Shown here piece after piece: positions 1 to 64,000 of a stretch of 64,000 nt of DNA. The position numbers and the translations under genes are program-made. Numbering within the stretch: position 1 is the first letter of the stretch; the number at the start of each line of letters is the position of its first letter. Source of the DNA: an uncultured Chthonomonadaceae bacterium (GTDB lineage: Bacteria > Armatimonadota > Chthonomonadetes > Chthonomonadales > Chthonomonadaceae); assembly GCA_963817895.1 (NCBI GenBank), contig CAWFQB010000005.1, positions 256,001 through 320,000 on the forward strand, given 5' to 3'. A model generated the notes under the pieces. The model was not told where the DNA came from, ran no database searches, and worked only from the letters and a program-made list of their open reading frames with translations.

Positions 1-504
1 CGCGACGGGTGACGTATTGGCGATCAGGCACAAACACGCGGCCTGAAACGGCTTGAAACCCAACCCCACCAGCATCGCCGCGCAAATCGCGACGGGAGTT
101 CCCGCCCCCGCCGCCCCTTCCAAAAACGCCCCGAAACAAAACGCGATAAGAACCGCCTGTAACCGATGATCCGGCGACAACCCGGCAACGGACTCCTTGA
201 TACGCGCAAAGCAGCCGGTTTCTACCGTGATGTTGTACAGCAGCATCGCCCCCGCCAGCACATACCCGATGGGCAGCAAAGCGAACAACGCTCCATTCAT
301 AAATGCCAGCGACGCCATGCGAACAGGCATCCCATACACCCAGACGGCCACCACAAAGGCAGCAATCGCGCCGCCCGCAGCCGCAAGCGGAACCGGGGCG
401 CGTTTGACGACCAGAAGGGCAAACAACACCAATACAGGCAAAGCCGCCAATAAAATGCACAGCGGAACCGACGACAGTGGATGGTAGTTTTGGGTATAAA
501 TCAT
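1..504 (-). CDS. lctP: L-lactate permease (LctP/LldP family), 5' part; runs off the window edge
   Basis: Manual translation from ATG 504 (not in the ORF track): MIYTQNYHPLSSVPLCILLAALPVLVLF...DHRLQAVLIAFCFGAFLEGAAGAGTPVAICAAMLVGLGFKPFQAACLCLIANTSPVA, which carries the LctP signature motifs. Confidence 0.9.
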   Translation of the reverse strand, partial: MIYTQNYHPLSSVPLCILLAALPVLVLFALLVVKRAPVPLAAAGGAIAAFVVAVWVYGMPVRMASLAFMNGALFALLPIGYVLAGAMLLYNITVETGCFARIKESVAGLSPDHRLQAVLIAFCFGAFLEGAAGAGTPVAICAAMLVGLGFKPFQAACLCLIANTSPVA

Positions 505-645
505 GGGGACGCTTCTTTGCGTTAAATGTCAGATACAGCCGCTCCCGGCAAAGACGTAATGGTTGTGTGGTAGAGGATGATGTCGCAACAATGTTCGAGG
601 GGGCGTCCACTTTCCGTATGTACAGAACAACGGTACATTAACCAG

Positions 646-2716
646 CTACCCCTTTTGGTCACTTTGTTCCTTGTTTTGTTCCTCAGCTTTCCATTTTGCT
701 ATAGCTACTTGACGTTCTTCGCGTTCCTTCTCCATATCCGCCTTCATCATATCAAGATGTAGTTTTTCCATAGATTCTCGTGTCTCACCTTTAGGTATTT
801 CACTATGGAAGCGTTGCATATATTCTAAAGAACTCATTTTATTCCCCATAGTATCGAAACTATAGGCAGCAATTTGGTCTTTTGCTTCAGGATCGTCCAA
901 CATACCAGGGATTTTACGTACAATGGGCAACGATTTTGCCTTTGTCTTTGCCTCCTTCCGTATGCGTGTAAGAAGAGGGTAAAAGGCATGCTGTTTGTTC
1001 TGTTGTATGTTGAGCGGCAGGGATAATTGCTTTATTAGCTCGGTTTCTACCTGCCAGGGCTTTTCCTCTGCAATCCAACATACAAAAGCGTTCTCCTGCA
1101 TCCAATCACTAAGTCGGGTTTCATTTTCGCCAAAGGTCATGCGCTTACCGCTCCCAACTCGCCACAACTCTATACCTAAAAGGCAGCCGAGTGTCAGGCG
1201 CAACGTGGAACCTTCCGCATTCCCCTGATAGTGGTTTCTAAGACGATGTCGTAATGTCGTCGCGCTATCGCTGACTGCGGAAGCCTTCCGGGGCGCAATA
1301 CCTACATACAGGAGATGTTTCCCCTCCCTTTCCTGACAGTCTCCAAGAGGAACGCGAATATCTGAAATCCTTTCGAGTTCTTTAATTCCTTGAAACCACC
1401 AGGCGTAAACGCCCGAGGATTTAGGAACTGGACCGGGGTACGTAAGCACCTCCGCTCTGGAATAAAGACGTGTCGGTTCTAAGTAGGTCGTTGTTGTAAG
1501 TTCGTAGTTTCCTCGTGCGCCTGGCGCAGATGCTCGGCCTTTTCTTGCAGCGCCTTGTCTACGGCCTGCTTGAGATCAGCCACTTCCTTGTAACTGCGCG
1601 TGGGCATCTGGTGATGCTTGACCGCGTTCCAGATTGGCTCGATCTCGGAGAGTTCCGGCGAGTAAGACGGCAGCGACACCAGCCAGATGTCGGCGGCTTC
1701 GAGTTGCGGCAGGGCGTCTTGGACGGTCTGGCTCTTATGCGCCGAGTAGTTGCCCACGATTACCATAAGCGGACGCTCCCGTTTCCAGTCCTCTGCGTAC
1801 CCGGTCGGTCGTCCCGCCAAGCGCCAGAGGAAGGCGACATAGCGTTGCGCGTCAATGCTACCGATCTCGTCTAAGGTCAATCCATAACTGTGTGCCACTT
1901 GTTCGGGCGTCTTGCGCTTGGCTTTGCGGGCATGGGGCGGCAGTTGCGCCCAACTCTGATACACGAAGCGACCAGCCAACGGCCCATGCGAGAAGTAGCC
2001 GCCAATGGCATTGACGCGCCTTCCCTGCGGTGCTTCATAAGGAATGCGCAACCGCTCCCCGACGGGAAACCAACTATAACACACGGGTAAGGTGGGCGCA
2101 AACCCGGCTTCATCGACATCGACCACGTCGATCAACCCGGCATCGCCCCCTTTTTCAAGGTCTCGAGGGTCGCTTGCTTGTGGGCAACTTCTCGGCCTTT
2201 TGCTTATGTTTGAGACTGCGGCTGGTGCGTTTGTAGCGCAAGTCCGCGCGTTTGAGATGGACGCGCACCCAATCGGCACTCAGATGCACCTGATGCTCTT
2301 GCGCCAACCAGTCGGCCAGTTGCCCCGCTGTCCAAGTCCGCTCGCCCTGGCTCACAAGGGCAACCAGGGCGTCGCACAACTCTGGAGTCAACACTGAGGT
2401 TTTGCCGCCGCGCGGCTTGTTGGAGAGCGCGTCAAAGCCGCCGTCGAGATAGGCTTTGATCCAGTAGCGCACCGTTTGTTCATGCTGGCGCAGGTGACGC
2501 GCAATCTTAGGGATGCTCCAGCCTGCATCCGAAAGGCGCAGCATCTCCAGACGGTCGCGCGTACACGGCGCAACTCCGACTTGGTGGGCGCGGCGGTCAA
2601 GTTCAACACGTTGTTCTGCCGTCAGAGTAACACGGTACATAGGTGGCTTCTTTCCTCCACCTCTTTCTACGAACTTTGACCCACGATTTACTTAGTAGAG
2701 CATGGGTATCTATCAT
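646..2716 (-). pseudogene. GIY-YIG family nuclease, interrupted after codon 8 by IS630 (body 646-1479, first codons 2693-2716)
   Basis: Motifs GVYAWWF, LLYVGIA and TLRHRLRNHY. Removing the IS and one TA copy restores an in-frame MIDTHALL-EPTRLYSRAEVLTYPGPVP from ATG 2716. Confidence 0.8.
1482..2692 (-). mobile_element. IS630-family insertion sequence; transposase split into HTH part (2155-2640) and DDE part (1479 to about 2160)
   Basis: TA duplication at 1480-1481 and 2693-2694 in a CTAG target. Imperfect terminal inverted repeats AGTAGGTCGTTG / AGTAAATCGTGG. Motifs DEAGF and LPSYSPELSEIEPIW. Confidence 0.92.
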
Positions 2717-2774
2717 CAAATGGTTTCCTGTCTTCATCCCACGGCACTAATGAGGCTGTATGATATGTGTCTTA

Positions 2775-4135
2775 GGGTCGGTAAATCTATAAGTTCCCGG
2801 TTCAACCGGGCTAAGTCGTTTCTCTCGGGCGTAGGGTGTAGTTCCATTGGGGACACACTTCATGCCTGGTCAGGTTTAGCGCGGCCATCACGTCCTCGGC
2901 AACCGCAATGCCTTTCTGATACACTTGCGTGATCAGATGCGCCGTGACTTTCAAGCCCGTCAGCGTGGTGGTCTGGCGCAAGTAGTGCAATACTGTGTCG
3001 TAATCGCGCAGAGGACACCCGGCCCACGTCTTGCTGATCTCGCTGAACACGCGGTGTTCAATCGGGTTCCATTTCGAGCAACCGGTGGGCAAGTGGCACA
3101 CGGTTACTTCCAGGCCGAAGCGATCCGCAATCTTCTCCTGGAGTTGCTGCTTCCAGAGTTTACAGCGATAGCCGTTGCTGCCGCCACAATCGCTATGCAG
3201 CAACAACTGCGTGGCGTGGGGGTAGCGTACCGGCATCTCCGTTTCGCGCCAGTGGGCGAGATTGTCTACGGCGAACTCTCCGGTGTCGGCAGACTGTCCG
3301 ACATACACGGTCGCCTGATTGTGAGCAATGTCGTACACGCCGTAGGGAACCGCGCGCCCTATACCCTCACGGGGAAAGTCATGCGCGTTGACGGCTTCGG
3401 CTTCTTGACACCAGATGCGCCCTGCGTTCTTGAAGTCGCCGAGCAGTTCCTTCTTCTTGGTGTCAACGGAGAGTACCGGTTGCCCCGCTGCCACAAACGC
3501 GGCGCGCTGTTGCTGTAAGTAGACGAACTGCGTGTCGCGCTCAGGCGGGTTGCTGACTTCGCGTTCTTTGACGTTGGCGCGCAGACGATAGTCGCGCTTC
3601 TTGAGCAAACGGCTCAACACAGGAAGACTGACCCCATGCGCCTTCGCCTGCAAATGTACTTGCAAATCGCGCAGGCGCACGTTGAGCCACTTGGTCGTGG
3701 TCATCGGATCGCCTGCCGTGTACGGTTCAACGGCCTCCTGTAAGGCGGCTTCTAAGGGTGTGTCTTTTTTTCAGCGGCGAAGCGTCCGCCCCCCTCCTGC
3801 CGCTGCCGTTGGACGGGAACGTCGCGCAGGTCGGCTTGCAGTTCGCGCTTGCCGCGCCGGATGGTTTTTTCCTCCAAGCCCGTGATACAGGAGAGTGGCT
3901 CCTCTGTCGGCGCGTGCGGAGCCAGCAGGAGGGAACCCACATACCAACGGCGTTGCGGTTCGTTAAGGCGACTGAGCAGCACATTGATGTGGTGATGTTG
4001 CTGCACGATACTGGCATCTGTCGCGTTTTGGCAGACGGAGCAAGCGCACACATGCACCGGAGGAGTAGGTTCAGGCGGAGGTGTTTTCATACTCCTGAGT
4101 TTACCCCATCCGGGAAATTATACATTTACGGTCCC
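2775..4135 (-). mobile_element. ISAzo13-family insertion sequence; transposase in two frames (3752-4090 and 2811 to about 3770)
   Basis: 26-bp terminal inverted repeats GGGTCGGTAAATCTATAAGTTCCCGG / GGGACCGTAAATGTATAATTTCCCGG. 3-bp TTA direct repeats. Motifs SVDTKKKE, DCGGSNG and SKWNPIEHR. A7G slippery site near 3764-3771. Confidence 0.92.
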
Positions 4136-4160
4136 TTAGTATTCACGATGGTTATCATAT

Positions 4161-5063
4161 CTACGGTTTGAGATGCTTATCGAAGAAGGCGAACATGGCG
4201 GCATCGGCTTTTTGGGCGTATTCGCCGCCGAAACCGTGTCCCGCGCCCTCCAGCGTGAGCAGTTCGGCCTCCACGCCCGCCGCTTTCAGTTTGTCCACAA
4301 GCCACACGGCCTGCTCGTAAGCCACATAATTGTCTTTGGTTCCGTGAACGCACAGGGTTGGCGCGGCGTGGGGCGTGACCCAGTACAGCGGGCTGGCGAG
4401 AATATGCTTTTGCCGCGCCTGTTCCAGATTGCCGCCTAAAAACATCGGCAGCACTTCCGCCGCGTCCACGCTTTTGCCATAGGATTTGGTGAAATCGCTC
4501 GGCCCGTAGTAGTTGACCACGCAGGCCACGCGGCTGGACTGATCGTAATTGCCCTCGTTCTCGCTTTTGCCCTCGAATTCGGCCACATCTCCCGTCACGC
4601 CCAAAAACTGCGCCAGATGCCCGCCCGCCGAGCCGCCCGTAACGCCGATACGATTTGGGTCAACGTGGTATTTAGCGGCATTGGCGCGAAGCCAGCGCAC
4701 AGAAGCTTTCACATCATGGATGGCGGCGGGAAACGGGTATTTGGGCGTCAGTCGGTACTCCACCGTTGCCGCCACATAGCCCCGTTCGGCAAACTGCCGT
4801 ATCAACCCGTCATAACCGTGCCGGTCGCCCGCCCGAAACCCGCCGCCGTGAATGCACAGCACGGCGGGAAACGGCCCCTTCCCCTCTGAGGGCCGCGCCA
4901 GATTTACCATCAGATGCTGATTGTCCGGGTTGGCATACTCGACATCGTTCTCCACAACGATTCTGCCCCCGCCCTCCTTCTGTTGCGCAAACGCGGGAAC
5001 AACGCCAAAACAGAGGAAGATGAGAAGAAATGTCGCAAATCGCAGCAGGGGAAGTCGGCTCAT
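4161..5063 (-). CDS. secreted alpha/beta hydrolase (esterase/lipase)
   Basis: Signal peptide, IHGGGF, GGSAGG nucleophile elbow, HGTKD and GAGHG. Confidence 0.9.
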   Translation of the reverse strand: MSRLPLLRFATFLLIFLCFGVVPAFAQQKEGGGRIVVENDVEYANPDNQHLMVNLARPSEGKGPFPAVLCIHGGGFRAGDRHGYDGLIRQFAERGYVAATVEYRLTPKYPFPAAIHDVKASVRWLRANAAKYHVDPNRIGVTGGSAGGHLAQFLGVTGDVAEFEGKSENEGNYDQSSRVACVVNYYGPSDFTKSYGKSVDAAEVLPMFLGGNLEQARQKHILASPLYWVTPHAAPTLCVHGTKDNYVAYEQAVWLVDKLKAAGVEAELLTLEGAGHGFGGEYAQKADAAMFAFFDKHLKP

Positions 5064-5132
5064 AGAAGTCCTCCCGGAACTTGGATATAGTTTGACCAGT
5101 GGTTGAAAATGCCTGTTTGCGTACCGTTCCGC

Positions 5133-5190
5133 GTAGGGACATAACATGTTATGTCCTCTGCACATCGGACATAACGTGTTATGTCCCTAC
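5133..5190. repeat. GTAG-type REP-like doublet (two inverted palindromes)
   Basis: GTAGGGACATAACATGTTATGTCC-tctgcacatc-GGACATAACGTGTTATGTCCCTAC. Confidence 0.75.
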
Positions 5191-5360
5191 GGACGCAAAT
5201 TTATGCAACAAACAGTCGCGTCCGAAGGACGCTTGGCGGAACGCCACGCAGACGGGTACTTTCAGTGCCCGGAACTAACGGCCGCGATGTGCCTGTGTAT
5301 TGCATGAACAGGCTGTCAATTCCTGCTGCAATTTCAAAGGTTTTGCAAATACGTGGGAAT

Positions 5361-6314
5361 TTATAATTTACGGAGCCATACGCGCTGTACAGCGTGGTCG
5401 GAACCTTTTTGGAGGATGAGGTTGGCGCGTTCGCGGGTGGGGAGGATATTTTCGCGCAGGTTGACGCCGTTGATGCGTTTCCAGATGCCCCGCGCCGTTT
5501 GTTCGGCCTCGTCTGCGGACAATTCGGCGTAGTGGTGAAAAAACGAGGTCGGGTCTTGAAAGGCGGTTTCGCGCAGACGGAAGAAACGGGACAGAAACCA
5601 CTGCTCGATGTCGGCCTCGTCCGCGTCCACGTACAGCGAAAAATCGAAAAAATCGGAAACCAGTACGCGCGACGACTCTCCCGACGAGTCGCCGCGCTGC
5701 AACACGTTCAAGCCCTCTAAAATTAGAATGTCGGGCTGATGGACGGTTTGCAGCTTGTCCGGCACGATGTCATAGCGCAGATGCGAATAGATGGGCGCGG
5801 TCGCCGTCTCCTCGCCGGATTTCACGTCGCGCACAAAGCGCACCAGTCGGCGCAAATCGTAGCTTTCGGGAAAGCCCTTACGGTGCATGATGCCGCGCTC
5901 TTCCAGAACGGCGTTCGGATACAAAAACCCATCCGTCGTCACCAAATCTACGTGGGGATGATTGGGCCAGCGCGACAACAGCGCCTGCAAAATACGCGCC
6001 GTCGTGCTTTTGCCCACTGCCACGCTGCCCGCCAGCCCGATCACATACGGCACTTTGGGCGCGGGACTGTCCAGAAACGTAGACGTGACGCGATGCAGTT
6101 GCTGCGTGGCCGTAACGTACAGATTGAGCAGGCGCGAAATCGGCAGGTGAATTGCCTCTACCTCCTGCAACGAAATGCGCTCATTGATGCCGCGCAGGGC
6201 GTTCAAATCCGCTTCCGTCAGCGTCAGCGGCGTGGACGCCCGCAGTTGCGCCCATTCCTCCCGCGAAAACGATAAAAAGGGGAGAGTTGAATTCAGTACA
6301 GGAGCAGAGGACAC
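5361..6314 (-). CDS. coaA: type I pantothenate kinase
   Basis: Walker [39 protein letters not shown]. Confidence 0.97.
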
Positions 6315-6335
6315 GATTGGTTTCTCCTGAAGGTG

Positions 6336-7400
6336 TTACCACGAACGCGCGTACTGTGGCGGGGAGGGAATCTCCTGACGCAGTTCTTTGGCGGCGCGGC
6401 AGGGCCAATACGGATCACGCAGCAGTTCCCGCGCCAGCAACACCGCGTCGGCCTGCCCGGTTCGGATAATATGGTCGGCCTGCGCGGGACTGGTAATCAT
6501 GCCGACCGCGCCCGTGAGAATGTCCGCTTCGCGCCGGATGCGGGCAGCAAACTCGGTCTGATAGCCCGGTCCGACAGGGATTTCGGCGCGGGGCACGTTG
6601 CCGCCCGAAGAGCAGTCTATCAAATCCACTCCGAATTGTTTCAACTGCCGGGACACTTCAATGGACTGTTCCACATCCCAACCGCCCTCCGTCCAATCCG
6701 TTGCGGAAATTCGCGCAAAAAGCGGAAGGTTTTCCGGCCAGTGACGGCGAATCTCTTGAGCAACCTCATATAGCAGGCGGGCGCGGTTGGCAAAACTGCC
6801 GCCGTAACCATCTGCGCGCCGGTTGCTCAGGGGCGATAAAAACTCGTGCAGCAGATACCCGTGCGCGGCGTGTATCTCAATCACCTGGAACTCGGCTTCC
6901 AGAGCGCGTCGCGCGGCGACGCCCCAAAGATTGACGTGGGCCTGCATATCGGCCTCATCCAGTGCCTGCGGCGTCTGATAACCATCCGCAAAAGGAATCG
7001 CGCTCGGCCCGATAATCGGCTCCCATCCGCCCTGTTCGGGAGTGACGGGCTTGCCGCCCTCCCACATTCGCGCCGTGCTTGCTTTACGTCCGGCATGAGC
7101 CAGTTGAACACCCGCGATTGCGCCGTGTTCGCGCATAAATCGGTTGATGCGCCGCAGGGGTTCAATATGCGCGTCCTGATACAGGCCCAAATCCTGCGGG
7201 CTGATACGCCCGCGCGGTTCAACTGCTGCGGCTTCGGTGATAACAAGCCCCGCGCCGCCAACCGCGCGGCTGCCGAGATGCACAACATGCCACTCGTTGG
7301 CAAATCCGTCTTCGCTGCTGTACTGGCACATCGGGGACACGACAATGCGATTACGAAACGCGACGCCGCGAATTTGCAGGGGTGAAAAAAGATGCGTCAT
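6336..7400 (-). CDS. namA: NADH:flavin oxidoreductase (old yellow enzyme, YqjM/NamA-like)
   Basis: NRIVVSPMCQYS; QLAHAGRKAS; EIHAAHGYLLHEFLSP; RELLRDPYW. Confidence 0.93.
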   Translation of the reverse strand: MTHLFSPLQIRGVAFRNRIVVSPMCQYSSEDGFANEWHVVHLGSRAVGGAGLVITEAAAVEPRGRISPQDLGLYQDAHIEPLRRINRFMREHGAIAGVQLAHAGRKASTARMWEGGKPVTPEQGGWEPIIGPSAIPFADGYQTPQALDEADMQAHVNLWGVAARRALEAEFQVIEIHAAHGYLLHEFLSPLSNRRADGYGGSFANRARLLYEVAQEIRRHWPENLPLFARISATDWTEGGWDVEQSIEVSRQLKQFGVDLIDCSSGGNVPRAEIPVGPGYQTEFAARIRREADILTGAVGMITSPAQADHIIRTGQADAVLLARELLRDPYWPCRAAKELRQEIPSPPQYARSW

Positions 7401-7553
7401 GGTAGCTTGCTTTCTAACTTGGCTTTAAAAGTGAAACCGCGCAACGGCGTTGAGACAGAGTTGTTACGCGCATACGCGCAGGAGAGTTGCGTACTCAACT
7501 GCCTCCTCCTTCGCGCAAAACGGCCTGAAATATTCTTCTGGAGAATCAAACTT

Positions 7554-8552
7554 ATGAAACGTTCCCTTCTCGCGCTGTTTGCCACTGTCGGCTGCGCGGT
7601 TCTGTTCGGCTGCGGTCAGCAGAAAGATGTTGCCGATACGCCCACTCCCGCGCCCACCGGAACCGCCACGCCCGCGCCCAAAGATACTGGCGGCAAATCC
7701 AAAGGAACCATCGGCGTCTCTCTGCTCACGCTTACCAACCCGTTCTTCAAGACCATCGGCGATACCATGACCGAGGAGGGGAAGAAACAGGGTTACGATG
7801 TTACCGTGGTTGCGGGCGAAAATGACCCCGCCCGCCAAAAAGATCAGGTGGAGGATTTCATCGTCAAGAAAGTCAGCGCGATTGTGCTTTCCCCCTGCGA
7901 CTCGCGTTCCATCGGCACGGCCATTCAGGACGCCAACAAAGCGGGCATTCCCGTGTTTACCGCCGATATTGCCTGTCTGGACAAGGCCGCCAAAGTCACT
8001 TCGCACGTCGCGACCGACAACTACTCCGGCGGCAAACTGGCCGGGGAAGCGATGGTGGAAGCGCTTGGCGGCAAGGGCAAAGTCGCCATTCTGGATTACC
8101 CCGAAGTGGAATCCGTCATTCTGCGCACCAAAGGTTTCAAGGAAGTCATCAGCGCCCACAAGGATATACAAATCGTCGCCACGCTTCCGGGCGGCGGGGA
8201 CCGGGACAAATCGTTCAGCGCGGCGCAGGACATTTTGCAGGGCAACCCGCAGCTTGACGGCATTTTCGCCATCAACGACCCGTCCGCATTGGGCGCGGTG
8301 GCCGCATTGGAAAAAGCGGGACGCGCCGACAAGGTGAAAGTGATCGGCTTCGACGGTCAGATGGAGGCCCGCAAAGCGATCAAAGAGGGCAAAATCTACG
8401 CCGACGCCATTCAGTACCCGGACAAAATCGCGCAAATGACCATTGCCACGATCACAAAATACATGGCCGGCGAAAAGGTGGCACCCGAAGTGCTGATTCC
8501 CACCCAACTCTACCACAAGGCCGAAGCGCAGGCGGATACAACAGTCAAGTGA
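7554..8552 (+). CDS. sugar ABC transporter substrate-binding lipoprotein (RbsB-like)
   Basis: Lipobox LFGC; NPFF; ATDNYSGG; GIFAIND; VIGFDG. Confidence 0.92.
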   Translation: MKRSLLALFATVGCAVLFGCGQQKDVADTPTPAPTGTATPAPKDTGGKSKGTIGVSLLTLTNPFFKTIGDTMTEEGKKQGYDVTVVAGENDPARQKDQVEDFIVKKVSAIVLSPCDSRSIGTAIQDANKAGIPVFTADIACLDKAAKVTSHVATDNYSGGKLAGEAMVEALGGKGKVAILDYPEVESVILRTKGFKEVISAHKDIQIVATLPGGGDRDKSFSAAQDILQGNPQLDGIFAINDPSALGAVAALEKAGRADKVKVIGFDGQMEARKAIKEGKIYADAIQYPDKIAQMTIATITKYMAGEKVAPEVLIPTQLYHKAEAQADTTVK

Positions 8553-9871
8553 AAAAAGCAGACCTGCGACGATTTATGCTGGCGTATGGGATGCTGGCCG
8601 TCCTGATTGCCCTGTGCGGCTTTTTTGCCGTTGCCACCTACCATCAGGAGGTTCCTGTCGGGCAGGAGGGCGGCGAGTCGCTGGCAACGGACATTCTTGC
8701 CCTATCGCCCCGTCCCTCCCTGCTTGCCATTGTGGTCACGCCGGGTGATAACGACAAAGAGTTCGGGGACGCGCTGGAAAAGCGTTTCGCCGCAGAGCAT
8801 GTGCCGGTTGTCGCCCGCATTGCGGGCAACCCGCCCGACGCGCGAGAGGAACTGGAAAAGTTAGCCACTGCCGGTAAGGTTCCCGATGTGATAGCGACAA
8901 CCGTTCAGGCGCGGGATTGGGCCGTCTGGAACGCGCTGAAAACGCAGTTTCCCGCGTATGCGAAAACGCGGATTGTCGCGCCCGTCGGCGGCAAGCGTTC
9001 CACGTTCCTCTCGCCCGGCAACCTGCGCAACATCGCTGACCAGATTGCCGTCATCGCCATTCTCGCGGTCGGCATGACGCTGGTGATTTTGACGGGCGGC
9101 ATAGACCTGTCCGTTGGCAGCCTGATCGCGCTTTCGGCAGTGACAACGGCATGGCTGATTCACGCGGGCGGGGGCGCGAACGCTTCTTCAGGCGTGATGC
9201 TTGGAGCAGGACTGGGCGCAATCGGCGTATGTGGCGCGGTGGGCGTGTTTTCCGGCCTGATGATTACCCGGTTTCGCATCCCGCCGTTTATCGCCACGCT
9301 CGCAATGATGCAGGTGGCAAGCGGGTTGGCGTTTATCATCACGCAGGGGCAATCCCTGTACGATATTTCCCCCTCCTTTACATGGCTCGGACGGGGAACC
9401 GGCTTGTTCGGCGTCCCCAATACCGTTGTGCTGATGCTGCTCATTTATATTGTCGCGCATATCCTGATGGCGCGTTCCCGCATCGGGCGGCAGATTTATG
9501 CGGTGGGCGGCAATTCGGAAGCGTCGCGACTATCCGGCGTCAGCGTCGGCAAAACCCTGCTGTGCGTGTATCTGGTATCCGGCCTGATGGCGGGCGTGGG
9601 CGGCGTGATTACCGTTTCGCAGCTGAAAGCGGGCGCGCCCACTTACGGCAACATGTACGAACTGTACGTGATTGCCGCTGTGGTCGTGGGCGGAACCAGT
9701 CTGTCGGGCGGGCAGGGCTACATTTTCGGCACGCTTATTGGCGCGTTCATCATCGCCGTCATCCGCAACGGCATGAACCTGATGAACGTGGAACCGTACA
9801 CGCAAAAAGTGGTACTGGGATTGGTCATTTTGGGCGCCGTTCTGATTGACCGCATGAAGCGCAGAGGGTGA
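8549..9871 (+). CDS. sugar ABC transporter permease (RbsC-like) with a long extracytoplasmic insertion
   Basis: GMTLVILTGGIDLSVGS; IPPFIATL; YAVGGN; YELYVIAAVVVGGTSLSGG. Start overlaps the upstream stop (GTGA). Confidence 0.92.
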   Translation: MKKADLRRFMLAYGMLAVLIALCGFFAVATYHQEVPVGQEGGESLATDILALSPRPSLLAIVVTPGDNDKEFGDALEKRFAAEHVPVVARIAGNPPDAREELEKLATAGKVPDVIATTVQARDWAVWNALKTQFPAYAKTRIVAPVGGKRSTFLSPGNLRNIADQIAVIAILAVGMTLVILTGGIDLSVGSLIALSAVTTAWLIHAGGGANASSGVMLGAGLGAIGVCGAVGVFSGLMITRFRIPPFIATLAMMQVASGLAFIITQGQSLYDISPSFTWLGRGTGLFGVPNTVVLMLLIYIVAHILMARSRIGRQIYAVGGNSEASRLSGVSVGKTLLCVYLVSGLMAGVGGVITVSQLKAGAPTYGNMYELYVIAAVVVGGTSLSGGQGYIFGTLIGAFIIAVIRNGMNLMNVEPYTQKVVLGLVILGAVLIDRMKRRG

Positions 9872-9872
9872 T

Positions 9873-10022
9873 TGTCTTGAACCATGATTAGGCATGATTT
9901 CGATGATTACCATGATGATGCCTGCTTAACGTGAAATGCGCGTGATGAGAGGAAGGGGATGATGAACGCGCCTCCTCAATCATGGTAATCACAAAAATCA
10001 TGCCTAATCATGGTTCAAGACA
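9873..10022. repeat. inverted-repeat element with TGTCTTGAACC termini
   Basis: TGTCTTGAACCATGATTAGGCATGATTT ... AAATCATGCCTAATCATGGTTCAAGACA. Confidence 0.85.
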
Positions 10023-10058
10023 GCGCATCATGGTTCAGACAAAAAGAATTCAACAAAG

Positions 10059-11954
10059 ATGAACAAACTAAACAAACGGAAACTATTTGCGGGCGCAGTC
10101 GCCCTGTTCGCATTGCTCGGCAGTCAGGCTCCGCAGCGTCCCGATATGGTTGTTGCGGATTTCGAGGGCAAGGACTACGGCGGATGGGTGGCAACGGGAA
10201 CCGCCTTTGGAACCGGGCCGGCGCAGGGAACGTTGCCCGGACAGATGGCCGTCAGCGGGTTTCTGGGACATGGCCTTGTCAATTCTTTCGGGGGCAACGA
10301 CAACAAAACGGGAACGCTAACCTCGCCGCCGTTTACCATCACGCGCCATTATCTCAATTTTCTAATTGGCGGCGGCAAGCATCCGGGCGAAACGTGCATG
10401 AACCTGCTTGTGGATGGCAAGGTTGCGCGAACCGCGAGTGGCCCGAACGGACAACCCGGCGGCAGCGAACGGCTGGAATGGCAAACGTGGGATGTGCGCG
10501 AGTTGGAAGGCAAAACCGCGAAACTGGAAATAGTAGACTTCGCGACGGGCGGGTGGGGCCACATCAACATAGATGAGATTACCCTGAGCGACGCGAAAGA
10601 GATGGAAGACGTTAAAACGGACACGCTGTATGAAGAGACGTACCGCCCGCAGTTCCATTTTTCCGCGCAAAAGGGCTGGCTCAACGACCCGAACGGCATG
10701 GTGTTTTACAAGGGCGAGTACCATCTGTTTTTTCAGCACAACCCGTTCGGCCTGCAATCGGGCAATCTCTCGTGGGGCCATGCCGTCAGCAAAGATATGA
10801 CCCACTGGCAGCAGATCGGCAACGCCATCACGCCCGATCAATACGGCGTAATCTGGTCCGGTTCCGCAGTGGTGGATTGGAACAACACGACCGGTTTTGC
10901 CACCGATAAAGAAAAGCCGATTGTCGCCACGTATACGGCAGCCGGGAACCCATTCACGCAGCGCATGGTGTACAGCGTGGATAGAGGCCGGACGTGGACG
11001 AAATTCGCGGGCAACCCGGTTCTGCCGCATATCATCGGCGAAGACCGCGACCCGAAAATAACGTGGTACGCGCCCGGTAAAAAGTGGATACTCGCGCTGT
11101 TTCTGGACAGAGAAGATTACGCCCTGTACTCGTCCCCGAATTTGAAGTCGTGGACGCATCTGCAAACCTTCACAACTCCGGGTTGCGGCGAGTGTCCCGA
11201 CTTTTTTGAGATGCCGATTGAGGGCAAGCCGGGAGAAACGCGCTGGGTGTTCACCGCCGCCAATGGCAAATACCTCGTCGGCACATTCGACGGCAACAAG
11301 TTCACGTATGAGGGAACACCCCTGCAAGTGGATTACGGCGCGAACTATTACGCCGTGCAAACGTTCAGCGACATTCCCAAATCGGACGGGCGGCGTATTC
11401 AGATCGCGTGGATGGCGGGCGGTTCGTACCCGCAAATGCCCTTCAACCAGCAGATGAGTTACCCGTGCGCCATGACCCTGCATGAAACGCCCGAAGGTCT
11501 GCGCATCTTCCGGCAACCCGTGAAGGAAATCTCCACACTATACGGCAAAGAGCAGAAGTGGAGCAATCTGGAACTGAAACCGGGCGACAATCCGCTGCAA
11601 GACGTATCGGGCGAGTTGTGGGACATTCGGGCGGAATTCGAGACGGGCAATGCCACCGCGCTCGGCTTGCGCGTCCGGGGCGAAAACATCCGTTACGACG
11701 TGAACAACAAAACCGTAACGAGTTTGGGCCGAACCGCGCCACTCAAACCGCAAAATCATCATGTCATTCTGCGCGTTCTCGTGGATCGAACGTCATTGGA
11801 AGTGTTCGGTAATCAGGGGCAGGCGTCGCTCACAAGCTGTTTCCTGCCGCGCCAGAAAGACAAATCCCTCGCCGTGTACGCGGAGGGCGGCAACGCCAGA
11901 CTGGTATCGCTATCCATCCATCTGTTGCATTCCGCATGGCAGAAATCGAAATGA
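10059..11954 (+). CDS. glycoside hydrolase family 32 (levanase/beta-fructosidase) with an N-terminal accessory domain
   Basis: Catalytic motifs WLNDPNG, WSGSA, RDP and ECPD; signal peptide. Confidence 0.93.
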   Translation: MNKLNKRKLFAGAVALFALLGSQAPQRPDMVVADFEGKDYGGWVATGTAFGTGPAQGTLPGQMAVSGFLGHGLVNSFGGNDNKTGTLTSPPFTITRHYLNFLIGGGKHPGETCMNLLVDGKVARTASGPNGQPGGSERLEWQTWDVRELEGKTAKLEIVDFATGGWGHINIDEITLSDAKEMEDVKTDTLYEETYRPQFHFSAQKGWLNDPNGMVFYKGEYHLFFQHNPFGLQSGNLSWGHAVSKDMTHWQQIGNAITPDQYGVIWSGSAVVDWNNTTGFATDKEKPIVATYTAAGNPFTQRMVYSVDRGRTWTKFAGNPVLPHIIGEDRDPKITWYAPGKKWILALFLDREDYALYSSPNLKSWTHLQTFTTPGCGECPDFFEMPIEGKPGETRWVFTAANGKYLVGTFDGNKFTYEGTPLQVDYGANYYAVQTFSDIPKSDGRRIQIAWMAGGSYPQMPFNQQMSYPCAMTLHETPEGLRIFRQPVKEISTLYGKEQKWSNLELKPGDNPLQDVSGELWDIRAEFETGNATALGLRVRGENIRYDVNNKTVTSLGRTAPLKPQNHHVILRVLVDRTSLEVFGNQGQASLTSCFLPRQKDKSLAVYAEGGNARLVSLSIHLLHSAWQKSK

Positions 11955-11964
11955 GAGGTACCTG

Positions 11965-12273
11965 TTGCCAACATTTACGCTATGGATCGAGGCAGAGTTA
12001 TGGGGTGATGAATGGAACCCGCAAAACGACAATACGGATGTGATTGCAACGCTGGCAGACGGAAGCCGATGGGTGGCTAGTTTCTTTACCTATGCGAACA
12101 TTCTCTCATTGGCGGAGAAGAACAAAGGTACAGGGGAATGTTTGCAGGGTAGATATTATTGGTCCAGTGACATGATACTGGTGGATGAGGTGAGCCGAGG
12201 GCGGATTGAGGAGGTTGTTGCTCACCTGATTGCCGAAGGAGAGTTTGAACACATATTTAGCCGATGTGAATAG
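11965..12273 (+). CDS. hypothetical protein (about 102 aa)
   Basis: TTG start after GAGAGG; globular-looking sequence DNTDVIATLADGSRWVASFFTY. Confidence 0.6.
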   Translation: MPTFTLWIEAELWGDEWNPQNDNTDVIATLADGSRWVASFFTYANILSLAEKNKGTGECLQGRYYWSSDMILVDEVSRGRIEEVVAHLIAEGEFEHIFSRCE

Positions 12274-12291
12274 CTGAGAGCAGGTTAGATT

Positions 12292-12705
12292 TTGGAAGAC
12301 CCTACTACATTCTACATTTTTGCTAAAGTAGAAAAGATACACACCCAAGAGTGCATAGAGTGGATCCGGGTACATCAGCGTCCGAGTACCGTCTTGAAAA
12401 ACCATGAAAAATACTTGATGGGCATCAATCAGGAGAAAGATATACCTCTATTACTCGGTGTTGGTTGGCTGGATGTTCTCTCCTTCCGCCAAAACCCTCC
12501 ACATTGGTGTCAATCGTGGAGTATCCATGATGAAATGAGCTGTCCTAATGAACCAGGCTACGGTTTTTGCAGCAAACATCAGCTTCATTATGGAAACGGC
12601 TCTTATGGCTGTGGCGTATGTTTTGGTGATTACAAATGGAAAACCGGTCCGCTACGACTGTATGATAGAGTGAACAAATATATGGCACGGTTCAGGAGTA
12701 TATAG
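12292..12705 (+). CDS. hypothetical protein, AT-rich, with a Cys/His cluster
   Basis: ORF fills the intergenic gap; C-terminal C..FCSKH..CGVC. Confidence 0.45.
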   Translation: MEDPTTFYIFAKVEKIHTQECIEWIRVHQRPSTVLKNHEKYLMGINQEKDIPLLLGVGWLDVLSFRQNPPHWCQSWSIHDEMSCPNEPGYGFCSKHQLHYGNGSYGCGVCFGDYKWKTGPLRLYDRVNKYMARFRSI

Positions 12706-12750
12706 TCCGAACATGCCCTCTCATCTGTAACTTCTAACAACCTAAAACCC

Positions 12751-14473
12751 ATGACAGACATTCTCCCCGAACTGAATAATGACCGGATGCCGGAACTGGT
12801 AATGCGGTATGAAGCGGACTGGAACAGCTTGCAGCGGTTGTTTACGGCCCCGTATTCGCCGCGTCGCCGCGAACGTTTGCTCCGGTTTCTGGCGGAATGG
12901 CAGGTTGCGCTGGAAGCCGTTCCGTTCGACGCGCTGACCCGAAGCGATCAGGCGGATTGGGTGCTGCTGTCCCGCCTGCTGGAACGCGAAAACCTGCATC
13001 TGATGCGGGAGGAACAGCAGTTTGAGGAGATGGAACCCCTTCTGCCCTTTGCCGCCGCGCTGATTGGTCTGGAAGACGACCGCCGCGAACTGAAGGATGT
13101 CGAGGCGTCTTCGACGGCGCGGTTGCTGGCGCAGGCGATGGAAGCAATGAAACACGCGCAAACACGCTTGCAGGCCGAACTGGAAACGCGCAAAACCGAG
13201 CCAAAGGCGCAAAGTCAGTGGGACGCCGACATTGCGGAGGATGCGCCCCACTGGAAACCCACTGTCGCTAATCGCGCCGCCGGTCTGCTGGACAAAATCC
13301 GTGACATGCTGGCAAACTGGTTCGGGTTTTATCACGCTTATGATCCGCTGTTTACGTGGTGGGTGGAAAAGCCGTACCGCGCGCTGAACACGCAGTTGGA
13401 GGAATTCAGCGCGTTTGTGCGCAAAGAAATCGCCGGAGCGGAGGACGAAGACGCGATTATCGGCGATCCGCTTGGCCGCGCCGCCCTGCTCGAAGAACTA
13501 AACCGCGCCCTCATCCCCTACTCGCCCGAAGAACTGATTGCCATCGGGCGTAAGGAGATGAACTGGTGTCTGCGTGAAATGCACCGCGCCTCGGAAGAAC
13601 TCGGTTTTGGCGAGGATTGGCGCAGGGCGGTGGAGCATGTGAAAACGCTGCACGTCGCGCCCGGACAGCAGCCCGCCCTCGCGCGCGAACTGGCGCGGGA
13701 AGCCGAAGCGTATGTTCAGGAAAACGATCTGGTTACGGTTCCGCCGCTTGCTATCGAATCGTGGCGCATGGAGATGATGTCACCGGAACGGCAAAAAATC
13801 AACCCGTTCTTTCTTGGCGGCGAAGAGATCATTGTTTCGTTCCCGACCCATGACATGGAGGATGCGCAAAAGCGCATGAGTCTGCGCGGCAACAATCGCC
13901 ACTTTGCCCGCGCCACCGTGCAGCACGAACTCATTCCCGGCCACCACCTGCAAATGTTCTCGCAGGAGCGTTTTCGCCCGTACCGCCGTATCTTCTATAC
14001 CCCCTTCTGGACGGAGGGCTGGACGCTGCACTGGGAAATGCTGCTATGGGATTTGGGCTTCGCGCAAACGCCGGAAGACCGCATCGGCATGTTGTTCTGG
14101 CGGATGCACCGCTGCGCCCGCGTGTCTTTTTCCCTGAGTTTTCATCTTGGGCAAATGACGCCCCACGAGTGCGTCGAAATGCTCGTCAACGATGTCGGCC
14201 ACGAGTTGGACAACGCCATTGCCGAAGTCCGCCGTTCGTTCGGCGGCGATTATGATCCGCTGTACCAGTGCGCGTATCTCATCGGCGGCCTGCAAGTCCG
14301 CGCCCTGCATCGGGAGTTAGTGGAAACGGGAACGATGACGCGCCGCGAGTTCCACGATACTATGCCTGGGCGCAAACTGTATGCCCATTGCCGTTCTCCG
14401 CGCCCTGCTGACAAACGAGAAGATTACGCGCGAGTTTCCGAACAATTGGCGGTTTTATCCGAATTCACTGTAG
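12751..14473 (+). CDS. DUF885 family protein; frameshift near 14365
   Basis: HELIPGHHLQ, WTEGW, DPLYQCAYLIG. An alternative frame gives a plausible C-terminus NCMPIAVLRALLT...WRFYPNSL* ending at 14473, just before a repeat element. Confidence 0.8.
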
Positions 14474-14481
14474 GCATGTCC

Positions 14482-14618
14482 ATTGTCTTGAACCCGGATT
14501 TTCAGGATTATGGGATTAACAGGATGTGCCAACTGTTCAAATTTCCCATTGAGCTGGCAATCTCACACCTTGAAATCCTGTTAATCCATTAATCCTGAAA
14601 ATCCGGGTTCAAGACAAT
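14482..14618. repeat. inverted-repeat element with ATTGTCTTGAACC termini
   Basis: ATTGTCTTGAACCCGGATTTTCAGGATTA ... TAATCCTGAAAATCCGGGTTCAAGACAAT. Confidence 0.85.
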
Positions 14619-14638
14619 CCGTTATCGAGAAACCTCAA

Positions 14639-16759
14639 ATGAACTCTCATTTCGTTGCAAAACTACTGCCTTGCTGCCTGCTTCTTCTGGCTGGACTGTC
14701 GGCAGAAACCGCCTTTGCTGCTCCGGTTTCGGCGGCGGAAACGGCGCGACTGGCGTCGCTTGATCTTTCGGCTGTCGAGCAGGGTTTCGGCAAGCCGCAG
14801 ATAGATAAATCCGTTGATATGCACCCCCTTTCCATAGCGGGACGTCACTTTGAGCATGGATTGGGGACGCACTCGCCGGGAGATATGCTGATTGACCTGA
14901 ACGGCGGCGCGACACGGTTTACCGCCTGGGTCGGCATTGATGATGAGACGAATAAGCGGGGCAGCGCGGAGTTTCAGATTGTCGGGGATGGCAAACTGCT
15001 GTGGAGCAGCGGCGTGATGCGCGGCGGGCAGGAACCCAAACGGGCGGATATAGATGTGACGGGCGTTCAGCAAATTGCTCTGATTGTCGGGGATGCGGGC
15101 GACGGGTACGAGTACGATCACGCGGATTGGGCGGATGCGGAGTTTACCTTTACGGGCGCAGCGCCAAAAGCCATCAAACTCGCGCCCTCCAACCCGACTG
15201 TCGCGCCTACTGCCGAGCCGGACAAACCGCAGATAACCGTTCCCGGCATTATCGGCATCCGTCTGAACACGCCCGTTCTGTTCACCGTCAGCGCGGTGGG
15301 ACAGCCGCCCATACGCTACGCGGCAAAAGGACTGCCGCGCGGCCTGAATCTGGACGCGGAAACGGGACAGATACGCGGCACGGTTACGCAAGTAGGAACC
15401 CATACGCTGACCGTAACCGCGAAAAACGCGATGGGAACCGATTCGCGCAAAATTCAACTTGTCGCAGGCGATACCGTGTGCCTGACGCCGCCTTTGGGTT
15501 GGAACAGCTACGATTGCTTTGGCGACAACGTGGTTGAATCGGAGATTCTGGCAAACGCCCGCTACGCGCATGACAATCTGCTGCCGCACGGTTGGGAATA
15601 TATCATTGTAGATTACCGCTGGTACGATCCCAACGCCGCCACACCGCCCAACAATCCCAATGCGCATAAAGACGCGATCCTGACAATGGATCAGTACGGC
15701 AGATTGGAACCCGCGCCCAACCGCTTCCCGTCCGCAGCCAATGGCAAGGGCTTCAAACCGCTTGCGGACACGATTCACGGCATGGGCTTGAAATTCGGTA
15801 TCCACATCATGCGCGGTATTCCCCGGCAGGCCGTGAAGCAGAATGTGCCGATTGAAGGCTCTGCATTTCACGCCGCTGACGCCGCGAAAACCGCAAGCGT
15901 TTGCCCGTGGTGTCCCGATATGTATGGGGTGGATACGTCGCAACCGGCGGGGCAGGCGTGGTACGATTCGATTTTACGGCAGTACGCCAGTTGGGGCGTG
16001 GACTATATCAAGGTGGATGACATGTCCGCGCCCTATTCCGCCGGGGAAATCGAGGCTGTCCGCAAAGCCATAGATAAATGCGGACGGGCGATTGCGTTCA
16101 GCCTGTCGCCCGGAGATACGCCCGTCGAGCAGGCCAAACATGTGCAGGCCAACGCCAACCTGTGGCGCATATCGGGCGATTTTTGGGACGAGTGGGGCGC
16201 GGTCAGTCACCAGTTCGATCTGATTTCGCGCTGGCAGGGCAATGGCGGGCCGGGAAGGTGGCCGGACGCGGACATGATTCCGCTCGGCCATTTGTCCGTC
16301 GGCAATCGCAGCGTCGGCAATGACCGAACCACGCGCCTGACCAGAGACGAGCAGCTTACCATGATGTCGCTGTGGGCCATCGCGCCATCGCCCCTGATGC
16401 TCGGCATGAACCTGCCCGACAACGACGCCTGGACGCTCTCCCTGCTGACCAACGACGAGGTTCTGGCAATCAATCAGGACAAAGCCGGCAAGCAGGCGGT
16501 TCGTCTGCCGCAGCCGACAGGGATAGCGGGAACGGAAATCTGGACGCGCGCAATGGCGGACGGTTCGCATGTCATCGGCCTGTTCAACCGACTGCGCGTA
16601 TCCATGCCCGTTCATATCCGCTGGTCCGAAATTGGGCTGGCGAAAGTGAAAACCGTGCGCGACGTGTGGCAGCGCAAAGATTTGCCCGTTTCGGCGGATG
16701 AAATGGAAACAACCGTCGGGCCGCACGGAGCCATGCTGTTCCGCATAACCACGCATTGA
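14639..16759 (+). CDS. GH27 alpha-galactosidase-like protein with NPCBM and Ig-like domains
   Basis: Signal peptide; NPCBM (GLGTHS...DHADWADA); Ig-like GLPRGLNLD; TPPLGWNS; WGVDYIKVD; WRISGD; WPDADM. Confidence 0.92.
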   Translation: MNSHFVAKLLPCCLLLLAGLSAETAFAAPVSAAETARLASLDLSAVEQGFGKPQIDKSVDMHPLSIAGRHFEHGLGTHSPGDMLIDLNGGATRFTAWVGIDDETNKRGSAEFQIVGDGKLLWSSGVMRGGQEPKRADIDVTGVQQIALIVGDAGDGYEYDHADWADAEFTFTGAAPKAIKLAPSNPTVAPTAEPDKPQITVPGIIGIRLNTPVLFTVSAVGQPPIRYAAKGLPRGLNLDAETGQIRGTVTQVGTHTLTVTAKNAMGTDSRKIQLVAGDTVCLTPPLGWNSYDCFGDNVVESEILANARYAHDNLLPHGWEYIIVDYRWYDPNAATPPNNPNAHKDAILTMDQYGRLEPAPNRFPSAANGKGFKPLADTIHGMGLKFGIHIMRGIPRQAVKQNVPIEGSAFHAADAAKTASVCPWCPDMYGVDTSQPAGQAWYDSILRQYASWGVDYIKVDDMSAPYSAGEIEAVRKAIDKCGRAIAFSLSPGDTPVEQAKHVQANANLWRISGDFWDEWGAVSHQFDLISRWQGNGGPGRWPDADMIPLGHLSVGNRSVGNDRTTRLTRDEQLTMMSLWAIAPSPLMLGMNLPDNDAWTLSLLTNDEVLAINQDKAGKQAVRLPQPTGIAGTEIWTRAMADGSHVIGLFNRLRVSMPVHIRWSEIGLAKVKTVRDVWQRKDLPVSADEMETTVGPHGAMLFRITTH

Positions 16760-16801
16760 GAAGAATTTAGCCGCGAATGAACGCGAATAAATGAGAATTC
16801 A

Positions 16802-18736
16802 ATGGGAACCAGCCACTCCACCAACAACTTCGACGCGACGGCGCAACTGCTGCGAGAGTACCGACACGAAGCGCAACGCGAGGAAGTTATTCGTTCCATC
16901 GTCGCCGCGCAGACGCCGGATACCGCCGCCCGCCTGATCCGCGCCGCCCTCTGGCACAAAGACGGTGCAAACGCCGTAACGGGCTATATGCCGAGCGAGT
17001 ATGAACACATACTGCGCCGCGACCTACTACTGACGGTGCGTTGCCTCGGTGATTGCGCCGGTATCGAGCCGACGCTGGCGCGCGAAATCGCTGACGAATT
17101 GACGGCCATCTGCCTGAACCGCAGTTCCAAAGGCAACTACTATCCCCTGCGTCGGCGCGTTCTTGCGCTTTTGCCCCTGCTGGCGTCCGGCGCAATCGGA
17201 CAGGAGATGCAGAGGCGCTTGCTGACACCCCTCATGGATGAAGACGAGCGAGTACGAGAGGATGCCATAGAAACCCTGGCGCAATTGGGCAGTGTTTCTG
17301 AGGACGTCGTTGCCGTCTTGTTTCACCTCCTGCGCGATGAATACTGGGATATATACCATAAAACGGCTAAACTACTGGGAAAATTGGGCAATGAATCCGA
17401 GGAGATTGTAACCGCCCTGCTCGGCCTGCTCCACGATGAAGACAGCAATACGCGGGAAGGCGCGGTACGCGCGCTAGGTGAATTGCAGAACGCCCCGGAA
17501 AGCGTTCTTGCGGCTCTGCTTCCTCTCATTCACGATACAGAGTGGAGCGTACGCAATACGGTAGTGACGGTCTTAGGAGATATAGGCGGCGCTTCGGAAA
17601 GCGTGGTGGCGGCACTCCTTAATCTCCTCCATGGTAAAGAAGGCCGTGAGCGTATCCAAGTCCAATGTGTGTTGGGGCGGTTGCACAATCCTTCTGAGAG
17701 TCTTATTACCGCCCTGCTTGATCTCCTGAATGACAAGGACAGCGAAGTACGGCAGAGTGTGACAGACGTATTAGGGGACATGGGAAACGTCTCACAGCGC
17801 GCTGTCACGGCTCTGCTCAGTCTCTCTCAGGATGAAGACAGGGATGTACGCTGGAGAGCCGCAAGCAGTTTGGGGGATTTGGAGAACGCTTCCGAGGACG
17901 TGTTGAACGCGCTGCTTGATTGCCTCCAGGATGAAGACTGGTATGTGCGGCAGCAGGCGGTACAAGCGTTAACGCAGTTGGGCAACGCCTCTGAGAATGT
18001 CATAACGCGCCTGCTGACCTGTTTGCAGGATGAATACTGGAAGGTGCGAGAAATGGCAGCCATCGCGCTGGAGCAGTTGGGCAATTCCTCGGCAAGTGTT
18101 ATCACGGCCCTGCTCAACCTCCTGCACGACGAAAACAGCGATGTACGCGCAAGCGCAGTAGACGCCTTAGCACAGTTGGGCAGCGACTCGACAGACGCGC
18201 TAATCGCCATACTTCCCCTGCTTTCAGATGAGGATATGGGGTACAAGGTGGTAGAGGTACTGGATCGGTGGGGCGGCGTGACTGAGGACGTAGTTATCGT
18301 CTTGCTCGAACTCCTGCGCGATGGAGAGGAAATCATGCGGGAGAGGGCAGCCGCAGGGTTAGGGCGCCTGGGAAACGCTTCGAAGGAAGTTATGACGGCG
18401 CTGCTTGATTGCACTCAGGACGAAGATTGCGACGCGCGGCAGAGCGCGGCAGAATCATTGGTTCGCCTGGGGAACGGCTCGGAGAGCGTCCTGACGATGC
18501 TGCTCAACCTCACGCGCGATGACTATAGCGGGGTACGGGAGAGTGTGGCAGAGATGTTAGGAAAGTTGGGCAACGCTTCCGCAAGCGTCGTTACGGCTCT
18601 GCTCAATCTCCTCGCAGATGAATACTGGCATGTGCGAAATGCGGCGTGGGAAGCGTTGTGGACGTTGACGAGTGACCGGGAGTTTCTACCCTCATCCGGC
18701 CTTCGGCCACCTTCTCCCTGCAAGGGAGAAGGCTAA
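16802..18736 (+). CDS. HEAT-repeat protein
   Basis: Many ~33-aa repeats of the form LLxLLxDExWxVRxxAxxALGxLGNASExV. Confidence 0.9.
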   Translation: MGTSHSTNNFDATAQLLREYRHEAQREEVIRSIVAAQTPDTAARLIRAALWHKDGANAVTGYMPSEYEHILRRDLLLTVRCLGDCAGIEPTLAREIADELTAICLNRSSKGNYYPLRRRVLALLPLLASGAIGQEMQRRLLTPLMDEDERVREDAIETLAQLGSVSEDVVAVLFHLLRDEYWDIYHKTAKLLGKLGNESEEIVTALLGLLHDEDSNTREGAVRALGELQNAPESVLAALLPLIHDTEWSVRNTVVTVLGDIGGASESVVAALLNLLHGKEGRERIQVQCVLGRLHNPSESLITALLDLLNDKDSEVRQSVTDVLGDMGNVSQRAVTALLSLSQDEDRDVRWRAASSLGDLENASEDVLNALLDCLQDEDWYVRQQAVQALTQLGNASENVITRLLTCLQDEYWKVREMAAIALEQLGNSSASVITALLNLLHDENSDVRASAVDALAQLGSDSTDALIAILPLLSDEDMGYKVVEVLDRWGGVTEDVVIVLLELLRDGEEIMRERAAAGLGRLGNASKEVMTALLDCTQDEDCDARQSAAESLVRLGNGSESVLTMLLNLTRDDYSGVRESVAEMLGKLGNASASVVTALLNLLADEYWHVRNAAWEALWTLTSDREFLPSSGLRPPSPCKGEG

Positions 18737-18881
18737 ATTGTTCAATGTACAGTTGAACAGAAGGCCGGGGCCGAAATGAAAAATCCATACGCCTAAAATA
18801 GAGTTTAATCAACCCACCAGACTGCCAAATTAGCCTTCTCCCTTGCAGGGAGAAGGTGGCCGAAGGCCGGATGAGGGTAGA
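18685..18881. repeat. MITE/REPIN-like inverted-repeat element, copy 1
   Basis: Arm CTACCCTCATCCGGCCTTCGGCCACCTTCTCCCTGCAAGGGAGAAGG and its reverse complement flank a ~100-bp spacer; homologous to 55199-55390. Confidence 0.9.
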
Positions 18882-18985
18882 TACTGCCTTGGATGCGGCA
18901 GGAATTTTACCTTTGCGTAGCGAAAAGTCGCGTACGACTGCCAATCGTTTGCAGCAACACACTCAAACCACGACAGGAGAGATTC

Positions 18986-20293
18986 ATGAGCCTACCAACC
19001 GACCCTTCCGATACGCCCCCATCCCGTCGGGACTTTCTCAAAACTACGACCACGACCGGCGCGGCGGCGGCTTTGCTGGCGACAGGCAATTACGCGTATC
19101 CGCAGGGCGCGAAGAAACTGAATGTCGGCCTCATTGGATGCGGCGGGCGTGGCACGGGCGCGGCGGCGCAGGCGCTCAATGCCGACCCGGACACGATTTT
19201 AACGGCTATGGGCGATGTGGCGCAATCGCAGATAGACAACAGCCTGAACGCGCTGAAGGGCGAAGCGTCGGTTGCAAGCCGGGTGAAGCCCGCGCCCGAT
19301 CACTGCTTTGTCGGACTGGACAGTTACAAAAAGGTGCTGGACAGCGGCGTGGACGTGGTTTTGCTTGCCACGCCGCCGGGGTTTCGCCCGCAGCACATCA
19401 TTGCCGCTGTGGACGCGGGCAAGCATGTGTTTGCCGAAAAACCGATGGGGACGGATGCCGTCAATGTCCACGCCGCGCTGGAAGCGGCGAAACGGGCCAA
19501 AGCCAAAAACCTCGCGTTTGTGTCCGGCTTCTGCTGGCGGTACAATCCTCCCCACCGCGCGCTGTATCAGCGTATACACGAGGGCGCTATAGGGCAGGTT
19601 CGGGCGGTTCACGCCACCTATCTGACCGGACCGGTCAAGCCGATGCCGCCCGCCAATACCCGACCGGCAGGCATGAGCGACGTGGAGTGGCAGGTGCGCA
19701 ACTGGTACAACTTCGTGTGGCTGTCGGGTGACGGGCTGATCGAACAGGCGTGTCATAGCATTGATAAGATTCTGTGGGCGATGAACGACGTTCCGCCGAT
19801 GCGATGCGTGGCGACGGGTGGGCGCGTTTTGCCCAATAACGAGGGCAACATTTACGACCACATTGACGTGTTTTACGAGTGGGCGGATGGCAGGCGGGCA
19901 ACGATGGCGCAACGCCAAATCCCCTGCCCCTACAACGACAACTCGGATTTCATTACGGGCGCGAAAGGCGAGGGAATCATCAAGGGCGGCAGCGTGGAGA
20001 TACGTGGCGAAACCGCGTGGAAATACGAAGGGCCGCAAAAGAACATGTATCAGGTGGAGCATGACGAACTGTTCGCGTCCATCCGCAAAAACATGCCGCT
20101 CAACGACGGCGAGCGCATGGCGCAAAGCACCCTTGTGGGCCTGATGGGGCGCATGGCCGCGTACACGGGCGAAGAGATTACGTGGGAGCAGATGCTGAAG
20201 TCGCAGGAACGGCTTGTCCCCGTCAAACTGGAATGGAACATGAGCCTGCCGATTGCGCCCCTCGCCATTCCCGGCAAAAACACGTTTGTATGA
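18986..20293 (+). CDS. Tat-exported Gfo/Idh/MocA oxidoreductase
   Basis: Twin-arginine SRRDFLK; GLIGCGGRG; HVFAEKP. Confidence 0.92.
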   Translation: MSLPTDPSDTPPSRRDFLKTTTTTGAAAALLATGNYAYPQGAKKLNVGLIGCGGRGTGAAAQALNADPDTILTAMGDVAQSQIDNSLNALKGEASVASRVKPAPDHCFVGLDSYKKVLDSGVDVVLLATPPGFRPQHIIAAVDAGKHVFAEKPMGTDAVNVHAALEAAKRAKAKNLAFVSGFCWRYNPPHRALYQRIHEGAIGQVRAVHATYLTGPVKPMPPANTRPAGMSDVEWQVRNWYNFVWLSGDGLIEQACHSIDKILWAMNDVPPMRCVATGGRVLPNNEGNIYDHIDVFYEWADGRRATMAQRQIPCPYNDNSDFITGAKGEGIIKGGSVEIRGETAWKYEGPQKNMYQVEHDELFASIRKNMPLNDGERMAQSTLVGLMGRMAAYTGEEITWEQMLKSQERLVPVKLEWNMSLPIAPLAIPGKNTFV

Positions 20294-20300
20294 CGGTTTG

Positions 20301-20412
20301 TAACTTTTCACCACCAAGACGCCAAGAACACTAAGAAATACGAAGAGGAAGAAGCAAATCCTGTTCTTTTCTTTTCTCTTGGTGTTCTTGGCGTCTTGGT
20401 GGTGAAAAGTTA
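20301..20412. repeat. inverted repeat built of 9-mer units between convergent genes; possible bidirectional terminator
   Basis: TAACTTTTCACCACCAAGACGCCAAGAACAC ... GTGTTCTTGGCGTCTTGGTGGTGAAAAGTTA. Confidence 0.85.
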
Positions 20413-21942
20413 TGCGATAATGGCGTGTATCGGCTGGCCGTGATCCATGGCGAGACGCTTGCGTCCGGGCACTTCCAGACGGCGCGAATCTAACCCCATC
20501 TGGCGCAGCACAGTCGCGTGAATGTCGGTGATGTAGTGGCGGTCTTCTACGGCATGGAAGCCCAGTTCGTCGGTGGCTCCGTGTGTTACGCCGCCCTTTA
20601 CGCCGCCGCCGGCCAGCCAGGCGCAAAAGCCCTGCGGATGATGGTCGCGCCCCGAACCCTCCGCGCCTGGTGTGCGCCCGAACTCCGTGCCCCATACTAC
20701 AAGCGTATCGTCGAGCAGTCCACGCTGCTTCAAATCGGCCAACAGCCCGCCGATGGGCTGATCCACCTGCGCGGCGAGCGAGGTATGATTGTTCTTGATG
20801 TCGGAGTGCGCGTCCCACGCGCCGCCCCCGCCCCCGCCGTGAAAAATCTGCACGAAGCGAACGCCGCGCTCCACCAATCGCCGCGCAACAAGGCACTGCT
20901 CCCCGAACGATTTGCACTCCGCCCGATCCAGTCCGTACATTGCGCGCGTTGCCAGATTTTCTTTCTCCAGCTGCAGCGTTTCGGGAACGGCTGTCTGCAT
21001 TTGAAAGGCCAATTCGTAGGCTTTGATACGCGCCCGCAGCTGCCGGTCATCAGGATAATCAATGCCCGCCAGATGGTTGAGCTTGCCGATAAGACTGAAA
21101 TCCGCCGCCTGCTCTTCATTAGTAATGCTTGCATCAGCGGGAGCCAGATACGGCAAGGGTCGCTTCACATCCACATTCAAGCGGACGCCCGCATATTCGG
21201 GGCCAAGGTAAGATGCGCCGTGCGTCCACGCGCCGCCGCAGCAATCCCCGGTCGGCTGTCCCAACACCACGTATTCGGGCAGGTTCTGATTGAGTGTTCC
21301 CAATCCATAACAGACCCACGAGCCGAGCGTGGGGTGCGCCCCTTCGCGCACATGACGACCCGTTTGGAACGTCAATTGCGCGCCATGATCGTTGTCCAAT
21401 GTCCACAGCGAACGGACAACGGCGAGATCATCCGCACACGCGCCCACATGCTGAAACCAATCCCCCACCACCAGCCCGCTTTTGCCATACGCTTTGTAGC
21501 CGGTCTGAATGGGCATAATTACTTTGCGGTTGCCGTGCGCGGGATTGCCGCCGACGATATTGGCGTTGACGCGCCTGGGGTCCAGTACGCTTTTGTACGG
21601 CGTTTCCTCAATGGATTTGCCCGCATACTTGTTCAGTTCAGGCTTGACATCGAAGCTTTCCAGATGGCTGACACCGCCGCAAAGGAATATCCAGATTACC
21701 GATTTCGCTTTGGGCGTGAAATGGGGAAGGCGAACATCCAAACCTGCATGATTGGGCGCGTTCACCGCTTTTGCAGCGCCAGCAGCTTTACTGGAAACAG
21801 GAGCCGCCTGCGCCTCGCCTTCCCGAAACAGCATCGCTCCCAGCGCCAATCCGGTAAAGCCCATGCCTGTATCCGTCAGGAATGCGCGCCGCGTCACGCC
21901 CCGGCAGCAATCTTTCTCAGCATTATCTTCATGTCCCGACAT
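20410..21942 (-). CDS. DUF1501 domain protein (Tat signal)
   Basis: TRRAFL; KAKSVIWIFLCGGVSH; ARRLVERGVRFVQ; WGTEFGRTP; GRDHHP. Confidence 0.92.
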   Translation of the reverse strand: MSGHEDNAEKDCCRGVTRRAFLTDTGMGFTGLALGAMLFREGEAQAAPVSSKAAGAAKAVNAPNHAGLDVRLPHFTPKAKSVIWIFLCGGVSHLESFDVKPELNKYAGKSIEETPYKSVLDPRRVNANIVGGNPAHGNRKVIMPIQTGYKAYGKSGLVVGDWFQHVGACADDLAVVRSLWTLDNDHGAQLTFQTGRHVREGAHPTLGSWVCYGLGTLNQNLPEYVVLGQPTGDCCGGAWTHGASYLGPEYAGVRLNVDVKRPLPYLAPADASITNEEQAADFSLIGKLNHLAGIDYPDDRQLRARIKAYELAFQMQTAVPETLQLEKENLATRAMYGLDRAECKSFGEQCLVARRLVERGVRFVQIFHGGGGGGAWDAHSDIKNNHTSLAAQVDQPIGGLLADLKQRGLLDDTLVVWGTEFGRTPGAEGSGRDHHPQGFCAWLAGGGVKGGVTHGATDELGFHAVEDRHYITDIHATVLRQMGLDSRRLEVPGRKRLAMDHGQPIHAIIA

Positions 21943-22068
21943 TGGATGTTCCCTTCGATGATGAACATCAAGGAATGTTATTGCTCACTATGTTGTTTGC
22001 AAGTTTGCAAAGAATATTTTTTCTTGCTGCCGCAGGCTTGCTGCCCGTATCCTGTTGGATGGCTGACC

Positions 22069-24578
22069 TTAGCGAATAGTGACAAAATCGTTGTGGTTAA
22101 AAAGGGCTAAAACCAGATGTTCGCGGGCGCGCTGCGCTTGCGCGGCTGTCGGGACAGCAGCAGGCGGTGTCGGACTGGAACGCGCCGCTATGGTTTTTGC
22201 CGATGGCGCGACAGTTGACGAGGAATTACGGGCGCGTTCCTCTAGAAATGTCAGGCACAATTTTTGCTCCTGAAGTGTCGGACGCCGCGCCAGAACACGT
22301 ATAAATGCCGCGCCCACAAAACGCGCATTGTCATTTCCTGCCATTTCGGATAGCGTTTTTGCCAGCGCGCGGGCCTGCGTTAAGGCCAATTCGCTGTTTG
22401 CCAGCGCGAGTGCCTGCTGGGGTATCACACTCGGCTTGCGCTCGTAACACTCGGTCACGCTCGCGCTGTCGAACAGTTTGAGAAACTCCACTTCCTTTTC
22501 CGCAGCCGTACGCAGGTACAGGCTCCGGCGATGCGAAGTCAGCCCAAGATTGTGATCCACTTCCGGCCCGCCACGAGTTTCGTCCAGAGAACCCGCTACA
22601 TATAGCATGTTGTCGCGCACCGCTTCCGCTTCCATGCGGCGCGACGACATTCGCCACAGATACACATTGTCCGGGTCAATATGGGCATTAACGGCATCCG
22701 GCGTGGACGTCTGGCGATACGCGGCGCTGGTGACGATCAGGCGATGCAGGGGTTTCATGCGCCAGCCCTTTGCCATGAGTTCGGAAGCCAGCCAATCCAG
22801 AAGCTGTGGGTTGGAAGGCGGGCGTGTATTGCCGCCGAAGTTATCTACTGTCGGTACAAGCCCCTGCCCAAAATGCCGCATCCATATCTGGTTCACGGCA
22901 ACCCGAGCCGTGAGAGGATTGCTTGTTTGCGTGAGCCAGCGCGCAAAAGCCAGCCGCCGCCCCGTGCTTTGCGCGGGGTACGTGGTCAGGCTGCGGGGTT
23001 GGTACGCGGTTGTAAGCGGCAGTTTCACCGCTTCCTGCGCCGTTCTCAGCGCGTCCTGTGCCGCCTGAACCGCTTTTTGCGCTTCGGCAATCTTCTTCTG
23101 CGCGTCTGCCGATTTAGGATCAACAGGGGTGGCCTTACCCTCAGCGGCGGGAACCAGAGGCGCAGACGGCGGCAGGGCGGCAAGCGCGCGGCGGGCAGTT
23201 TCCTGATTTAATTCGGCGATTCAGCGGCCTGTTCGCGCTGCCGGGCAAGGGTTTCCTGCGCCGCCTGCTTCCACTCCTCGCTCTCCTTTTTGCCGTCCTC
23301 CTCCAACTGCTCCACACGCAAAACAGCCAGCAAAGCGGCCTGGCGCGAGCGGGCAGCGGCAAGGCTAAGGAGGGCAGAATTGCGGTCTGAGGGAGTGGCG
23401 TTTTGCGCTGTATTTTGTGCCGCGCTAATTGCCTGTTCTCCGGCGGCAACCGTTTCCTGAATCACAAATGCGCGGCGGTCCGGCTGAACAGCAGCGCGCG
23501 GCAGGCTGACAGGGTGAATATCCAACTGTCCGCCGAGGGCGGCGGGAACGGCGGGAGTCAGGATGCGGGATTTATCGGGGTTACGCTCGTCGCCGCGTAT
23601 GAATAGATAGGTGGGAGCGGCAGCCTCGGCGTCATACGCGCTCACAAGCCCGTCTTTGGTTACATCCGGCTGATTGGGAACGCGGTCTGTGCGAACGTTG
23701 TGCGGCTCGAATACGGCGCGCAGACGATAGTACTCCTCCTGCCGGATGGGGTCGTACTTATGGTCATGGCATTTGGCGCAGTGCAGCGTCACTCCCATAA
23801 ACGCCCGCGAAGTATGATTAAGGGTGTCTTCCAGCCATTGCTCCCGGCTGAGCAGTTTGTAGTTACGGACAAGGAAGCCGGTCGCGCGCAACGCCTGCGT
23901 GTCTTCGGGGCAGAGTTCGTCCGCCGCCAGCATTTCCTGTAGCATCCGGTCGTAGCCCTTATCGGCGTTGAGCGACTCGACGATCCAATCGCGCCAGCGC
24001 CAGATAAAGGGCTTGCTGTCGCGTATCTGGTTGCCGTCCGCCCACCCTGCCCAATCGCTGTAGCGCCACACATCCATCCATTGCCGTCCCCACCGCTCCC
24101 CGTAGCGCGGACCGGCAAGCAGCCGATCCACCACTTTTTCATAAGCGTTTGGGGACGTGTCGGCTTCAAAAGCGGCCAGTTCTTCCGGAGTGGGGGAAAG
24201 CCCGGTCAAATCTATTGTGACGCGGCGCAGCAGCGTGGCGCGGGGCGCGGGTGGGCGTGGATGCAGCCCTCGCGCCTGCTGTTCTCGCGCCACAAAAGCG
24301 TCGATGGGATTACGCGCCCATACCGGATCAGCGGTTTTCGTATTGCCGCTTCTGGGCACGGTGGGACGGACAACGGGTTTAAACGGCTGCCAGCGATACG
24401 CCGTTAAAACCCGTTCCTGAATTTTTGCCGGTTCAATGCCATTGGCGGGCGCAGCGGCGGCAGGCGTGGCGAAATCCTGACGCAAACAGCAGACCGCCAG
24501 CAGCGCGGTTGCCATGCCGGAGGAGAAAATAGCCGCGAAGGAACGCGAATACACGAGTTGGAGGCATTTGTTTGTCAT
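22069..24578 (-). CDS. DUF1549/DUF1553 protein; frameshift near 23220
   Basis: NPIDAF, LLRRVTIDLTGL, YGERWGRQWMD and CAKCHDHKYDP in the first frame. GRRLAFARWL, NPLTARVAVN, RRMEAEAVRD and PQQALAL in the second frame. Confidence 0.85.
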
Positions 24579-24606
24579 GCGGATTTTGAAGATAAGCGGG
24601 CAAGCA

Positions 24607-25152
24607 TTACCCGACCGGGCCAACATCCTCACCTTTATCATGATCACCGAAGAGTTCCTTGTTCGCGTCATTGCCGATGTCGTCGGGGGCGTGGAGCAAT
24701 TCCACATGCGGCGCGGGTTCAGGGTGTCGCTCTGCTTCCTCTCCCGCATTTACGCCGACAGACGCTTCTTTAGCCAGCAATGCGGGCGGCGCGGAATACA
24801 TCTCTATCAGGTAGCCATCCGGGTCGTAGAAGAACAATTGTACAGCCCCGTCCGGGCGCAGGCCGTGACTGCGGAAGGTCTTGTAGCCCTTGCTTTCCAG
24901 ACACTCGCGCGCCTGGTATGTGTCCTCGATGCGCAACGCGAAGTGGTGGTGATGCCGCTCATCCGGGCTGATTGCGTCGTCCTCAATCAGATGCAGTTCC
25001 TGATTGCCCAACGCGAACCACGCGCCCCGAAAATTGAAGTTCGGACGCGGCAGCATCGGCAGCGCCAGAATGTTCTTATAGAAATGGACGGAAGCGTCCA
25101 GATCGCGCACATGAATAGCGACGTGGTTGAGTTCTTTTACGGTTAAGGGCAA
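24607..25152 (-). CDS. VOC/glyoxalase family protein
   Basis: LNHVAIHVRDL; HHFAL; LFFYDPDGYLIE. Confidence 0.9.
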   Translation of the reverse strand: MPLTVKELNHVAIHVRDLDASVHFYKNILALPMLPRPNFNFRGAWFALGNQELHLIEDDAISPDERHHHHFALRIEDTYQARECLESKGYKTFRSHGLRPDGAVQLFFYDPDGYLIEMYSAPPALLAKEASVGVNAGEEAERHPEPAPHVELLHAPDDIGNDANKELFGDHDKGEDVGPVG

Positions 25153-25171
25153 CAGAGTCTCCTTCGGAGGC

Positions 25172-25284
25172 GGTGTTCAGGTGTTCAGGTGTTCAGGTGT
25201 TCAGGAGTATAATTGGTAGATTTGTTGCGCTAAAGCAAAAGTGTTGCTCTTGCATTGTCCTGAACACCCGAACACCTGAACACC
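25172..25284. repeat. octamer tandem repeat (GGTGTTCA)x4 with an inverted copy
   Basis: GGTGTTCAGGTGTTCAGG... at 25172-25205; CCTGAACACCCGAACACCTGAACACC at 25259-25284. Confidence 0.85.
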
Positions 25285-25285
25285 C

Positions 25286-26245
25286 TTAATGCAGTGGGTC
25301 CACCACAAAGATCACGTTGAATTTGTTTAGGAAGCCGTCGCGTCCGTTGCAGGCCATTAAATGGGCGGCGTCCGCGTCGCTGAGTACGGCGTCGGAGGGA
25401 ATGGCGGTGCGAGCGGAACCACAGGCGCGCAACACAAGCGGGTTGCGCCCGCAGCGATCCAACTGCCGCGCCTGTTCCATGTTGTGCGCGTAAATCACGA
25501 TGCCGTGTTCCAGCACGTAGTCCGGGTCTACCCTCACGGTCCCCCACACTTCGCTGCCGTCCTGCCGCAGAATTTTGGGCGACATACAGCGCGCCAATTT
25601 ATAGCCCCGTGCGTCTATGATGACGGACGAATACGGTCCGCCGGTGGGAACGGGTTCGGGTTCCTGCGTATTGTAACGCGGCGGAGCGGCGGGCGCAGTA
25701 TCAACGGGGGCGGGTTCCGGGTCGCGGGAGGGTTCCACAGGCGGTTCCGGCGACCGTTCGCGGTTGCGCTGAATCTCTTCGGGCAGAAACGCGCGGGCTA
25801 TCCCCTGATCGCCATACATGTGCGTCAGTACGGTCACCTCCACCATGTTATCGCGCCCTACTTTGATATTGCGCTCGGAAATCACCTGCGCCCCCTTGAC
25901 GAGTCCCGACACCTCCGCCCGAATTGTATCCGACTGCGTTTCAAAATCCACCCCAACCGTATGCGAGTCTATACGAACGTGATCCACAACCATCAGCAGA
26001 TTGCGCAACGCGTCCAGTTTGGCGAAGCCGCGCGCTTTCAGATAGGCTTTGGCGTCGTTGTTTTCCGTGCGCGAAACCGCGCCCAACCCGGTCGCGTACA
26101 TCGCGCCATTCGTCCAGTCAATGCGCCCGTGTTCGTTGATGCGTTCGATGTCAGGCGTTTGTTTGCCGCCCGCCAGCGCAGGCAGCAGCAATCCGGCCAT
26201 AAAGGCGGCGCACAATGCGCGCGAAAGCCAGTGTTGTTTGTTCAA
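25286..26245 (-). CDS. secreted LPP20/FlgP-like domain protein
   Basis: Signal peptide; IDWTNG.YATGLG..ARGFAKLDALRNL..VRIDSHT..VSGLVKGA; C-terminal YSSVIIDARG..MSPKI domain. Confidence 0.6.
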   Translation of the reverse strand: MNKQHWLSRALCAAFMAGLLLPALAGGKQTPDIERINEHGRIDWTNGAMYATGLGAVSRTENNDAKAYLKARGFAKLDALRNLLMVVDHVRIDSHTVGVDFETQSDTIRAEVSGLVKGAQVISERNIKVGRDNMVEVTVLTHMYGDQGIARAFLPEEIQRNRERSPEPPVEPSRDPEPAPVDTAPAAPPRYNTQEPEPVPTGGPYSSVIIDARGYKLARCMSPKILRQDGSEVWGTVRVDPDYVLEHGIVIYAHNMEQARQLDRCGRNPLVLRACGSARTAIPSDAVLSDADAAHLMACNGRDGFLNKFNVIFVVDPLH

Positions 26246-26382
26246 TTCAAGTTCCTTTCAGATGCAAAAGACAGAAGACATCTTCACCACAGAGGCACAG
26301 AGACACTGAGGATTTACAGAGTATGAATACAGAGAAATGAGAAACGGTTCGTGATATAAAGTGGACAACGGACAGGAAAGAT

Positions 26383-27618
26383 TCACGGATGCCTTTCTAT
26401 GTTCGGCGCATGGGCGGCGCAGAGAATTAGCGGGCCTCGGTCGTTGAGAACGTGCAGGAGGGTGGGGGCAGATGCCGCTGTTCCTGATCCCTGCGCGGAG
26501 AAAGTAAGCGCGTTTTGCCGCGCTTTAATTGGCATGTGATTCAGCGCGGAAGCAGGCGACAGGGGAAATTGCGCTAAATCGTGGCGCAGGCTGCGCGTGT
26601 CCCGCCGCGTCAGGAAGCGCAGGGTTGTTTGCCGGGTTGCGCGTTGCTCGTCTACGAAACGGCGGAAGCCGCGCATGTCGGACAACATCTGTTTCAGGCG
26701 GTCGCACTCCGGCCCGCGCAGTCCTTCCACCCTCAGAGCGACCACGTAACCCTCCTGACGCTCCCGCGCCCACCGCGCCAGCAACATCGGCACAAACGTA
26801 GTTTCATTGTCGCCAATGGCAGACGTAGAAAGCGCGGCTGCGGCCTCGTGAAGCGCGTCCTCATCGCTCTGGAAACTGCGCCCGGACGCTTCCACGCGGG
26901 GCGCGGCCAGAACATCCTCGCTGACCGTGGAAATCGCCTGCAAGTTTAGCCGGATACGGCAGGCGGCAACCGAATCGCCAACTCCATACGGCGCGTCTTT
27001 GTCCCCCATGCGAACAGTGGGAACCACATCCAGCGCGCCCTTCAACACCACCTCCGCCGCGCCCTCGGAAGCCACTTCAAACCCCTGCGCCTGAAGCGCG
27101 TTGGACAGTTCCCGCTGAATCCGTTCCGCTGTTGCCGCGTATTCTCCCTTACCCGTAATCTGTACCCGCAGGCGCGGGCGTTCCAAATCCTTGTACACAT
27201 CGGCAATGTCGGACAGGCGGCGTACCAGCGAAACCAGTTCTACCGTTGCCCGCACTTCGATATGCAGAATACGCGGCTTTTCTTTTCCCTCCGCAGTCGG
27301 AACCGCAAGGGTTTCAATGCGCCGCGATCCCTCCACCACTTCCCACCGGCGCACAAAGCCCTCCGTTCGCCCCGAAATCTCGTCCTCCTCCACGCCGGAG
27401 TTCCGCCCGAGCGTTTTGGATTTGAGGAACAGCCCCACCGCCTGCTCGACCGCGTTGCGCTTGGCGTCCCAAACGGCCTCCTCCTGCGCGGCGGCAATGT
27501 CGCCATTAAACGCCGCCATGCCGGTTCCGGTCACGACAAGGGTTGAGGGTTCCTGCGAATACGCGGAACCTGCAATAAAGGAGAAAAGAAAAAAGAAGAC
27601 AAGAACCGCAAATTTCAT
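26383..27618 (-). CDS. secreted protein with an FlgT N-terminal-like domain
   Basis: Signal peptide; VTGTGMA..DIAAAQEEAVWDAKRNAVEQAVG. Confidence 0.6.
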   Translation of the reverse strand: MKFAVLVFFFLFSFIAGSAYSQEPSTLVVTGTGMAAFNGDIAAAQEEAVWDAKRNAVEQAVGLFLKSKTLGRNSGVEEDEISGRTEGFVRRWEVVEGSRRIETLAVPTAEGKEKPRILHIEVRATVELVSLVRRLSDIADVYKDLERPRLRVQITGKGEYAATAERIQRELSNALQAQGFEVASEGAAEVVLKGALDVVPTVRMGDKDAPYGVGDSVAACRIRLNLQAISTVSEDVLAAPRVEASGRSFQSDEDALHEAAAALSTSAIGDNETTFVPMLLARWARERQEGYVVALRVEGLRGPECDRLKQMLSDMRGFRRFVDEQRATRQTTLRFLTRRDTRSLRHDLAQFPLSPASALNHMPIKARQNALTFSAQGSGTAASAPTLLHVLNDRGPLILCAAHAPNIERHP

Positions 27619-29354
27619 TAGCGCCCCTGATCCAGCAAAATGCCCACATGCCACAGGCGCAGGAATCCGTCGTGGCGCTCGGCTTCCAGGATATGCCGCC
27701 CGGTTTCCACGCTCACCACAATGGCGTCGTTGGAAATGTCAATCGCGCTGACAATCATCGGGTGCGCGCCTGTACGTGTCCGTTCCGCGTCGGCGTGGTA
27801 ATAGTCCGCCATGCCGTGATCTTCGACCCAATCAATGTCCGGCACATGCCGAACGTCGGGGTATATCTGGTTGCCGTCCGTGTCCACAATTCGCGCGCTC
27901 ATTGAGCGCAGAACAGGCAGGTCGCGGGCTTCCACCAGCAGGCCGGTGTACACGATTTCCGAAGGCGCGATCACGGCAGGCGTGATATGCGACGGCTCGT
28001 TCCGAATCGTGAGTTGGGCCGGGATAACCGAACTGCCGACCGCCTGCCGCGCATGGGCGACGGTCCCGGCAACCGCGTTCCCTTGCGAACGGTTGCGACC
28101 AGCCCGCGCCAGCAGATTGTTCCGATTGACGAGGCTGCCCACAAAACCCCAGTTGGCGGGTTCCAGCGGATGCAGAGCGTGGGAAGTCGGCCAGATTCCG
28201 TGCCGTATCGCCGTCAGCACGTAACTGTTGGCCCAGGCAGGCACAAGGCGGGCATCGGGCAGGACGCTTGCCAGCGCGGTGGGGTTAGCGGCGGCGCGAG
28301 AAGCGACCGGAACGCTGGAAGCTACCAGAGCGGCTAAAGCGCGTAATCGATTGAGGGGAGCGGACGCGCCCCCCGGCGTAAAAAAACGGCTGGCTTCGCG
28401 GCTTCCCCCTCCCAACACGCGCCGAAGTTCTCCCTGCCGGACAACCCGCGAGGGAGAACTGTACGCGGGCGGGCTGATAAACGGCGGCGTAAAGAATGGC
28501 AGCGGAGCGGACGCGGAGCGGGAAGGCGTCGGCACATAAACACGCCGGGACGCGCCTGTATTCGGGTCGGTATACGTCTTGGAACCAGAAGAATCAGGAT
28601 TGGAAGAGGAAGTATTGGAAGAAGCCGGATCGTCCGGCTGACGCACATTGTAGCCATCGGAGTCGCTTCTGTTGGAATCGCGATTGTTGGAATCGCTGCG
28701 GTCACGGGCAGGACTGCGTACGGTATCGGTATTTTCCGGGTCGGGAATGGCTTTCTCCGGCGCGGGGTCGGGCAGGCTGTTGGGGATGGCCTCTTCCCGG
28801 CGCGGTTCGTTGTCATGCGGCAGATACGCGCCCGTCACCCGCTTATGGAACTGGTTGGCGAGTTGCTGCATCAGGCGCATCACCTCGTCGCGGTTTCCGC
28901 CCACATTGGCCGCGCCGCCGGGCGTGACCCGTCCCGTTCGCACGTCCAGCAGGCGCGCGTTGACGAGCAGTTGATTATCTCGCACAAGGTAACTGCCGAC
29001 AATCAGGCGATCCGCGCCGAGCAGTTTGCCCACCTTCTTCACGTCCTGCGGTTCGGCCAGTCCGGTAGATTGCAGCTTCAATTCGGTCAGGGCTTTGCCG
29101 ATTTCGGCGCGTTCCACCATGTGCAGGCGTTCTGATTGCGCCAGATCGGTCAGCAGGGTATCGGCCAGAAAGCGTCCGAGTTCCTTATCCTGCCCGGAAA
29201 AGTCGGCGACTGCGATACTCAGTCCCGAAGCTGCGGCGGGCGTGGCGGCGGAAGAAGATGGGGGCGATGATTTCTGCGCCCAGAGCGGCATGGGCGCGAC
29301 CAGCAGGCAAACCGCGCCAAACGAGAACATGTGCCAGGTTCTCATAACGGGCAT
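27618..29354 (-). CDS. secreted CsgG/FlgO-like domain protein with a low-complexity linker and a C-terminal domain shared with 25286-26245
   Basis: IAVADF..LHMVERAEIGKALTELKLQSTG..VGKLLGADRLIVGS; C-terminal YTGLLVEAR..MSARI. Confidence 0.65.
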   Translation of the reverse strand: MPVMRTWHMFSFGAVCLLVAPMPLWAQKSSPPSSSAATPAAASGLSIAVADFSGQDKELGRFLADTLLTDLAQSERLHMVERAEIGKALTELKLQSTGLAEPQDVKKVGKLLGADRLIVGSYLVRDNQLLVNARLLDVRTGRVTPGGAANVGGNRDEVMRLMQQLANQFHKRVTGAYLPHDNEPRREEAIPNSLPDPAPEKAIPDPENTDTVRSPARDRSDSNNRDSNRSDSDGYNVRQPDDPASSNTSSSNPDSSGSKTYTDPNTGASRRVYVPTPSRSASAPLPFFTPPFISPPAYSSPSRVVRQGELRRVLGGGSREASRFFTPGGASAPLNRLRALAALVASSVPVASRAAANPTALASVLPDARLVPAWANSYVLTAIRHGIWPTSHALHPLEPANWGFVGSLVNRNNLLARAGRNRSQGNAVAGTVAHARQAVGSSVIPAQLTIRNEPSHITPAVIAPSEIVYTGLLVEARDLPVLRSMSARIVDTDGNQIYPDVRHVPDIDWVEDHGMADYYHADAERTRTGAHPMIVSAIDISNDAIVVSVETGRHILEAERHDGFLRLWHVGILLDQGR

Positions 29355-29911
29355 ATTCCTTTCCAATTCCAACAAACAAGCGCGCGAACAGCAGCGACAA
29401 AATACAAACAGGCGTAATCAGGCATAGAAATACATAACGGAACCAAAAGGAGAGACAGAATCACACAGCCATAGCGTTGGCAGGAACAGCCGCAACATTG
29501 GCATTAAGATGTATACCAACGGCGCGTGAAAAGTTGGTGGTGTTGTAAGGGCTTGATTTATCAAGCCCGCTTGCCGCAACATCGAACTTTTAACATGTCG
29601 TCAGTATAAAAGCGTGGCGGAACAGCGGAGACGTCAGCAAGAACGCTGCCAGACGTTGCGGGAGTGTGCGGCACTCCGGGGCATCGTTGGGCAACTGCGG
29701 CCACATAGTAAGATTGTCGGAACGGGGGCGTATGCTCTGTATTCGCTTTCGCCGCGCAGAATCCTGCTCCCGAAAAATAATTCTTGAAAATTTTTACAGG
29801 ATTTTTCCTGACTCACGGCAAACCTTTGCAAGCGTGACGGCCAATTCGGGCTGTGCAGCATAAATAACCGCGAATAACCATTCAATGACCATTTCAAGAG
29901 GCGAAAACAAC

Positions 29912-31018
29912 ATGAAACCATTGCGCGTAGCGCTTGTCGGGTGCGGAGTTATCAGTCATGACCATGCCAGAGCGTTTGCGGATGCCCGCGCCAATCGCGA
30001 CCGGGCGCGTTTAGTCGCTTTTTGCGACACGGACGCGGAACGCGCGCAATCGGCATACAACACCTACGCCGAGGCGCTGGAAAAAAACACGGTTGTATCC
30101 ACGACGGACGCCACGCCGGGAGCGCAGGCGGCGTACAGTAATTCTACTATCACAACCTCTAGCGTAGAGGCTACGACTACGCAAAGTTATGCCGAAATAT
30201 TGGCGCGCGAGGATGTGGACGCGGTAGACCTGTGCCTGCCCCACCTGCTTCACGCTGATCTAACGATTCAGGCGGCACAGGCGGGCAAGCATATTCTGTG
30301 CGAAAAACCCCTCGCTCTCAGTGTCGAAGATATAGACCGCATGGAGGCCGCCGCGCGTTCGCATGGCGTTGTGCTAATGCATGGCGAAAACACGCGCACG
30401 GTTCCCCACGTCACCAAAGCGGCGGAACTGGCGCAATCAGGCGCAATCGGTAAAATCGTCGGCATACAGGGAACGTTCACGCACTGGCAGCGGGCGCAGA
30501 TGAATCAGGGTTGGCGCGGCGATCCCCACGAAGCGGGTGGGGGCGAACTGATAGACGGTGGTATCCACATGGTAGACATCATGCGGAATGTGGGCGGTGA
30601 TGTGACTGCGGTACAGGCTATGACCGGCACGTACCGCGAAGACACGGGCGCGGGCGAGGATTTGGCGGTCATCAACCTGCGCTATGCGGGCGGGCATTAC
30701 GGGCAGATGCTGTCCTGCCACGCTACGCAGGGACGGGGCGCGTCCCCCCTGCTCACGGTCTTCGGCATGGACGGCGTTATCAGTCTGGAAGCGTTTCGCG
30801 GCTCGACCGTGACCCTGTTCAAACCCGGACAGGAGCCGCAGGAGTGGAAAATGGCGTTCACCTGGCCCGAATCGTTCGTCATCGAAGTGACGCATTTTCT
30901 GGACGTGGTACAAAACGGCGCAACCCTGCTTTCCACGCCCCGCGACGCCAGAGAAAACCTGCGCCTCGTCTACGCCGCCTACGAATCCGCCCGCATCGGA
31001 AAGGAAATTGCATTGTAG
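29912..31018 (+). CDS. Gfo/Idh/MocA oxidoreductase
   Basis: VALVGCGVI; HILCEKP; GGGELIDGGIH. Confidence 0.92.
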   Translation: MKPLRVALVGCGVISHDHARAFADARANRDRARLVAFCDTDAERAQSAYNTYAEALEKNTVVSTTDATPGAQAAYSNSTITTSSVEATTTQSYAEILAREDVDAVDLCLPHLLHADLTIQAAQAGKHILCEKPLALSVEDIDRMEAAARSHGVVLMHGENTRTVPHVTKAAELAQSGAIGKIVGIQGTFTHWQRAQMNQGWRGDPHEAGGGELIDGGIHMVDIMRNVGGDVTAVQAMTGTYREDTGAGEDLAVINLRYAGGHYGQMLSCHATQGRGASPLLTVFGMDGVISLEAFRGSTVTLFKPGQEPQEWKMAFTWPESFVIEVTHFLDVVQNGATLLSTPRDARENLRLVYAAYESARIGKEIAL

Positions 31019-31031
31019 ATTTTTCTGCTGC

Positions 31032-31062
31032 TCTGTAACACTTTCGTGTCTTATTGGGAATA
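31032..31062 (+). promoter_or_regulatory. putative ECF-sigma promoter TCTGTAACA-N15-GGGAATA, copy 1
   Basis: Lies 66 bp upstream of the sigma ATG; identical boxes and spacing recur at 34279-34309; AAC in the -35 box is typical of ECF promoters. Confidence 0.7.
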
Positions 31063-31128
31063 CCATATCATGCAGGGAAGAAAGCCGCCACTAACCGGAC
31101 ACGAACCGCGCAGACAAGGAGAGCGCCG

Positions 31129-31738
31129 ATGCAGGCAGATTTATCGCAGATACAGTCGGACACGGCCTCGGCGAACGAAGTCATTCGGTCGTATCTGCAA
31201 GACAATTTAGAGATGCTGCTGCAAACCATGCGCGTCTTTGTCAAAAAGGCCAACCTTGCTGGCAGTCAGGGCATTGATTTCGCTTCTGAAGAGCTGCTTG
31301 GCATGGTGATGAACATTGCTCTGCAAAAAGCAGCCACTTTTGAAGTTAGTAAACCTCCGAAAGCCTGGATTTTAGGCATCGCCGCACATGTCGTCTTGCA
31401 GGAACAGCGGCGCGTTTTTGGCCGCAATCGGCGTGAAGTCAGCATTGATAACGAGTATACAGAAGAGTCTGCGCTGGATTGGTGGAGTGAACTGGCTATC
31501 CCTGGCCCGGAAGCCGAAGTTCTGGCGCGGCATAATGTGGCGTATCTGCTTTCATTGGTAGCAGATAAAGATCGTCCGCTCGTGGAGTTGATGATTGTAA
31601 AGGAGATGAATTCCGAAGTGGTCGCAGCCAAATTCGGCATCAAGCCGGGAACGGCGCAGCGTTCGCGTGTTTCGCGCGCTGGAGCGAGCGCGCAAAATTT
31701 TGGAACCGCAGCAGGCATTGGAGGGAAAGCAGCGATGA
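31129..31738 (+). CDS. ECF-type RNA polymerase sigma factor; 1-nt frameshift near 31658
   Basis: Region 2-like KAWILGIAAHVV; region 4-like LLSLVADKDRPLVEL...EVVAAKFGIKPGTA. The shifted frame continues VRVFRALERARKIL...KQR* with an ATGA overlap into the next gene. Confidence 0.78.
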
Positions 31739-32412
31739 ACGAAGAAAACCGGAGATCGCTCTCTGACAGCGAACTGGAGGCGTCGGAACGTCTGGCGCGC
31801 GAAAAACGGCTGTTCGCCTACCACTGCGCACTGGAAAACGGTGATTTTGAAACCGTGACCGCGATACTGGCGGAGGCGGAGCAGGATGCAACGCTGGAGC
31901 GAATGATTCTGGAAATCAACACCGCGCACATAGAGGAAATCCAGCAAACCACGCAAGCGCAGGAAGACACAGCTCTCATCGGCTTGCTGCAAAAACACTT
32001 TCCTAGCGCTTACATGGATGCGGGAGCCGACGCCGAGGACGAGATAGAACTGCCGCCCCTCACCATTGCGGACGTGCTGGCGCAGGTGCGTCCCGGTGAG
32101 GATTTAACGCAGGCGGCAGAGCGTAATGAACTGAACGCGCTTCGCAGCCGCGCGGCGGGATCGGAGCCGATCCCACAGGATTTGAGCGGGCGCGGCGTTC
32201 GGCAGTTCCTCGCAAGTCTGGGTATTACGATGAGTCGGCGAGTGGAAAACGCTTTTCGCAATACCGCCATTCTGCTGGCGCAGGGTCGGCAGCAGAACAT
32301 GGCGCAATTGGCCGCCACGCGCCGCCAGCGTTCCGCCTCCCAACATTCCACTTCCAGACCTCCGGTATCGGAACGTTCTGATTCTGACAAGGATTCTGTT
32401 TCGGAACAATAG
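31735..32412 (+). CDS. hypothetical soluble protein (225 aa); candidate anti-sigma factor
   Basis: ATG 31735 after GGAGGG, overlapping the sigma stop codon; helical and acidic, no transmembrane segment. Confidence 0.7.
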   Translation: MNEENRRSLSDSELEASERLAREKRLFAYHCALENGDFETVTAILAEAEQDATLERMILEINTAHIEEIQQTTQAQEDTALIGLLQKHFPSAYMDAGADAEDEIELPPLTIADVLAQVRPGEDLTQAAERNELNALRSRAAGSEPIPQDLSGRGVRQFLASLGITMSRRVENAFRNTAILLAQGRQQNMAQLAATRRQRSASQHSTSRPPVSERSDSDKDSVSEQ

Positions 32413-32423
32413 GATTTTCGCCC

Positions 32424-33152
32424 ATGACCACCGCCCTGTTCCCGAAGAACATTGACACCGTCATAGCCCACTTGTACACACAATCGGACGCCCCGTTGCC
32501 GACGCTTCAGCGTCCCATTGTGTCGCTATTTGATTTGACGCGCGCCTATAGTCTGGTCTGCCGGGAACTGCCTGGCCTGACCAGCCATATCGCGTCCGAA
32601 TTTCTCCTGCGGCGCAACGGACTTGTCTCGCCTTTGAAAGAAGCCAATCACATTCCGCTCGCCGGTTTTCTCTATGCCACAACCGATTTCGGTAGCATTT
32701 TCGTGGAAAAGAACGATCCCGTGGTACGGCGACGCTTTTCGGTTGCGCATGAAATCGGACACTATCTGCTGCATTTTCTGCCTCTACTGAAGGCATCGGC
32801 GAACGGAAGCGGAAGCGTTGCCGATTGGATTACGGATGCTTTTGTCGGCGTGGACAAAGAAGATGAGGCGCGTGCCACATCGAACGGGCATATTGCCGTA
32901 ACGCTGTCGGAAGGAGTTCCAATTCCACAGACGCCATTTGAGCAGATGGAGCAGGAGGCCAATGAGTTTGCCGCCCGCCTGCTAATGCCTGCCGATTTGG
33001 TCACGTCCCTGGCGACACAATACGGCGTCCGCTATCGTAATGAGGAGCTGTCTTGGCGGCTTGCCACGGAAATGCTGGTCAGCCATGCTGCCATGCAATG
33101 GCGGCTGCGTCATCTCAACATTTTTGCAAGTCTGAACGCCGACCGGAATTGA
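32424..33152 (+). CDS. ImmA/IrrE family Zn-metallopeptidase
   Basis: RRFSVAHEIGH (HExxH) and EQEANEFAARLLMP. Confidence 0.92.
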   Translation: MTTALFPKNIDTVIAHLYTQSDAPLPTLQRPIVSLFDLTRAYSLVCRELPGLTSHIASEFLLRRNGLVSPLKEANHIPLAGFLYATTDFGSIFVEKNDPVVRRRFSVAHEIGHYLLHFLPLLKASANGSGSVADWITDAFVGVDKEDEARATSNGHIAVTLSEGVPIPQTPFEQMEQEANEFAARLLMPADLVTSLATQYGVRYRNEELSWRLATEMLVSHAAMQWRLRHLNIFASLNADRN

Positions 33153-33193
33153 CAAGAGCGTCTATTTGCCCCAAATACCGCACGGAGAGCCGA

Positions 33194-34252
33194 ATGGGAC
33201 TGGAATTTTTACGAAACTACGGTGCGCAACGCGTCCAAAATTATCCCGGCTTGCCGACGATGATCGGCGATATGCAGGCCGCCAATGACGAGGACAAACA
33301 GCGCATTAACCTGGATTACGAAGTGGCGCGCGATCAGTGGCAGGCGCAAAACACGGCGGGTGTGGCGGCAGATACGACTGCTTTCACCGAGGGACCATGG
33401 TGTCCGCGATGCTTCATAGACGGTAAGGATGTGGGGCGCACAGTAGCCTGGCTGCGCAGTAAGGAGGGCTATCCTGTTCCCGTGCGCCTGGCGGAAATCG
33501 GCGCGCTGGCGATGCAAAACGAGAACGGCTGTCTGCGGCGCGATTTTCATTGCGTAGAGCGTGTCATTTCCATGATGGCGGATGCGTTTCCCTGGGAGGA
33601 TGTGGAAGCGTTCGCAATGGAATTGCAGGCCGCGGGGTTTCGGCTGCTGATATGTGGGGCACCTCCGAAGGATGCCAATCCCTACGATTTCGAGATTATG
33701 CGCCAGGCCACATACAGCCGTACTATGAGTGAGATGATCCGGCTGGAACGGGTAGCCCTCAACCAGTGCTGTAATGCGCCGACTGTAATTGATGGCCGAT
33801 TGGAAACGCGCGCCGGGGCATTCGCGCACCATCAGGATGCGGTTGTCGGATTGATAAAGACTCACTCGCGCAACTTTCTGCATACGCAGGGCTGGAACAC
33901 GCTTTATGATTTGACCCCTGGCCAGCGTACGCCTGTATTTCAGTTGGAAGATGATAGCGTCAGTGTGGTAACGTGGTATCTGCGCATAGACGGCGGGCGC
34001 AGCGACATGCCGAACTGGGGCATTGTGCGCGTAGAAGCGCCGCGCCTGTTGTTCGAGCAACAGATGGGGCAGGACTGGAACTATATCAATCAACTCTCGC
34101 GCCTGCTGTGCCGCTACCGTACGCGCGATGCCGGGTATGGGCGGTCCGCCGTTACTATTCACCCCATTCAGCGGGCCGAAGAAATGCTCGGTTCCCTTTT
34201 CACCAATGCGGACACATTAATCAGCCGCTTTTATCATCTCACGAATCTGTAA
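33194..34252 (+). CDS. nurA: NurA-like 5'-3' nuclease
   Basis: FIDG, VIDGRL, VVGLIKTH, LTPGQRTPVF, TWYLRI, GIVRVE and PIQRAE; adjacent to herA. Confidence 0.8.
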   Translation: MGLEFLRNYGAQRVQNYPGLPTMIGDMQAANDEDKQRINLDYEVARDQWQAQNTAGVAADTTAFTEGPWCPRCFIDGKDVGRTVAWLRSKEGYPVPVRLAEIGALAMQNENGCLRRDFHCVERVISMMADAFPWEDVEAFAMELQAAGFRLLICGAPPKDANPYDFEIMRQATYSRTMSEMIRLERVALNQCCNAPTVIDGRLETRAGAFAHHQDAVVGLIKTHSRNFLHTQGWNTLYDLTPGQRTPVFQLEDDSVSVVTWYLRIDGGRSDMPNWGIVRVEAPRLLFEQQMGQDWNYINQLSRLLCRYRTRDAGYGRSAVTIHPIQRAEEMLGSLFTNADTLISRFYHLTNL

Positions 34253-34278
34253 ACTGTTTGCTGCAATTTTGTCTCCGG

Positions 34279-34309
34279 TCTGTAACAAAAGCAGGAACTG
34301 AAGGGAATA
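34279..34309 (+). promoter_or_regulatory. putative ECF-sigma promoter TCTGTAACA-N15-GGGAATA, copy 2
   Basis: In the nurA-herA gap; exact match of both boxes and of spacer length to 31032-31062. Confidence 0.7.
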
Positions 34310-34402
34310 TCTCGCATCGGGCGCGGAATTTGCTGTTTGAAGCGAACGCTCCAAAATATCCTCGTCTTAACAAAAGCGCGAACAAGAAAGAAGCGGGTCA
34401 CT

Positions 34403-36319
34403 ATGGCAGAGATTTTGAATGCAGAGATTCTGGAAGCAATCGGAAATGGAACGGCTGTTGTGGAAACCAGCGCAGGCAGTCCGGCGTCAGCGGATTTCGC
34501 GACAGAGTTGAAATCGCGTGGGCCGGTGTCGCGGCCGGATGGGCGATTGTGCGTGGGGCGCGTAGGAGCGCCGCCAACACAGGAAGCCACCAGCGAAGAA
34601 TTTTGTTTCTGGGTTCCGCCGGATGCGTTGGTGGAAAAGTCGCAAATCGTGACGTGCATGAGCAGGGTTGCGGGGCAGAAGTACACGTACTATGCCATTG
34701 TGGATGAGGTGCATCGGTGCAGCCGCAAGCGCAGCATGGGACATGAGGTGGATGAGGCCGACAACGACCTGGATTACGAGCCGCCGTTTGAAAGCGAAGG
34801 TTACACGTATGCCACCGCCACTATCCTGCGCGTGGAGCCGATGGCGCTCACCCCGCCCCGCGAACGCAGCGACGTGATGATGGGCAATGAAGCGGATGTG
34901 GAAAAAGCCTACAGCGCGGATGAAATCGCTCCCGGCAGCCGCCTGGCCGTTGGACTGGTCAAAAATGGAGGCAATCGCATAGCGGGACCGGGCTATATAG
35001 ATACAGACTACCTGCTCGGTGCAAATGGGGGCCACCTCAACGTCAACGGCGCGGCGGGACGGGGAACCAAATCCAGTTTTCTATTGTGGATCAACTGGCT
35101 GCTTTTGGGAGAAGCGCGGCGGCAGGAGGCCGCAAACCCTACGCGCAAAAACCGGCTTCGCATCGTGCCCATCATTCTCAACGTCAAAAACTTCGACTTG
35201 TTCTACATTGATCGCCGCAGCGTGAAGTACGAACCGGACAAACATCTGCCGGACTGGCAGGCGATGGGGTATGATGACCCTCAACCGTTTACCGACGCGG
35301 TTTATTACGCCGCGCAGCAACGGGATACGAACCAGGCCGTTCCCACCGGGCGCGCGAGTGGGGTTATGCCTTACAGCTGGAGCCTCAAAGATGTTATCGT
35401 CGAAGGGCTGATGGAATACTTGTTCGCCGAAGCGGACGCGAACGATGTCAACTTCAGCGCCCTGATTCTGGACATTCAGGACTGGCTCACACGAACGCAA
35501 CCCCGTAATGCGGGCAGCGTTGCGTTTACCCTGCGTTCCGACGGACCTCAGACATTTCGCGCACTGCTGGATTGGGTAAACGCGCAGGCGGCAGCAAAGG
35601 ACGAGACTCGCGTTGTGAGTTCGCACCATACAGCAACGTGGAAGAAACTGGCGAGGCGTCTCATCAAATTGATCTATGAATGTCAGGGGGCGTTGCGCAC
35701 CGAAGACAACAATGGCAATCCGCTGGACGTGCGGCGAAGCGATACCAGCGCCCCCATTGTGGTAGACCTGGCCGCGCTTGCTGGCGAGTCTATGATGCAG
35801 CGTTTTGTCGTGGCGACAATCTTCAAGCAACTTGTCGCCGAGCGCACGGGCGCGAAAGCCATCGGGGGCTTGATCTACCTGGTGACGCTGGATGAACTCA
35901 ACCGCTTTGCGCCGAAAGGCGCGAAAGACCCCATTACACAGTTGATTGAAAAAGTGGCGGCGGAAATGCGTTCTCAGGGCGTAATATTGCTGGGTGCGCA
36001 GCAGCAGGCTTCACGAGTCAGTGAGCGCGTCATTGAAAATGCGGGCATACGGGTGCTTGGCAAAACCGGCGTCATTGAACTTGCTGCAACCGCATGGCGC
36101 GGCCTGTCCGACAGCGCCCGGAGCAAGGCGGATCGCCTGCCGCCGGATGAAAAATTGATTTTACAGGACAATTTTCGTGAGCCGATGCACGTCAAAGTTC
36201 CGTTTCCCGTCTGGGCTATGAATCCGCAGGAGGCGCTTTCCGCCCCGCCCTCCTCCCTGTCCACACCCGGCGCATCGTCAGTAGAGACGGACGATCTGGA
36301 CGGCCTGCTAGCGGATTGA
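34403..36319 (+). CDS. herA: HerA/FtsK-superfamily ATPase with an N-terminal HAS-barrel-like domain
   Basis: Variant Walker A GHLNVNGAAGRGTKSS; Walker B VTLDELNRFAP; MRSQGVILLGAQQQAS. Confidence 0.85.
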   Translation: MAEILNAEILEAIGNGTAVVETSAGSPASADFATELKSRGPVSRPDGRLCVGRVGAPPTQEATSEEFCFWVPPDALVEKSQIVTCMSRVAGQKYTYYAIVDEVHRCSRKRSMGHEVDEADNDLDYEPPFESEGYTYATATILRVEPMALTPPRERSDVMMGNEADVEKAYSADEIAPGSRLAVGLVKNGGNRIAGPGYIDTDYLLGANGGHLNVNGAAGRGTKSSFLLWINWLLLGEARRQEAANPTRKNRLRIVPIILNVKNFDLFYIDRRSVKYEPDKHLPDWQAMGYDDPQPFTDAVYYAAQQRDTNQAVPTGRASGVMPYSWSLKDVIVEGLMEYLFAEADANDVNFSALILDIQDWLTRTQPRNAGSVAFTLRSDGPQTFRALLDWVNAQAAAKDETRVVSSHHTATWKKLARRLIKLIYECQGALRTEDNNGNPLDVRRSDTSAPIVVDLAALAGESMMQRFVVATIFKQLVAERTGAKAIGGLIYLVTLDELNRFAPKGAKDPITQLIEKVAAEMRSQGVILLGAQQQASRVSERVIENAGIRVLGKTGVIELAATAWRGLSDSARSKADRLPPDEKLILQDNFREPMHVKVPFPVWAMNPQEALSAPPSSLSTPGASSVETDDLDGLLAD

Positions 36320-36332
36320 AAGGAAAACGCTG

Positions 36333-37667
36333 TTGAAACTGCTGCATACCGGCGACTGGCATATCAATGCCCGCCTGGGAAATCGCTCCCGATCGGAGGA
36401 AATTTTTACGGCGATGGGGGAAATCGCCGACTTGCTGGAAACGCACAGGGTTGACGTGATGATTGTGGCAGGCGACCTGTTTCGGGACCCGCACATGGAT
36501 AAACGGGAAACCGGCGAAGTCGTCGGTCGTATCAAATCCTTGTTTGGACGATTTCTGGAGCGCGGCGGAACTATTGTCGCCATCACGGGCAACCACGATA
36601 GCGAAATCGCCTGCCGGACATTGCGTGACACGCTCGCCCTTGCGCCCGCAAAGCCGACCCCACTTACCAGCATCCTGCCATCAGGCAGGCTATATATCGA
36701 AACCGAACCCAAGCGTATTCGCCTTGCCGATTCGGAGGGCGGAATTGTGCAATTTATCCTGATGCCGTATCCGAATTCTATGTATTTACGCGGCGAAACC
36801 ACACACGCGGTGGGCAATGCCGCGCGCAACCGCGCCATTTATGAGAAATATCAGCAGGCGGTCACGCGCCTGACCGAGACGCCCGCTTTTGACGACACGT
36901 TACCCGCCGTGTTCGTCAGTCACATTCATGTGCGGGGCGTCAATGCCAATGCCCGTACCGCCTACGAGGTGAGCGAAGCCGAAGACGTTATCTTTGAACC
37001 GGGCGATATTCCCACACACTTCACATACGTGGCTTACGGACATATTCACGACGCCCGACAAAAGCCCACAGCCAATGCAGAGCATGTTCGCTATTGCGGC
37101 AGCATCGTGGCTTTGGACGCGGGTGAGCGCGACGATGTGAAAAGCGTCGTCGTGTTCGACATTACGGGCGGCAAAGCCGTTAACATCAAGGAAATTCCGC
37201 TTTCCGCGCCCAAATTCATTCATGAGATCACGCTCAACGCGGAAACAAGGGATCATGAACGCCTGGCGGAACTGTTCCCTCACATCGCGCCCGACCGCGA
37301 TCTGGTCAAGTACAATGTGGTTTATACGCCGGGCGTACATAACCTTGCAGACATCGAGCGCGCCGTTCAGGATACGTTTCCCGGCTGGTATGCGCGCAAG
37401 TTGGCTCCTTCCCAGGAGGCCATAACAATATCAACTCCGCTGCCGCCCCGTCGCAATGTAGAAGCAAACATCCGCGAGTATATCACGGCGCATTACGACG
37501 CAGGCATTACAAACGAGAAGAACGAGGTTAAACGTCTTGCCGCCGAGGCCGAGCGTGATGCGCTTTTGGAGTTGGCGATGGAGTTGTGGCATGAATGCAG
37601 CGCCGAAGCGGTAGTCTGCGGGGTAGAAACGGCAATCGGGGAAACGGCAAGAGAGGTGGCGCAATGA
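36333..37667 (+). CDS. sbcD: Mre11/SbcD metallophosphoesterase nuclease
   Basis: LLHTGDWH; VAGDLF; GNHD; YVAYGHIH; YCGS. Confidence 0.93.
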   Translation: MKLLHTGDWHINARLGNRSRSEEIFTAMGEIADLLETHRVDVMIVAGDLFRDPHMDKRETGEVVGRIKSLFGRFLERGGTIVAITGNHDSEIACRTLRDTLALAPAKPTPLTSILPSGRLYIETEPKRIRLADSEGGIVQFILMPYPNSMYLRGETTHAVGNAARNRAIYEKYQQAVTRLTETPAFDDTLPAVFVSHIHVRGVNANARTAYEVSEAEDVIFEPGDIPTHFTYVAYGHIHDARQKPTANAEHVRYCGSIVALDAGERDDVKSVVVFDITGGKAVNIKEIPLSAPKFIHEITLNAETRDHERLAELFPHIAPDRDLVKYNVVYTPGVHNLADIERAVQDTFPGWYARKLAPSQEAITISTPLPPRRNVEANIREYITAHYDAGITNEKNEVKRLAAEAERDALLELAMELWHECSAEAVVCGVETAIGETAREVAQ

Positions 37668-40525
37668 TTCCAACTCGTATTCGGCTTCAAGGGTTTCTCA
37701 GCTATGGCAGCAACGCGCAGACGCTGGAATTCGGCGATTCGCCGATGTGGCTGCTTGCCGGCCCTAACGGCGCGGGCAAATCTTCGGTTTTCGACGCCAT
37801 TCAGTTCGCCCTGTATGGCTCCCACCGGGACGGCAAAACAGGCTTCGACAATCTGATTCATAAAGGGCAGGATCGGTTCGAAATTGAGGTTGAATTCATC
37901 GCCAATGACCGAACGTTTTGCGTAAGGCGTTCGCGCGACAACCGAGACAACCAAACCTGTGAAGTATTCGAGGTGACAGGCGAGGGCCCGAACCGCAGCC
38001 TGAAAGCCCTTCCCGAAGTGGGCCGCGCCACGCTGACGCAATGGGTGCAGTCCACGCTGGGCATGACCGAAGAGACGTTTGCCGCCTCTACGCTGCTCAA
38101 ACAGGGTGGCAGCGACGCGCTGATCGAGGCCGATAAAAACGAGCGATTCAAGATGTTGAGCGAACTGGTGAATTTGTCGGATTACGACCGGCTGTACAGC
38201 AAGGCAGACGCGCTGCACAAACACTGGAAGGGAAGGCAGGAAAGCGCGAAACGGCGCATGGACGCGATTTTCGCGAACGGAGATAGCGGGTTGAAGGACG
38301 CGCGGCAGGAAAGCGCGGCGCAGGAGCGGCAGGCGCAAAAACAGCAGCGTATTCTGGATGCCTCCAAACGGCTGTTAAGTCGTCTGGGCGCGCGCAAAGT
38401 CCATGCGCAGAATCTGGTCAAACTCGTCCGCGAGGAGCAGGAACTGCAAACAGCCATCAAGGAAGCCGCGCCCACTCTACAACAGGAAGCGCAGATTCAG
38501 GCAGACTCGGCGCGTTGGAATGGCCTGCGAACCGCGCTGCCCATCCTGCGAGAACTGCGCAGTGGACTGGAAGCGCGGGCGCGCTGCGAAGCCGACCTTG
38601 CCGCCAATGCGCCCAACCAGGATTCCTGGCAGACAGGGCTTGCCAGCCACTACCACTTGCCGGAGGAAACGGACGGACTGCTGACCATACTGCTTACAGC
38701 AGTAGAAGCGGAGGAATCCGCGCTGACCGCCACGCAAACCGCCCTGCCCTGGCTGCGGATGTTCGCGGAAGCGCGCGCGGAAGGGCAACTGGCGAAGCAG
38801 GTGCATGATCTGCAAAACGCTCGTTCCAGACAGATCAGCCGCATTAGAACCCTTGTGGAAGCGAAACTACAGGGCGCGGATCAGGCGAAAACCGATGCTG
38901 AACGACTGGCGCAGGAACAGCGCGACGCCTGGCGGAACGCGCAAATGCAGGTAAAAACGGCGCAGGAACGCGCCCATCAAATGGACGCGCTCGACGGTTC
39001 ACCGGCCTGCGACATCTGCGGACAGGAACTATCCCCCCTTCATCTGGCTACAGAGCGCGAACGCCGAACAAGCGCGCAGCAGATGGCGGAAGCGGCATTG
39101 CTGGAAGCGGAGTGCGCGTATCGCGCCGCTCAGGAAGCGCAGCAGCAGGCGCAGACACGCTGCCGTCTCTGGCAGGGGCGGCAGCAAATGCTCGATACAA
39201 AGTCCGGTCAGTTGGAAGCAGACAAGCGCGCTACTAACAGCGATTACAAACATGCCCGCGCCAACGCGCAAAACGCGCTGAATGCCCTCGCCGGTCTCAG
39301 CGATAACTACGCGGCGGCGATTGGAATTGCCGCGCAAGCTGTTCTCGACAACAGCCTGGAATGGCTGGACTCTACCTATCCCACCGATAAGGATTGCGCC
39401 CACTTGCTGCGGCAGTGCGCCCGGCTGCCGCAAACCCGAACCATTCTGGAAGCGGTACGCGGCCTGTCACAAAGTGACAGCAAAATCAACCAGAATCTGT
39501 GTCTGCTTACAGACGAGTGGCGGCAGGAAGTGATGGAACTGGACGCAAACCGCCTGAAAACCAGGATCATCGGGTGGGACAGGGAAACAGCGGAACTTGC
39601 GGGCGCGGATACCCGGTTGGCGTTGCTGACTACAGCGAAAGATAAGCAGGTGGCCCGCCAGTTGCGTCTTGAGCGTATCGGCGTGGATAGACAGGAGATT
39701 CTTTATCAGGCCGAATGTGACGCGGACGCGCTCGATCTTGAAAGCATTGAATGTCGGATGCGTTACGCTGATGCCCGACAGATTCAGGCGCAAACGACGC
39801 GCGAAAACGCGCTGAAGCGGCAGCAAACGCTGGAGGAGAACAGCCTCGCGTACTGCCGGGAGCGCGAGGATTGGAAATCCGCCGAATTAAAGGCCGCGCG
39901 CCACAAGAAACTGGCCGAACTGATCGGGCCTGTCGGCCTACAGCGCGAACTGCTGTGGGAAGCGGAAAGAGGCATTCTGGCCCATGCCAACGAAACTCTG
40001 GAAACGCTTTCCGACGGACAACTCCGTCTGCAACTGCGCAGCGAGATGAACGAGCAAACCGCGTCGGATGGCGTGAAGTTCAAAAAAATCGCCAAATCTC
40101 GCTTGAAGGAAGCCTTCGACGTGGTGTGCTGCAACAGTGAAATTGGCGGGCATGGCATCGGACTGGCGTTTCTGAGCGGCAGCCAGAAGTTTCGCGTTGC
40201 CGTCAGTTTGGCTCTGGGCATAGGGCAGTATTTTGGGCGTGAGGGACAGGGAGCGCAAGCGGTTATCATTGACGAGGGGTTTGGCAGCCTGGACAAGCAG
40301 AACCGGGACGTGATGATTGCCGAACTTCAAAAACTAAGCGGCAAACTCAAGCGCATCATTGTTGTCTCACACCAGGAGGAGTTTCGAGACGCCTTCGAAT
40401 ATCGCTACGACATTCGCCTGGATAAGCATAATCACGCCTCTATAACCCAAATGGTGACGCCGCTGCATCCGGCGGTGGACGAAAGCGATACAAACGCGAT
40501 GGCAGAAAATGAGCGCAAAATTTAA
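37664..40525 (+). CDS. sbcC: Rad50/SbcC SMC-like ATPase
   Basis: GPNGAGKS; coiled coil with CDICG zinc hook; LSGSQ; IIDEGFGSLD; VVSH. ATGA overlap with sbcD. Confidence 0.93.
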   Translation: MIPTRIRLQGFLSYGSNAQTLEFGDSPMWLLAGPNGAGKSSVFDAIQFALYGSHRDGKTGFDNLIHKGQDRFEIEVEFIANDRTFCVRRSRDNRDNQTCEVFEVTGEGPNRSLKALPEVGRATLTQWVQSTLGMTEETFAASTLLKQGGSDALIEADKNERFKMLSELVNLSDYDRLYSKADALHKHWKGRQESAKRRMDAIFANGDSGLKDARQESAAQERQAQKQQRILDASKRLLSRLGARKVHAQNLVKLVREEQELQTAIKEAAPTLQQEAQIQADSARWNGLRTALPILRELRSGLEARARCEADLAANAPNQDSWQTGLASHYHLPEETDGLLTILLTAVEAEESALTATQTALPWLRMFAEARAEGQLAKQVHDLQNARSRQISRIRTLVEAKLQGADQAKTDAERLAQEQRDAWRNAQMQVKTAQERAHQMDALDGSPACDICGQELSPLHLATERERRTSAQQMAEAALLEAECAYRAAQEAQQQAQTRCRLWQGRQQMLDTKSGQLEADKRATNSDYKHARANAQNALNALAGLSDNYAAAIGIAAQAVLDNSLEWLDSTYPTDKDCAHLLRQCARLPQTRTILEAVRGLSQSDSKINQNLCLLTDEWRQEVMELDANRLKTRIIGWDRETAELAGADTRLALLTTAKDKQVARQLRLERIGVDRQEILYQAECDADALDLESIECRMRYADARQIQAQTTRENALKRQQTLEENSLAYCREREDWKSAELKAARHKKLAELIGPVGLQRELLWEAERGILAHANETLETLSDGQLRLQLRSEMNEQTASDGVKFKKIAKSRLKEAFDVVCCNSEIGGHGIGLAFLSGSQKFRVAVSLALGIGQYFGREGQGAQAVIIDEGFGSLDKQNRDVMIAELQKLSGKLKRIIVVSHQEEFRDAFEYRYDIRLDKHNHASITQMVTPLHPAVDESDTNAMAENERKI

Positions 40526-40555
40526 GGGGCGCGTTCGTCATAAGCGTCCTTTTAT

Positions 40556-41488
40556 TTACCTCGGCACGGGTATTTTCTCCAAGCCTTCTTCAATGATATG
40601 GGAGGATTGGACGCCGCCGTAACGGGCTTTGGTGTCGAGCATCAGGCGGTGGGCGAGGACGGGAACGGCGAGGGCGCGAACGTCTTCGGGCAGAACGTAA
40701 TCGCGGCCTTCGAGCAGGGCGCGGGCTTGACTCGTCCGGTACAGGGCGAGCGAACCGCGTGGGCTTGCGCTCAGGCGCAGGCGGGGATCGGTTCGCGTCG
40801 CTTCCACAAGGCGCAACAGGTACTCCGCCACGCTGCGCTCGACCCGCACCCGCTTCACCTCCTGCTGCGCCTGAAGGATTTCCTGACAGGTGACAATGGG
40901 AACCAGCCGGTCGAACGGATCGGTTTCGTTGTGGCTGAACAGGATTTCCAGTTCGTCCATAAACGCGGGATAACCCAATGTAACGCGAACGGCAAACCGA
41001 TCCAACTGCGCTTCGGGCAGGGGGTACGTGCCGTGAAAGTCGGTCGGGTTCTGCGTGGCAATCACGAAAAACGGTTGGGGCAAATCGCGCCGCCGCCCCT
41101 CAATCGTAATCTGGTTTTCGCTCATCACTTCCAGAAGGGCCGATTGGGTGCGCGGGCTGGTGCGGTTGATCTCATCGGCCAGCAGCACATTGGCGAATAC
41201 CGGCCCCTCTCGAAACTCGAACACGCCCTCTTTCGGACTGTAAAAACTGCTGCCCGTAATGTCGGCGGGCAACAAATCGGGCGTAAACTGAACGCGCCGA
41301 AATATGCCGTCAATGGAACGCGCCAGCGATTTGGCGAGCGTGGTTTTGCCGGTTCCCGGCACGTCTTCAAGCAGCACATGCCCGCCCGCGAGCAGGGAAA
41401 TCAGCGTCAGGCGGATGCTGTCGGGTTTGCCGCGTATCACGCTTTCAAGATTGTTTTGAATGTTCTGGATGGGTTCGGAAAGCAGCAA
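40556..41488 (-). CDS. moxR: MoxR-family AAA ATPase
   Basis: EDVPGTGKT; QFTPDLLPADITG; LADEINR; YPLPEAQLDRF. Confidence 0.95.
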   Translation of the reverse strand: MLLSEPIQNIQNNLESVIRGKPDSIRLTLISLLAGGHVLLEDVPGTGKTTLAKSLARSIDGIFRRVQFTPDLLPADITGSSFYSPKEGVFEFREGPVFANVLLADEINRTSPRTQSALLEVMSENQITIEGRRRDLPQPFFVIATQNPTDFHGTYPLPEAQLDRFAVRVTLGYPAFMDELEILFSHNETDPFDRLVPIVTCQEILQAQQEVKRVRVERSVAEYLLRLVEATRTDPRLRLSASPRGSLALYRTSQARALLEGRDYVLPEDVRALAVPVLAHRLMLDTKARYGGVQSSHIIEEGLEKIPVPR

Positions 41489-41548
41489 GTATCACCTTTT
41501 CAACAACGGACGATAAATAAAGCCAAACGGTGGATGAAGCAAACAGGT

Positions 41549-41803
41549 CTACATATCTATCCAGTAGCCCAATCCGGCCTGCCGGATAGCGTCCTCGCGT
41601 ATTTTGTAGGCCAGGTTCGGTTCCACGCGCTTTTTCTCCAGTATCTCCACCGCCTCGGCTTCAAACAGTTCGGTGTCGCAGGCGGGGTCGGCCAGCATCT
41701 CGTCGTACTCCTCCTGCGTCAGATGATAAAACACGCCCGCGCCGGATTGGGCGCTCCGCCCTCCGCCAACCGCCGCTTTCCCCGATTCTCTGATTTTTTT
41801 CAT
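41549..41803 (-). CDS. small hypothetical protein
   Basis: ATG 41803 after AAGGAG; co-directional within the operon. Confidence 0.5.
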   Translation of the reverse strand: MKKIRESGKAAVGGGRSAQSGAGVFYHLTQEEYDEMLADPACDTELFEAEAVEILEKKRVEPNLAYKIREDAIRQAGLGYWIDM

Positions 41804-42003
41804 TGTCCCATTCTCCTTCTTTGTTCTGAGATTGCCCCCCGCGTCTCCGCCTGTCCCCAACCCCTTCCCCCAGGTTGCGTATTTCAAAGCGAAGCAGAAA
41901 TACGCAACCTGGGGGAAGGGGGAGCTACTTGTTTTATCCGGTAAGGCGAACGTAGTTCACAGGGGTTGTTCGGAGTTAATATCCAATATCTCGTATCTCG
42001 TAT

Positions 42004-44142
42004 CTACTCTTCCCTTTTCCCTTTTCCCTTTTCCCTCACCCCCTGCTCCAACCGGCTTAACTGCGCGTTGAGGCTTGCGAGGGCCGGCACATCGGGAAGG
42101 GGGCCGAAGCGGGAAGCGTTGTAGGCGCGAATGAAAGCGGCCAGGGCTTCCGCATCCAATCCGGCGACCTGCGCGGCGGCCTGCCCGGATGCGCCGGTTA
42201 CATATTCCAGCCAGGTGAATTCAGGCGGGCAGACCAACCCGACATTATGGCACAAACGCTCGAAACGCGCCGCCATTCGCGCCAGTTCCTGAGCGGGGGC
42301 GGCATACGCGAACTCCGTCATGCGAGTGGGACGGACGCGCCGCCGTTGCCGCTGCCATTGCCATGCGAGAACCAGAAACGCGATTACGCCTGCCACAATC
42401 CCGGCGCGTACTGCCTGCGGCCCCTTCAGCCAGTCCAGCAATCGCCCCCACGTATCCGAAAACCATTCCCGCAGCCGCGTCCAGGGCGGAATTGGGTACT
42501 CGTCTTCCAGTTTGTCGGGGCGGCCATTGCCGGGTGTGGCGTCTACGGTCAGCCAGCCCTGTCCGTCAATCCAACACTCGGCCCAGGCATGGGCGTCCCG
42601 CTGCCGAATGATGGTCGCGCCCCTGCCATCGCCCTCGTGCGCGTAGTATCCGATAACGTAGCGCGTGGGAACATTCACGCAACGCAGCAGGATAGTGGCC
42701 GAAGACGCGAAGTATTCGCAGTGCGCCGCGCCCTTATGCAGCAGAAACTCTGAAACAGGGTCCGCCTGTCGGGGCAAATGGTACGTCAGGCTGTATTTAT
42801 GGTTCAGTATCAGATAGCGCTCGACGGCATCGGCGCGGGCGCGCGGGTCGGCGATATTCCCGGCGATTTCACGCGCCAGTTGACGCACGCCCGGCTCGAT
42901 ACTATCCGAAACTGTCAACAGTTTTTGGCGGTACGCGGCATCCGGGGGCGCGGCAAACGGCCCCTGATACAGTTCTTCCGAACCAATGTCCAGACCGTAG
43001 GATGTCAGGCCGCGCTTGTCGGTTTGCAGCGGCCCACCTTCGCCCGGCCTCCATGTCACGCTTTCCGTGTCCAACGGTTCGAAAGAATGGGTCGAAAGCG
43101 GTTCGCACAACAGGCCGAGATTGAAGGCCAGCCGCTCGACAACTACATGCGCGGGCGCGGAAACCCCGCTATTCCTGCCGGACGCGCTCATTTGCGCTGC
43201 CGGCAGAGCCGTAGCGTCTACGGGCGTTCGCGAGGCGAGAGATGGCTCCCACGCGCCAAGTTTGTACTCGGAAAACGCCATCGCGCGCCAGTGCGTGGGA
43301 GCATCCCCGCCTGTAATGCGCAATACCCGTTCGGGCGTCCCCTTCAGATCATCGGTGTTGCCCAAACGCGGCGTCGTGGATAATCCAACCCGCGGTGACG
43401 ACATGCGCTCGTTCAGAAAACGTATTCCCCATGCGGTCAAACCTACCCGGTAGTAGCGAAACGTATAATGCAGCCCCGTGCCGAGGGCCAGCGCGGTTCC
43501 CATCGCCACGCCGAACACGATTTGCCGCGTCAGAGAAACATCTGTTTTTCCGGCGCGAACAGGGGGCGCTTCCACAATGCCGATGCCGAACAGCGTGGTT
43601 TCGGGAGGGACGGGCAGGCGATACTGGCGGATGGACAGCACAATCAGCAGCATGTACAGGGGCGCGCAAAACGCGATATAGGGCAGATGCGCCGCGTCTT
43701 CCGTAATGTCGCAGGCGATAAGAAACACCAGCCCGGACAGCAGAATCACCACCACGCCGCTGCCGCCCCCCTCCGGTCGCTGCTTCCACAATTGCAATAC
43801 GAGTTCCGCCGCCAGCAGTTCCCCCGCCCAGTTGAACCGGAAATCGAAAAAGGTGTTTGCCAGATTGTCAGGGCGCATCGCGTCCAGAGTGAGAATCACG
43901 CCAAAGATGACAAGGCGCAGCATCCACAACGCGCTGTTGTTTGTCAGGCGGGCGGAAGAACGCTGCGAGGCCAGCAGTCCGACAAGCAGAAGCGGCACCA
44001 CAAAAGACTGCCCCTCGCTGATCCACAGCGTAACAAACGCAAGCAGTGTCGCCGCCAGCGCCGTCCAGTGCAGGCGGAGAAGAGGTTGGTGGTTGGTGGC
44101 TGGTAGTTGGTGACGGGTGGTTGGTGATTGGTGGCTGGTCAC
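42004..44142 (-). CDS. membrane protein with a transglutaminase-like domain (TgpA-like)
   Basis: Multiple N-terminal transmembrane helices; HCEYFAS; DAHAWAECW; WLTVDATP. GTG start after GAAGGAG. Confidence 0.88.
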   Translation of the reverse strand: MTSHQSPTTRHQLPATNHQPLLRLHWTALAATLLAFVTLWISEGQSFVVPLLLVGLLASQRSSARLTNNSALWMLRLVIFGVILTLDAMRPDNLANTFFDFRFNWAGELLAAELVLQLWKQRPEGGGSGVVVILLSGLVFLIACDITEDAAHLPYIAFCAPLYMLLIVLSIRQYRLPVPPETTLFGIGIVEAPPVRAGKTDVSLTRQIVFGVAMGTALALGTGLHYTFRYYRVGLTAWGIRFLNERMSSPRVGLSTTPRLGNTDDLKGTPERVLRITGGDAPTHWRAMAFSEYKLGAWEPSLASRTPVDATALPAAQMSASGRNSGVSAPAHVVVERLAFNLGLLCEPLSTHSFEPLDTESVTWRPGEGGPLQTDKRGLTSYGLDIGSEELYQGPFAAPPDAAYRQKLLTVSDSIEPGVRQLAREIAGNIADPRARADAVERYLILNHKYSLTYHLPRQADPVSEFLLHKGAAHCEYFASSATILLRCVNVPTRYVIGYYAHEGDGRGATIIRQRDAHAWAECWIDGQGWLTVDATPGNGRPDKLEDEYPIPPWTRLREWFSDTWGRLLDWLKGPQAVRAGIVAGVIAFLVLAWQWQRQRRRVRPTRMTEFAYAAPAQELARMAARFERLCHNVGLVCPPEFTWLEYVTGASGQAAAQVAGLDAEALAAFIRAYNASRFGPLPDVPALASLNAQLSRLEQGVREKGKGKREE

Positions 44143-44177
44143 TGTCTCCTCTTCTCCTCTTCTCCTTTTCTCCTTGT

Positions 44178-45563
44178 CTAAATTTCTTCCACGCCGGACA
44201 GAAAATCGCTTTTGGACAGGACCCGGATGCCGCCGGGAAGGGCGTCGGCGTCCGGGGCGAGCGTACAGGCCGTGTCGCGGACAACCAGAACGCGAACCGC
44301 AGTTCCCTCGCGCCTTAAACGGTCTACGAACGCGCGGCGGGTTTCGTCCCAATCCAGAAACAGGCAGACAATCGTGGTGATTTGCGCGAGATTGGCGGCG
44401 ATTTCTGGTTCCAGCGTGGCGAACGGCTCGTCGGGGCTGCCCTCCACGCAGGCGAGAATATCCAGAATCTGATCCAGATACGCGAGACTGCGTCCGGCTG
44501 TGAGATGGTACAGGTTCGGTCCGGCGGCGAACAGGTCTACGATGTAATCGGAACGCGCCATGAAATCGCTGACCGCTGCGGCCAGGCTGACGGCTCGCTC
44601 GAAGTTCTCCTCCTGCGCCAGCAACGCCTTCACGCTCAACAGTTTGCCATTGATGCGGTCGGGCGTATACGTGTCCATGACCACGCCCACGCGCAGGAAA
44701 TACTCTTCGCGGTATTCGCGCACAATGGGCAGGTTCAGCCGCGCGGTCGCCCGCCAGTCAATGTCGCGCACGTTGTCGCCCTCACGGTATTCGCGGTTGC
44801 CCAGATACTCGAACGACTTGCCCAGACTGGACGCGAGCGCGACGCCGCCGGGCTGATAGCGCAGGCTGGTGGGGATTTGCAGGCGCGTCAGGGGCGTAAA
44901 GGCGGGATACACAAGCGCGTCATGGCGCTGCGCATACGTTCGGAAGGCGCGTATCAGGCCGAACGGAAAGTCGCACTCCACCCGAAAGCCGCGCCACGTA
45001 TACAGGCCGCGCCGGTCACAGCGGATGCCGATACGAACCCGCGTTTTCTGGCCCCGCGCAAGAGGCGGCAGGCGCAGTCCGTCTTCGGGAACCGAATCAA
45101 GGGCGCGGGGCAGGCAGTGCGGAATCAGGGTCATAGTCGCGCCAAGCAGGTTGCGATGCTGGCGGATTTCCACGTCAACGGGCAGCGTTTCGCCCGCCCG
45201 GATGCGCTCGGCATGGTGGGCAACAAGAGCCACGCGGGGCTTGAACAGCAGGGCGCAAACCAGAGCCGCGAACCACACGCCGAAAGCATAGGTGAACGGC
45301 ACGTAGATTTGCAGGTCGAGGGAGTTGGAGCCAATGGTCATGCACACGAGGGAAAGCGTGAGGAACCAGCGACTGGCCTGCGTGAAGCGATACGTGAAGA
45401 AGCGCCACGCCCACCGCGAGATAGCGCCGCGAAACAGGGGATGCGTGGAAATGTCTTTGGCGCGCGAAGCGGACGGCCACCCCGCCGCCAGTATCTGCTG
45501 GTTGGTGAGCGGGCGGCGGCGAACGGGCCGGGGAATGGCGGTTGTGACGGGCGGCAGGGACAT
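44178..45563 (-). CDS. DUF58 domain protein
   Basis: FPFGL; EYLGNREYREGDNVRDIDWRATAR; VREYREE. Confidence 0.9.
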   Translation of the reverse strand: MSLPPVTTAIPRPVRRRPLTNQQILAAGWPSASRAKDISTHPLFRGAISRWAWRFFTYRFTQASRWFLTLSLVCMTIGSNSLDLQIYVPFTYAFGVWFAALVCALLFKPRVALVAHHAERIRAGETLPVDVEIRQHRNLLGATMTLIPHCLPRALDSVPEDGLRLPPLARGQKTRVRIGIRCDRRGLYTWRGFRVECDFPFGLIRAFRTYAQRHDALVYPAFTPLTRLQIPTSLRYQPGGVALASSLGKSFEYLGNREYREGDNVRDIDWRATARLNLPIVREYREEYFLRVGVVMDTYTPDRINGKLLSVKALLAQEENFERAVSLAAAVSDFMARSDYIVDLFAAGPNLYHLTAGRSLAYLDQILDILACVEGSPDEPFATLEPEIAANLAQITTIVCLFLDWDETRRAFVDRLRREGTAVRVLVVRDTACTLAPDADALPGGIRVLSKSDFLSGVEEI

Positions 45564-45921
45564 GGATAAGTTGGAAAGCGCGCGCCGCGAATCGGGCGCG
45601 GCGTTCCTCACAGGCAGAACGGCAGCCAATTCGGTTGCGGTGCAGATGTCGCGAACAGCGCGTCCTTTGCCTCCCCAGTTCAGGCAAATGTAACACCTGT
45701 GTTGACGGAAAAGGTTCTAACACCACATACGCGCTGCACCGCGAAAACGTTGCTTGCTACGCCGAGAGTTCCTATCTGGTGGTTATTGACGTTGCCTGAA
45801 CAGTGTTCAAAGGAGGAATTCCGGTTTCTGCGGTGAATTGATAGTGCGAAACTGTGCGCAGTTTCGCTGGTCGCATTCTGCTGTGGCCTCGGCGACACCA
45901 AGCAAAGGAATGAACCTGACC

Positions 45922-48900
45922 ATGCCCAAAATTTTCGATAACATTGACCTTCCCCTGCTGCCTGCCCTGCAAGACACCCTCGCCGTTTCTGAGCGCGCCG
46001 ATTTTTGCGTGGGCTATTTTAACCTGCGCGGCTGGAAGCGGCTGGACGGCTATCGTGGAAGAGTGGGCGGGTGGGGAGGGGCATTGCTGCCGCCTGCTGG
46101 TGGGGATGCAGCGCGCTCCCGACGACGAATTGAAAGCGGCTGATGTCCATCGATGGAAGCCGATGGCGACATGGACAACCAGACCGCCATTCGGATGAAA
46201 CGGAAGCTGGCCGAAGATTTCAGAACGCAGTTGACGGTCGGCGTTCCTACCAATGAAGATGAAGCGGGGCTAAGGCGGCTGGCGGCGCAGATCAAGGCGA
46301 AAAAGGTCGTGGTCAAGCTGTATCTGCGCCATACGCTTCATGCCAAACTCTACCTGATGCACCGCCCTGCGGATCCCGTCAACCCTATCATTGGCTACCT
46401 GGGCAGCAGCAACCTGACGCTTTCCGGCTTGCAGCATCAGGGCGAATTGAATGTGGACGTGCTGGACCACGACGCCGCGCACAAAACTGGCGAAATGGTT
46501 TGGGGAGCGTTGGGAAGACCGCTGGTGTCTGGACATTTCCAATGAACTGGTGCAGGTGATTGAGGAATCGTGGGCGCGGGAAATTCCCATTCCCCCTACC
46601 ATATCTACGTGAAAATGGCTTACCATCTGTCGCAGGAGGCGCGGGCGGGGCTGGCGGAGTTTTCCATTCCCAAAATCTTCGGCAACAAACTTTTCGATTA
46701 CCAGGCGGCGGCGGTGAAGATCGCCGCCCGGCATTTGAACAAGCGGGGCGGCGTCCTGATCGGCGATGTGGTGGGATTGGGCAAAACGCTGATGGCGACC
46801 GCGCTCGCCCGGATGATGGAAGAGCAGGGCATGGAAACGCTGATCCTCTGCCCCAAAAACCTGGTGGCGATGTGGGAGGACTACCGCACGAAGTATCGAC
46901 TGCGGCGCTCAAAGTGCTGTCGGTAACGCAGGCGGTCAAAGCGGCTGCCCGCCGACTGCGCCAAGCCCCTGCCGTCGTTATCGCCTTGTCTTGATTGACG
47001 AAAGCCATAACCTGCGCAACCGGGAAGGCAAGACGTACCGGGCGATTCGGGAGTACATCGAGCGCAACGAAAGCAAAGTGATTCTGCTGACGGCCACGCC
47101 GTACAATAAAACCTATCTCGATCTGTCCAACCAACTGCGCCTGTTCGTGCCGGAAGAGCGCGACCTGGGCATCCGCCCGGAAGCCCTGCTGCGGCAAATG
47201 GGCGAAGTGGAGTTCGTCACGGCGGCATCAGGCGGGCATCCGGACACTGGCCGCCTTCGAGAAGAGCGACTATCCCGACGATTGGCGCGAGCTGATGCGG
47301 CTGTACATGGTGCGCCGAACCCGCTCGTTTATCATGGACAATTACGCCCGAACGGATCTGGCGACACAGCGCAAGTACCTGCTGTTCGACAATGGCGAAC
47401 GCTCTTATTTCCCCGACCGCGCGCCCCGAACCGTGCAAGTTCGCCCTGGACGCGCAATACGAGGCGTTGTACGCGCAGGAGGTTGTGGATACCATCAACG
47501 GCCTGTGCCTGCCCCGCTATGGATTGGGCAATTACGACAACATTCCAAGCCGGACAAGCCGCCCACAGCCGGCGGAGACGGCCGCGCTGAAAGATCTGTC
47601 GCGGGCGGGCAAGCGGTTGATGGGGTTTTGCCGCACCAACCTGTTCAAGCGGCTGGAATCGAGCGGGTACGCCTTTCTGCTGTCCGTCGAGCGGCATATT
47701 CTGCGCAACTATATTTTCCTGCATGCCATCGAGAACAACCTGCCGCTGCCCATCGGGACGCAGGGGGCCGACCTGCTGGATACGGACATGAGCGACGACG
47801 ACGCGGAGGACACGGCGACGGGCGAAGGGATGTTTGCCTCAGAAGAGGACGACGAGGCGGCGGAGACAGGCGACGGAAATTAAAACGCAGGCATTGCGGA
47901 CCGAATGAGGATTTCCGCAAGCGAGCGGCGCAGGTGTATGCGCTGTATGCGGGGGCCGTACAAAAAACGGTTCAAGTGGCTGTCCTCGCGCCTGTTCCAA
48001 AAACAACTGGCGGACGATCTGCAAGTCGGACGGCGCCGCGCTGATACAGATTTTGGGCAAATGCGCGCAGTGGGACGCCAACCAGGACGCTAAAATGCTG
48101 GCGCTGCGGCAACTGCTCGCCAAAGATCGGCCCAACGACAAAGTGCTGGTGTTCACGCAGTTTGCGGACACGGCGCAGTATCTGTACAAAGAGATGGCAA
48201 GCGCGGGGAATTCGAGCATGTTGCCGTGGCAACGGGCGGAAGCGCGGACCCCACGGAACTGGCGTGGCGGTTCAGCCCGCGCAGCAACGGCAAAATGGCG
48301 GGAAGCGAAGGCGGCGGGGGAACTGCGCGTCTTGATCGCCACCGATGTTCTGTCGGAAGGCCAGAACTTGCAGGATGCGTTTGTGGTCGTCAATTACGAT
48401 CTGCCCTGGGCGATCATCCGCCTGATACAGCGCGCGGGCCGCGTGGATCGTATCGGGCAGAAGGCGGAAGAGATTTTGTGCTACTCGTTCCTGCCGGCAA
48501 AGGGCGTGGAAAAGATCATCAAACTGCGCAGCCGCGTTCGGCAGCGGCTGGCCGAAAACGCCGAAGTGGTCGGCACGGACGAGGCGTTTTTTGAGGACGA
48601 CAAAAGGGGGCGCAAAATCCTCGATCTGTACCATGAAAAGGCGGGCGTTCTGGACGGGGATGAGGACGGCGAAGTGGATCTGGCGTCGAAAGCGTTCCAG
48701 ATCTGGAAGAACGCGATCGAAGCCGATCCCGGCCTGCAAAAGACGATCACGGGGATGCCGCGATGTGGTGTATTCCGCCAAAGCGCACACGCCAACACTG
48801 CGGACAGCCGGAAGGCGCGCTGGTGTTTCTGCGGACGGGCGAAGGGAACGACGCGCTGGCGTGGATTGACAAGGAACGGCGAGAGCGTCACCGAGTCGCA

Positions 48901-49340
48901 GTACGCGATTTTGCGGGCCGCCGAGTGCGTCGCCCGATACGCCTGCCGTGCCGCGCCTGAAAACGCACCATGAACTGGTGGCGAAGGGCGTGGAGCATAT
49001 CGTGCGCGAGGAGCGTAATGTGGGCGGGCAGCTGGGCCGTCCGTCCGGGGCGCGTTTCAAGACCTATGAGCGCCTGAAACGTTATGCGTACGCAGGTACG
49101 CGGACGGCCTGTTCGACTACGCCGGAACTGCACCGGGCCATCGAGGAGATTTACAAGTACCCCCTGACCCAAACGGCCACGGACCGCATCAACAGCCATC
49201 TGCGCACCGATGTGACCGACGACATGCTGGCGCAACTGGTCATTCTGCTGCGGGACGAAAACCGGCTGTGCGTGATCACGGAAGAGCAAAGAGCGGAAGA
49301 GCCGCGCATCATCTGTTCCCTCGGATTGGTAAATCAATAG
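45922..49340 (+). pseudogene. PLD-nuclease/SNF2-like helicase fusion; many frameshifts (real decay or sequence errors)
   Basis: Fragments in successive frames: [23 protein letters not shown] (PLD), DVVGLGKT, IDESHN, LLTATP, VFTQFADT, SEGQNLQ, QRAGRVDRIG. Confidence 0.85.
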
Positions 49341-49356
49341 ATGGGATTTCGCGTAC

Positions 49357-49854
49357 ATGGATTTAGCGCAACAAAAAGAAAAGTTCAGTGATGCCTATCT
49401 ACAGGCTGTTGCCGCCGTTGCAGGCTACGGCCTTGCCAAGCCTAATCCCGATACAGACAGCGTGGATTGGGTTATTTCGGCGAGGGGAGTGGGTGACACG
49501 CTTCGCCGTCCGCGTTTGGAAGTGCAGTTAAAATGCACCGCTCAGAATATTGTTCGGGAAACTCATCTTCATTTTCCACTGGAAATCAAGAACTACAACG
49601 ATCTGCGACATCCGAACCCGCTCACGCCCTGTATTTTGATTGTAGTGACAGTTCCCGACAACATTGAAGAATGGATTGCTCACTCCGAGGCGGAACTTTC
49701 TCTACGGCGTTGCGGCTATTGGGTATCCTTATGCGGCGAAGCGGAAGTTTCCAACAACTCGAAAGTGACTGTTCGCGTGCCGCGTATCCAGATGTTCACG
49801 CCGCAGGCATTGCAAGCCATGATGCGGCGTATCAACAGCGAGGGAAGATTATGA
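49357..49854 (+). CDS. DUF4365-like PD-(D/E)xK nuclease-fold protein
   Basis: QQKEKFS.AY; PDTDSVD; LEVQLKCT; YNDLR; YWVSL. Confidence 0.8.
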   Translation: MDLAQQKEKFSDAYLQAVAAVAGYGLAKPNPDTDSVDWVISARGVGDTLRRPRLEVQLKCTAQNIVRETHLHFPLEIKNYNDLRHPNPLTPCILIVVTVPDNIEEWIAHSEAELSLRRCGYWVSLCGEAEVSNNSKVTVRVPRIQMFTPQALQAMMRRINSEGRL

Positions 49855-51041
49855 TCGCTTCCATAAATGACGCAGCAACCCTGCGTGAAATCAGACCGAA
49901 CGAAATGGCTGCTTACCTACACAGTCATGCCTGGAAACAGGTGGAACAGATTGGCGACCGCGCTACTGTCTGGACGGCAAGCGCGAATGGGAGCGGCGAT
50001 TATGAAATTTTGCTTCCCTCGGATGTCACGTTGAACGAGTACGCCCGCCGCATGTCCGAAGCCCTGCATACGCTGGAAGTCGCCGAACACCGTTCCCAAC
50101 TTAACATTGCGCGCGATATTGCGGCAATCACATCGGACGTGCTGCGCGTTCGGCTGGCACATGGGCTGATAGAAAATGGCACATTGCCTCTGGAACTTGG
50201 CGTTGCGATGGTGGAAGGGGCGCGCGATCTGGCGCTGGCTGCGGCCTGCGCTGCGGCGCGTCCACGCGCTTTGTACACGGCGCGCAAACCTCAGGAAGCA
50301 ATCAACTATATGGACGGCCTGCGCATGGCGCAAACGGAGGAGGGCAGCTTCGTTCTTAACATCCAATCGCGCGTTCCCCCGCGCTTGCAGACCCATTTGT
50401 TCGAGGACGCGCCCGCGCTGTGGGAAGAACCTTTTGAGCGGCGCGCGTTGTTGACGCTGACCGGCGCGCTCACGGCAGTACGTCGGGCTGTCACTGCTGC
50501 CGCGTCGTCAGGGGATTTTCAGCCGTTTCAGGATGCCGTTCGTTCCGGCGTGAGCGCCAATTTATGTGACGCGCTGGTAGGGTTGAGCATGGACAATACG
50601 GCAGAAGAGGTGTCCCTGAAAATCAGTTGGTCGCCGACGCGAACGGTGGCGGACAAGACGCCGACGGAGTTTCAGTTCCGGCGCGATACATTCCCCCTGT
50701 TGCGCGAAGCATCGCGTATGCTTCGCGAGTCGGCTCCCATGGAAGATATGTCCATTCTCGGCACTGTAACTGCCCTGCGTCGCGAAGACAATGCAGACAC
50801 GGGAAAGATCACGCTTTCGGCATGGGTAGAGAATTCATGGCGGCAAGTTCGCATGGATTTATCTGATGACGATTATCGCAAGGCCCTGCAAGCGCATGAT
50901 GAACGCGATTTTGTGCAGTGCGTAGGTGAGCTGACAAAGGAGAACCGCAGGTACTTTTTGCGCAATGTGCGTGATTTTACCCTGATGAAATACTTTGCGG
51001 GCGAGGATATAGACGAAGCTGATCCGTTTGCCGATGAATAA
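49851..51041 (+). CDS. hypothetical protein (396 aa), translationally coupled to the DUF4365 gene
   Basis: ATGA overlap; intact ORF; motifs QTEEGSFV and GVSANLCDAL. Confidence 0.8.
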   Translation: MIASINDAATLREIRPNEMAAYLHSHAWKQVEQIGDRATVWTASANGSGDYEILLPSDVTLNEYARRMSEALHTLEVAEHRSQLNIARDIAAITSDVLRVRLAHGLIENGTLPLELGVAMVEGARDLALAAACAAARPRALYTARKPQEAINYMDGLRMAQTEEGSFVLNIQSRVPPRLQTHLFEDAPALWEEPFERRALLTLTGALTAVRRAVTAAASSGDFQPFQDAVRSGVSANLCDALVGLSMDNTAEEVSLKISWSPTRTVADKTPTEFQFRRDTFPLLREASRMLRESAPMEDMSILGTVTALRREDNADTGKITLSAWVENSWRQVRMDLSDDDYRKALQAHDERDFVQCVGELTKENRRYFLRNVRDFTLMKYFAGEDIDEADPFADE

Positions 51042-51070
51042 ATTTTATCCGAGTTGAGGGCTAATTGAGC

Positions 51071-54000
51071 ATGAACATTACCAAAGTACGCGATTATTTG
51101 CAGGCGTTTGATTTCAAGCTGCTGTTTTTAAATGAAATCGGTTGGGATCAACGCAAACAGAGTCTTTCCGTTGAAGCGGGCAAGCAAACGTTTATGCTCG
51201 AAGCCGTTGCCGAAAAGAAGGGCATGGTGGCCTTTGTCTGCGCGCCCGGATAAGGACGGCTTTATTCCGCTTCAGGCCACGCGGCGCAAAATCGAGCATC
51301 TGGTCGCGCAAAGCGTCCGCGAGCATATCATCATCTACACGGACGCGAAACAGTCGGCGCAGGTGTGGCAGTGGGTGCGCCGTGAAAAGGGCAAGCCCGT
51401 CGTGGCGCGGGAAATGCCGTTTTACGCCGGGACAGTTCGGGCGATCTGCTGATCCAGAAATTGCGGGCATCACAGTGGAGATGGAGGACGAGGACGAGCT
51501 GACGCTGGTCGTTCAGACCGGGCGCGTGCGGCAGGCGTTCGATGTCGAGGGCGTAACGCAAACGGTTTTATGACCGCTTCAAGACGGAACACGCCCGCTT
51601 CCTGACGGCCATTGCAGCCCGACCTCCCTGCCGGATGCCGACCGGACATGGTACACGTCGGTGATGCTGAACCGCCTGATGTTCCTGTACTTCATTCAGA
51701 AAAAGGGCTTTCTGGCGGGCGATGACAAACTATCTGCGGAACCGCCTCAAAACGGTACAGGCGCAGCACGGCAGCGACAAGTTCTTCACCTTTTATCGCC
51801 ATTTCCTGATGCGCCTGTTTCATGAGGGATTGGGCCAGCCGACGCACAGCCCGGAACTGAGTGCGCTGATCGGCAAGGTTCCCTACCTGAACGGCGGCCT
51901 GTTCGCCGAACACGCTATCGAGCGCAAATGCCGCGAGCAGAACATCGAAATTCAGATTGAGGATGCCGCCTTCGAGCGCGTGTTCGACGTTCTTCGATGA
52001 CTTCGACTGGCATCTGGACAATCGCCCCAACAAGGCGGGCAACGAGATCAACCCGGACGTGCTGGGCTATATCTTTGAGAAGTACATCAACTACAACGAG
52101 GCGGGGCAGAAAGAGAACGGCGCGTACTACACCAAAGAGGACATCACCGAGTACATTTCGCGCAGCACGATTCTGCCATATCTGCTGGACACGGCGCGGG
52201 ACAAGTGCCGTGTCGCATTTGAGGACGAGGGTTCGGTCTGGCGGTTGCTGCGCGACAACCCGGACAAATATATTTTCGCGGCTGTCAAGCACGGCATGGA
52301 CAACTGCCGCTTCCGCCCGAAATCGAGGCCGGAATCGCGGACGTGAGCAAGCGCGACGGCTGGAACAAACCCGCGCCGAGCGGCGAAGACGCCATCGCCC
52401 TGCCGACGGAAATCTGGCGCGAAGTCGTGGCGCGGCGGCAGCGGTGTGAGGAACTGCGAAAGAAACTGGCGGCCGGGGGAGATGGAATCGGTCAACGACC
52501 TGATTACCTACAATCTCGACATACGGCAGTTCGTGGCGGATATCATCGCCGGAGTACGAGGGCGCAGATTTGATACAGGCGCTGTGGCGGGCCATCAAAA
52601 ACGTCCGCGTTCTCGATCCGACGGTGGGCAGCGGCGCGTTTTTGTTCGCCGCGCTCAACATTCTGGAACCCCTGTACGAGCAGTGCCTGGAACGCATGGA
52701 AACGTTTGTAGGGGATGTAGATCGCGCCGGGGGCGCGCAACATGGACACCGAAACACCGGGCGTTTCGGGAGGAACTGGCGCACGTCAACGCGCCCGAAC
52801 ATCCGAACCGCGCCTATTTCATCTTCAAATCCATCATCGTCAACAACCTTTTCGGCGTGGACATCATGGAGGAGGCGACGGAAATCTGCAAGCTGCGCCT
52901 GTTCCTGAAACTGGTCGCGCAGGTGGAACCGGATATGTCGAAAGCCAACATGGGCGTGGAACCCCTGCCCGATGTAGATTTCAACGTTCGGGCTGGTAAT
53001 ACTCTCGTTGGCTATGTCAACAAGGAGGATATGGATCGCCTGTGGGCTGCGACAGGCCAACTACCCTACGACCGCGACCCCGAACTCAAGCAAAAGGTAC
53101 GCGAGTACAGCCTGCTGCTGGCCGATTTTCGTAAACAGCAATTGGGCCTGCCAACCCCCAAATCGGTTACGAAAGAGCAGGTAGAACGCGCCGCCCGCAT
53201 TATCCGCGAGGGTGAATACTCGAACCGACCGGGCAACGCGAAGACCAATCCGAGCCTGAACAACGACCTGTGGAACCTGTACAAGACATCAGGCAAACTC
53301 GCAATGAACGTGCCGCAGGACAAATTCAACGACACGCATACGCCCCTGCACTGGTTCGTAGAATTTCCCGAAGTCATGGCCGCAGGCGGCTTCGACGTAA
53401 TCATCGGCAACCCGCCCTACGTCGAGTACAGCAAAGTACGGAACGACTATACCATTTTAGGCTTTCAGTCTCTTGATTCCGGCAATTTGTATGCGTATGT
53501 TATCGAAAAATGCTTAAAGGTACAAAAAATCGGAGGGCGAATTGGAATGATTATCCAACTATCCGCATTTTGCACCCCTCGCATGATCTCATTTCAAGAT
53601 GTTTGGTTTGCTCAGGTTCAAACCTCACACTTGTCATTTTTTGATGATCGTCCCGGTAAACTCTTCGATGGGCTTGAACATATTCGCGTTGCCATCACAA
53701 TTGGACAACGGGGAAGCAAAAGCGATTTTGTCGCAACTACACAGTACACCAAGTTTGCGACAGAGGCTCGTCCAACATTATTCGACTCCTTGCACCTGCA
53801 ACATAATCTCTATCCCCGGCATGGAAGCAGCGTTCTGAAAGTGTCCGCAAAAGAAGAAAATAGCATAATCCGCAAGATGTGGGGAGTTGGGGCAACGTTG
53901 TCAAATTACCTTCAAGAAGGCGAGAACGACAATTTTGTATACTATGGATACGGCTATGGCTACTGGGGCAAAATTCTCAACTACAAGTCGTATTTCAAGG

Positions 54001-54449
54001 GAGAAAAAGTGTCTGTCTCAACGGGAGATAAGTACATCTATGGCAAACCCGACGTAGACAGGGATGTGATTGCGGCTGTCATGAACTCCTCGTTGTTCTA
54101 CTGGTTTTAAATCAATTATAGTGATGGACACAACTTCACGAAGCACGTCATTGGTTCAATGCCGTTTGTGTACCCAAACGAAGACGTGCTGTGTCAGTTA
54201 AAGTCCGTCTGTTCGTTGTTGATGAGTGACCTCCAAAAGAACGCCCGTCGTAAAACTGCCAACTATAAGGCAACGGGACAAGTCATCTATGATGAGTTCG
54301 TACCTAAGCATAGTAAATCGATCATTGACAAGATAGACCGGGTGCTGGCGAAGCATTACGGGTTTACGGACGCGGAACTCGATTTCATCCTGAATTACGA
54401 CATCAAGTATCGCATGGGGCGTGGGGGCGAGGACGGGGCGGACGGGTGA
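51071..54449 (+). pseudogene. Eco57I-like (type IIG-related) N6-adenine DNA methyltransferase; frameshifted, with an in-frame TAA at 54108-54110
   Basis: PYLNGGLF; INPDVLGYIFEKYIN; GAYYT; motif I VLDPTVGSGAFL; motif IV FDVIIGNPPY; C-terminal LAKHYGFTDAELDFILNYDIKYRMG. Confidence 0.87.
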
Positions 54450-54463
54450 GCGGGGGAACGGGG

Positions 54464-54701
54464 GTTTCTACCCTCATCCGGCCTCCGGCCACCTTCTCCC
54501 TGCAAGGGAGAAGGCAAATGTGGAAGTCTGGTGGGTTATGTTGGGGATGGGAGAGTGTAATAGTTTTGAGTGCGGGGCGTTTGTTTGGGGAATGTGGAAG
54601 TCTTGCGCTTGTAAGAAAGGTATTATTAACGCACCCAACTACCACATTAGCCTTCTCCCTTGCAGGGAGAAGGTGGCCGGAGGCCGGATGAGGGTAGAAA
54701 C
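54464..54701. repeat. MITE/REPIN-like inverted-repeat element, copy 2
   Basis: Same ~48-bp arms as copy 1; the spacer contains AGTCTGGTGGGTT, the reverse complement of AACCCACCAGACT in copies 1 and 3. Confidence 0.9.
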
Positions 54702-54804
54702 TCCCAATCGCGAGACAACTTCCAGCATCCCTCTCCAGTTCCAAACACGCGCAGGGTAGAGGCTTCCAGTTACGAGACAACCCTCTGCCGGGAAAGACAA
54801 CCTC

Positions 54805-55194
54805 ATGCCCGACGAGAAACGCCTGCGCATCCAGCCACAACTCACCGAACGCGCCCGCCAGTTCCGCAGGCCCCTCACGCCCATGGAAACCCGTCTGTGG
54901 ACACATCTGCGCGACCGTAAATGCGACGGATACAAATTCCGCCGTCAGGTGGTACTCGACAAATATATCGCGGATTTCTACTGCGCGTCCGCCCGCCTGC
55001 TCGTGGAAGTGGACGGCAGCTCGCACAACGGCACGGTCGAGCGCGACACCGCCCGTGACGAATGGCTCGCCCTGCGCGGCCACCACACCCTGCGCGTCAC
55101 CAATACCGACGTGCGCGACAACCTCCCCGTCGTCCTTACCCTCATCGCCCAAACCTGCGCCCATCTGGAACCGACCCCCGCCGCGCAACCATAA
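54805..55194 (+). CDS. DUF559 (Vsr-like) endonuclease domain protein
   Basis: ARQFRR..TPME..LW; KFRRQ; YIADFYC; VEVDGSSH; RDEWL. Confidence 0.9.
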   Translation: MPDEKRLRIQPQLTERARQFRRPLTPMETRLWTHLRDRKCDGYKFRRQVVLDKYIADFYCASARLLVEVDGSSHNGTVERDTARDEWLALRGHHTLRVTNTDVRDNLPVVLTLIAQTCAHLEPTPAAQP

Positions 55195-55198
55195 GCCT

Positions 55199-55390
55199 CT
55201 ACCCTCATCCGGCCTTCGGCCACCTTCTCCCTGCAAGGGAGAAGGCCAAACTGTTAAATGCGCGGTTAAACAGAAACCGGGCAAAAATGAAAAATCCTAC
55301 GCCTGAACTAACCCCACATCCAACCCACCAGACTCCCAATTTAGCCTTCTCCCTTGCAGGGAGAAGGTGGCCCCCGACGGATGAGGGTAG
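55199..55390. repeat. MITE/REPIN-like inverted-repeat element, copy 3
   Basis: Arms and spacer align with 18685-18881. Confidence 0.9.
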
Positions 55391-55685
55391 CCCCCTCCAA
55401 TTTCCAAAAAACTTCTTGGAGATACTTCTAAAATCCCGGTCGAATGTAAATATACCAGGATTGCCAGAACAGAATACCGTCCCCACAAACAAGGAAGGGA
55501 GGTGAAGCCGATGCCTGTCCACATCGGCGCGCCTTAACACTTTCGAGGTCACGACGCCTCTACCTAAAAACTTGACACAATGAGACCGAGTGCTGGAAGC
55601 GCTGCATTGCCACTATTTCGACAACGTCTCTACATATTTCTCCCTTTTAGCCAACGCCCTGCTGGAGAAAGCAGATCGGCAACTG

Positions 55686-56459
55686 TCACCGAAAGCCATT
55701 TGCCAGCGAGCCGATAACCAGCGTCCAGCCATTCGCGAGGACAAACAATAGCAGCTTGGCGGGCAGGCTGAACGTGGTGGGCGGAACCATCATCATGCCC
55801 ATGCTCATCAGGGTACTCGCGATCACCATGTCTATCACCAGAAACGGCAGATAGATGTAGAATCCGATGATGAACGCGGTTTTCAGTTCGCTGCTAATGA
55901 ACGCGGGAATTACGGTCATAATGCTGATGTCGTCCACTGTGTTGGGGCGCGGCGCATGGGACAGCTTCAGGAAGAACGTCATGTCACTGGTGTACGTTTG
56001 CCGCAGCATGAACCCGCGCAAAGGCTTTTCCGCTTTGTCCAGCGCGACCGGCAGCGTGATTTTGTTGGCGAAGTAGGGCTGCAAAGCATCGTCGTTGATT
56101 TTGCCCAGTGTCGGCTGCATCACGAAAAACGTCAGGAACAGCGACAGTCCGACCACAATCTGATTCGGCGGAATCTGCGGCGTTCCAAGCGCGGAGCGCA
56201 GGATAGAAAACACGATGATGATGCGCGTAAACGCCGTCGTCATAATCAGAATGGACGGGGCCAGCGTCAAAATCGTCATCATCATCAGGATTTGCAGCGT
56301 GACCGCGACATCCTTCGGGTTCTGCGACGTGCCGACACCGAGTTGAATTTTGGGCATCGCCATGTTCTGCGCATACGCCTGCGTCAGCGAGGCGAACAGG
56401 CAAAACAGAATTGCAAAGCACAGCGCCAACAGTTTCGATTTAGAAAGTTTCGTTTTCAA
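55686..56459 (-). CDS. fliP: flagellar export gate protein FliP
   Basis: TAFTRIIIVFSILRSALG; PPNQ; ISSELKTAF; MGMMMVPP. Confidence 0.96.
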   Translation of the reverse strand: MKTKLSKSKLLALCFAILFCLFASLTQAYAQNMAMPKIQLGVGTSQNPKDVAVTLQILMMMTILTLAPSILIMTTAFTRIIIVFSILRSALGTPQIPPNQIVVGLSLFLTFFVMQPTLGKINDDALQPYFANKITLPVALDKAEKPLRGFMLRQTYTSDMTFFLKLSHAPRPNTVDDISIMTVIPAFISSELKTAFIIGFYIYLPFLVIDMVIASTLMSMGMMMVPPTTFSLPAKLLLFVLANGWTLVIGSLANGFR

Positions 56460-57733
56460 TCGTCAATCTCCACTTCCCGCGCCGTCCGCAAACGGCGCGC
56501 GTTGTTGCCGACGCTCTGGCCGGTTTCGCGCATCAGGTCTTCCAGCGTGGACACGGCGGCAGTCGCGGGCAGGTCCTCCTGCTCATAGTCCAGCGCGTCC
56601 ATATCGGCGGCGGCGGCATGAAGCAGGTCGCGAAAATCGCCGGAACCCGCGCTTTCGTTCTGTTCAAATTCGGCCAGCAGGTTTAAGCCTGTGGGGGACG
56701 CCCCCAACAAAAACACGCGCCCGCGCACTTCCAGCAGATGCACGTTCGCGCCCCCGATGGGCATGCTTTCCAGCAGGCGAAGGCTGCTTCCCGCCGCTTT
56801 GCGCGCGTTGTTCAGGTGGAACCCGCCCACCAGCGCGTTCCAGATGCCGCCCGAACCCCGGTTTTGCCTGCCCTGCGCTTTGCCGCCTGTGGTTCGAGAA
56901 GCGGCGGTCAGCGCGGCCGGCAAGCGTCCCGTCTTCGCCCTGAAATCGCTGCAACAATTTCAAGCAACCCATAATTACCAGCAGAACCGGCAGCAGGTAC
57001 GCGATCATCTTCCACGAGTCGCCCACAGATGCCATCGGGTTATCCTGCGTGTGGTCGCCCGTAGATTTACCATTCAAAATGGGATCATCGGGGGCAAAGG
57101 TGTCGGGTTTAGTCTGCGCCAGTAAGGAGGGAGTTTCGATTTTCGATTGTTCGATTGTCGATTTTCGATTGGGGATTGGGGGCGGGTTGCAGTGTTTGGC
57201 ATGTTGGCTGCGCTTGTAATCGGTTTTGCGCTTGCAGCAGTGGGCGCGGGGACAGGGGCGGGAACGGAAGACAGCGCGGAAGGGGGCGCGGGAACCGTCG
57301 CCGAATTCGGAGCAGAGGACGGCGCAGCGGCTGTTGGCGTTGACGCCGAAATGGCAGGCGGCGCAGGTTTGGCGGCGACAGGCGCCGGAGTCGGCGTCCG
57401 CGGACGCGGCTGGTATGTACAGGAGCGGACGCAGACTTGATGGACGCAGGCGAGGTTGGCGTCAAACCTCCTCCGGCGGGCGCGGAAGCAGAGGATGGCG
57501 ACGGCGTTGTTTTGTTTGCTTTGGGCGCGGAAGTAACAGCGGATGCCGCCCATGTTTGGCAAGCCAGTTTTTGCGCCACTCCTGCGCCCATTTCTCGTTG
57601 CGTGGGAACGGGGATGGGAAGGGGCTTGCGCGTTTGCCGGCAAGCCGCTCACCACAACCGCAAGCGGCAGCATCAGAGCAGCCGTTCTAACCGCCACTCG
57701 CAAATCCACAATCGGCAATCGGCAATCAAACAA
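56456..57733 (-). CDS. fliO: FliO/FliZ-like protein with a long Pro/Ala-rich N-terminus; several frameshifts, start uncertain
   Basis: Located between fliN and fliP; transmembrane segment MIAYLLPVLLVIMGCL; LRLLESMPIGGANVHLLEVRGRVFLLG. Confidence 0.7.
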
Positions 57734-57763
57734 TCAACAATCGGAAATCGGTTTGCATCGGAC

Positions 57764-58767
57764 TTAACGGCCCTTTCCCAGCCCGGCAAGGCGATCCGCG
57801 TGGCTGACGATTTCCGTCAGGCGAATTCCGAAGTTGTCCTCGATAACCACCACTTCGCCTTTGGCAACCAGCCGTCCGTTGACCAGCAAATCTACCGGTT
57901 CGCCCGCCACCCGGTCAAGTTCCACGATAGACCCCATCGCCAGTTCCAGCACATCTTTAATCAGCATCCGCACCCGGCCCAATTCCACAGTGACATCCAG
58001 CGGAATGTCCATAATCATGTCCATGCCGCGCGGCATAACGCTTTCGGAAGAGGTTGGGAAATTGGCAAAATGGCGGCGCGCTGCCACCCCCCACTGGCAT
58101 GCCCCCCGGCATACCGGGAGCCGCCCCACCCAGGCCACCGATGTCATTGAGCATGGCCGCCAGATCGTCTTCGCTCAAGCCGTCGCCCTCGGCTCCGTTC
58201 GACGGCGCGGCAGCCAGGCTGCGCGCCCATTCGGGCGTGACCAGCAGCGTGGCTTCGGCCTCATGCAGTCCGACAATGGAAAGCGAAAGATGCGCTTCGA
58301 TAATGTCGCCGTCCAGCGCGAACACGGGCGGGAGCAGCAGCGGGCCAGCCTGCGTGTTGCACGACTCCACTTCCACGTTTTCCCCGGAACGGGCGGCCAG
58401 CAGGGTCGCCACACTGCGGATGCTGCTTTGCATGGCGGCAGTCAGCAGTTTTAGTTGTGCCTCGTCCAGCGTTTCTTCCGGTTCGCTGCCATCCTTGCCC
58501 GCCATCAGGTCGGCAAAAACAAGCGCGGTGGGAAGCGACAGCAGCAGCAGGCTCTCCGCGCCGAACGGCTGGCCCAGACTGAAGACGGTGGACAGCATAC
58601 TCTCTGTCCGCATCATCACGTCCTGCATGGGAACGGTCGCTACCTGCTCCACGCTGATGGTAAGGTCATTATTGAGAGAGTTCGGAAAGCGTCATCGCCA
58701 GACTGACCGTCAATCCGGCCAGAGGCTCCTGAAACGCGCTTAATTCGCTATTGGAAAGTTTGGACAT
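57764..58767 (-). CDS. fliN: flagellar motor switch protein FliY/FliN (CheC-like N-terminal domain plus FliN C-terminal domain); frameshifts near 58680 and 58040-58070
   Basis: IMDIPLDVTVELGR..GEPVDLLVNG..KGEVVV..FGIR; ATG 58767 after GGAG. Confidence 0.85.
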
Positions 58768-58779
58768 GGGGAAACTCCA

Positions 58780-58862
58780 GGGAGTAGGGGAGCGAGGGAA
58801 AATGGGCTGATTTGCAGTAGGAAGGGAATTTTCTTACTCCCCATTCCCTGCTCCCTACTCCC
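58780..58862. repeat. short imperfect inverted repeat of GGGAGTAG/CTACTCCC units
   Basis: GGGAGTAGGGGAGCGAGGGA ... TCCCTGCTCCCTACTCCC between fliM and fliN. Confidence 0.6.
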
Positions 58863-59920
58863 TCATCCCTTCTCTTCCGTGCTGATGCGGCTGATGTGAA
58901 CCGCCAGTTTTTTGCCGCGCACGCCGGGATTGGCGTGGAATTTGAGGTTATTGTCTATTAGCACGTCTACTTCTTCGTCCTTCAGGCGATCCAGCGTCAC
59001 CACATCGCCGACCTGCAAGTTCAGCAGATGCTCGACGGAAATCTCCGTGCTGCCCAGGCGGACGGCGCAGGTGATGCAGGTTTTTTCCAGGCGACGGGCC
59101 AGGACGCCCGCGTATTTGCCCGTGTTCTTTTTGATACTGCTGGAAAACCACCGCTGCGCGCTGAGTTTGGACGTGATGGGTTTAAGCAGCAGATAGGGGA
59201 TGCAGATGCTCATGGCTCCGCGCTGTTCGCCCACTTTGATTTCGAACAGAATGGACACGACAACATCATTGGGCGGCACGATTTGCACGAACTGCGCCTG
59301 CGTCTCCATAATCTCGCGCTTGGGCGTGAACTGCGCGATGCCCTCCCACGCGGTATGAAAATCCTGCAGGGCGCGATTGATGATGCTTTCCGTCAGCGCT
59401 TTTTCGATGTCGGTCAGCGCGCTGTTCGCTTTCACCATGCTGCCCGGCCCGCCGAGCAAACGGTCAATCATGGACAGAATGATGTTGAATTCCATCTCCA
59501 GAATGGCCTGTCCCGCAAGCGGGGCCATGCTGAACACGTTGATGATACTGCTGTTCAGCGAACGCATGTACTCGTCGTAGGGGATCTGCTCGACAGAGAC
59601 AAGGTCTACGTGGGTGGGAACGCGCAGGTACGCGGACAGGGAACTGGCGAACAGCCGCGCAAAGGTTTCATGCAGCATTTGCAGGGTGCGCAGTTGATCT
59701 TTCGCGAACTTGTCGGGGCGGCGGAAATCGTACATTTCGTACGCCACCGGACCGCGTATTTCGCGCTTGGCGGAGGAAGCGAACGCGGGAGCGGATGCGG
59801 GAGAGGCGCGCGCGTTTCTGCTCGATGGGCGCATTCGCCGGGAGCGGCAGAATCATTTGAATCGCCAGTCAGCGACGCCAGCAGCGCCTCGATTTCAGCC
59901 TGGGAAAGTATTTCAGCCAA
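58863..59920 (-). CDS. fliM: flagellar motor switch protein FliM; frameshift near 59830
   Basis: CheY-binding N-terminus MAEILSQAEIEALL in one frame; YDFRRPDKFAKDQLRTLQMLHE in the next. Confidence 0.93.
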
Positions 59921-60166
59921 CGGGGTTCCTTCACAATGGATGCGGTAACGGTTCAGTGTAACGGTTTCAATGCAGAGGGCGAGCGGGAGAGAACAGGGAT
60001 GCCGCGCAAAGGCCCGGTTTGCGAGTTCGCGTATTGTCCCTACTCATTGTCGGCGCGATGAGGAGGTAACTTAAGGCCGAATTTGGAGAAAAAGCGGAAG
60101 GTGAAGAACGGAAGCAGAACGAATCAAGTAAATCAGATAGGAGAATAAAACGAGGTTTCAACGAAC

Positions 60167-60961
60167 ATGTCTTCTATATCTTCAGAATCCGATGAACGAT
60201 TAAAAAGGTGGCTGGCGCAAATTCCGCGCCACGTCAAAATACAAAGAGCCACCAAGTTTTGCGCTTGTTGCGCAGCCGTCGCGCTTGTTGTCACAGGAGG
60301 TTCTAAACATCACGCTGACAGGGGATGGAACTACGATTTATTCGCGTTCTGCCTGTGTGCCAGCGCAATAGCATTGATGTATGTACACGGTTTCAGCATT
60401 GTTGTTGTGAGCAGGGGATGTAAACTTCTAAAGTCGCGCAATCATGCTGAGATGCCGGGGGCGGTTGGGTGTCTGTGCGAAGCGTTTGCCCTTGAAAACT
60501 TTACGCAGGGCAAACGATCCATAAACCCGCTGGCTGATGCGGTTTGTTTCGCGCTGGTGAAATCCCTGCCCCACCTGCAAACAAAGGAATGGGAAGAGCT
60601 GACCCCACACCAACGCTCTTGTTTGCACAACATTTTATACATCGGCAACAAGACGCCGGTTGAACAGCTATATGGGATGCGATTGGTACATGCCGTGCTG
60701 TCCACGTTAGAGCGTGTCGGGGATGAAACCTCCCTGAGCCACGTACAGAATGTTGCGGAACAAACAGTAAATCCCTATTTACGGCAGCTTGCTTTGGACA
60801 GCGCGGCAAGTATACAGGCGCGGGTTCAGCGCGATGAGTCCTCTCAATCGCTATTGCGCCCCTCAGCATCTGCGGCTTCTTTAGACACTCTGTTACGCCC
60901 TGCTTCCGGCACAACGCAGCCAAAACCGGAAGCAGCCAACCAACTGTTGCGGCCCCTGTAA
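60167..60961 (+). CDS. hypothetical membrane protein, paralogue 1 (transmembrane helices, helical domain, LLRP tail)
   Basis: Two hydrophobic segments; C-terminal LLRP x3. Confidence 0.7.
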   Translation: MSSISSESDERLKRWLAQIPRHVKIQRATKFCACCAAVALVVTGGSKHHADRGWNYDLFAFCLCASAIALMYVHGFSIVVVSRGCKLLKSRNHAEMPGAVGCLCEAFALENFTQGKRSINPLADAVCFALVKSLPHLQTKEWEELTPHQRSCLHNILYIGNKTPVEQLYGMRLVHAVLSTLERVGDETSLSHVQNVAEQTVNPYLRQLALDSAASIQARVQRDESSQSLLRPSASAASLDTLLRPASGTTQPKPEAANQLLRPL

Positions 60962-61040
60962 GTGGCGTAGGGAACAGCGTTGACAGGTAGGATCACACTG
61001 CTGGAATGATGTTACAGAGTTATGGGAAACAGGGGCTGCT

Positions 61041-61988
61041 ATGAACAATTTACTTCCTGTTGTACGTTCAAAACATACAATGAAGCCGTCACAATCCACG
61101 CCGACAGCATTCGCCAGAGTTGGGCGAGCTATTAGCCTACAGAAGTTATCCACACAGGCTTTCCTTGTATGGTTTATGTCTAACTTGATCTATACCGTTT
61201 ATACGATAGGAAGCCCAAAACCATACATTCCTTCCCACTCTAACCCGTTCCTTTTAACTTTGTTTGCCTTTTTGACCTTGAAGACCGCTCTCGCAATACG
61301 CATCAACATATTGTTTCAAGGGAACCATCTTTCGGATGAAATCGAATATATAGACGATCCGAAATACCTCGGCTGCCTGCTTGATGTGATAGATACCGCG
61401 AATACGGAGAAGCGCACCTCCCTGTTGTCTGAGCGAGGAGTTCCCGATGCTATCCATAATGCTGTCAAACGCTTGTTGCGCCAGATGGATGAGGAAGATT
61501 TGTCTGCGCTGAATAGCCGACAGCGGATGCAGTTGTTTAAGCTTCTTTTGCCTGCCCACAATCTTAACCTGGAAAAGCGCTACGATCCTCAATTAGCGCT
61601 CATTCTTCTCAGAGTTTTAGAAAGAATGAGAACCCATGAGGCCCTCCCTTATGTGCGCCGGCTTGCTAAACGATCTGACATGCAATTAGCGCTTCGCGCA
61701 ACGGCTCAACAATGCCAGGCTTGTTTGGAGGAGAGGCTGGCGCAACTGCAAACGGATCAAATGCTCCTGCGTCCATCAGCCGCTTCCACACCTCCCGATA
61801 TGTTGCTGCGTCCCGCTTCCGGCACAACGCAAATACAGTTTGAAACGGCAACACAACTGTTGCGCTCTTCCATAGAGGAAGCGTCTTGCGCCTCAAACTA
61901 TGACAATGCGTTTTTGCGTGACATTGAACTGGCCCCGCTGCAAGAGCCGACGCAAAACGCGCAGATTGGACAGCGGGCCGATGCGTAG
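61041..61988 (+). CDS. hypothetical membrane protein, paralogue 2
   Basis: Same architecture; LLRPSA..LLRPASGTTQ..LLRS. Confidence 0.7.
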   Translation: MNNLLPVVRSKHTMKPSQSTPTAFARVGRAISLQKLSTQAFLVWFMSNLIYTVYTIGSPKPYIPSHSNPFLLTLFAFLTLKTALAIRINILFQGNHLSDEIEYIDDPKYLGCLLDVIDTANTEKRTSLLSERGVPDAIHNAVKRLLRQMDEEDLSALNSRQRMQLFKLLLPAHNLNLEKRYDPQLALILLRVLERMRTHEALPYVRRLAKRSDMQLALRATAQQCQACLEERLAQLQTDQMLLRPSAASTPPDMLLRPASGTTQIQFETATQLLRSSIEEASCASNYDNAFLRDIELAPLQEPTQNAQIGQRADA

Positions 61989-62067
61989 ATCACGTTTTGG
62001 CAGGCGGAGGGATAGACGTTAGAGGAACAACGCGCTTGACCGGGATACGGCCCGCGTTCTGAAACAA

Positions 62068-62964
62068 TTGCAATGGCTTGGGCGTCAGCGCAATATCATA
62101 CCATTGGCATGGCTCACTTTCCTGGGCGGCGGATTAGTTGTAAGTCTATACGAATATTGGCGACATTTGACGCATGATAATCCTGTTAATCATGTTTATT
62201 TTGCGGCTATCATGAGTTTAATGCTTGCCAGCTTTATTCTCTTTCAGCTCTCTTACTTTGATGTCGCCAGACGCACCGCTATCATCTCCGTTCTGGATGA
62301 GATTGACGACATGCAGGCGCTGGGAGCGCTTGTAGACGCTTTAGATGTCGTCAACACCCGAACCAATTCGGGACTTAAATCTCCCGCTTTTGACGGGAAG
62401 CGAGATGTGCCGAATGGGGTTTCGGATGCGGTAAAAAGGCTGCTGCGGCAGATGCAGCCGGAAGATGTCTGCTATCTGAACGGCAGGCAGTACACGAGGC
62501 TGCATCGCGCCCTGTTCCCGATCTTATCTCCGTATGGGTTCCGAACAATCTACGATACCTTCCTCGCCTTGCAAGTCGTTCGGGTATTGGGGCGTATCGG
62601 CAATCGGGAATCCCTCTCCTACCTGAATCGTCTTATCAAGGCTCGTGATACGGAAGATCAGATGCGGGAAGAAGCGCAGAAAAGTCTGGCGTTGATTCAG
62701 GAGCGTCTGGCCCAACAGCAGCAAGCGAGCGACGTTCTGCTGCGTCCGTCTACGGCGATGGAGTTGCCTGAAATACTGCTGCGCCCGGTTTCCGACAGTT
62801 ACCAGGCCAACCCCGAAGCGGAAAAACTGCTGCGCCCCTCCTCCAACGTTTCTTCTATCGCAAACCGCGATAACGCCTTTTTGCAAAATTATGAGCCGCT
62901 CCTGCCGCAAACGCCCGCGCAGCAGGTACAAATCGGCACACAAACAACAGAAAACGAGCCATGA
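62068..62964 (+). CDS. hypothetical membrane protein, paralogue 3
   Basis: Same architecture; shares AVKRLLRQM and DNAFL with paralogue 2. An in-frame ATG at 61981 is cut off by TAG at 62020. Confidence 0.7.
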   Translation: MQWLGRQRNIIPLAWLTFLGGGLVVSLYEYWRHLTHDNPVNHVYFAAIMSLMLASFILFQLSYFDVARRTAIISVLDEIDDMQALGALVDALDVVNTRTNSGLKSPAFDGKRDVPNGVSDAVKRLLRQMQPEDVCYLNGRQYTRLHRALFPILSPYGFRTIYDTFLALQVVRVLGRIGNRESLSYLNRLIKARDTEDQMREEAQKSLALIQERLAQQQQASDVLLRPSTAMELPEILLRPVSDSYQANPEAEKLLRPSSNVSSIANRDNAFLQNYEPLLPQTPAQQVQIGTQTTENEP

Positions 62965-63077
62965 CGAGCAGCGCGGAATAGAGCAGCGTGGCTGTCTTCT
63001 ACCTTCTGTATTCTATCTCTGTCTTCCACCCTCTTTTTGCAGGATTGCCCGTTTCCCCTGTCGAACTAAACGGCACT

Positions 63078-64000
63078 ATGATCCCAGTGATACTTTTCCT
63101 TCTCTTCTTCGGCTTCATCATCTATGCCGGTATCGCGGCCAATCGGCAGTTGATTCAGAAACGGCAGGGATTTACGGCGCAGATGGATGCGCTGGCGACG
63201 CAGATGAACGGCCTGTACGCGCAGAGCCGCGCACTCGACCCTGGCACAATCGGGCGCGTGGACGAAGCGCGGGCCGCTGTGGATGCCAAACTCAATCAGG
63301 CGCGAAGCCTGCTGACGGCTGCGACCAAAGACCGGCATTTTGAGCGTATTCAGCGTATTCTCGCGCAGGTACAGGCCAAACTGGGGAATGTGCAGGCGGG
63401 TATCGGGCGGGCGCAGGCGCGGGCGGACGCCCGCGTTCAGCGGCAAACCGAAGCGGAACAGCGCCGGACGGACGCGCGACAACAGCGGCAGGAGGAATCT
63501 CGCATGGGAAAAGCCACGCAGCGGGTCAGCAGAGGCTCGTTCGCGCCGCCCGCGCAAATCACGAACGCGCAAACCGATTGGAACACGATGCCCACGAATG
63601 AACGCGGCGTATGTTTCTTCTGCTCCCGACCCTGTCTGCTGCGCGAACTGACGCCCGTGACCGTTCCCATTGGCGGACAGGCGCGGCAGGTTCTCGCGTG
63701 TCCGCAGGATTTAACGGCAATTCGGGCGGGAAACCTGCCGCCCATCCGCGCTTTCGAGAGGAATGGGCAGCGCGTTCCCTGGTACGCTTACGACCGCTAC
63801 AACCCCTACCACGACTACTACATTGACCATTTTGACCAGGACATTTATCTGAACCGCTTTGCCTTCGACATGATTGAGTCGATCTACTGGAATTTCAACA
63901 CACCTTATGCCTATGACAACGGCCCCGCGTATGTGTTTTCCCCGCAGGCCGAGCCGTATCAAGACTACATGAGCGCGAACGCCGCCGGTTCCATAGACCC
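63078..64000 (+). CDS. hypothetical protein (N-terminal transmembrane helix, coiled coil, Cys cluster); runs off the window edge
   Basis: Manual translation MIPVILFLLFFGFIIYAG...RGVCFFCSRPC...VLACP...PWYAYDRYNPYHDYY; open to the end of the window. Confidence 0.75.
   Translation, partial: MIPVILFLLFFGFIIYAGIAANRQLIQKRQGFTAQMDALATQMNGLYAQSRALDPGTIGRVDEARAAVDAKLNQARSLLTAATKDRHFERIQRILAQVQAKLGNVQAGIGRAQARADARVQRQTEAEQRRTDARQQRQEESRMGKATQRVSRGSFAPPAQITNAQTDWNTMPTNERGVCFFCSRPCLLRELTPVTVPIGGQARQVLACPQDLTAIRAGNLPPIRAFERNGQRVPWYAYDRYNPYHDYYIDHFDQDIYLNRFAFDMIESIYWNFNTPYAYDNGPAYVFSPQAEPYQDYMSANAAGSID

Follow-up and report, generated by a model that had tools for sequence, protein, structure and literature searches.

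The cassette and its genes

The window, the whole stretch of 64,000 nucleotides analysed here, carries a cassette of seven genes and two predicted promoters (Table 1). The gene order, ECF sigma factor, orf2, M78 protease, NurA, HerA, SbcD and SbcC, recurs in several phyla. Of the 68 loci with room for it, 65 have the trio of sigma, orf2 and M78 genes before nurA, and herA, sbcD and sbcC follow nurA in 47 of 51, both counts taken without dereplication. The Pfam NurA family matches 19 of 50 homologues and is absent from the window's own NurA-like protein. The solved structure 7f6d, matched by both NurA and HerA, is presumably the D. radiodurans NurA-HerA complex.

Table 1. Genes and predicted promoters of the cassette, in window coordinates.
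Feature	Position	Strand	Description
P1, predicted promoter	31034..31062	+	-35 TGTAAC 31034-31039, 18-nt spacer, -10 GAATA 31058-31062
ECF sigma gene	31129..31738	+	sigma2 and sigma4 only; extra base 31657-31660, reads on into orf2
orf2, 225 aa	31735..32412	+	all-helical; start overlaps sigma stop
M78 zinc metallopeptidase (ImmA/IrrE/CapP family)	32424..33152	+	intact HEXXH...E, acidic insert, without GAF domain
NurA-like nuclease	33194..34252	+	best solved match 7f6d_H NurA
P2, predicted promoter	34281..34309	+	-35 TGTAAC 34281-34286, 18-nt spacer, -10 GAATA 34305-34309
HerA ATPase, Deinococcus type	34403..36319	+	7f6d_B, E 3e-39
SbcD/Mre11 nuclease	36333..37667	+	TIGR00619 above cut-off
SbcC/Rad50 ATPase	37664..40525	+	database matches

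Its domain content assigns the sigma factor to the ECF sigma factors (group 4). All 39 intact homologues of about 200 aa contain r4_2 and 35 contain r2, and the solved-structure matches are mostly ECF sigmas with ShbA as the best; the NCBIfam ShbA profile gives the window's truncated protein 21.7 at a cut-off of 209. The extra base sits at the codon of the residue that reads promoter position -31. This frameshift is probably assembly noise, as 28 of 123 orthologs in the window assembly are frameshifted, about one frameshift per 4 kb; the gene may also be truly dead in this genome. A programmed fusion of sigma and orf2 was rejected because the fusion is seen only in the window locus (1 of 75 loci). 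A Logan contig on which orf2 is called as a separate 225-aa protein adds weak support, since it carries differences of its own and may not span the break.

Promoter motif and its probable recognition by the cassette sigma factor

Two copies of a bipartite motif are found on the plus strand at 31032-31062 and 34279-34309, within the intergenic gaps 31019-31128 and 34253-34402. The initial annotation described them as identical, intergenic sense-strand sites with unrelated 15-nt spacers, and this description is borne out. No further match with up to three mismatches exists in the window (shuffles yield a mean of 0.15, and two were reached in 1 of 100). The 7.48 Mb genome holds only these two exact copies and two further sites at two mismatches with a spacer of 15, a uniqueness test that was made post hoc. 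For any identical pair of 9-nt and 7-nt boxes with an unrelated gap of 12-20 nt, the window has 35 overlapping hits and 15 hexamer shuffles have 1-29, so that the identity of the two copies alone is not beyond chance. By sequence comparison, it is conservation in orthologous loci that establishes the motif.

A de novo motif search in 36 dereplicated regions upstream of sigma genes, with the window left out, returned CTGTAAC..GAATAT with a spacer of 18 in 31 of the 36. The motif discovery on orthologous loci proposed earlier thus recovers the motif independently of the window. A matrix built from 29 of these regions ranks the window sites as the top two in a scan of 20 kb, P2 at 21.9 and P1 at 19.9 with the next site at 10.5, and P2 is the top-scoring site of the whole genome. 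The form conserved across relatives is TGTAAC-N18-GAATA, while the TC at the front and the GG preceding GAATA are local to the window. The form N15-GGGAATA given in the initial annotation is identical in both window copies but is not the conserved one, and GGGAATA is rejected as the -10 element because its two upstream G residues are not conserved. Transcription is predicted to start near A31070 for P1, by way of E. coli sigmaE numbering, and near 34316-34317 for P2. P1 is overlapped on the minus strand by a sigma70-like match; such matches are about as frequent as chance predicts (5 observed, 4.0 expected).

The motif is specific in position. Leave-one-out scores of at least 10 are reached upstream of 31 of 41 sigma genes, the other 10 having no such site inside 200 nt, and upstream of orf2 in 1/41, M78 in 1/34, nurA in 1/41, herA in 3/38, sbcD in 2/34 and sbcC in 0/33 cases; shuffles reach this score in 10 of 820. 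The direct link to herA-sbcD-sbcC, also part of the earlier claim, is supported, the herA copy itself being present in a minority of loci. Only 6 of 89 rows upstream of herA score above 10 (the window, L012, L022, L021 with its duplicate L054, and L015), which excludes P2 as a general feature. The median gap between nurA and herA is 15 nt and the two genes usually abut; the herA copy is confined to a minority because most loci run through from the first promoter. The nurA-herA interval of the window yielded no terminator. Where second copies do occur, they match the local variant: for five loci with two sites, none of the 120 permutations pairs the copies better than the actual arrangement, and in a sixth locus both copies have a spacer of 17 nt. 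In 2/2 genomes of one genus in which herA-sbcD stands apart from an intact sigma operon, the site with the highest score lies just before herA and is the local TGTCAC variant. In 2/2 genomes with detached herA-sbcD in which the sigma gene was not found, the site is degenerate.

The last base of the -35 element varies together with a residue of the sigma4 recognition helix. Arg is found with C in 24/24 loci and a non-Arg residue with a non-C base in 12/12; this column ranks first in an unbiased scan, and the rule holds in 6/6 loci outside the training set. These 36 loci remain after 5 of 41 were dropped for weak promoter calls. The promoter call of L101 is ambiguous, and with its site from the de novo search the rule becomes 35/36. 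This pairing is the published contact of Arg171 with C at -31, and loci with Tyr in our set have G, in agreement with the published mutant. On the NurA tree the co-variation rests on only three changes, with 2-3 independent pairs, and is not significant. The residue equivalent to Ser172 co-varies with -33 (25/25 versus 3/11), whereas the published link is to -34. For the window copy itself the rule is unreadable because the break in its sigma gene falls on the very residue that reads -31. De novo recovery, position specificity and co-variation with the recognition helix support the earlier proposal of a cognate ECF promoter, and we regard both sites as very probably the cognate promoter of the cassette sigma factor.

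Predicted anti-sigma factor and M78 protease

The protein encoded by orf2 has predicted helices at residues 11-35, 38-50 and 52-88. Neither Pfam nor the solved sequences gave a match, and the fold search produced no clear one (best Z 5.8, with the C-terminal half barely tested), which does not imply a new fold, and no solved anti-sigma factor is among its fold matches. A complex model of window orf2 with the sigma factor of another locus (L023) scores 0.73 versus 0.01 for the best control, a score that may reach the mark through resemblance to sigma/anti-sigma complexes already solved. Among solved pairs 116 of 157 pass the mark used, as do 2 of 215 mismatched pairs; with our own alignments the mark is only roughly valid. 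At least 64% of contacts recur between runs, with a partner pLDDT of at least 64, and the runs place orf2 residues 16-70 on sigma2 and sigma4, on the DNA-reading faces of sigma. The modelled arrangement would resemble the Class I cytoplasmic anti-sigma domain, an N-terminal helical bundle on sigma2 and sigma4 encoded right after the sigma gene. On the strength of this model, orf2 is probably a soluble cytoplasmic anti-sigma factor.

The M78 protein matches its Pfam family above the cut-off and has CapP and IrrE as best solved matches. H109, E110 and H113 are invariant in 28 sequences and E178 is kept in at least 90%. The proteins stop shortly past the region aligned to peptidase and linker. 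In CapP the GAF domain spans residues 182-288, and in both CapP and IrrE it forms part of the ssDNA groove; the trigger of the cassette protease is uncertain because it has no GAF domain. An initial locus search seeded with this protein returned no loci.

Proposed circuit and alternative readings

We propose that P1 drives the entire seven-gene cassette and that P2 boosts transcription of herA-sbcD-sbcC, with soluble orf2 keeping sigma inactive. Upon DNA damage or entry of foreign DNA, the M78 protease would cut orf2, and the freed sigma would raise its own synthesis and induce NurA-HerA together with SbcD-SbcC, a machine expected to degrade or resect DNA ends. This explanation as a whole, cognate promoters, anti-sigma, M78 release and an inducible end-processing cassette, is in our view likely. 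That the M78 protease releases sigma on DNA damage is only slightly favoured, and we lean narrowly towards defence rather than repair as the purpose of the cassette, which is probably accessory genome protection and not core repair.

A possible though less probable reading keeps the cognate promoter but takes the cassette to serve inducible repair of double-strand breaks and not defence, as a bacterial counterpart of the herA-mre11-rad50-nurA operon of archaea. In archaea these four enzyme families also stand together and reportedly resect ends for recombination; NurA-HerA resects ends in Deinococcus (PMC9960219), and the closest solved relatives are Deinococcus NurA and HerA. In one clade, a LexA-type box abuts the -35 element in 11/36 promoters (background 135/14982 windows) and occurs twice before lexA in 3/3 such hosts, an observation that also speaks for the proposed circuit. 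This box is absent from the window and from the lexA leader of its genome, and our literature search found no published Chloroflexota LexA box. Against the repair reading stands the patchy spread: orf2 is present in 10 of 401 genomes from the phylum, and 2 of 61 close genomes have a strong match to herA. In contrast to the archaeal operon, the cassette is bacterial, has its own sigma-based regulator and lies on plasmids in two cases; cultured hosts are Aulosira laxa NIES-50 and Ca. Chlorohelix allophototropha, whose intact sigma genes are NIES50_73830 on plasmid6 and OZ401_RS24745, respectively. In 12 of 27 locus groups, a count without background control, the cassette is directly followed by known defence genes in the same orientation, including Wadjet, Cas3g, pAgo and R-M, and the window genome has a second, distant sbcD/sbcC pair. 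No phage records matching NurA were found.

It is improbable that orf2 is a DNA-binding repressor of the CapH, ImmR or DdrO kind, cut by the protease, with the motif as its operator. CapP/CapH, IrrE(PprI)/DdrO and ImmA/ImmR likewise pair an M78 HEXXH protease with a small partner beside a DNA-related or defence operon, their substrates are HTH repressors, and three loci (L098, L099, L121) have orf2-M78 fusions; an Atlas row at 0.88 with HTH_31 in 31% of members is a lead only. However, no HTH family is found in 38 orf2 homologues, orf2 is modelled on the DNA-reading faces of sigma, and the motif is non-palindromic with -35/-10 geometry and co-varies with sigma. With orf2 lacking an HTH match and modelled as an anti-sigma factor, the output would be activation by sigma. 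The cassette protease further differs from the CapP/IrrE subtype, which has a C-terminal GAF domain, in its NurA-HerA-SbcD-SbcC cargo. A sigma70-family gene also reportedly accompanies 24 CBASS capH/capP loci.

Two known sigma circuits are also similar. CalpL-CalpT-CalpS of type III CRISPR joins a protease, a soluble anti-sigma and an ECF-like sigma in one immune cascade, but CalpL works with CRISPR and is a SAVED-Lon protease activated by cA4; the cassette protease is of the M78 family, gave no SAVED or Lon match, and comes with a defined promoter. In Myxococcus xanthus, the ECF sigma DdvS drives a defence island from several promoters of its own, and the anti-sigma domain of DdvA binds sigma2 and sigma4, as modelled for orf2. 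DdvA sits in the membrane and carries a periplasmic TPR-CHAT sensor, whereas orf2 is small and soluble and has a separate cytoplasmic protease. No published description of the proposed circuit was found in a search that reached a minority of subscription journals and bioRxiv papers without their supplements. We tentatively suggest a new bacterial damage-sensing circuit: the target destroyed by the CapP/IrrE-family protease would be a soluble anti-sigma and not a repressor, and the only targets of the private sigma would be a mobile nuclease machine and the defence system behind it. Single-stranded products of the machine could feed back on the protease. If true, M78 damage sensors would extend from repressor cleavage to sigma release, and the bacterial NurA-HerA-SbcCD unit would represent inducible accessory protection. 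A guessed triad thereby becomes a testable circuit with a defined promoter, predicted starts, a one-residue rule and cultured plasmid hosts.

It is quite improbable that a different ECF sigma of the host, with a similar -35 preference, reads the sites. A total of 66 sigma-family matches occur in the genome, and the -35 element is shared by ECF120 (TGTAACAAA) and ECF231 (TGTAACCTT; PMC7826278), with CGTAAC in ShbA (CGTAAC-N16-CGATGA, PMC12019637), whose sigma4 helix is similar to that of the cassette sigma. Autoregulatory ECF promoters are an ordinary type, and these three likewise have a bipartite motif with AAC in the -35 element before the own gene. Their -10 boxes (TCGTCAT, GTTTCCAC and CGATGA) differ from GAATA, and the motif accompanies the cassette in different phyla and varies with the helix of its sigma. 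Term searches in part of the ECF classification found no group with this gene context. There is also no genome-wide motif excess: at scores of 13, 15 and 18 the genome has 140, 31 and 8 sites versus 108-132, 28-38 and 1-8 with ten shifted spacers, and five other hosts give 44 pattern hits versus 30 control hits. A genome-wide regulon is thus rejected, against the earlier expectation of a search motif for a whole regulon; the regulon appears, from these scans, to be the cassette alone, similar to the small local ECF regulons described in 10.1101/2020.06.23.168245. A chance match without function is very unlikely: identical 9+7 pairs are common in the window and its shuffles, but the motif is conserved, has a constant position and spacer, co-varies with sigma and is kept before detached herA.

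With the cassette sigma as the cognate reader of its own promoters, the cassette family would provide naturally orthogonal sigma/promoter pairs that are one residue and one base apart.

Promoter motif and cassette

The motif accompanies a run of seven genes encoding an ECF sigma factor, orf2 (a predicted anti-sigma factor), an M78 metallopeptidase, a NurA-like nuclease, HerA, SbcD and SbcC, with copy P1 before the run and copy P2 inside it. Both copies read as the initial annotation had claimed, are intergenic and lie on the coding strand. Allowing up to three mismatches, the window contains no further copy, and no other exact copy occurs in the 7.48-Mb assembly. The identity of the pair taken alone is poor evidence for a motif, because identical pairs of nine and seven bases with unrelated gaps are also abundant in the window (35 overlapping matches) and in shuffles (1-29).

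Motif discovery on orthologous loci, which the initial annotation had proposed, recovers the motif before sigma genes. The best of 12 Gibbs search runs on 36 dereplicated sigma-upstream regions, leaving out the window, returned CTGTAAC..GAATAT; the spacer is 18 nt in 31 regions. With a scoring matrix from 29 of these regions (seven were left out for other spacers or low score), P1 and P2 are the two top-ranked sites in 20 kb. Leave-one-out scores of at least 10 occur in 31/41 sigma leaders, for every other cassette gene in 0-3 of 33-41, and in 10/820 shuffles. The family consensus is TGT(A/C)A(C/T/G)-N18-(G/C)AAT(A/T), usually 45-60 nt upstream of the start codon. In E. coli sigmaE numbering, the C of the -35 box would be -31 and the G of GAATA -12; transcription starts are therefore predicted near 31070 and 34316-34317.

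Cassette loci were sampled by NurA alignment (18 genome loci and 80 metagenome loci, the latter the best 80 of 127), and those fetched include Chloroflexota, Armatimonadota, Abditibacteriota, Blastocatellia and one Pseudomonadota. Sigma, orf2 and M78 genes precede nurA in 65/68 loci with room, and herA-sbcD-sbcC follow it in 47/51. With orf2 as query, 10/401 genomes of the phylum carry the gene; it lies beside sigma, M78 and nurA in 8/9 other genomes, and in the ninth the gene is broken and lies on a short contig. The entire cassette is plasmid-borne in one cyanobacterium and one Chloroflexota isolate. A small gene behind the promoter in three loci looks like an optional addition at the head of the operon; that of L156, annotated DUF4258, is 25% identical to that of L012.

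Features in the window and in fetched cassette loci of relatives (L numbers)
Locus	Position	Feature
Window	31034-31062 (+)	P1, before sigma gene
Window	31129-31738	ECF sigma gene
Window	31657-31660	extra base
Window	31735-32412	orf2
Window	~32254-32325	conserved orf2 C-terminal helix
Window	34281-34309 (+)	P2, before herA
Window	45838-54107	probable restriction-modification locus
L007	7776 (-)	divergent promoter copy beside sigma promoter
L155 (Aulosira)	13139, 13234	tandem promoter copies before sigma gene
L079	12833	additional promoter copy before sbcD, not herA
L102	3931	additional promoter copy before sbcD, not herA
L012	639-938	small gene between promoter copy and sigma gene
L156	12861-13211	small gene, same place
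L117 (same locus as L019)		small gene, same place
L021	4956-7827	second herA-family gene directly upstream of cassette
L098	1400-2743	orf2-M78 fused ORF
L099	8444-9835	orf2-M78 fused ORF
L121		orf2-M78 fused ORF
L008, L029, L033, L034, L043, L051, L058, L072, L075, L079, L081		GAAW-N4-GTTC box

Sigma factor and its probable promoters

The intact sigma homologues are ECF sigmas. In the window, an extra base fuses sigma with the orf2 reading frame, a fusion absent from all 74 other loci carrying both genes. Of 123 orthologs drawn from a genome of the same genus, 28 (~23%) carry a frameshift in this assembly, a rate of about one per 4 kb (an earlier small sample gave 0/9), and ten split sigma-family matches are out of frame. 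The sigma frameshift is most likely an assembly error, and the assembly's other broken genes are likely errors too.

The promoter could be called, leaving the tested base unscored, in 36/41 representatives. Among these, the last -35 base follows one sigma helix position: Arg accompanies C in 24/24, and other residues accompany other bases in 12/12. By residue spacing this position corresponds to Arg171 in sigmaE of E. coli, a residue in contact with the G that pairs with C-31 (PMC1540707). Mutants with Tyr at this position gave G (10.1101/2020.06.23.168245), and the same pairing is found in L087, L098 and one of two L155 sites. The Arg/C rule held in 6/6 loci that had not been used for training (among them L121, with a weak call); within the set, the call for L101 is ambiguous. 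With kinship considered, the co-variation amounts to three coincident changes, with 2-3 independent pairs, and is not significant. The neighbouring residue co-varies with -33, whereas the published link is to -34.

Second promoter copies within a cassette repeat the variant of their own locus, and the own pairing is the best of 120 permutations (five loci). In Abditibacteriaceae, herA-sbcD lie apart from the sigma operon (488 kb away in genome G305); in G305 and G091 the top-scoring site of the fetched stretch stands just before herA in the local form TGTCAC-N18-GAAA, and this site is degenerate in the two genomes where no cassette sigma was found. The proposal of a cognate sigma promoter is thus backed by ortholog conservation, helix/-31 co-variation, local-variant second copies and detached herA sites, and the motif is very likely the promoter of a private ECF sigma.

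The proposed herA promoter gains from local-variant copies before herA, detached ones included, but a herA copy is present only in a minority of loci. Between nurA and herA the median distance is 15 nt, and 74/89 gaps are at most 40 nt; in the window the gap is 150 nt. In the genome scan, suggested as a route to the whole regulon, site counts equal those of shifted-spacer controls, and five other hosts gave 44 matches versus 30 control matches. The sigma factor therefore seems to act locally, on its own cassette.

In 11/36 promoters, from a single clade with Chloroflexota as its titled members, the -35 element is preceded at 15-16 nt by a GAAW-N4-GTTC box. Two boxes of this form stand before lexA in three such hosts (leaders L148-L150), and the form resembles the LexA box GAAC-N4-GTTC (PMC3323433), which suggests that SOS control is layered over the sigma switch in this clade. 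The window's promoter has no such box.

Predicted anti-sigma factor, protease and a possible defence role

The predicted orf2 structure is all-helical (pLDDT 86), and family, solved-sequence and fold searches matched no known family. In a model co-folded with the sigma homologue of L023, residues 16-70 of orf2 lie over sigma2 and the recognition helix of sigma4. The complex scores 0.73 versus 0.01 for the best control, with contacts agreeing to at least 64% and partner pLDDT of at least 64; the score mark is reached by 116/157 solved and 2/215 mismatched pairs. The model supports binding of sigma by orf2. Residues 174-197 form a C-terminal helix, FRxTAIxL...QLAATRR, conserved in 38/38 homologues and a candidate dimer or cleavage element.

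The HEXXH...E site of the M78 protease is intact, and seven residues ahead of it stands an invariant Arg, at the spacing of CapP R90, which contacts ssDNA (10.64898/2026.05.16.725639); no GAF domain was found in the cassette protease. M78 sensors cut repressors (10.1101/2022.04.27.489752), and from this family behaviour and the orf2-M78 fusions we infer that the protease would cut orf2 after DNA damage.

Autoregulatory ECF promoters are routine (10.1101/2020.06.23.168245), and protease/anti-sigma/sigma cascades are known in immunity (10.1101/2024.05.08.593097; PMC11506125). ShbA (PMC12019637) and ECF120 and ECF231 (PMC7826278 supplement) share the -35 element of the cassette promoter, but the -10 elements described there differ. 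Literature and ECF classification searches returned no account of a pairing between an M78 protease and an anti-sigma factor, nor of the cassette; the nearest hint in print is 24 capH/capP loci that also contain a sigma gene (10.1101/2022.04.27.489752).

Deinococcus NurA-HerA resects DNA ends (PMC9960219). Defence genes lie directly downstream on the same strand in 12/27 locus groups, a raw count without background control from 54/67 listed ORFs: Wadjet (6), Cas3g (2), pAgo, a PglX piece, a type IIG R-M and a Mokosh-like helicase. These neighbours modestly favour defence over core repair. Within the window, 5 kb from the cassette, a PLD and SNF2 helicase gene in several frames stands with an Eco57I-type methylase. 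DUF6884, TGT-like and QueC genes, which suggest a 7-deazaguanine DNA-modification system, recur just upstream of sigma in L023, L024, L073 and L084.
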